Assembly: GCA_016933055.1 (NCBI GenBank)
Contig: JAFGBS010000030.1
Coordinates: forward strand, 1 to 28,331
Reading direction: 5' to 3'
DNA from: Promethearchaeota archaeon
GTDB lineage: Archaea; Asgardarchaeota; Lokiarchaeia; Sigyniarchaeales; Promethearchaeaceae
Length of the DNA stretch: 28,331 nucleotides
Shown here piece after piece: positions 1 to 28,331 of this stretch. The number at the start of each line of letters is the position of its first letter. Within the stretch, counting starts at the first letter, position 1. The notes under the pieces are model-generated. The model was not told the DNA's origin. It searched no databases and was given only the letters and a program-made list of their open reading frames with translations. The position numbers and the translations under genes were made by a program.

Positions 1-1259
1 CCTACTCTTTTGGAATTTCGATAGGAATTTGGAAGTTTTTTCGTTCGACCTGATGCTTTTATTCCTAATGATTTCCAAGAAACTCCTTCCTTACGATAAA
101 TTCCTTGCAAACCATCATATGCAATAAATAGTGAACCCTCTTCTGGATTTTTTAAAGTCCTTAATACGAGTTTATACCAGTCACTGTGAAAATCTTGACC
201 CTCATCAATCAATATCGCATCATATAAGAGAGGATTTCCGCTATCTTCTTTTATTTGCAATACTTCATTTAGCATAACGGGGACTTTCTCTTCGAAAAAG
301 ATATCTTTCTCTTTTTTTGAATATTTACTCCTTTCCCATTCCTCTCCGTATTTTATTTTAAATTCCGGAATTGATTCTATGACCCATTTCGCCCATGAAT
401 GAAAGGTTCTGATAGTAATTTTTGCTGGAGAGAGAGAATTCGAGTTAATGAAAGTTTTTAACATATTATTTAACAGAGAATTGTAACACAGCACCAAAAT
501 TTTCCAATTTTTATGGATTTCTGCAAGATATTGAACTCTTCTAATTAATACGATAGTTTTTCCACTACCAGCGCATCCCAATAAAATTCTGTGACCCTCT
601 TTTAAATTAAATGCATATTCTCTTTGTTCTTCATCAAGAAGGTCAATTATTTCATCCTCTGGGACATATAAAAAGGGATTTTGTTGATTTACCTTATTTA
701 GTATGAATAATTCTCCATGAAGACGTTTTACTTGATGTATCTTTAAGGAAATTTCATTTTTCCAGTATTTTTCAATTATTTCTTTAAATTTAGGATATTT
801 TAAATCCTCAGAAAAGAGTTTATGAACAGCTGGTTGGTTATGTTTCAGAATTTCTTGCCCAATTGTAGAATTCCTTGATATATTTGGCAAAACTAGAAAT
901 TGGGTTATTTATGGAATAATGGTTTCATATCCTAGTTTTTCTATGACTTCTTCTATACCAAGACGATATTCATATAATTGTTCATATGGTTTATCTCTGT
1001 GAACCCCTTTTTGAAATACCCAATAATCGCTATCTGAAGTAGATTTAAGTTTATCTTCAGAGAAATCTTTTACTTCGAATACAAAAATGCCATTTTTCTG
1101 AGAAAGCAACACAAAATCCGGTCGTTTTTCAGTTCTCATTGGTTGGTCGTAATACCCTATTATGAAATCTGGTGTCTCATTAATGAATTTATCAAGCAAT
1201 TTTCTGACTAATCTTTCACCATCGGTTGTGTTTTCGTGTTCTTCTCCGACTATATACAT
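1..1259 (-). pseudogene. NERD nuclease-related domain fused to a UvrD/Rep-like superfamily 1 helicase, split by one in-frame TAA (909-911); continues past the left window edge
   Basis: ORF 909..1259 carries the NERD-like motif RPDFVLLSQKNGIFVFEVKD. The same frame stays open after the TAA down to base 1 and encodes Walker A GCAGSGKT (555-578), motif Ia ILVLCYN, motif II DAILIDEGQDF (~189-221), IAYDGLQGIY and LPNSYRN. Confidence 0.85.
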
Positions 1260-1658
1260 GCATCATCCATATCCGTACTTTCTGAAGTAGGAAACAATGA
1301 CTACTTCTATAATGCATAATTGGTTTGATTTTGCACTTAAGCGTTTAGTTTACCTTTTCACAGCTTCTAAATGATATACTTTGGATTATCCATTAGGGAT
1401 TCTATCTCAATTCAGTAATTTTCCTTTAATCAAATCTCAATTGATTTGAAATATAGTAAAAAATTCCGATAGTGCTGTTCTACTATTTTATTTAAGTTTT
1501 GGATATATTCTGAGTCATCTACTTTATCTTGCAAAATGATCTGTTGAAAATGTTGATCTAAATTCCGTTGCTGAATTGTCAGCACAACAATAATAAAATA
1601 AGCGGGAATTTATGAATTAAACATACATTAATATCAATTTGTCACTATTTTGTGAATA

Positions 1659-1666
1659 TTTATATA
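1659..1666 (+). promoter_or_regulatory. Putative archaeal TATA box for the 1689 gene
   Basis: TTTATATA 23-30 nt upstream of the ATG at 1689, a spacing compatible with a leaderless archaeal transcript. Confidence 0.45.
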
Positions 1667-1688
1667 TAGGAATAAATCCCTAACAAGT

Positions 1689-2879
1689 ATGAGTTCAACT
1701 CCATTTGTACTTGAACCCAAAGGATTTCTAAGATTGTTTATAAATGCATTAGGTTGGTTGCTCGGGACTGTTTGGGTTTACATTGTTCTAATAGTTTCTT
1801 TTATAGCTCTTTTCAAAATCGGGATAGTAGACGCTATTACGAAAGAATTTGATACTAAAACAATTTTTGGAGCTTTACTATCTGTTGGCGGAGCGATTAG
1901 TGGTTTGTTTACATGCTTAGCAGCTGCTATTGGAGGTCCATTTATGGTTATAGAAAATTTCTATTACGCATTCTCCCGCAAAACCGAAAAAATAATCGTT
2001 GATGACCAATGTATTAAATTCATCAATCGTCGAAAAAACACCGTTAGGGAAATTTCATGGAGTGATATTGAGAAAATCGATAATAAAAAAGATATTAAAA
2101 AAGATGAATGGGATGACGATAAAAAAAATAGAGATAAAACCACTATTAATTTATATTTGAGAGAAGAGGTCATTACATTTCATCTTTCAAGATATGAGAA
2201 GGTAGATTCGTCCAAATTCAATTTCATGATGCAAAAATACTGGGAAAATCGCAAAATTCCCAATAACAAAGATAGTACAAAATACATAGATTCACACACT
2301 AATAAACCATCAAAATCTATATCAGGAGAAAAATTATTTGTGGATAAAAACCACTATAAATTGGAACCAATAGGTATCTTAAAAGCAATTCTATGGGCGA
2401 TTTTTGAATTAATTGTGGGTGCTGGATGCGTGGTTATCATTATTTTAGCTATTCCATTTGCGATAGAGTTTACAGACTCTATTGCGGCTGAATTTGAAGC
2501 AGGAGGAATAATTATTGGGATTCTGATGTGGATTTGTATGATAATAGTTGGTAGTACGCTATTTCTGATACCTATTGGTGCACCAATAATCGCTATTAGA
2601 GGAATTTACAGAGCTGCTACAAGAAAAATTGATGTTATTTACTTTGATGAGAATGGAATCAAATTTCACAATTCTAAAAGAAATACCACGAAAATTGTTA
2701 CTTGGGAAGAAATTGATAAATTAAAACAGAAAAAAGGTGAAAAAGATAACCCTACAGGGACGATCCTATTAATCTGCAGTGGAAAAACTATAGAAATAGA
2801 CCTTTTTGAATATAAGAACAAATTAGAAGAGGCAGAACGCGAAATTCTGACAATCTATAAAACCTATAAAACTGCATGA
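1689..2879 (+). CDS. Membrane protein made of two homologous halves (transmembrane hairpin plus PH-like soluble module, twice)
   Basis: 396-aa ORF. FVLEPKGFLRLF...KIIVDDQCIKFINRRKNTVREISWSDIEKI is echoed by YKLEPIGILKAI...VIYFDENGIKFHNSKRNTTKIVTWEEIDKL, with hydrophobic spans in each half. Confidence 0.8.
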   Translation: MSSTPFVLEPKGFLRLFINALGWLLGTVWVYIVLIVSFIALFKIGIVDAITKEFDTKTIFGALLSVGGAISGLFTCLAAAIGGPFMVIENFYYAFSRKTEKIIVDDQCIKFINRRKNTVREISWSDIEKIDNKKDIKKDEWDDDKKNRDKTTINLYLREEVITFHLSRYEKVDSSKFNFMMQKYWENRKIPNNKDSTKYIDSHTNKPSKSISGEKLFVDKNHYKLEPIGILKAILWAIFELIVGAGCVVIIILAIPFAIEFTDSIAAEFEAGGIIIGILMWICMIIVGSTLFLIPIGAPIIAIRGIYRAATRKIDVIYFDENGIKFHNSKRNTTKIVTWEEIDKLKQKKGEKDNPTGTILLICSGKTIEIDLFEYKNKLEEAEREILTIYKTYKTA

Positions 2880-3327
2880 AGATTTTAAGCTTTCCACAGA
2901 ATCGAAAAATTGAATAGATCAATTTTTAAGAAATCGGTCCTTTTTTGCGTAAAATATATTATTGTATTTTGGCAATATTATTGATTAGAACTATCAAAGG
3001 TCGAAAAATATGAAAGAGGACGAATTGGATTATGTAGCACTTAGTAGGTAGTATGGTTTTAAGAATCTTCTGAGTTTTTCGGGAAGGGTCGTAGCAATTT
3101 TTTGCTAGTCAACATCTATACTGCTAAACCGAGCGATTAATTCATCTCAAACACTTAAAACCATCGTCAAATTACACCGAATCTATAAGGTCAAATCTTT
3201 ACCCAACGTTAAGGGTTTAAGGCACTCCTACGATAAAAACCACCGTACCTTTTTTTCTTGGTGTGTAGGTGGCTTTTAGCGTAGTTTAGAAAGAAGTGAG
3301 AGACCTAAACCGCTAAATCAATTTTGG

Positions 3328-4202
3328 TTAAATAATATCCGTTAATGGATAAACAGGAAGCAATAACCAGCCCCAAATAAATCCATTAGCCACTCAATAG
3401 GTGCCTTGTTCAGCGATTACGTTCATCATTCGAATTACAAAAAGCAGATAAAATAAATTGCGAATAAAGGAATCCATAGCAGAATATCCTCCAACACGTC
3501 CCCATTCTTTCAACCATTTATAGCTGGTTTTTGGACGCCAATCTTTCTTAGTTAACTTAAAAGTTCTGATAGCCCGATAAATGCTCATCCCTACTAAGAG
3601 AGAATAGATAATAATATTTGAATACGCAATGGCATTAACTCCTAGATTAAGCGAAAATGCAAACGACCTAACAAAAAAGGTATCCAAAAGCACTGTTCCA
3701 ATCAACTGCACTAGTAAAAGCAGATAAATGGTTGTTCTTTGGTCATAAATTATAAATAAGATAAAGAGAAATTTGAAGACACTTTGAATGAGCAGTGAAA
3801 TTAGTTCTAAGCGAATATAAATTACAGTAGCGTCTTGTAATGCAGGGTTCTAAGTCATTGCCCGTACGAAAGCGGGAGTGAATATCCCTACAATTGCGAG
3901 AATGAGAACGTGAATTCCAATTGTAATTAGTAACCCAGTTCTTACTTTACTAAGAGTCTCGTTTCGATCTTGGGAGGTCTTACCGATAATGCAAAAAGCG
4001 GGAGGATAAACCCTTCTTGTATAACTTCTAAGACTAAACTAATCCAGACTAATTGCGAAGCAATATTTACTCCCCAATTGCCGGGTAAATCGCCGAGGAA
4101 GTAAATACAAATTGTTACATAAATTTTACGTAAATGATGGATCAATACTGCTGAGAGGTATGAGTTCCAAGGGATAGCACGCGAGGATTGGAACAATCCC
4201 AA
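3328..4202 (-). pseudogene. MATE-like (Na+-driven multidrug efflux) transporter pseudogene
   Basis: Joins ORFs 3942..4202 and 3394..3711. Motifs YFLGDLPGNWGVNIASQL, EVIQEGFILPLF, GGYSAMDSFIRNLFYLLFVIRMMNVIAEQGTY*VANGFIWGWLLLP. Lesions: -1 frameshift in a T5 run (~3983-3987), TAG 3850-3852, TGA 3394-3396 (Trp position), TAA 3328-3330. Confidence 0.8.
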
Positions 4203-4365
4203 TTATCTTATATCAACCAAATTTTAAGAATCTCTGGAGATGATAATGATTTTTTAGGACAGGAAGTACCTCGAGTAGTTTTACGGGAATTAAATTTAAA
4301 TGTACGCAAGAACGCTTAACTGGCTATAAGAGTCCCATTTCCTACCAGATCGTTTTATCGAAACA

Positions 4366-4373
4366 TTTATATT
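4366..4373 (+). promoter_or_regulatory. Putative TATA box with a purine-rich BRE-like stretch upstream of the 4404 gene
   Basis: CGAAACA-TTTATATT, 31-38 nt before the ATG at 4404. Confidence 0.35.
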
Positions 4374-4403
4374 TGTTTAGATCCCTCCCTTTTTTCGATT
4401 ATA

Positions 4404-7400
4404 ATGAAGCAATTTCAGAAATTTGGTTTAATTATAATAGTATTTACAGCGATGTTTGTTACTTCTTCCCTTTTTTCTGGAACATCTCAAAATTTAAGTT
4501 CAGAAAGAAATCTCGAACATCAAAATAAGTCGAATAAAGAAATACAATATGATTTAAACAGTTCTAATAGTACTGAAAAAGATTTCGCTTATTATCGCGA
4601 CACCTTTCTAGACCTTTGTAATGTTTCTTTAGAATATTATGAAAATCTAAGTAAAGAGGATTTAGAATATGCCAATAATCATATATGTGCAATGTGGGGT
4701 TTCGAAAATGGAACTTATACCGAAGAAGAAGCAAGAAACATGGTTGAAAATAATTCTCCAGTAGTTTCATTTTTAACATACACTATTAACCCAATTACGG
4801 GTTTATTAGTTGAAGTTCCAAGTGATCGAGCAACCCCAGAAAGTATCATACGCCACGATGATGAAGAATTTCGGGTAGGATTTTCAGTGAAAATGGAGAG
4901 TGCGCTTGGAGAGCATATCTCCAGAATTGATGCATTTCTTTATGCACCTAATGAACGAAGATTATATTTTGATGAGGTGGAGGATATTTGGGGGCTTGGT
5001 AGGTCTATGGGTGATTATTATGATGCTTTTCTCTGGGGTTCTGGACATGTAGATCTTGAAATCCATACTTCTACATATACACGTGACATATCTGTAGAAT
5101 TTGATATCGTCATCCAATGGCACAAACTTGTTTTATTTTGGTATGAGGATCGGACGATGCATCTCAGTTTTGATACTACATATAAAATTGAGTTGGAATT
5201 AATTCCAGATTTTCCCTTTTTTTCCGGAAACTACGTAGATCCTGCACCAATTATACTAGTTGATGATGATACTACTAAGCCAGATCTAATTATAACAGAC
5301 TCAAATTTGCATGATGGAGACTATTTGTATGATGGAGATCCATATCTATACTTGTCAGGAAGCTTTACTGACCTCTCAGGTGTTCAAGCTCCTATATTTG
5401 AACTCAATGGTCTTCATGAAATATGGAGAGAATTTGAGTTTACAGAAGACTCTTGTAATTTTGATGTACATTTCTCCAATCCGAGAGAACTGGGTGAATA
5501 TTACGCGTCGATAGCAGTTTATGATAATGATTTAGATGTAGGTAGCAGAGATCGAGAATTTATAAATCAGACTAAAAAATTTAGTATTGTTGATGATGAT
5601 ACCTCTAAACCGTCTATTACAATTGAAAGAATATTGGGGGATGGTACAGACGGAAATCCCGGATTTTGGTGGATTTGGGCGACTGATGAAAGCGGAATTA
5701 ACGATACAATCATAGATATTGAGGGACTAGGTAGAGGTTCACTATTGGGTTATTACGAAGTCAATGCTCACCCCTTTTGGGGAGATGTTTATATAGAGGT
5801 ATTTGATAATGATCAAGATCGGGGTCCCAAAGATCGAGAATTTAATGTTATGACTAAAGAGGACGACGTTGTACTGGTAGATGATGATAATACACCTCCG
5901 ATAGTACAGATTTATCATGTGGACGGAACTGGTTTTGATAATTCACCAGGTTTCTGGCATATCTATGCATACGATCTTGAGAGTGGAATCGATGGAGAAA
6001 GAGTCCAGGTAAAAATAGATGGAATAGAGGTTGAACCGGGATTTATATTTAGCGTCCCCAGTACTCCTGGAACTCATACTATTGAAGCAATTATTCCAAA
6101 TGCAGATAGAGATTATGAACCAGATATATTCAGTACGGATACTGAAGTTACTACGATGACTCATACCGTAACTATTCAAGATGATGATCCTAATCCCCCA
6201 TATATAGGAATAATGCATTCTGGAGGAGCCACAGATGCTGATCCAGGTATTTGGTATGTATCTATAAGTGATCAAAGTGGCATTTCCTATATGCAATTAT
6301 ATATAGATGATATTTTGGTCCCAATTGATGAAATGCATCTTGATTGGAGTTTTGAAGTTCCCAATTCATTAGGATATCATAATATTCGAGTATATGCAAT
6401 AGACGGAGATTCTGATTATCCAGGGGATATGCTATCATCATCAATTTCATCAACAATTCTTATCGAGGATGATGATTTTAGTCCCCCTATCATTGATCTA
6501 TTATATTTCGGTTCTGGAACTGATAATGATCCAGGAGGATGGACAGTGAATGTTTACGATCCCGAAAGTGGAATTGAATCTATTGAAGTCTTTATTAATG
6601 ATATTTTAGTTGGGAATGAGAACGGAAATTACTATCTTCCAAACACCTTAGGGAATTATATGATACTCGTGGTCGCAAAAAATGCAGATTTTGATCGAGG
6701 AATAGAGGATCAGGAGACTTTTATTGCTAATAACTTGATTTCTATAATAGACGATGATACCACATCTCCAGAAATCGAAATTCTTTATTCTGGATCTGGA
6801 AATGATGGAGATTTTGGTTACTGGACTGTTTCAGCAGAAGATTTCGAAAGTGGAATCGCTAGTATGGAAGTATTTATAGATAATATATTAATAGGAAGTA
6901 CAAACGGTGAATATCTGGTTCCTGACACGATAGGTGACCATATAATTAGAGTAATTGCGAGAAATAATGATCTGGATCGTGGTGTGATAGATCAGGATTT
7001 CAATGAAGTGAATTATATTGTTACTATCGTGGATGATGATTCAACGCCACCAATTATTGAAATTACTTATTGTGGTTCGGGTACAGATGGAGATCTTGGA
7101 TATTGGATCGTAAATGCATTTGATCTTGAAAGTGGTATAGATTCAATAGAAATCTACATTGATGAAATCTTGATAGGAACCACAAGTGGAAATTTCAATG
7201 TTCCTAATCAATTAGGAGATCATATAATTCGAGTCATTGCAACAAATGCGGATTTTGATCGAGGAATAGAGGATATGGAAACGGAGGAATTAACGGATAT
7301 TGTCACAATTATAGATGACGATCCCATTGCACCTCTGATAAGCAACATCGAAATCAATAATGATATTAACCAATTGAACATATCGTTTGAAGCATATGAC

Positions 7401-8081
7401 TTTTCAGGAATTGGTTCTATCACAATGAAGATAGATGGCAGACAAATATATTACTACGAACCAACATTGTCTGAAAATTATTTCGAGATTATTTTATCCA
7501 ACGAATGGATAATGGAAATTGGAGAGCACGTTGTTTTTATCGATATACAAGATGGAGACAATGATAGACCAGAAGATGCCTTGCATTCGCATGTCACAAT
7601 TCAATTTACCACCACTTTCGAAGATATGAATGATTATGTCTTATGGGAGATTGATGAATTCATCCAAGAGATCCAAGCGAGCCCAGATGAGTTATGGGGC
7701 GGTTCCGGAGCCAATAGAAAGAAAGCGATGATTCACAAATTAATGGAATTAAATACATTGGTTATTAATGGACAATATGTAGAAGCTTATGATAAGCTTC
7801 TTCACGACATCAAACCTAAATTGACGAGCTTAAAAAGTGACGAGAATGGCGTAATCTTCGGTAATGGAATTTTTAATAACTATTGGTATCTAGGGGATAA
7901 TTTTCTACAGAATTGCGATAATCTTTTAATTCATCTACAAGTATTAATTAATGAGCACTCTGTTTTTCTTTTAAGAATGAATGTTATCGGAATTTTCTCT
8001 TTGTTCTTATTCGGATGGATTTTTGTTAGCAAGAAATCACGAAGAGTTAATACAGAAACAAAACACCTACTAAAAATATAA
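4404..8081 (+). CDS. Large exported cell-surface protein: signal peptide, 8 tandem ~94-110 aa Asp-rich beta (Ig-like) repeats, FIMAH-like helical domain, C-terminal transmembrane anchor with basic tail
   Basis: N-terminus MKQFQKFGLIIIVFTAMFVTSSLFS. Repeats begin DDD-x2-P and contain a DxDxD/NADxD loop. Helical segment RKKAMIHKLMELNTLVINGQYVEAYDKLLHDIKPKL. C-terminus VIGIFSLFLFGWIFVSKKSRR. Confidence 0.85.
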   Translation: MKQFQKFGLIIIVFTAMFVTSSLFSGTSQNLSSERNLEHQNKSNKEIQYDLNSSNSTEKDFAYYRDTFLDLCNVSLEYYENLSKEDLEYANNHICAMWGFENGTYTEEEARNMVENNSPVVSFLTYTINPITGLLVEVPSDRATPESIIRHDDEEFRVGFSVKMESALGEHISRIDAFLYAPNERRLYFDEVEDIWGLGRSMGDYYDAFLWGSGHVDLEIHTSTYTRDISVEFDIVIQWHKLVLFWYEDRTMHLSFDTTYKIELELIPDFPFFSGNYVDPAPIILVDDDTTKPDLIITDSNLHDGDYLYDGDPYLYLSGSFTDLSGVQAPIFELNGLHEIWREFEFTEDSCNFDVHFSNPRELGEYYASIAVYDNDLDVGSRDREFINQTKKFSIVDDDTSKPSITIERILGDGTDGNPGFWWIWATDESGINDTIIDIEGLGRGSLLGYYEVNAHPFWGDVYIEVFDNDQDRGPKDREFNVMTKEDDVVLVDDDNTPPIVQIYHVDGTGFDNSPGFWHIYAYDLESGIDGERVQVKIDGIEVEPGFIFSVPSTPGTHTIEAIIPNADRDYEPDIFSTDTEVTTMTHTVTIQDDDPNPPYIGIMHSGGATDADPGIWYVSISDQSGISYMQLYIDDILVPIDEMHLDWSFEVPNSLGYHNIRVYAIDGDSDYPGDMLSSSISSTILIEDDDFSPPIIDLLYFGSGTDNDPGGWTVNVYDPESGIESIEVFINDILVGNENGNYYLPNTLGNYMILVVAKNADFDRGIEDQETFIANNLISIIDDDTTSPEIEILYSGSGNDGDFGYWTVSAEDFESGIASMEVFIDNILIGSTNGEYLVPDTIGDHIIRVIARNNDLDRGVIDQDFNEVNYIVTIVDDDSTPPIIEITYCGSGTDGDLGYWIVNAFDLESGIDSIEIYIDEILIGTTSGNFNVPNQLGDHIIRVIATNADFDRGIEDMETEELTDIVTIIDDDPIAPLISNIEINNDINQLNISFEAYDFSGIGSITMKIDGRQIYYYEPTLSENYFEIILSNEWIMEIGEHVVFIDIQDGDNDRPEDALHSHVTIQFTTTFEDMNDYVLWEIDEFIQEIQASPDELWGGSGANRKKAMIHKLMELNTLVINGQYVEAYDKLLHDIKPKLTSLKSDENGVIFGNGIFNNYWYLGDNFLQNCDNLLIHLQVLINEHSVFLLRMNVIGIFSLFLFGWIFVSKKSRRVNTETKHLLKI
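5262..7600 (+). repeat. Intragenic tandem repeat array (8 units)
   Basis: DDD motifs start at 5262, 5592, 5880, 6180, 6468, 6750, 7032 and 7314 (spacings 330, 288, 300, 288, 282, 282, 282 nt). AATGC(A/G)GATTTTGATCGAGGAATAGAGGAT recurs at ~6681 and ~7245. Confidence 0.9.
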
Positions 8082-8128
8082 AATATTAATATTTTTTTCT
8101 TTCAGAAAAAATCGAATGTGCTCTCGTG

Positions 8129-8659
8129 TTATGCCCATCCTCCATGGCTATGAGAATACACGCATGTCCCATAAGTCAGTACATGAAAATTATCAATCAT
8201 AGCTCCGGTAGCAACGAATTGATATCCATCATGACAAGTAACATATAATTTAAATATAGTTCTCCACGGAAAATTCGTGGTTGCAGATACATATGTTCGA
8301 TCATCAGGTGGAAAAATCCAAGAAGGTCTGGGTAATGTAGTATTGGTAACTACTGTTTCCCAACAACCAGAGAATGGTTCTCTTTGGCTTGTATTTGTAC
8401 TATCAGTCTCTTTGAACTCACATACTTCATTGGTTTTAATATTATATACAACATTGGACTGTGAATTGGTTAGATTTTGGCTGTAAATTCGTGGAAGGTT
8501 CAATGTGTTGTTATAATATCCAGCGTCGAATTCTTCACGTTCAAGCCCACTCGGTCCCATAACAACTGTTTGATCGTATTCTTTTTAAGAAACCAACGGT
8601 ATCAAAAAACTCAAGATAATGATAGTGATATAGAATGAACACACCAACTTTTTAAGCAC
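8129..8659 (-). pseudogene. Secreted trypsin-like (glutamyl endopeptidase/V8-type) serine protease remnant
   Basis: GTG at 8659 after a GAGGGG RBS gives the signal peptide MLKKLVCSFYITIIILSFLIPLVS, then an in-frame TAA (8585-8587). The ORF continues with IFPPDDRTYVSATTNFPWRTIFKLYV...ATGAMIDNFHVLTYGTCVY (catalytic His of the LTAGHC motif replaced by Thr) and stops before the Asp and Ser motifs. Confidence 0.75.
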
Positions 8660-8859
8660 AAACCACCCCTCTTTTATAATTTCGAGAAATTAGTATATAT
8701 TTGTTTTGCCGATGACCGAGTTTCTGAAATTCTTGTGCTGCGAGAATTTTAATGTTTAGATTCGGAATGGTTTCATTTTTTTCCAGTTACTTCGTAAGAT
8801 TCGTAGTAATAGTAGCATCCAAAATCAGGAGGTTCACTCACATGGGATTTTTGTAAGTG

Positions 8860-8973
8860 TTAATCTTCGTCCTCATCTTCCTCGTCATCTTCCTCCTCCT
8901 CTTCTTCCTCTTCCTCGTTTTCTTCCATCCATTCTAGTAATACCCATAGAGCAAACCAATCTTCTTCACTCAT
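8860..8973 (-). CDS. 37-aa acidic microprotein (MSEEDWFALWVLLEWMEENEEEEEEEEEDDEEDEDED)
   Basis: The ATG at 8973 is preceded by GAGGAAG. This start is more plausible than the longer ORF-track start at 9054, which overlaps the upstream gene. Confidence 0.55.
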   Translation of the reverse strand: MSEEDWFALWVLLEWMEENEEEEEEEEEDDEEDEDED

Positions 8974-9031
8974 TTTTCTTCCTCGTTTATATGTTTTATA
9001 CTTGGTTAAATTATTGGATTTTTTATCCTCT

Positions 9032-11176
9032 TTATTGGGTTTTAACAAATTCAATACAGTCTTCGGCGATTTTTGCTTTCAATTGTTTACTTCTGATCAG
9101 ATACGTGAGTAAATCTTTCAGACTTGTATCTTTTTTTAAGAGAGGTTGAATATACGCATCCAAACGTGTATTAACATCACTTATTGGAAGTTTGGGATTG
9201 GAATTTGATAGTATGGTCAATTTCCGTAAGAATTTCTTCCTTGCCCAATGTAGCTTTCTCTTCGCTCGCCTTAACTTTCTTTTATAATACGCATATTTAG
9301 GGTCCAATTTCACCGCTACTTCGAGATAATCCACAGCGATTTGATAGTTCCCATATAGTTTATTTACTACTCCTATATTACCCCATGGATATTTTAGCCT
9401 TGGTTCCAAATCCAATGCTTTTTTATAACATTCCATGGCTTCCTCATAGTTTTTAAGTCTATAAAAACCGCAACCTTTGTCATTCCATGCAACTGAACTA
9501 TCGGGGTCTATAGATATAGCGATATCAAAAGTTTCGATGGATTTGTGATATTTTCTTAGTTTATTTAATCCCCAACCGATTCCTATATAGGCAGAGGAAT
9601 CGTCATTATCGATTTCTACTACTTTTTTATAACAAGATATCGCTTTTTTATATCTCTTTAAATCAAAATAGGAATGTGCTAAGTTATACCACCCTTCTTT
9701 TGATTGTGAATCTAGTTTCAGTCCTTTTATATAGAAATGAATAGCTTTGCGAAACTTTTTCAGATCGTAATATAACTCCGCAATTTCAAAGCATATCTTA
9801 TCATCCGTATTATCCAGTTTTAACGCTTTTTTTAAGCATTGAATGGATTGTTTTTCCTTATCCATATACCAATATGCCTTTGCTTGCTTCTTCCATGATT
9901 CCATGTCTTTAGGATAGTCTCTATGATATTGAGTATAACAAATCGCTGCTTCTTCATACTTAGCCTTCTCGACCAACGCATCTCCAATATTCAACCAATC
10001 CTTTGCAGTATAAGCGTGGTCTACTTTAACTTCCACTGCTTTAGCAAAATACTCCATTGCATCTTGGGGTTGCTTCTTCTTGAGTAATTTACATCCTGAT
10101 TCTAACCGCGTGTTTACTTTTTCGTGAAAATTGATTAGATCTTTGGATGTATTTTCGAGTTGGTGTAGAAAATTGTGAAATTCTTGAGGTTCGGGGAGGT
10201 TTTGTTCCACGTATGCATGTTTGAACGGTTCCTCTGTGTCAAAAACAAATGCGATATTCCTAATGGGTTTTAAAATTACGTGACCGTGCTCGTAGTGAAG
10301 TTGGATAAGATCAAGTTCCAGATGTCGGTCTTCGTGGATCAACTTTTCTGCAATAAAAAACAAGTAGGATAGCATGCCCGTAATATCTGTGTCACTGCTA
10401 TATTTAGGATCATTTTTTTCTTTCTCTATATAAATCTCGTGGATTTCCTTAAATGACCCAAACAACATGTTCGAATGTATGTAATCTTTAATGCCCACGT
10501 GACCCGTTCCCAGTAATCCGGGCAGTTCTTCCTTAAAATTATGAAAGAATGTATCTATCTCTTCTTCAATCCTCTCGTCATTTTCGATGGTTTCGATGGT
10601 TTCGATACGATCCTCTTCTAGCTCTTTCTCCAGGTCTTCACCATTCCGATTAATCGTCTTAGAGTCAAAGAAATACGTAAAATCATATGCTTGCCCTGAG
10701 GGAACGATCAGTAAGAGATTCGTTAATGGAGTCACTGGGACTATTATCAAGTTTGTATATGTAGATTTAATAAATATGGTTGTAATTTTGCCTTTCTGGA
10801 GTAATTCTCCAATTTTTTCGATTGGTTCTAAGAGTAGACCGTACGAATATGCTAACATAAAAATTCCGCCTTCGTCTACCGACATCTTTTCCGATTCTTT
10901 CGACTCTTGCTGATGTTCCTTTGAATTTCCTTCGGTACTTATTTCATTTGAGTGTTCTAGTGTTTCGGTTTGACCATCTTCTGTTTTTAGGTCTTTGCGT
11001 TTATCTATTTCTTGTGTTTCCGACTGAAGATCCTGGTTCTTCGATTGAAATTTGCTTGTTAGCAAATGTCCATTAGGTTGCGCTACTGCTGCACCGTAAA
11101 TATTAATATTGTTAGCTAGAAGGTCGGATAAAATTCCGTGGAGAGATTGGATCGCCCTCTTTTCCTCTTCGATCAT
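9032..11176 (-). CDS. Tandem Roadblock/LC7-like domains plus TPR array plus C-terminal winged-helix (PCI-like) protein
   Basis: LHGILSDLLANNINIYGAAVAQPNGHLLTS...IEKIGELLQKGKITTIFIKSTYTNLIIVPVTPLTNLLLIV fits the Roadblock pattern, with a ~55-aa charged insertion. A second similar unit lies at aa ~205-320. About 8 TPRs follow (e.g. AWNDKGCGFYRLKNYEEAMECYKKALDLEP). The protein ends LLTYLIRSKQLKAKIAEDCIEF. Confidence 0.8.
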   Translation of the reverse strand: MIEEEKRAIQSLHGILSDLLANNINIYGAAVAQPNGHLLTSKFQSKNQDLQSETQEIDKRKDLKTEDGQTETLEHSNEISTEGNSKEHQQESKESEKMSVDEGGIFMLAYSYGLLLEPIEKIGELLQKGKITTIFIKSTYTNLIIVPVTPLTNLLLIVPSGQAYDFTYFFDSKTINRNGEDLEKELEEDRIETIETIENDERIEEEIDTFFHNFKEELPGLLGTGHVGIKDYIHSNMLFGSFKEIHEIYIEKEKNDPKYSSDTDITGMLSYLFFIAEKLIHEDRHLELDLIQLHYEHGHVILKPIRNIAFVFDTEEPFKHAYVEQNLPEPQEFHNFLHQLENTSKDLINFHEKVNTRLESGCKLLKKKQPQDAMEYFAKAVEVKVDHAYTAKDWLNIGDALVEKAKYEEAAICYTQYHRDYPKDMESWKKQAKAYWYMDKEKQSIQCLKKALKLDNTDDKICFEIAELYYDLKKFRKAIHFYIKGLKLDSQSKEGWYNLAHSYFDLKRYKKAISCYKKVVEIDNDDSSAYIGIGWGLNKLRKYHKSIETFDIAISIDPDSSVAWNDKGCGFYRLKNYEEAMECYKKALDLEPRLKYPWGNIGVVNKLYGNYQIAVDYLEVAVKLDPKYAYYKRKLRRAKRKLHWARKKFLRKLTILSNSNPKLPISDVNTRLDAYIQPLLKKDTSLKDLLTYLIRSKQLKAKIAEDCIEFVKTQ

Positions 11177-11339
11177 CTCTATATTCCTAGAATAGTCCGG
11201 GAATATATATTTTATTGGAAATATGACTCGATTGGGGAATCCTATTTAATAACTGGGTGCTTAATAATCTTAATTATCTTTTTTCGTTAGATTGGACGCG
11301 ATTTAACGATTAAGAAGAAGTTTTATGTAGATCTTGAAG

Positions 11340-11439
11340 TCTAAAAGAGTTTTTAGAATACATTTTTTGTTACAAATCAACTTTCTCCCACTGTAGATTG
11401 ATAGAAATGATGTTATTCTTTTCTAAAAGAGTTTTTAGA
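11340..11439. promoter_or_regulatory. Pair of identical 18-bp palindromic sites (TCTAAAA-GAGT-TTTTAGA) in a divergent intergenic region; putative transcription-factor operators
   Basis: Exact copies at 11340-11357 and 11422-11439, each with 7-bp inverted arms. Confidence 0.65.
11392..11417 (+). repeat. 26-bp dispersed repeat, copy 1 (TGTAGATTGATAGAAATGATGTTATT)
   Basis: Identical to 15996-16021. TAAGTTAATAAACT is also shared (11491-11504 and 16034-16047). Confidence 0.9.
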
Positions 11440-11564
11440 TTTCATTAAGGAATATCCCGATGTGTAAATGGGATTTTTTGTTAAGTTTGCTAAGTTAATA
11501 AACTCTTTTAATTTGCGCTTCTTATTTTACCTTAGAGAAAAACTATAACAGAGCAGAATAAAAC

Positions 11565-11972
11565 ATGAAAGGCAAGAAACAAAAAATGACAGATGAGGAA
11601 GAAGACTGGTTGTGTGAGTTTTGCGGAGAAAAAAACGCTTCCGATGCGATAATCTGCGAATGTTGCGGTCAAAGCAGAAAACTCGACTCTTATTCGACCT
11701 CCACCATGAATTCAAGGAAATTTGAGCATGAAGAGTTCCGAAAACGATTCTGGAAGTTCCGAAACCAACATCCGGACATGGTAAGAAAATTCACCCGAAT
11801 CGTGAAAGAAGAAATGGAATCAATGCTATCTCCAAGCGGAGATGTAAAAATCGATGATGTGGATGTGCCCGAACTTTCTGCCGAGGAAATTATACGAATG
11901 TCGATGACGTTAGGAATGAGTTGCGATGAAGTTTTAGATATGATGATCGAGCAATCAAAAAATTACAACTAA
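11565..11972 (+). CDS. Small protein with an N-terminal RanBP2-type zinc finger
   Basis: WLCEFCGEKNASDAIICECC matches W-x-C-x2-C-x3-N-x6-C-x2-C exactly. A T-rich tract follows the stop codon. Confidence 0.8.
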   Translation: MKGKKQKMTDEEEDWLCEFCGEKNASDAIICECCGQSRKLDSYSTSTMNSRKFEHEEFRKRFWKFRNQHPDMVRKFTRIVKEEMESMLSPSGDVKIDDVDVPELSAEEIIRMSMTLGMSCDEVLDMMIEQSKNYN

Positions 11973-12137
11973 ATTTTTTTCATTTAATTAACCGATTTTT
12001 CTTCATTTTTCATCATTTTCCTTATCCGACTAATTTTAGTTAAACACTATCTATTCGGGGGTGTCCGTGCATTAGATAAACTGAAACACGCAAAATATAC
12101 CCGAATGTAGGCAATGGGATTCATCTCACATTTATAT

Positions 12138-12389
12138 GAGGATATCGCAATGTCGCCTTGATCGTTCAGGTTACCACAGAATTGGTGACACATTCGACTT
12201 CATTTATATAGCCCGAACAACTGAAGATAAGTTAGGTAAGATGTGCGGGAGGGTGGCACGAATAAAAGAACCCAGACCTGAATGCGAAGCATGAGGCATA
12301 ATGTGTATAAAATCTCACCTAATCGACAGAAGTACGGACTGAAGCACTATGCACGACGTAGAAAGATGTTTGGAATAAGGCAGCAGAAT
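12138..12389 (+). mobile_element. Probable truncated group II intron RNA (5' end/domain I only; no RT ORF, no domain V)
   Basis: More GC-rich than its flanks. Visible pairings: TTAGGTAAGAT(12232-42)/ATCTCACCTAA(12312-22) and GTTCAGG(12164-70)/CCCGAAC(12212-18). The motif string ATGTCGCCTTGAT...TGTGCGGGAGGGTGGCACGAATAA...CCAGACCTGA...AAGTACGGACTGAAGCACTATGCACGACGTAGAAAG.TGTTTGGAATAAGG resembles bacterial IIB intron 5' regions as I recall them (not searched). Confidence 0.6.
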
Positions 12390-12411
12390 TTTTAATTATG
12401 CATTTTTGATA

Positions 12412-12419
12412 TTTATATA
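12412..12419 (+). promoter_or_regulatory. Putative TATA box for the 12441-15478 gene pair
   Basis: TTTATATA 22-29 nt upstream of the ATG at 12441. Confidence 0.45.
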
Positions 12420-12440
12420 CTTTAAGGACCAATAGAAACT

Positions 12441-14321
12441 ATGGTTTCACCACGTAAATTCCACCATTTCTCGAAGACTGCAAAATTTAATCTCGGAGTT
12501 TTCATCATCCTTATGGTTACGTTTTCCTCGTTACTGATCTATACCAACGCTATTTTCAATAAATTCCTGTATTTTATGGAGTTTAAGCCTGAAGATAATC
12601 CCCACCTCCTAAAATCAATTAATTATACCCGTCTTCATTTGCTAGTGGAAGGCAATCCTGTTGATCATAATGTATTGGGAGCGGAAATGAGGCAAGCACT
12701 CTATCACATGCCATTAGGATTTTTTGGTGTGCCTCAATTTGAAGATGGGTATTTTCCCGAGCATGGTGTTGCAGATCCCTTCTCATGGACACCTGATAAT
12801 TATGCTAGTCCCGGGTGGTGGAACAATTTATCCGACGTTCGAATGTATAGTCTAAACCATCTGGGTGACAGTCCGTGGCGATCCTCTCTATATTTACATG
12901 CACAATGTTTACGATGGGCGGTCTATAATAGAGAAGGAAATTCTGCGGGAGTTCAAGCTGCAGAACACCAAATTGCGCGAATTCTCGATGGATATTGGAT
13001 CCAAACTCGAGCTTCCGGCATTCCTGGTAATCTCATTCGATTTGCCCTTCCGAATAACACCTTTGGAAATAACGGAGAAGCACCGGACAATTTCAATTAT
13101 TATTACGGAAATATGGGTCCCGCAACCACGGTGGCTACTCAATGGGGAACCGTGGAAAATGTTGAGTACGATTTTTCCGACTGGGTGGTAGTGGGGGATA
13201 CATCCAGGGATCAAAATGTCGGTTTTTTATTCGGTATAGCGAGTATCATGAATTTTGTAGAAACTATTGAGTTACGAAAACGTGCTGGAGCTTTATTAGG
13301 TGAGGTGGTAGACAATCTGATTCGAAATGATTGGAAGGTGATTGAGCCCTTAGATGGAGATATTAATTCTCTTCGAACTAATGGAGCAGATATGGATGGA
13401 GGTCCGACCGCTAGTTGGGAGCTTCCTCCCGCATTTTTACGAGTTGCTATGGAAGTTAATCCATCAAAATATACTCGATTATACCAAGAAAGTTTAACGA
13501 GATTGAACTTCTTAATGATGCAGAATAACTACAATGGATATAAAAATGTCTGGCCATCTTTTTATCCCGTAAATCTCAACTGGATGGTGAGATTTTCTTG
13601 GTGGTATACCGATAGGAACTCTGGTATCAGTAAAACCTATTATGACTTGCTGGAGGATCATTACCAAGCAATAAAATGTTTGAAAAATGCATTCTTTCAA
13701 ACACTATACTTAGCTTTCGATCCTCAGAATCGAAATCCTGATTCTGCCGCTGCGAGCTTGTCCCACTATACTCATATTCTCTTGGAGATAAATGATTCAT
13801 TAGCCCGAATGGCTGATGATTATTGGAATGGATTTAATGTATATCAACAACCGGATTATTCGGAACTCGCATCATATTTCGAAGACAATGGGTTAGACTA
13901 CTCAAATGAAGCAGATCGATTGGAATTGCTCATGGATCCAGTTGCAGAACGATATTCCAACAATAAATTTCTAAAATTTTTGGACGATGCAGTAGGCTGG
14001 GGTGAATTAAAGGGGCACACTTTATGGTCACTGCCATTTGACTGGCGCACTAGAGAGGATTGGATCTGGCAGAGGTCTCCCTTTAATCTGCGTATTGCCA
14101 CTCCCCCCTCCTATGATATTTTACGTGAGGAATCATTAGCGGATTTCACCGCCATTTATTGGTGGGCACGGTACATGAATTGGATCGATGCCCCTAATAT
14201 TGCTCTTAATATCACACCGCAATTCGTAGCATCGAATGATGTAGCTCAAGTTTGGCAGGGACATGGTCGATTAAGTGAATTTTGTAATTCTACAAGCATC
14301 TTGGAGGGAATTCAGAAATGA
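12441..14321 (+). CDS. N-terminally anchored or exported uncharacterised protein, possibly a helical-barrel carbohydrate-active enzyme
   Basis: 626 aa. One N-terminal TM (LGVFIILMVTFSSLLIY). Rich in W/Y/N. Motifs GIPGNLIRF, GDTSRDQNVGFLFG, WIWQRSPF, DFTAIYWWARY. Confidence 0.7.
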   Translation: MVSPRKFHHFSKTAKFNLGVFIILMVTFSSLLIYTNAIFNKFLYFMEFKPEDNPHLLKSINYTRLHLLVEGNPVDHNVLGAEMRQALYHMPLGFFGVPQFEDGYFPEHGVADPFSWTPDNYASPGWWNNLSDVRMYSLNHLGDSPWRSSLYLHAQCLRWAVYNREGNSAGVQAAEHQIARILDGYWIQTRASGIPGNLIRFALPNNTFGNNGEAPDNFNYYYGNMGPATTVATQWGTVENVEYDFSDWVVVGDTSRDQNVGFLFGIASIMNFVETIELRKRAGALLGEVVDNLIRNDWKVIEPLDGDINSLRTNGADMDGGPTASWELPPAFLRVAMEVNPSKYTRLYQESLTRLNFLMMQNNYNGYKNVWPSFYPVNLNWMVRFSWWYTDRNSGISKTYYDLLEDHYQAIKCLKNAFFQTLYLAFDPQNRNPDSAAASLSHYTHILLEINDSLARMADDYWNGFNVYQQPDYSELASYFEDNGLDYSNEADRLELLMDPVAERYSNNKFLKFLDDAVGWGELKGHTLWSLPFDWRTREDWIWQRSPFNLRIATPPSYDILREESLADFTAIYWWARYMNWIDAPNIALNITPQFVASNDVAQVWQGHGRLSEFCNSTSILEGIQK

Positions 14322-15478
14322 ATAAATTTGAAACTTCCGAACTTTATCTCTATGGGTTCGATCTGGTTAAATTTCTTCACATTACCTTCCAACTTATTTT
14401 CGTGCCCGTAGCTCTGGGATGTTTACAGCATAATTTTCAAATTCTGGTCCCACTCCCAGTGGGTATATTTATTCTGTTATCCATATTCTGCAATATTGTC
14501 GTGTTCATCCCTCATTTAGTGGAAAACAGTCACAAGTTCCTGATCTCGAAGTCTTCTTCTGAGATTATTTTTGTATCTCGTCGACTGCATAAAGAATTAA
14601 CCAATAAGTATGATTTTTCCGACTATTCTCTCACCATAAACCGAATCCATGAACATTTCGGATGGATGTTTGTGTTTTTCTTGGGGTTTGCGTGGAATTT
14701 TTATCTTCAATCTGAAGGAGCGAAATTATTGAGAGTAAAAGCATGGTATCAAGGATTTCCTATGTTTTTCTATGGATTTTTCACCGTACTGTTCTACTTA
14801 GTTATGTGGTTCCTTCCCGATAGAAAATTTCAGCTCCATAACCAGAACAATCCTAAAAAATCCACCACTTTGCTCATTCCATCCTTTATAGTCTCGGTGA
14901 GAAAGAAGAATTTGTATTTTGGGAAGAATCTGGTGTCGAAAATCAACCGATTGTTGGCTATGGAATCCGCATCGGAATCAAAAACTTCCATGTCATTTTT
15001 ACAAAGTAATTGGGTGCACCTAGTTCAATGCTGTACTTGGTTTTTGATCTGGATCTTGGGAGCACCCTTCACCTTTGATCTTTATCATTACCAATTTGTA
15101 GCTGCATTTGCCTTCATTCTATTGGTTTTCCATTTACGGAGATTTTTATTCAAAAGCGAATCTCCTACCAATCCTTGGTGGATTTATCCCTTCTGGGCAG
15201 TAGTGTTTCATGAAGTAGGAATTAAAGCATGGCATGTGACTGCCTTGGCAACCTTATCTCCATCTTCCATCATCTGGACTCTCCCCGTCTCATGGTTTCT
15301 CTATATTTTGGTTATTGGGGCAACCTTACTCGAATTCTTGAACTCAAAAAACCGTAACTGGACAGTATTCCTATCGATTCTTATTATGGAACTGGGGCTT
15401 CAATTCACGTCATTCTTATCAACATATAGAATTATTCCGTTTTTTATTTCCTTAATCGAACTAGGACCCTTAATTTAA
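14318..15478 (+). CDS. Polytopic membrane protein of unknown function
   Basis: 386 aa with about 9-10 hydrophobic spans. ATGA overlap (14318-14321) with the upstream gene. Confidence 0.75.
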   Translation: MNKFETSELYLYGFDLVKFLHITFQLIFVPVALGCLQHNFQILVPLPVGIFILLSIFCNIVVFIPHLVENSHKFLISKSSSEIIFVSRRLHKELTNKYDFSDYSLTINRIHEHFGWMFVFFLGFAWNFYLQSEGAKLLRVKAWYQGFPMFFYGFFTVLFYLVMWFLPDRKFQLHNQNNPKKSTTLLIPSFIVSVRKKNLYFGKNLVSKINRLLAMESASESKTSMSFLQSNWVHLVQCCTWFLIWILGAPFTFDLYHYQFVAAFAFILLVFHLRRFLFKSESPTNPWWIYPFWAVVFHEVGIKAWHVTALATLSPSSIIWTLPVSWFLYILVIGATLLEFLNSKNRNWTVFLSILIMELGLQFTSFLSTYRIIPFFISLIELGPLI

Positions 15479-15683
15479 TCTATTTTCTTGTTCTGCCGTT
15501 TTCAACGATATGGTTCCCAAAGATAATGCAGATTATAATTGTAAGTAAAGAAATTTATTCCCCGGCTGCGTTCAATATATTTTAAATATTCAACATTTAT
15601 CCCGTGTTGTTCAGCAATCTTGTTAACTGAAATACTTAATATTATCATAAAAATTAATCGAACGTATAAAATCTAATACACCA

Positions 15684-15848
15684 TTTAATATCAAAATATG
15701 GTTGCCCTAAACTATACCAAGTATCTTTAGATTGAGAATCCAATGTCAGTGTTTTTTTATAGAAATGGATAGCTCCTCGGAATTGTTACAAATCGTAATA
15801 TAACTCAGCAATTTCAAAGCGTACCTCATCATCTGTTTTATCTAGTTT
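15684..15848 (-). pseudogene. Decayed fragment paralogous to the TPR region of the 9032..11176 gene
   Basis: KLDKTDDEVRFEIAELYYDL*QFRGAIHFYKKTLTLDSQSKDTWYSLGQPYFDIK aligns without gaps to 9656-9820 (38/55 aa identical by hand). In-frame TAA at 15786-15788. Confidence 0.9.
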
Positions 15849-15995
15849 TCAGTGTGGGTATCCTTATCTAGAAAAAATTATGCTATTATACATATTAATT
15901 TAGACGAACCTCATAGGTAAAAGCGTTTATGAAATATTCTCATAATCGATAAGGTGTTTCATTTCAGATCTATTATAAAACACTTGGATTTATAT

Positions 15996-16021
15996 TGTAG
16001 ATTGATAGAAATGATGTTATT
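15996..16021 (+). repeat. 26-bp dispersed repeat, copy 2
   Basis: Identical to 11392-11417. Confidence 0.9.
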
Positions 16022-16284
16022 TATTAACTCTGTTAAGTTAATAAACTTTATTTAGAAGGTTTCATATTTCAAAGGTGAGTGATTTCTTTAGAGTGGGGGT
16101 TAGGAATAGGTTTCTGAATGATGGGGATTTGAGGGAGTCCCTTATTCCAATTACTTTCTTGTTGTTCATGGTCTGATTGTAGATTAATCGAGTAGTAAAT
16201 TCAGTTATAGTATTGAACATAACCGAACTAGCGACATTGAGCCAAATGACACTGGCATAATATAAAATCTAAATTAGTAGGTGT

Positions 16285-17112
16285 ATGAAAATTAAAATCA
16301 ATAAGAAAAAGCAGAATTTGGATGTGAAGGGGTTTTTTAAATCTAAATATCAAAAAAGCCTGGATTTAGAAGATTTAATTGAAATTGGTAATTTGTATTA
16401 TGAAGAAGGAATTTATTATGAGGCTGCAAAATATTATGACCTTGTTTTAGATGAAAATCCAGACCTTATTCAGATTTGGAAGAAAATTGGAAATTGTTTT
16501 CTGAAAACTGGGGAATATAGTGAGGCAAATATGTGCTATACCATAGCGTATGAACCAGTTATTGATTTAAAGAATCATTATGAAGAAATGATGGAGCAGG
16601 AGGATTATAATGAGAATGAAGATGAAGAAGGATTGGTAAAAGAAGAAAGAGAGGAGGAGGGGGAGGAGGGAGCAGTAAAAGAAAATGAAGAATATTTCTT
16701 GAGTAAAAGTCTCTTGAAAAAACTGATTCATAGGCTGCGAAACCGATTTGCTACTACTACTAAAACACCCCTATCTTCTAAATTACCACTTGTTAATGTT
16801 TCACGTAGATCCTGGGAATATCTTGTGAATGGTTCCAATAATTCCTTATGGCCATTCCCCATAACATTGGCTTGTGATGCTAGAAGATATGTATGGTTCT
16901 GCACGAAATATGGGTGGCATCGTAAGAAAGAAAGGATTTTTGTTGACGATGAGGAGTATCCCGTCGTTTGGGACATTGTGCATTTGCTATTGAAACATAC
17001 ATCTAGAGGAGGACGTTTTCATATCACCGATTCCATGGTGTTTCTTGATCGAAAGAAATATTATGAAACAATTTGTCGTATTAAAATTATAGAAGGGAAA
17101 AATAATGTGTGA
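16285..17112 (+). CDS. TPR protein with a Glu-rich linker and an unassigned C-terminal domain
   Basis: Two TPRs (LIEIGNLYYEEGIYYEAAKYYDLVLDENP; IWKKIGNCFLKTGEYSEANMCY), acidic tract EEEREEEGEEG, then a ~110-aa alpha/beta segment. AGGTGT RBS before the ATG. Confidence 0.75.
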   Translation: MKIKINKKKQNLDVKGFFKSKYQKSLDLEDLIEIGNLYYEEGIYYEAAKYYDLVLDENPDLIQIWKKIGNCFLKTGEYSEANMCYTIAYEPVIDLKNHYEEMMEQEDYNENEDEEGLVKEEREEEGEEGAVKENEEYFLSKSLLKKLIHRLRNRFATTTKTPLSSKLPLVNVSRRSWEYLVNGSNNSLWPFPITLACDARRYVWFCTKYGWHRKKERIFVDDEEYPVVWDIVHLLLKHTSRGGRFHITDSMVFLDRKKYYETICRIKIIEGKNNV

Positions 17113-17254
17113 TTTGCTATAAAAAATATCCAGCATTTAGATGATTCCGATAATTCAATCCACTTAGCATTTAAGAGCGCGAGTTGAAAAATGCATTTAA
17201 ATTTGGGAGCCTTCTGTTTATGTTGATTTAGGTATGAATATAATCATAAATACC

Positions 17255-17570
17255 TTAGATTAGTGTTTTTACCAATGCATCTAATCTCTCTGCATTGTAG
17301 CATTCCACTTCACGTCCATCAAAGTGGTCAATTTCAAATTCAAAATTTTTGCTGAAAATGATGTACTTGTAGTTCATATCTCTTGCTTTTCGGTTATAGA
17401 GAATATGATCTTCATACCGAATTGCTTGTTTCATAAGTGCGTTTGGGTTTTGGGGTTTATTTGTCCATTTGCATATCCCCAATAATGCTTCATTCTGTTG
17501 GGGATCGAATGCTAGAATGTCGCATTCCTCCATCACTTGATCTATTTTTCCCCACCAACGTCCAATAAGT
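17255..17570 (-). pseudogene. C-terminal DUF234-like (PD-(D/E)XK-type) fragment of an archaeal ATPase-DUF234 protein
   Basis: IGRWWGKIDQVMEECDILAFDPQQNEALLGICKWTNKP matches the GRWW...EIDIVA...GECKW pattern. No upstream ATPase domain is present. Confidence 0.7.
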
Positions 17571-17579
17571 AAAACGACC

Positions 17580-17858
17580 ATGGATGCAATTTGCTGCCAC
17601 GTTAAGAACGAATTCCAAGAGAATATTGAAATTTGGTTCCCCAAAAGAGTCATTCATCCAATTTATGGTTTTGATTATGAGAAAGAACAGATTTTTTATA
17701 TTCAAGAATGGTTGGTGAAGAATCAGCAGAAAGATTTGGGGCGAAATAAAGAATTAAATAAGGAATATGTGACATCAAAAAAGAATGCAGAGCGTTTTTA
17801 GAAGGATTATGAAAAATATGGCGAATTCGCTTACATGATTATTAAAATGTATTCATGA
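17580..17858 (+). pseudogene. Possible gene fragment with an in-frame TAG (17799-17801)
   Basis: Protein-like IHPIYGFDYEKEQIFYIQEW...KKNAERF*KDYEKYGEFAYMIIKMYS reads across the stop. Family not recognised. Confidence 0.35.
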
Positions 17859-17929
17859 ATGGGTGTTAAATGAATCAAGTCAATAATGTTGATAGGACAA
17901 GTTTCTTACTTATGCTAAGAGGGTTTATC

Positions 17930-18118
17930 TTGTGTGAATTACTCGGATTGTGTTTTAATCGGCAAATTAATGCGAGAATCTAGTTTCACGCGTTGAAGAG
18001 ACGTGGAATTTATAATCCCCGTGGTTGGGGTTTAGCTTATCATCCAGATGAATCTGCTCAAATTTTGAATTGACCTTTCCAATATTCTTATTTCTCGAAA
18101 GGTCTAATATTGATCTAA
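17930..18118 (+). pseudogene. 5' remnant of a second class II glutamine amidotransferase (paralog of 24399..25193)
   Basis: TTG start after GAGGG gives MCELLGLCFNRQINARI*FHALKRRGIYNPRGWGLAYHPDESAQILN*PF. 24/47 aa are identical to the intact copy and 27 of the first 30 nt are identical. Stops at 17981-83 and 18071-73. Confidence 0.9.
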
Positions 18119-18131
18119 GGAGAATACTTCG

Positions 18132-21100
18132 ATGAGTTATCAATCTAATAGTTTCCGGGTATTTGTTAGTTCTACTTTCAAAGATATGGAAGCAGAGCGT
18201 AATTACCTTCAAAAATTTGTTTTTCCAAGGCTAAAACATATCTGTAAATCCTACGGATTTGAATTCCAAGCAGTAGATTTGCGCTGGGGAATTGATGAAG
18301 AAGCTTCTATAGACCAAAATGGAGTAAAAATTTGTTTGGACGAATTAAAGCGATGTCAAGAAGTATCTCCACGTCCAAATTTAATTGTACTACTCGGGGA
18401 ACGATATGGATGGACTCCTCCCCCCGCTGAAATTCCCGAAATAGAGTTCCAAAAATTATTTTCTTATATAAGAAGGTCTGACCGTAAACTGGTAGAATTT
18501 TGGTATAAATTGGATACAAATTCAATATTTAAAATTAATGAATCTACTCATTGTGGAACTTATAAACTAGCACCTCGCAGAGGGATTCATGCAAAATGGA
18601 AGGAATATACAGAATGGGAACCAGTTGAACGCCAATTACGAGAAATTCTTTATAATGCAGCTATAAAATCGGAGGTAAATGCAAAAAATTTACTCAAATA
18701 TTATTCATCAGCAACACATCAAGAAATAATATCAGGAGTTATTGAACCCGCAGATGCAAAAAATCATGTGCATTTTTTCATGAAAAACATATCAGGAGTA
18801 TCTCCGACCGAGAAATTGAAAGATTTTGTTGAAACAGATTCTACTAAGAAGGAGTATCTTGAACGTCTTAAAATGATACTAAGAAAAGACTTTTCTGATC
18901 ATGTCCATGAATATTCTGTTAACTCGGCAAACTCGGATGCTTTTAAACAGTATTTAGAGGAATTTGGTCGACATGTATTCGATGCTTTGTGGACCAATAT
19001 AAATATGCAAATCAACCGTTTTGTCAGAAAATCGGAACTTGAGCAGGAAAGTGAATCCCAGATGGCTTTTGCTCAGACCCGAACAAAAATATTTGTGGGG
19101 AGAAACGCTGTTTTAGAGAAAATTATGGATTACATTCATGATACCACAAATGATCCGTTAATTATAATGGGACCTTCCGGTTCGGGAAAATCAGCTTTAA
19201 TAGCAAAGCTAGTTCATGAAATACATAAATCAAATCCCGCTAGTATAGTTCTCCCCCGCTTTATTGGTACAACAGTAAAATCTTCCAATTCACTCACTTT
19301 GCTAACAGATTTATATCAAAATATTGTTAAAATGCCTAATATCTCTTTTAAAACCACAGAAACCATTACAGATAAAACATTTACAGATTATCCGAAATTT
19401 GCTCGTTATTTTACAGAACTGGTCAGTACGTGTGATATTGGAGATAAAGCGATTCTCTTGATAGACGCTATCGATCAGCTAAGATCGAATGATATGGGAA
19501 GAGACCTCCAATGGATCCCTCAAGTCTTAGGAAAAAATATAAAAATTGTAATCTCATGTGCTTTAGATGCAAAAGACTTGGTGGGAATATTAGATACTCG
19601 CTTCAAAACCAGAATCCTTCACATCCCCCCTCTTTCTATCCAAGAAGGAGATGAAATTCTGAAATTGCTACTGAAAGACACTTCACGAGCTTTAACATCC
19701 TCTCAATCAGACGAAATTCTAATGAAATTTAAGAAATTAGGAAACCCCCTATTCTTAAAAGTAGCTTTTGAAATATCACGTAGGTGGAACTCATTCGATC
19801 CCCCTGAATCAACCATTCTTCCGGATAATATTGAAGCTTTAGTGGAACAATATTTATCATCACTAATGATCCAGTATGATTCAGAATTTGTTAAACGCGT
19901 ATTGGGATATTTAGTCACATCTCGTTATGGATTAACAGAATCTGAGATAGTAGAAATTCTTAGTTTTGATTCTGAATATTTCACCAATTATTACCTCAAA
20001 AAAATTTTCCACCCTCTCCCCGAACCGAGACTTCCATGGATTGTGTGGTCTCGTTTTTTTGCAGTTATGGAACAATTTTTCACGCAAAGTGGAATCTTCA
20101 ATGTTACCACTTTTTCTTTATTTCACAGACAGTTTAAACAGATAATTACAACTCTATTCCTACCTGAAAAAACAAAAAAGCGTTTTCACCGCATACTTGC
20201 AGAATATTTTGCTCAAAAACCTCTGTATTATAAGGAGGGTGAGAAAAAAACTGTAAATTATCGAAAACTATCTGAACTTATTTATCACCTACGCGCTGCG
20301 GAAATGTTTCAAGAAATTGAATACTATTTGACTGATCTCGAATATATTGATGTAAATTGTGGAGCTGGATTAATCGATGCTCTATTACAAGATTTCTCAG
20401 AAGTTATGCAAGTAAACACTCATCAATGGAAGGATCCCTCCATTTTACAGGAAATATACGCGTTTTTACGTAACCAATCTCATATTATTCGAAAATTTCC
20501 CCAGTTATGTCTTCAACAAGCTGTAAATCAATCTGAATTCCAAAATTTAGCCAAAAATGCAGAAATCCAATTGCTTAACCCTGCACAAAAGCAACCGTTT
20601 ATTAAATTACTAAATAAACCACAAGAGAGAAATCCGCTAGTATTAACTTTCCAAGGGCACCACAGTCCCGTTAATGATTGTTGCTTTTCTCCAGATGGAT
20701 CCATAATTGCGTCCGTTTCAGCTGATAGTACTATTATATTGTGGAATTCAAAAACTGGTGCACGGATGAAAACATTATACGGACACTCCAAAGAAGTCAA
20801 TTCCTGTGATTTTACGCAGGACGGATCAAAGATTCTTTCAGGATCGAGTGATGGTACATTAAAACTTTGGGATGTTCAATCAGGAACTACGCTTAAAACC
20901 TACACATTTGATGGTATTCCAATTGAAGATAGTAGGCTATCCCGCGATGGATCTACAATTCTTGTAGCAAGTAACGAAGGGAGTATACGATTAGTGGATA
21001 CAAATTCAGGAAGCATTATTACGACGTTTAAAGGACATGGTAAAGCTGTGAAATGCTGCCGTTTTAGTCCCGATGAATCAATGATCTTATCTTCATCAGA

Positions 21101-22595
21101 TGATTATCTGCTTAAATTATGGGATGTTGAAAAATCTGAGGAAATTTTCACGCTAGAGGGTCATACAGGATGGATAAATACGTGTGCTTTTTCTCCGAAT
21201 GGTGAAACGGTAATTTCGGGATCCTATGATCAGTCATTGAGAGTATGGGATGTAAAAAGCAGCAAAGAATTGGCATCTTTTCGAACAGGTAGTTTTATGA
21301 ATTGGATAAATGCATGTGCATACTCCCCCGATGGCTCAGTTATCGCTTTTGGCTGCGGTTCGAGCATAATTATATGGAATCCGAAAACGAATGAACAATT
21401 AGCTAACATCTATAACGGTGATTATTACTCAATCACTTTCTCTCCTGATGGTTCTCAGTTGTTAACAGGATGTAGAGATAGCACTCTGAAATTGTGGGAT
21501 GTAAATACAATGATGGAAGTATACCTCTTGCATGGAACCCGGGATATTCTATCAGAGAAGATACTTGGATTCTCTCCAAATGGATCTATATTCATTACGG
21601 TGGAATCACAGTATTCCTTGAAACTTATGGATTCCGTAACAGACGCACAATACATTGTAAAACTCTGGGATTCTCATACAAAAAAAGAATTGAAATCTCT
21701 AAAAGGACATCTAAAAGATATCACTTGTTATGATTTTTCTCCCGATAGTACTCAATTGGTCACTGGTTCGATAGATCATACGTTAATCATATGGGATATT
21801 GCAAGCGGAACTGCACTACACGTACTGCGGGGACATACAACTTACCTAAAATTATGTAGCTATAGTTTAGATGGGCAAAATATCATCTCCCTTTCGAATG
21901 AAAACACGGTAAAAACTTGGGATGTAAAATCGGGTAAAGAAGTTAATAGTAAATCTAATCCCGTTAAAAGTTGTACTATGTGTAGTATCTCTCCAGATAA
22001 GACCAAGATTTTAGTGATCGGTTCATCACGCAATTTAAAATTGTGGAATTTGCTATCTGAAAATCCCCCAATTACCCTGGAAGGCTTTTACACGGATCCT
22101 ATGCATTATGCATTTGCTTTCTCCCCGGATAGCTTAAGTTTTATCACAAAAATAGGAAAAAATGAACTGGCGATATGGGATGCCCAAACTGGAGTGATGT
22201 TGCGATCATTTACTGCTCATTCAAGGAATATTTCTACATGTTTGTTCAATCCTAATGGTGATATCATAGTTACGGGTTCATTGGATAGAACAATAAAACT
22301 CTGGGATATTCATACGGGAGAAAATATTAAAACATTAACGGGTCATAGTAAGACGGTTGTAAATAGTATTTTTTCACTGGACGGCGACTTTATCATATCT
22401 GGATCAGATGATGAAACAATACGCATGTGGGATTTAGAAACCGGGAAAAATGTTGCGATATTTCCAGAAGCACGTTTTTTACGAGAAATGGCAATAAATA
22501 AAAATGGATTACTTATTGCTATTGACTCTACGGGACTTAAAATGATGGAATTAAGAAACTACGATAATAAACTCAAATCTCAAGCCAAATTCTGA
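18132..22595 (+). CDS. DUF4062-NACHT(STAND NTPase)-WD40 protein, TEP1/NWD1-like
   Basis: FRVFVSSTFKDMEAERNYL...AVDLRWGI...LLGERYGW (DUF4062) and SATHQEI. Walker A GPSGSGKS (19170-19193), Walker B ILLIDAIDQL, GNPLFLKV. About 14 WD40 repeats (GH...FSPDG...WD) from ~20655. AAGGAG RBS. Confidence 0.95.
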   Translation: MSYQSNSFRVFVSSTFKDMEAERNYLQKFVFPRLKHICKSYGFEFQAVDLRWGIDEEASIDQNGVKICLDELKRCQEVSPRPNLIVLLGERYGWTPPPAEIPEIEFQKLFSYIRRSDRKLVEFWYKLDTNSIFKINESTHCGTYKLAPRRGIHAKWKEYTEWEPVERQLREILYNAAIKSEVNAKNLLKYYSSATHQEIISGVIEPADAKNHVHFFMKNISGVSPTEKLKDFVETDSTKKEYLERLKMILRKDFSDHVHEYSVNSANSDAFKQYLEEFGRHVFDALWTNINMQINRFVRKSELEQESESQMAFAQTRTKIFVGRNAVLEKIMDYIHDTTNDPLIIMGPSGSGKSALIAKLVHEIHKSNPASIVLPRFIGTTVKSSNSLTLLTDLYQNIVKMPNISFKTTETITDKTFTDYPKFARYFTELVSTCDIGDKAILLIDAIDQLRSNDMGRDLQWIPQVLGKNIKIVISCALDAKDLVGILDTRFKTRILHIPPLSIQEGDEILKLLLKDTSRALTSSQSDEILMKFKKLGNPLFLKVAFEISRRWNSFDPPESTILPDNIEALVEQYLSSLMIQYDSEFVKRVLGYLVTSRYGLTESEIVEILSFDSEYFTNYYLKKIFHPLPEPRLPWIVWSRFFAVMEQFFTQSGIFNVTTFSLFHRQFKQIITTLFLPEKTKKRFHRILAEYFAQKPLYYKEGEKKTVNYRKLSELIYHLRAAEMFQEIEYYLTDLEYIDVNCGAGLIDALLQDFSEVMQVNTHQWKDPSILQEIYAFLRNQSHIIRKFPQLCLQQAVNQSEFQNLAKNAEIQLLNPAQKQPFIKLLNKPQERNPLVLTFQGHHSPVNDCCFSPDGSIIASVSADSTIILWNSKTGARMKTLYGHSKEVNSCDFTQDGSKILSGSSDGTLKLWDVQSGTTLKTYTFDGIPIEDSRLSRDGSTILVASNEGSIRLVDTNSGSIITTFKGHGKAVKCCRFSPDESMILSSSDDYLLKLWDVEKSEEIFTLEGHTGWINTCAFSPNGETVISGSYDQSLRVWDVKSSKELASFRTGSFMNWINACAYSPDGSVIAFGCGSSIIIWNPKTNEQLANIYNGDYYSITFSPDGSQLLTGCRDSTLKLWDVNTMMEVYLLHGTRDILSEKILGFSPNGSIFITVESQYSLKLMDSVTDAQYIVKLWDSHTKKELKSLKGHLKDITCYDFSPDSTQLVTGSIDHTLIIWDIASGTALHVLRGHTTYLKLCSYSLDGQNIISLSNENTVKTWDVKSGKEVNSKSNPVKSCTMCSISPDKTKILVIGSSRNLKLWNLLSENPPITLEGFYTDPMHYAFAFSPDSLSFITKIGKNELAIWDAQTGVMLRSFTAHSRNISTCLFNPNGDIIVTGSLDRTIKLWDIHTGENIKTLTGHSKTVVNSIFSLDGDFIISGSDDETIRMWDLETGKNVAIFPEARFLREMAINKNGLLIAIDSTGLKMMELRNYDNKLKSQAKF

Positions 22596-22647
22596 ACGGA
22601 ATGTGGTAATCGGCGCTCTGACCATTCGGTTTTGAGATCTTTTTTTC
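22596..22647 (+). terminator. Possible hairpin plus U-tract terminator after the NACHT gene
   Basis: Imperfect inverted repeat AACGGAATGTGGT / ACCATTCGGTT followed by T runs. Confidence 0.3.
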
Positions 22648-22667
22648 AAGCAAGTTAGTCAAATTTA

Positions 22668-22883
22668 GTGCATCTATTTCGGATTCAGGGAGTTTTCCCT
22701 CTCTTGATATATGCAAATAGCAAACAAAAAATCAAAAAAATTATTGAACGGTTATGTTTTCGATGCATTCGGGAAATATGTATTACTTTTCGGAAAGATG
22801 AAGCAGGAGATCCGATAGAATTCGATGCTTTAGACTATTCTCTATTAAAAGAAGAATGGCAAAAAAAAGAAAAATTTAGATAA
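22668..22883 (+). pseudogene. C-terminal fragment of a RimJ/RimL-type GNAT acetyltransferase
   Basis: HLFRIQG...NSK...KIIERLCFR...FRKDEAGDPIEFDALDYSLLKEEWQ resembles the LHRI...N.AS..LLERLGF...D...YSLLKEEW tail of that family. The N-terminal half is absent. Confidence 0.5.
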
Positions 22884-22984
22884 AAAAAGACCTGAGAATC
22901 CATTCATCCCCTTATTATCCCTTTTTTTCCATTATAAAGGGAAATCAATATGTAGTAATTTTATGATTGTCCACATTTAGAACA

Positions 22985-23329
22985 TCAAAAAAATGAGCCC
23001 GTATGTAATGACTTTTTGATCATTATGTAGGTTTTTTTATTGATATTCCGAATTTCATAAAGTAATTTATTTAGAATGTACAATTCCCTGCTCTCAATTA
23101 ATTCCTCTCTCCAAAGAAGTTGAAGAAATTCGATAAAAAATCTCAAATTTAAACCGTGCATTTTACCATATGGATATAATGGTCTATCCTCAGTCAATAT
23201 AATGGGATTGAGTCGCTTTTTTAATCCAAATATACTTGCATCTGCATTTGCATTTGATTTCTGTACTTTTATCAAAGATTTTACTTCATTATTGAATATA
23301 TCAGAGAAAAAAGAATATAAACAGAAAGA
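22985..23329 (-). pseudogene. N-terminally truncated PIN-domain (VapC/DUF3368-like) protein
   Basis: NADASIFGLKKRLNPIILTEDRPL...GLNLRFFIEFLQLLWREELIE matches the PIN C-terminal half. The frame is open back to 23329 with no good start codon. Confidence 0.45.
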
Positions 23330-23366
23330 TCAAAAACAAACATGGAAATAACAAAGTGAACTAATA

Positions 23367-23663
23367 ATGAATGAAACACAAGAGGAAGTTCAGAGGCAAA
23401 CCCCTTCATTTTTTGGTCTATTTCTCTGCGCATTATTTGGGTTTATCGGAATAATAATAGGTTTAATCCGACTTGCTAAAGGAAGAAAAAATTCAGGGAA
23501 CCGCATCATAATTTTATCTGCGATCGGGTTTGCTATTGTAGTCGCATTTGGGTCCGCAAGTGTAATTGTGCCTTATTTAGGACTTGTGGCACTTCTCCCC
23601 TTAATTGGAGTGGTAAACCATTTTTATAAGAAAATTAAAGATGGCACTTATCCATGGGATTAA
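23367..23663 (+). CDS. Small membrane protein (about 3 TM)
   Basis: 98 aa with hydrophobic spans FFGLFLCALFGFIGIIIGLI and IIILSAIGFAIVVAFG...VNHF. Confidence 0.7.
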   Translation: MNETQEEVQRQTPSFFGLFLCALFGFIGIIIGLIRLAKGRKNSGNRIIILSAIGFAIVVAFGSASVIVPYLGLVALLPLIGVVNHFYKKIKDGTYPWD

Positions 23664-24046
23664 ATCAGCGATAAACGCTCCGAGAGCAGATACCAATATG
23701 GAAATTTAAGACTTATAAGTCTAAGAACCAATCTCTACAGACTTAAAAGAACGAATAATGAGCATAGTGGAGAATTTCTAAAATCAGAACCAGTGTTCTA
23801 AAAATTCCTTTAGAGAATAGAGCGGAATATCCACAAAAAGTGTCTTTATTATAGGGTTTCATCTCAGAAAGAGTGCACTTAAAATATGGATAAGATTATT
23901 TTTCTTGCTATATGTACTATCAGTGGCGGAAATATTTATTCCTCCAAATCCTGAGCAATATTTTCTAATTCAACCTTTTTTTCATGGAAATTAGTTATAC
24001 TAATTGCATTTATTTCTGATTCAATGAGTTTTCCCCCTCTTGATAA

Positions 24047-24358
24047 TTGAATCATGGGTTTGTATCTCGAAATTGCAAACAATATTTAGTCCAAGGAGGA
24101 CTCTTACTTGCTAATAATTCTCATTTGGATGCCGGGATAGCACATTTGGACTCTGACTTTGATTTAATTGGAGTTATAAACTATCGTACAAACAAGTTCT
24201 ATTTCTCTGAGAAAGACTTGGATCATTATTTCATCCCGAAAAATCCCAAGATAAACCATACGCTGGAGCATTTGCTTCGACTGCAGCGAGGTGTAAATTA
24301 CACAAAAACTGCGTCTCATTATTTGTTTAGAAAAACTGGTGTATTTCAAGAAAATTAA
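24047..24358 (+). pseudogene. C-terminal half of an uncharacterised SAM-methyltransferase-like protein
   Basis: GFVSRNCKQYLVQGGLLLANNSHLDAG...YFIPK...RGVNYTKTASHYLFRK recalls the LKxGG-type motif of class I methyltransferase-like proteins. No N-terminal half is seen upstream. The family call is from memory only. Confidence 0.35.
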
Positions 24359-24398
24359 ATATATCAAAAGATGCAATACTTGAGTGAGAGTGAAAAAT

Positions 24399-25193
24399 GT
24401 GTGTGAATTATTAGGATTGTGTTTTAATAAAGAAGTGAATACGAGAATTTCGTTTAATGAATTTAAATTACATAGTGAGGGAAATCCAGATGGGTGGGGA
24501 TTAGGATTTTATCCTGATAGAGCAGTAAGAATCTTTAAAGAACCTATTACTGCGAAAACAAGCAGATTAGTGGAGTTTATCCGGGAATATGAGGAAATTC
24601 GTTCCAAAATTTTTATCTCGCACATCCGATTAACAAGCGGAACTAAGGTGTGTTATCGAAATACTCACCCCTTTTGCAGAGAATTAGGTGGAAAACAGTA
24701 TGTGTTCGCTCATAATGGAACTTTAGGTTGGTACAAAAAGAAAGATGGTTTGGAATTAGGAGATTATAGAACTGTGGGAGAAACTGATTCAGAATGGGCG
24801 TTCTGCTGGTTAATGGAGCAATTGAAAAATCGTTTCGGAACAGAAAAGGATTCGACCAAAAAATGGTCTCATGATGATTTTGACTGGTTACATGAGAAAT
24901 TTCTATATATTAACGAATTTGGAAATTTCAATTGTTTAATGAGTGAAGGGGTGCACCTGTTTTCCTATTATGACAAGAGAGGATATAATTCTCTATTATA
25001 TTTAATCCGAAAGAAGCCATTCGGGTCTATTAGGTTGCTAGATGATGATTTCCAAATTAATTTAAGAGATGAGAAAGACCCGGACGAACAAGGGGTGATC
25101 ATTGCAACCAGGCCGTTGACGGATGAAAATTGGGTGAGTTTCAAGCCTGGTCAGCTGATTGTAGTTGAAAATGGGAGAATTTTATTCAATTAA
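24399..25193 (+). CDS. yafJ: Class II glutamine amidotransferase (Ntn hydrolase, YafJ/GATase_4 family)
   Basis: Start reassigned to the GTG at 24399 so that Cys is residue 2 (MCELLG). Motifs NPDGWGLGFY, ISHIR, NTHPF, FAHNGTL, GETDSEWAF, IIATRPLTDENW. Confidence 0.92.
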   Translation: MCELLGLCFNKEVNTRISFNEFKLHSEGNPDGWGLGFYPDRAVRIFKEPITAKTSRLVEFIREYEEIRSKIFISHIRLTSGTKVCYRNTHPFCRELGGKQYVFAHNGTLGWYKKKDGLELGDYRTVGETDSEWAFCWLMEQLKNRFGTEKDSTKKWSHDDFDWLHEKFLYINEFGNFNCLMSEGVHLFSYYDKRGYNSLLYLIRKKPFGSIRLLDDDFQINLRDEKDPDEQGVIIATRPLTDENWVSFKPGQLIVVENGRILFN

Positions 25194-25250
25194 AATAAAG
25201 TAAAAATTGAAGAAAGAAAAATGTATTTAATTTAGAAAAGAGGATTAAAA

Positions 25251-25448
25251 ATGAGTGAACAAATGGAAAATAAAAACGCAATCTTGTATTCAACCGAAGA
25301 ACATAGAGATCTCGTCTTTAGGAAAATGAAACAAATAGAGTCCAGATGGATAAAGATTGTTGAGGATTTTTTTTCAAAAGGAGAAAAATTGGATGTTCTA
25401 ATAATAGGTTGGATAGACAAGCATGTTCCTATCCTAACGGATAGATAA
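25251..25448 (+). CDS. Small hypothetical protein
   Basis: 65-aa ORF with a GAGGA RBS before the ATG, co-oriented behind the amidotransferase. Confidence 0.5.
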   Translation: MSEQMENKNAILYSTEEHRDLVFRKMKQIESRWIKIVEDFFSKGEKLDVLIIGWIDKHVPILTDR

Positions 25449-25666
25449 ACTTGTTTATGTTCACATCAGTAGCATACGGACCAAGGTCCTAGGACCACGG
25501 ACCGACCCTTTTATATGTGTTCGGCATGTTTATGTGTTTGTTAGAACGTGTTCTAACGAACACGTAGAATTTGTAAAGATTTTTGCTTTCGGGATTCGGT
25601 GGAGTTTTACGATAGTTTTCACTTATTGAGATTACTATTTAACAGAAAGGGTGGAATAGATGTTGA

Positions 25667-26100
25667 TTAGTGCAAATATAATGCAGTGCTGATATTCACG
25701 TCTTTGAGCAATAATCGATGTTCTAATTTCACATCATCCGAATAATTATAGGCATAGTAAGTATTTTCGAAAAAGTGCTGGAGATCTTCTATCGAAACCT
25801 CTCTGCCTTGATGAATTAACAATAAGATTTGTTCACGCAACGCCCCGATATTGTTGAACACGCTTTCTATTGGATTATATTTGGGTATTAACTCCTTTTG
25901 TTCCATAGAGTCTTTAAAATAGAACTCTTGCACCCGTTCTCTTTCATCCGCATTGGTAGCAAGAATGATTCCCTCGCCCACTAAGTCCAATCCCGGTCTC
26001 CCGGCTCTCCCCAATAATTGAAAGGTTTGATTTGCCGGGGCTTGATAGTTTTTAACTCGTCTAAACCTATCATAATGTCTCGAATAGCAAGGAAGTCAGT
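25667..26100 (-). pseudogene. Internal fragment of a Ski2/Hel308-like superfamily 2 helicase
   Basis: SF2 motif VI QLLGRAGRPGLD..GEGII, then PIESVF...LREQILLLI...LQHFFENTYYAY. An upstream FLAIRD segment joins by a frameshift near 26075. Both the N-terminal ATPase domain and the C-terminus are missing. Confidence 0.75.
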
Positions 26101-26254
26101 TCTTTATAAAACCAAAAATAAGCATGTATCCAACACTCACTTTACAATTTATGTTTATTTATTCGTAAGGTCTAATCGAACTTAACACGCTTAATAACCA
26201 ATTTAACTCCACCTAATCAACTATTTATTTATCTATTTGCAAGGGTGTTAATTT

Positions 26255-26989
26255 ATGCAAAGAAAAATAAACATGCAAAGAAAACACATAAGCATGGCGA
26301 GAAAATTTTCAGGGAGCACAATTTTTTTTTTCATAATTTTTGTTATCTCTACCATATTGATTTTTTTTGTTTGGTATGAAATTTTCTTTTTACTATTATT
26401 AGGAATATCTACAATTTCTGGAGCTATCACTATCTCGAAAGGGATTAAAGATAAAGCACAGAACCCCTATTCTGGCGGTACAAAATTCTTCTTGGGACTT
26501 TTTTTGTTTTCCATCGCAATGATTATTTTTGGATATGTAGGAGGAATTTATAGCTATTTCTATTACTATATTTTCTTCTTAATTGGGACTATCTTCATCT
26601 TTGTTGGTGTTGGTTCATTAATTCTAACTATAATTCTTTTGATACGAGATCGTAAGCATCCTCCGAAAATTGGGGAAGTCAAATTTCCTCCTCAACCTTC
26701 CATAATACTAACGAGACCAACGAAACCTATTAAATTAGATGAATTAAAACAAATGCTTGGAATTGCCTCTCATTTGCGAATTGAGGATATTGCTACCGGT
26801 TTAGATACTGATCGGGGGCATCTACTCAAATTTATTTCACAGAACACCCATGAACTGCCTCCGTTTCGAATAGAAGACGAATACATTTTTATTTTACGAA
26901 AAGAACCTGATTGGGTCTGTCAAGAGTGCGGAACACGTAATTCTGGGGAAGCACAAGTCTGTGAAAAATGTGGAGAGGCGAAAAAGTAA
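26255..26989 (+). CDS. Membrane protein (about 4 TM) with a winged-helix-like segment and a C-terminal RanBP2-type zinc finger
   Basis: Hydrophobic N-terminal half. LDELKQMLGIASHLRIEDIATGLDTD...FRIEDEYIFI. WVCQECGTRNSGEAQVCEKC matches W-x-C-x2-C-x3-N-x6-C-x2-C. Confidence 0.8.
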   Translation: MQRKINMQRKHISMARKFSGSTIFFFIIFVISTILIFFVWYEIFFLLLLGISTISGAITISKGIKDKAQNPYSGGTKFFLGLFLFSIAMIIFGYVGGIYSYFYYYIFFLIGTIFIFVGVGSLILTIILLIRDRKHPPKIGEVKFPPQPSIILTRPTKPIKLDELKQMLGIASHLRIEDIATGLDTDRGHLLKFISQNTHELPPFRIEDEYIFILRKEPDWVCQECGTRNSGEAQVCEKCGEAKK

Positions 26990-27780
26990 TGAATTATAAC
27001 GAGAGAATAAAGTTCGACCTATACCAGCAATTCGGAAATATATTCATTTTCATAGGATTTATTTCAATTCTGCGAGTGGTATATATTATTTCTTTTATGA
27101 TTGGATATGAATTTGCAATTCTAATTTCCTCTTCCTACTCCCTAGCATACCACATCGGAATTATATTGCTTTTGAGTGTCAATTTTAGATTATTTAAGTC
27201 TCAACCTACTGATGAAAAGTTCAAATTATACTATCAATTTTTTCTGATTTGGGGAATAATAGGAATCTCCATGACAGTAGTAGATTTTATTCTTGGTTGG
27301 ACGGATAGTTTAGATGAAACCATGAGGGAAATGATACTCCTTGTATTAACAATTATTATGTTTCTTACCAATATATTTGGTATTTTTGTGTGGGTGAAAC
27401 TAGGTCAATATGGAAAAACCCGTTTAGCTCCATTTGGAACTATAATCAACATTGGAAGCATATTATTATCCATATGTGCGGGTATTGGTGCATTTCTCTC
27501 ATTCATCGCTATATTTTACATGATGTTTGGCGGAGATCAAAATATCGACACGATTGTAGGTATATTAAGCATTTTTTCCTATTTTTCTACCGCTGTTCTC
27601 GAAATAATAGGATATCTCCTTGTGGGAATAAATATCAAAAAGTCCATTATACCTACCCAACAAGCGCCTATAAGACAAATTTCAATTCCCACTCAGATAT
27701 ATTGCATTAACTGTAGTTCAAAATTTTTACCGAACTCAGAATTTTGCCCAAAATGCGGATGGAGTACAAGAGACTTATAA
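26989..27780 (+). CDS. Polytopic membrane protein with a C-terminal zinc ribbon
   Basis: Likely start is the ATG at 26989 (TAATG overlap with the upstream stop). About 6 hydrophobic spans. Ends YCINCSSKFLPNSEFCPKCGW. Confidence 0.8.
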   Translation: MNYNERIKFDLYQQFGNIFIFIGFISILRVVYIISFMIGYEFAILISSSYSLAYHIGIILLLSVNFRLFKSQPTDEKFKLYYQFFLIWGIIGISMTVVDFILGWTDSLDETMREMILLVLTIIMFLTNIFGIFVWVKLGQYGKTRLAPFGTIINIGSILLSICAGIGAFLSFIAIFYMMFGGDQNIDTIVGILSIFSYFSTAVLEIIGYLLVGINIKKSIIPTQQAPIRQISIPTQIYCINCSSKFLPNSEFCPKCGWSTRDL

Positions 27781-27991
27781 TAAGGCTGTTAGTTTAGAGT
27801 ATTATAATTGAATAATATTGCTCTCTCGAAAAATCCGTTCCAGAAACGAGATAAATTCATGGATACATAATTTCTGATATTTTTATTAGGAATATTCTCA
27901 TGCATTAGATTTAAGCAAAAAAATTATGCTTGTATGAATCGAATATTATACATAAATGTTAATAGCCAAGAAAAGAATCTTTGTTCCCGAG

Positions 27992-28331
27992 GTGAAATTA
28001 ACGCATCACAAAAAGATTAAATTAATCGTGTTGAGCATTGTAATTTTATTTTTCCTTGTACCTATGATGTTTGCAAGACAAGAATATAGACTTGTTCCCA
28101 AATCAAGCGATGGGGGGTATGTAGAACCTGGCTATATTATTTCTGATTTTAACGATCAAGTGGACAATATCAGAAAAGGTATTGAAAAGGATGGGATTTT
28201 CTATGCTTTGGATGGAATTAGTTTCATCCATAATTATAACAAAATCACTAAAATTCCAATCTATCATCCCGAAATTTTAATTTTGGCACAGGAATTTCGA
28301 AAAACACATCAAGATTATATAGATTGTATAA
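27992..28331 (+). CDS. 5' part of an exported or membrane-anchored protein (runs off the right edge)
   Basis: The frame from the GTG at 27992 is open to the window end: MKLTHHKKIKLIVLSIVILFFLVPMMFARQEYRLVPKSSDGGYVEPG.... The exact start is uncertain. Confidence 0.65.
   Translation, partial: MKLTHHKKIKLIVLSIVILFFLVPMMFARQEYRLVPKSSDGGYVEPGYIISDFNDQVDNIRKGIEKDGIFYALDGISFIHNYNKITKIPIYHPEILILAQEFRKTHQDYIDCI

Follow-up and report, generated by a model that had tools for sequence, protein, structure and literature searches.

A lineage-restricted Lokiarchaeal protein with two Roadblock units, eight TPRs and a PCI-type winged helix, and its probable role as an adaptor

Roadblock dimers serve as platforms for small GTPases from bacteria to eukaryotes (PMC10933270). 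A gene of a Promethearchaeota archaeon raises the question of whether such a dimer can be built into one polypeptide together with a helical scaffold, and what that polypeptide would do. The window analyzed in this study is an entire 28-kb contig (28,331 nucleotides) of a 3.76-Mb genome that is 91% complete. Positions 9032-11176 on its minus strand form an uninterrupted open reading frame encoding 714 amino acids. The region is covered by one 16-kb contig from the probable source run with 0 differing letters, and short pieces of the gene are also present in a hot-spring run at an identity of at least 99%. The G+C content of the gene, 36%, equals that of the genome, and the position of the start codon is common to two orthologs. 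No catalytic domain was found in the 714-aa protein, and Rfam gave no match near the gene. The architecture is genuine: two Roadblock units, eight TPRs, a basic helix and a PCI-type winged helix in this order. The data presented below are best explained by a soluble, non-enzymatic adaptor with three binding modules, to which a probability of about 0.55 is assigned.

Unit 1 comprises aa 1-175, including an acidic insert of about 54-58 aa. Its first half (aa 1-45; 11042-11176, minus strand), with alpha1, beta1 and beta2, was delimited by alignment, HMM and an ortholog identity of 78%. The insert (aa 46-99; 10880-11041, minus strand) was located by alignment and ortholog comparison. It lies in the loop between beta2 and alpha2 and is the charged insertion described in an earlier note made from the letters of this DNA; its net charge is -7, and its ortholog identity is 26% compared with 62-78% in the core. 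The second half of unit 1 (aa 100-175; 10652-10879, minus strand) holds alpha2, beta3-5 and a short C-terminal helix. An acidic linker (aa 176-202; 10571-10651, minus strand), which is about 50 aa long in one ortholog, leads to unit 2 (aa 203-348; 10133-10570, minus strand). In unit 2, an acidic loop of about 17 aa precedes alpha2, and 13 aa are inserted ahead of the C-terminal helix. The second half of unit 1 and the whole of unit 2 were assigned by hhalign, alignment and complex prediction.

The cut-off of Pfam PF03259 was reached by neither unit, nor by the ortholog; unit 1 is split by the insert. A Roadblock HMM was built from Asgard proteins without the query and searched against the 7,352 ORFs of the genome. 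The intact protein was the top match outside the seed, at 29 bits (E 3.4e-7), and the best shuffle reached 3.3 bits. Without its insert, unit 1 scored 30-40 bits and unit 2 scored 12-23 bits, and both outscored all 500 shuffles each. Against a 68-row Roadblock alignment that omits the loci fetched by the query itself, hhalign gave 96% for unit 1 without its insert (E 4.5e-9) and 87% for unit 2 (E 4e-6). Both units are colinear with the alignment of the main Asgard Roadblock family and follow the order alpha1-beta1-beta2-alpha2-beta3-beta4-beta5, with detectable homology to the Roadblock/LC7 superfamily. The Atlas model matches single-domain clusters, one of them rich in Robl_LC7, with a TM by target of 0.69-0.82. 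No real match to unit 1 came from sequence searches of Pfam and PDB. The unit-1 profile fetched many proteins of about 135 aa, over alpha1-beta1-beta2 only, which we take to be Loki profilins. A profilin identity for unit 1 was rejected, because the long alpha2 and the five-strand order fit Roadblock. The two Roadblock-like domains read by the earlier note are thus confirmed.

The two units share no detectable similarity with each other, so a recent internal duplication is unsupported as their origin. Two standalone tandem-Roadblock families, of 347 aa (L122:2027-3067, minus strand) and 242 aa (L124:1653-2378, plus strand), occur in 67 and 66 of 81 Lokiarchaeia genomes, respectively. Descent of the present pair from them is likewise unsupported (hhalign at most 21%). 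From these counts and the lack of detectable similarity, tandem Roadblocks are ordinary in the class, and the present pair is separate and rare. The two standalone families are better candidates for a core function than the rare fusion. Two 192-aa Roadblock proteins with a winged-helix-like tail (L038:1306-1884, minus strand; L041:127-705, plus strand), encoded beside methionyl-tRNA synthetase-like genes, are the best weak matches to unit 2.

The pairing of the two units was examined by complex prediction, in which the units were folded as two separate chains with ortholog-only alignments. The predicted complex scored 0.82, and the best control, none of the controls being another Roadblock, scored 0.00. 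Of 80 solved complexes, 58 reach the mark applied to this score, as do 2 of the 110 mismatched pairs. At least 82% of contacts are shared between runs, and partner pLDDT is at least 77. The surest contacts place residues 131-137 antiparallel to 289-295, and alpha2 against alpha2'. MglB dimerizes in the same beta3/alpha2 arrangement (PMC3199381). The two units are thus predicted to form a canonical beta3/alpha2 Roadblock dimer, although the pass may reflect memory of, or likeness to, solved Roadblock dimers, and a two-chain prediction cannot separate cis from trans pairing. In the alignment-free Atlas model, 212-217 residues of aa 4-322 superpose on two Promethearchaeota tandem-Roadblock clusters (TM 0.53-0.55); the superposition spans both units at once, which indicates the same packing in both models. 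The intramolecular pseudo-dimer of the earlier note therefore holds as a prediction. Predicted contacts also join alpha1 of unit 1 (4-26) to helix 332-348 of unit 2, and involve alpha1 of unit 2 (210-222) and residues 158-175 of unit 1. From this contact list, the C-terminal helices may be swapped between the units. In RB proteins, as opposed to RBLC7, the C-terminal helix alpha3 lies next to alpha1 of its own unit.

The two-helix face of such a dimer bears on whether it would act on a GTPase. MglA binds this face of MglB; in Thermus MglB, the alpha2 stripe that takes the GTPase consists of the small residues T61, G65, A68 and A72, and A68R/A72R cuts affinity tenfold (PMC3199381). In the shared alignment, the stripe corresponds to Y/F110-L/M114-E117-K121 in unit 1 and G267-Y271-F/Y274-K/R278 in unit 2, so conserved bulky residues stand in place of the small MglB-type ones. 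Across 68 Asgard Roadblocks, small residues occupy the first three positions in 91, 79 and 71% of cases and aromatic ones in 0-3%. At the fourth, Arg is the usual residue (Lys or Arg in 41 of the 68), and the MglB rule consequently transfers only partly. The face is conserved but rebuilt with bulky residues. A GAP geometry or action of the MglB type is unlikely because of the bulky aromatic residues, and GTPase regulation by this protein is unproven, since the small residues of the MglA-binding face are replaced.

A true single-chain GAP or GEF platform for one small GTPase, like MglB or Ragulator, with the TPRs as an effector arm as SgmX is for MglA, is the rival that survives best, and it is doubtful. 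It would profit from the two-helix face left free in the predicted canonical dimer, from TPRs that seem to depart from the other face (judged from the contact list), and from a host genome rich in small GTPases. Pfam finds 16 Roadblock matches in this genome, which also encodes dozens of small GTPases; the count came to about 35 small-GTPase-like ORFs with a single domain, plus several Roadblock-/longin-GTPase fusions. The Lys/Arg at the A72 position, being usual in Asgard Roadblocks, is also compatible with it. However, L/M114 and E117 (unit 1) and Y271 and F/Y274 (unit 2) stand where MglB has G65 and A68, larger side chains at A68/A72 make MglA binding weaker (PMC3199381), and neither this contig nor the surroundings of the orthologs at two loci contain a GTPase gene. 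Of the candidate GTPase-regulating scaffold proposed earlier, the scaffold is supported and the GTPase regulation is unproven. Improbable as well is a single-chain module whose Roadblock dimer, asymmetric, pre-paired and with exchanged C-terminal helices, controls one specific small GTPase via a non-MglB aromatic face, while the TPRs and the PCI-type winged helix recruit cargo and oligomerize. If true, it would be an independently evolved one-protein analogue of eukaryotic Ragulator/TRAPP-type scaffolds. For the adaptor, a small GTPase or a Roadblock/longin-GTPase fusion would be the likeliest single class of partner, at slightly below even odds, on the basis of family precedent (PMC10933270) and the host GTPase repertoire. 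Some Roadblock proteins, such as the dynein light chain, work without GTPases (PMC10933270).

The C-terminal half begins with the TPRs (aa 354-629; 9290-10117, minus strand). Seven exact 34-aa repeats at 392-629 and a looser one from about 354 agree with the earlier estimate of about eight. The repeats are canonical, tandem 34-aa helix pairs that form a superhelix. A long polybasic helix (aa 630-659; 9200-9289, minus strand) caps them and runs on as helix 1 of the winged helix; the AlphaFold model has a single unbroken helix at 629-659. The winged helix itself (aa ~648-711; 9044-9235, minus strand) was identified by fold models and profiles and carries a helical insert of 7 aa between its second and third helices. 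Its AlphaFold pLDDT is 96.6; PCI-like rows in the alignment of that model may have aided folding, and the alignment-free Atlas model agrees. The tail of the Atlas model gave TM 0.61-0.67 to the SelB, RecQ, MCM and PCI winged helices. Folds other than Roadblock for the units and a C-terminus other than a winged helix were thus both checked; Roadblock homology held and, in the models, so did the winged helix.

The type of the winged helix was assessed by profile comparison. PCI PF01399 is the top Pfam match of the ortholog tail (E 0.007, 17 bits against a cut-off of 22). The hhalign value of the tail is 53% against a PCI-type profile and 0.2% against two control families. An identity as an Lrp-type HTH regulator was rejected (0.2% against 53%), and the common Loki winged-helix tail of TPR proteins of about 250 aa is a different subfamily (0.2%). 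An initial winged-helix profile of mixed composition was set aside, since it had drifted toward HTH regulators. These data support a winged helix of PCI type, at a level below the threshold. No PCI subunit was present among the best 50 fold-search rows for aa 490-714; these rows cover the TPR part only, as TPRs fill the list and the winged helix itself is not probed. In both full-length proteins, the chain stops 1-4 residues past the last strand, and no helix follows the wing. In the PCI subunits of the lid, CSN and eIF3, a helix after the wing joins the bundle. No PCI/MPN gene set was found in the window. The 714-aa protein is not regarded as a PCI-complex subunit. Elsewhere in Asgard archaea, the same winged helix follows TPR, LRR or MPN domains and is a promiscuous module. 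The eukaryote-like PCI scaffold of the earlier note was an overstatement in view of the canonical TPRs, the missing helix after the wing and this promiscuity.

The same genomes hold other proteins with winged helices. An uncharacterized family of 887-918 aa (L237:2405-5152, plus strand; L239-L244) joins LRR, TPR, a PCI-type winged helix and a Ser/Thr kinase, and occurs in six genomes of the same family, two of them complete. Winged helix-TIR and LRR-winged helix(-TIR) proteins (L191, L196, L201 and L202), possibly of an immune-type architecture, occur in several Loki genomes.

The protein family is small. The only full-length ortholog is MHA1111508.1 from Promethearchaeota, with 711 aa and 55% identity over the full length. 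The others are three fragments: a split copy of the 711-aa protein, a 202-aa fragment and a 275-aa N-terminal fragment. Among 1.84 billion representatives, three clusters matched. In a survey across Asgard genomes, of the kind proposed earlier, no ortholog was found in the other 399 of the 400 genomes searched, and two complete genomes of the same family had no match to the N-terminal half. In the Roadblock cores, a rough dN/dS from the full-length pair, whose synonymous sites are near saturation, was 0.11 and 0.09; the TPRs gave 0.29 and the tail 0.21. These values point to purifying selection in every module. The family is too rare to be core machinery.

An adaptor of accessory defense or stress signaling, which would sense a signal or pass it on to kinase, TIR or NLR-like proteins by way of winged-helix contacts, is unlikely. 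The distribution is patchy, a NACHT-WD40 protein and a nuclease-related domain are among the neighbors on the contig, PIN/MazE and DNA methylase genes surround the ortholog, and LRR-TPR-winged helix-kinase and LRR-winged helix-TIR proteins carry the same winged helix. However, the context is not conserved, since the orthologs have no neighbor in common and show no synteny, the protein has no effector domain, and many unrelated accessory genes gather in variable regions.

About 100 nt of upstream DNA (11177-11275, minus strand) is shared by three orthologs despite their unlike neighbors, which supports the start codon. Within it are a TATA-like box 26-34 nt 5' of the ATG and a 35-nt element (11241-11275, minus strand), about 65-100 nt upstream of the ATG and conserved in the three orthologs. 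The region would act as a promoter, and the 35-nt element may be a regulator site. Since the upstream DNA is shared while the neighbors differ, the comparison suggests that the gene travels together with its promoter. A one-component transcription regulator, with ligand sensing by the Roadblock pair or the TPRs and DNA binding by the basic winged helix, perhaps at the gene's own upstream element, is very unlikely. The C-terminal 82 aa (cap plus winged helix) do adopt a winged-helix fold and are strongly basic (net charge +15/+16 in both full-length proteins), and the 35-nt element is conserved. Against this, the tail fits the PCI-type profile and not that of the Lrp-type HTH regulators of the genome, the basic residues lie on the cap helix instead of the recognition helix, and the element has no second copy in this genome. 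Equally poor are the prospects of trans pairing, or of pairing with free Roadblock subunits, which would lead to oligomers or to heteromers of the Ragulator kind and not to a closed pseudo-dimer: the linker is long, acidic and variable and the two-chain test with its non-Roadblock controls is blind to the difference, but the single-chain Atlas model already arranges both units as in tandem-Roadblock proteins, and the covalent link favors cis.

The adaptor reading, for which all structures are predicted models, can be drawn as follows. The two units would fold onto each other via beta3-beta3' and alpha2-alpha2' into a fixed asymmetric dimer, and the closed dimer may keep them out of the pool of about 22 other Roadblock proteins in the host cell. 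The two-helix face, at a dN/dS of about 0.1, would be the conserved business end that docks one specific partner. The TPR superhelix is predicted to start at the C-terminal helix of unit 2, on the four-helix face opposite the two-helix one, and its groove would hold a client protein, as is known for this repeat family. The basic helix and the PCI-type winged helix may make a third contact, either with a further winged helix or with a negatively charged surface, for example a membrane. The net effect would be to bring a client to a signaling partner. The Roadblock platform is acidic (-34) and the C-terminal cap with the winged helix is basic (+15); such opposite charges could conceivably allow a closed, self-inhibited form. 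The protein is probably a lineage-restricted adaptor that arose by lineage-specific shuffling of common Asgard modules, and not the forerunner of a eukaryotic complex.

Comparison with known systems places the parts on familiar ground. The Asgard Roadblocks MKD1-RB, Thor-RB and Odin-RBLC7 (PMC10933270; PDB 7F8M, 7F8F) share the fold order, a colinear alignment and the beta3/alpha2 dimer predicted here. They differ from the present protein, which has two diverged units per chain, long acidic loops, a bulky alpha2 face and a fusion to TPRs and a winged helix, and stays below Pfam detection. MglB, the GAP of MglA, and Ragulator LAMTOR2/3 are likewise Roadblock dimers with a free two-helix face (PMC3199381); unlike MglB, the present protein has no cognate GTPase gene nearby and does not retain the small stripe residues. 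In Myxococcus, a TPR protein (SgmX) and a Roadblock protein (MglB) act around one switch (PMC3199381, PMC7519303), resembling the combination of TPRs and Roadblocks here. The standalone tandem Roadblocks of Lokiarchaeia carry the same two domains per chain and match in structure, and are near-universal; they are not the source of this N-terminus. The PCI subunits of the proteasome lid, CSN and eIF3 likewise have helical repeats followed by a C-terminal PCI-type winged helix, but to our knowledge none has a Roadblock head. Their repeats are described as HEAT-like, whereas those here are canonical TPRs, and, through their winged helices, six PCI subunits form a ring together with MPN partners (PMC9467303); no MPN partner is encoded nearby here.

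One published survey found Roadblocks to be common in prokaryotes. Surveys of Asgard archaea describe patchy, lineage-specific shuffling of longin/Roadblock, TPR and HTH/PCI modules in multidomain proteins (PMC10936438; bioRxiv 10.1101/2020.10.19.343400), and the present protein is of this kind. This exact domain order had no match in the literature searched, in agreement with the earlier statement that the architecture is not recognized as characterized. The modules are known and ordinary in Lokiarchaeia, and the combination is uncharacterized and rare. Its rarity speaks to ongoing domain shuffling in Lokiarchaeia more than to the ancestry of eukaryotic complexes. The protein offers a defined Roadblock "heterodimer" in one chain, with no guessing which of about 20 Asgard Roadblocks pair. 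It is a clean test case for whether Asgard Roadblock dimers act on small GTPases, and also for the role of a PCI-type winged helix outside PCI complexes.

Three further reading frames were noted in the window. Just downstream of the gene, a tiny ORF (8860-8973, minus strand; 37 aa from its ATG) has a W-rich start followed by a near-pure Asp/Glu run; no such gene is called after the ortholog. A 143-aa ORF (8129-8560, minus strand) without a Pfam match ends abruptly. Its end resembles the start of a V8/trypsin-like protease domain, and it is presumably a remnant. At 16285-17112 on the plus strand, a 275-aa protein has one clear TPR near its N-terminus.

Follow-up and report, generated by a model that had tools for sequence, protein, structure and literature searches.

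An intact NIR (DUF4062)-NACHT-double WD40 gene in a Loki-type Asgard archaeon, a candidate NLR-like sensor gene of the prokaryotic DUF4062-NACHT-repeat family

DUF4062, also named NIR or TeTIR, is a TIR-like domain. Four preprints of 2026 describe it as a TIR-like NADase, both in antiphage defence and within human TEP1. Prokaryotic NLR-like NIR/TeTIR-NACHT-WD40/TPR proteins are the subject of Le Mouellic et al. 2026 (bioRxiv 10.64898/2026.09.04.749371), of Osinski et al. 2026 (10.64898/2026.05.01.722283) and of a preprint on TeTIR (10.64898/2026.09.21.753143). In these 2026 preprints, DUF4062/NIR serves as the NADase effector of Avs2, Swarozyc, Vulcan and Vesta, and all characterised NIR systems yield ADPR and nicotinamide. 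The catalytic residues in print are E1008 of TEP1 and E108 of PsAvs2. TIR-family enzymes often produce cADPR-type signals, which the NIR paper names as an option for NIR too. About 20% of NIR genes adjoin known defence genes. It has also been reported that isolated TeTIR domains from Arthrobacter, Bacillus cereus and Methanobacterium have no NADase activity in vitro and that NWD1, NWD2 and NPHP3 are weak or inactive in NADase assays (2026 preprints). The DUF4062-NACHT-repeat family and its enzymology are already in print, and the protein described here adds a further member.

The window, that is, the whole stretch of DNA that was analysed, is 28,331 nucleotides long and comes from a Loki-type Asgard genome. 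Its GTDB family also contains a genome that NCBI lists as a Lokiarchaeota/Promethearchaeota MAG, which bears out the Asgard host proposed in an earlier note on this DNA. A single uninterrupted ORF of 1487 aa spans exactly 18132-22595 on the plus strand, as seen from the ORF list and the translation. The features of the gene and of its flanks are the following.

17255..17653, minus strand: 3' remnant of an ATPase_2/DUF234-type ATPase gene (DUF234 Pfam match, comparison with genome G001)
17930..18082, plus strand: pseudogene remnant of a class-II glutamine amidotransferase N-terminus, residues 6-56, with two in-frame stops (tblastn, search of the own genome, direct repeat D3)
18090..18131, plus strand: upstream 42 nt shared together with the gene, putative promoter and ribosome-binding region (DNA homology with locus L088)
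18132..22595, plus strand: intact NIR(DUF4062)-NACHT-WH-helical-2xWD40 gene, 1487 aa, P0001 (ORF list, translation, Pfam, dN/dS 0.15)
18132..19031, plus strand: N-terminal NIR/TeTIR (DUF4062) TIR-like domain, aa 1-300 (Pfam, 11gz_A match, AlphaFold2, TIR folds)
18414..18707, plus strand: 98-aa insertion, aa 95-192, between the RYGW and SxTxxE motifs (alignment, model)
18723..18725, plus strand: codon of E198, the predicted catalytic glutamate, in the motif S193-A-T195-H-Q-E198 (column invariant in 85 rows)
19089..19691, plus strand: NACHT-type STAND NTPase, aa ~320-520 (NACHT, NPHP3_N and nSTAND1 above cut-offs; G352, K353 and D445 invariant)
19167-19193, plus strand: Walker A, within NACHT
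19452-19475, plus strand: Walker B, within NACHT
19884..20567, plus strand: winged-helix region (aa ~585-630) and Apaf-1-like helical domain (aa 686-812) (Pfam, collinearity with TEP1)
20598..21500, plus strand: first seven-bladed WD40 propeller, aa ~823-1123 (AlphaFold2, 29 strands; WD40 and TEP1-propeller Pfam models)
21588..22556, plus strand: second seven-bladed WD40 propeller, aa ~1153-1475 (AlphaFold2, 30 strands)
22573..24082, minus strand: gene-poor stretch after the NLR gene, with two fragments of an 81-aa gene (direct repeat D2, 82% identity)

The earlier note had described an intact DUF4062-NACHT-double WD40 protein in an effector-STAND-repeat layout, with preserved Walker motifs, a helical and winged-helix region and about 14 WD40 repeats, and all of these elements are recovered in the translation, in an HMM search against Pfam or in the AlphaFold2 model. 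DUF4062 (PF13271) covers aa 9-97 with E 3e-12 and 46.9 bits (cut-off 24.7); a scan of the genome gives 48.8 bits. Over aa ~313-511, NACHT scores 28.7 bits (cut-off 26.7), NPHP3_N 32.2 (24.8) and nSTAND1 31.8 (27.1). Walker A reads G347-PSGSGK353-S354 and Walker B ILLID445AID448; with the GxxxxGK[ST] and hhhhD motifs and the profile match, the protein carries a STAND NTPase of the NACHT clade. The NTPase is followed by an HTH_NWD1-type winged helix at aa ~585-630, a weak match of 20 bits that lies under the cut-off, and by an APAF1_C helical domain at aa 686-812 (36 bits, cut-off 22.8), and this region is collinear with TEP1. WD40 repeats run from aa ~830 to the C-terminus. The AlphaFold2 model of aa 815-1487 (m147eb18ae2e5, pLDDT 87.7) has 29 + 30 strands, which form two seven-bladed propellers connected by a short helix and a linker.

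The same succession of STAND ATPase, winged helix, helical domain (APAF1_C) and two WD40 propellers is found in Apaf-1, and Apaf-1 (3sfz) also gives the best superposition for the modelled double propeller, at E 3e-42 and a query-normalised TM-score of 0.70. The effector of Apaf-1 is a CARD, its ATPase is of NB-ARC type and its propellers have 7 + 8 blades, whereas here these parts are NIR, NACHT and 7+7 blades. PADLOC and NCBIfam searches of the protein assigned no specific family, and no PADLOC Avs or NLR-like model matches, the PADLOC returns being HEAT-ARM_XIII on the repeats and weak P-loop matches; the PADLOC-DB used dates from 2023 and is older than the NIR systems.

The TIR-like character of the N-terminal domain is supported at several levels. 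The NIR region matches the TIR-like domain of human TEP1 (11gz_A) directly in sequence, with E 1.2e-13. Its AlphaFold2 model has a pLDDT of 90.7, and its best PDB matches in VIA-align are TIR domains, namely TIRAP (Z 11.2, rmsd 3.6, 141 aligned), RPS4 (Z 10.9) and MyD88 (Z 10.7), with MilB (Z 8.8) and SARM1 (Z 8.6) among further scores. The model has a TIR-like (flavodoxin-like) fold. A Foldseek search of the PDB with a 320-aa NIR model gave no match at E<=0.001; the library searched ends in April 2026 and may predate the TEP1 domain entry 11gz.

The residues of the predicted active site are strictly preserved. The glutamate of the SxTxxE motif, E198, occupies a column that shows no variation among the 85 aligned rows, vertebrate TEP1 sequences and 17 eukaryotic TEP1-like sequences among them; its equivalence to human E1008 is based on the alignment and on residue arithmetic on 11gz and the 895-1117 construct. 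Across the same 85 homologues, TEP1 included, S13-S14-T15, D18, E22-R23, R51-W52-G53, R91-Y92-G93, K353, G352 and D445 are also invariant, and W94, S193 and T195 are nearly so. The Walker motifs that had been called intact are conserved at their key lysine and aspartate. With TIR folds at Z 11.2 and the NADase activity of the domain family in the 2026 preprints, the earlier proposal of DUF4062 as a TIR-like, NAD-processing effector has gained support. The insert between the RYGW and SxTxxE motifs is 98 aa long here, against 23 aa in 17 eukaryotic and 9 prokaryotic TEP1-like proteins. In the remaining aligned proteins its median is 89 aa, and its length marks a "long-insert" subfamily. In the AlphaFold2 model, it is predicted to form helices and two beta-hairpins.

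Hundreds of bacterial and archaeal homologues share the domain order, the active-site motifs and the NACHT clade, at 33-44% identity over 830 aa. Among these prokaryotic NIR/TeTIR-NACHT-WD40/TPR proteins, the protein with its 98-aa insert falls, in the NIR-NACHT tree, in a clade with only Asgard archaea among its named members, and this clade is nested within the large, mostly bacterial long-insert subfamily. The clusters listed by the ESM Atlas are all bacterial. The earlier note had set out a recent bacterial origin with no eukaryotic affinity as one outcome that would count against it. The tree bears this out in part, as the subfamily is mostly bacterial and TEP1 affinity is absent; yet the gene is not a recent bacterial import, the named members of its clade being all Asgard.

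In eukaryotes, the vault/telomerase protein TEP1 (clade 16 in the NACHT classification of Kibby et al.) has a collinear NIR-NACHT-WH-helical-WD40 module. Residues 953-1685 of Branchiostoma TEP1 align at 24% identity (E 2e-56), collinear through residue 800; the catalytic Glu is shared, and the Pfam models of the TEP1 propeller match. In contrast to TEP1, the protein lacks the TROVE/VWA N-terminal extension (Pfam finds neither TROVE nor VWA, and NIR begins at residue 7) and has the long insert. Eukaryotic TEP1-like proteins cluster with a Methanoperedens/Blastocatellia clade, the nearest prokaryotic kin of TEP1, and the branch between the protein and the TEP1 clade has 100% support and a length of 1.3 substitutions. 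The grouping of the Asgard clade with the TEP1 clade is rejected (p-AU 8.6e-5) in an AU test on a 35-row subset of the 85-row alignment under LG+G4, the tested group having been named after the tree was seen. With prokaryotic homologues the NIR-NACHT module reaches 400-740 bits, with eukaryotic TEP1-like proteins only 91-236 bits. A special Asgard-to-eukaryote link of this gene is not supported by these scores, by the long branch or by the AU rejection.

The absence of the extension, the fully supported branch and the AU result also speak against a TEP1 orthologue. The nearest prokaryotic relatives of TEP1 are not these Asgard genes, a negative result in agreement with the literature, which derives TEP1 from other prokaryotes. 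By itself, the gene does not bear on the origin of eukaryotic immunity; it adds an Asgard-specific archaeal clade to the DUF4062/NIR NADase-NLR family. It is improbable, although conceivable, that the long-insert subfamily, with its Asgard clade, is the closest prokaryotic kin of animal and protist NWD1/NWD2-type proteins and not of TEP1, the present alignments being made without NWD proteins. If so, one eukaryotic NLR-like NADase branch would come from an Asgard gene and not from bacteria, an origin excluded for TEP1 only. In the "longer" and the TEP1-seeded searches, the eukaryotic returns are all of TEP1 type.

The gene is found in 4 of 400 genomes of the Asgard phylum (E<=1e-40) and in 1 of 13 genomes of the same family, a patchy distribution typical of an accessory gene. 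Compared with a 74%-identical orthologue, dN/dS is 0.15 overall and 0.14-0.15 in all three regions, at dS ~1.0, and the purifying selection that had been suspected from the intact reading frame is thus seen in every domain. The orthologue sits in an unrelated gene context (locus L088), and DNA homology between the two loci covers only 18090-22567, at 76.7% identity, with no match beyond. The gene changes place as a single-gene cassette.

The broken neighbours reported earlier are real in the immediate flanks. Upstream, what is left of the ATPase gene codes for its C-terminal ~103 aa; G001, which belongs to the same genus, has the gene intact, at 493 aa, and matches over 17256-17565 only, at 81% identity. 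The amidotransferase remnant (49 codons) is 49% identical in amino acids to the intact gene at 24384 (tblastn E 2e-16) and stops 8 nt before the cassette. Downstream, the fragments of the 81-aa gene lie at 22573-22716 and 23936-24082, and an intact copy is present on another contig of this genome (C12), inside a toxin-antitoxin-like cluster; the small ORFs of this gene-poor stretch have no Pfam matches. No integrase or other mobility gene is recognisable in the 6.3 kb around the gene. A search of genomes G001-G004 for an empty or syntenic site gave no collinear locus; G001 has DNA matches only to the ATPase remnant and the gene at 12441-14321. PADLOC returned no defence genes among the ten neighbours, which do not form a known defence island.

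The protein is, on balance, most likely a single-chain NLR-like (STAND) sensor-effector, that is, a ligand-triggered, oligomerising, NAD+-depleting antiviral sensor. By analogy with Apaf-1, the Avs proteins and bacterial NACHT proteins, the two WD40 propellers would hold the NACHT ATPase in its off state and bind the trigger, for which a viral protein is the likeliest candidate. The NACHT modules, in ATP-bound form, would then oligomerise and gather the N-terminal TIR-like NIR domains, which would deplete NAD+, and the infected cell would be arrested or killed (abortive infection). PsAvs2-NIR and other antiviral STAND Avs proteins are the proposed working model, although Avs proteins belong to another STAND ATPase clade and use TPR-like sensors for terminase or portal proteins, and the protein has no PADLOC Avs match. 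Domain order, folds, intact catalytic and nucleotide-binding residues, purifying selection, the patchy distribution and the movement as a single-gene cassette are direct observations, whereas trigger, oligomerisation, NADase activity and antiviral role are inferred; the activity is extrapolated because no assayed homologue known to us has the 98-aa insert. The lack of known defence genes among ten neighbours, the lack of a specific PADLOC match, the inactivity of the three isolated prokaryotic TeTIR domains and the weak or absent activity of NWD1, NWD2 and NPHP3 speak against the antiviral NADase reading.

It is clearly less probable that the protein is a non-immune STAND switch, such as a regulator of stress, of development or of self/non-self cell death, or a scaffold; within this reading, NIR may be weakly active or a mere interaction module, a role also suggested for NWD1, NWD2 and NPHP3. 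The weak or absent activity of isolated prokaryotic TeTIR domains, NWD2 and NPHP3 and the absence of a defence island among the ten neighbours fit such a role, and the same parts occur in conflict systems of the Kaur et al. type in multicellular bacteria (per the Kibby et al. 2022 preprint). However, the catalytic Glu and the whole set of active-site motifs are strictly kept under purifying selection, and the ~1% prevalence and the hopping between contexts better fit an accessory defence gene.

An unlikely variant keeps the architecture, but NIR would make a nucleotide signal, as in Thoeris or plant TIR systems, for a separately encoded effector. The cADPR-type products common in the TIR family, and the option raised in the NIR paper, are in its favour; against it, none of the neighbours was recognised as a SLOG, RyR, SAVED or comparable partner, the gene moves alone, and ADPR and nicotinamide are the products of every characterised NIR system. 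Very improbable is a recently landed, idle passenger of a decaying mobile island, intact by chance, since the remnants on both sides and the position where an amidotransferase paralogue is split have to be set against a stop-free 4.4-kb ORF, low dN/dS relative to an orthologue in another context, a GC content of 0.358 (0.349 for the window) and identical DNA in two more metagenomes from other studies. Two metatranscriptome runs of the source study contributed no match to the stretch, a result that has no bearing on expression.

The gene is a reasonable candidate for the study of NLR-type immunity in Asgard archaea and of the role of the 98-aa insert. Animal NWD1 and NWD2, compared by description, have on paper the same architecture (DUF4062-NACHT-WD40, no N-terminal extension), a resemblance that serves as a lead only, and the NWD2 TeTIR construct (residues 35-364) is close in length to the ~300-aa NIR region. 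Several long-insert prokaryotic homologues are labelled "NACHT domain- and WD repeat-containing protein" in IMG.

The gene at 18132-22595 on the forward strand is a single uninterrupted open reading frame of 1487 codons. The protein begins with DUF4062 (Pfam match at residues 9-97, 46.9 bits against a cut-off of 24.7), a domain now renamed NIR (Le Mouellic et al. 2026, 10.64898/2026.09.04.749371), and NACHT, NPHP3_N and nSTAND1 are each matched over their own Pfam cut-offs at about residues 313-511. A winged helix of the NWD1 type scores below the Pfam threshold, the Apaf-1 helical domain is matched at residues 686-812, and WD40 repeats, with TEP1 propeller models among the Pfam matches, run to the C-terminus. 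The intact frame and these profile matches bear out the DUF4062-NACHT-WD40 anatomy that an earlier note had read here. Modelling of residues 815-1487 with AlphaFold2 (pLDDT 87.7) gave 29 and 30 β-strands, predicted to form two seven-bladed propellers; between them the model places a short helix and a linker of low confidence. Among PDB entries, full-length Apaf-1 gives the best overall superposition (query-normalised TM-score 0.70; E 3e-42), and the predicted likeness to Apaf-1 lies in the arrangement of the double propeller.

The NIR region (residues 1-320) was aligned with 45 homologues and modelled with AlphaFold2, and the model is confident (pLDDT 90.7). Foldseek returned no matches for this model. 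In an exhaustive VIA-align search the predicted fold is placed nearest to TIR domains (Z of 11.2 for TIRAP, 10.9 for RPS4/RRS1, 10.7 for MyD88 and 8.6 for SARM1, with TIR-STING and TIR-SAVED also among the top matches), below which stand the CMP hydrolase MilB (Z 8.8) and a 2′-deoxyribosyltransferase (Z 8.1). The sole solved sequence relative is the TIR-like domain of human TEP1 (11gz_A, E 1.2e-13).

Motif conservation was read from an alignment of 85 rows that includes 17 eukaryotic TEP1-like proteins. Invariant or nearly so are SST (13-15), D18, ER (22-23), RWG (51-53) and RYG (91-93) in the NIR domain, together with S193, T195 and E198, and also the Walker A K353 and the Walker B D445. E198 belongs to the SxTxxE motif, which carries the reported catalytic Glu of TEP1 (E1008) and of PsAvs2 (E108). 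The insert between RYGW and SxTxxE distinguishes the window protein from TEP1: it has 98 residues in the former (median of the long-insert group, 89), whereas 23 are found in TEP1 and in TEP1-like prokaryotic proteins.

DUF4062 is covered by four 2026 preprints. Both in human TEP1 and in the defence system Swarozyc it has been shown to be an NADase of TIR-like type (Osinski et al. 2026, 10.64898/2026.05.01.722283). Depletion of NAD+ has been shown for an Avs2 protein as well as for Vulcan and Vesta; NIR occurs in ~8.7% of prokaryotic genomes, often within NLR-like proteins (Le Mouellic et al. 2026, 10.64898/2026.09.04.749371), and the family, also named TeTIR, comprises TEP1/NWD1/NWD2/TTC41/NPHP3 plus several bacteria and archaea (10.64898/2026.09.21.753143). 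Bacterial TEP1-like proteins are mentioned in the Evangelion preprint. Leão et al. (2024) listed NLR among Asgard defence systems and noted a possible Asgard-eukaryote NACHT link that needs more work. With these preprints and that study, both this type of protein and the chemistry it probably performs have already been published; what is added here is an Asgard-only clade within a known family.

The best-supported explanation, which we consider probable, is a NADase of the NLR/Avs/Apaf-1 type that would be triggered by a ligand, oligomerise and act in abortive infection. Its structural and conservation steps are observed in the protein itself. Trigger, assembly, enzymatic activity and antiviral role are suggested by analogy with characterised relatives, none of which has the insert of this subfamily. 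A STAND switch without an immune role, its NIR weak or non-catalytic, seems unlikely; it may be set beside the inactivity in vitro of three isolated prokaryotic TeTIR domains (10.64898/2026.09.21.753143) on one side and the conserved E198 on the other. NIR genes are enriched beside defence genes (Le Mouellic et al. 2026, 10.64898/2026.09.04.749371), and neither an integrase nor a known defence gene can be recognised near the window gene. Less probable still is a signal-generating NIR whose effector is unlinked.

The distribution of the NIR-NACHT module is sparse. At E<=1e-40, 4 of 400 genomes in the phylum carry it, as does 1 of 13 others in the family; the same-genus genome G001 (76% complete) gave no match at that threshold, and the window's own genome holds a single DUF4062 gene. 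The orthologue encoding the metagenome protein P0002 has quite different neighbours (cold-shock genes, radical SAM, rhamnosidase), and the two loci share similar DNA (76.7%) only over 18090-22567, that is, the gene and 42 nt upstream. GC content agrees with that of the host (0.358 against 0.349). Between the two genes dN/dS is 0.14-0.15, alike in the NIR, NACHT and WD40 parts, with dS near 1; WD40 is the most diverged part (69.5% amino acid identity). This upholds the purifying selection proposed earlier, and an idle passenger gene is very improbable. Two hot-spring metagenomes of 2017, from studies other than that of the sediment sample which probably yielded the window, contain short contigs that match the gene and both flanks (16500-25500) exactly, and none of these pieces spans the left junction by 31 nt.

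The host genome has 3.76 Mb in 36 contigs and is 91% complete. It belongs to the same GTDB family as G002, whose homologue MBD3351849.1 is assigned to 'Candidatus Lokiarchaeota archaeon', in agreement with the Asgard host supposed before. With the N-terminal 830 residues as query, 12,971 cluster representatives were matched at E<=0.001 and 3,533 at E<=1e-30, as well as 526 or more loci in species-representative genomes of prokaryotes from many phyla; the best matches share 33-44% identity, save P0002 (78%). The module scores 400-740 bits against the long-insert group, 170-260 against a second prokaryotic group and 91-236 against eukaryotic TEP1-like proteins.

In the tree (IQ-TREE, 85 rows, 769 columns, LG+C20 PMSF, SH-aLRT), the window protein falls in an 11-row clade (SH-aLRT 100) whose named members are two Heimdallarchaeota proteins and one Lokiarchaeota protein. 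This clade is nested inside a 53-row clade (100) that is all prokaryotic and mostly bacterial, with a stem length of 1.3. Among added homologues from the Asgard phylum, the G248 protein falls in the Asgard clade, whereas the NIR-NACHT genes L083 (G263:C24:197252-199360) and L003 (G002:C379:359-2857) group elsewhere with a Methanobrevibacter protein (SH-aLRT 98), which gives at least two family lineages in Asgard genomes. The family has thus been acquired by Asgard archaea, or has diversified in them, on two or more occasions.

The eukaryotic proteins form an 18-row clade (99), sister (88) to a Methanoperedens/Blastocatellia/Acidobacteriota clade. A search seeded with Branchiostoma TEP1 found 34-42% identity in the NIR-NACHT module to P0288 and P0293 (Methanoperedens) and P0315, P0316 and P0334 (Blastocatellia); these short-insert proteins make up the clade sister to every eukaryotic TEP1-like protein sampled, a position that makes them better candidates for the source of TEP1 than the Asgard genes. 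Constraining the Asgard clade to group with the eukaryotes costs 385 log-likelihood units (p-AU 8.6e-5, on a 35-row subset under LG+G4, the group having been picked after the tree was seen). The earlier interpretation is borne out in part, and affinity of the protein to eukaryotic TEP1 was not demonstrated. Domain length and database names raise a slim possibility that the long-insert subfamily, and perhaps the Asgard clade, is the relative of NWD1/NWD2.

The gene is flanked by remnants of other genes:

17255-17653, minus strand: remnant of an ATPase_2/DUF234-type ATPase, C-terminal ~103 residues kept; the 493-aa gene is intact in G001
17930-18082: pseudogene of a class-II glutamine amidotransferase N-terminus, 49 codons, residues 6-56, two stops
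22573-22716 and 23936-24082, minus strand: two truncated copies of an 81-aa gene, downstream of the NLR gene

The ATPase remnant is 81% identical in nucleotides (17256-17565) to the G001 gene (L087 406-1887), and both flanks differ. The amidotransferase remnant stops 8 nt upstream of the DNA shared with the P0002 locus. Its 3′ complement, residues 56-268, is found on a different contig of this genome (C13:30694-31332; L096 1495-2121, minus strand), behind an unrelated membrane-protein gene, and is 76% identical to the intact gene 24384-25193. This apparently split second paralogue reflects either an old rearrangement whose break holds the shared DNA, or a problem in the assembly. The 81-aa gene is intact on the genome's own contig C12 (L094 1375-1620), among PIN/AbrB-like and nucleotidyltransferase/RHH-like pairs, a cluster that looks like a toxin-antitoxin island. 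The final 123 bases of the window (28209-28331) also match C12, with 90% identity. An unannotated 626-aa gene at 12441-14321, without a Pfam family, has two tandem copies in G001 (L085/L086, G001:C154:2-3307) at 71-73% nucleotide identity.
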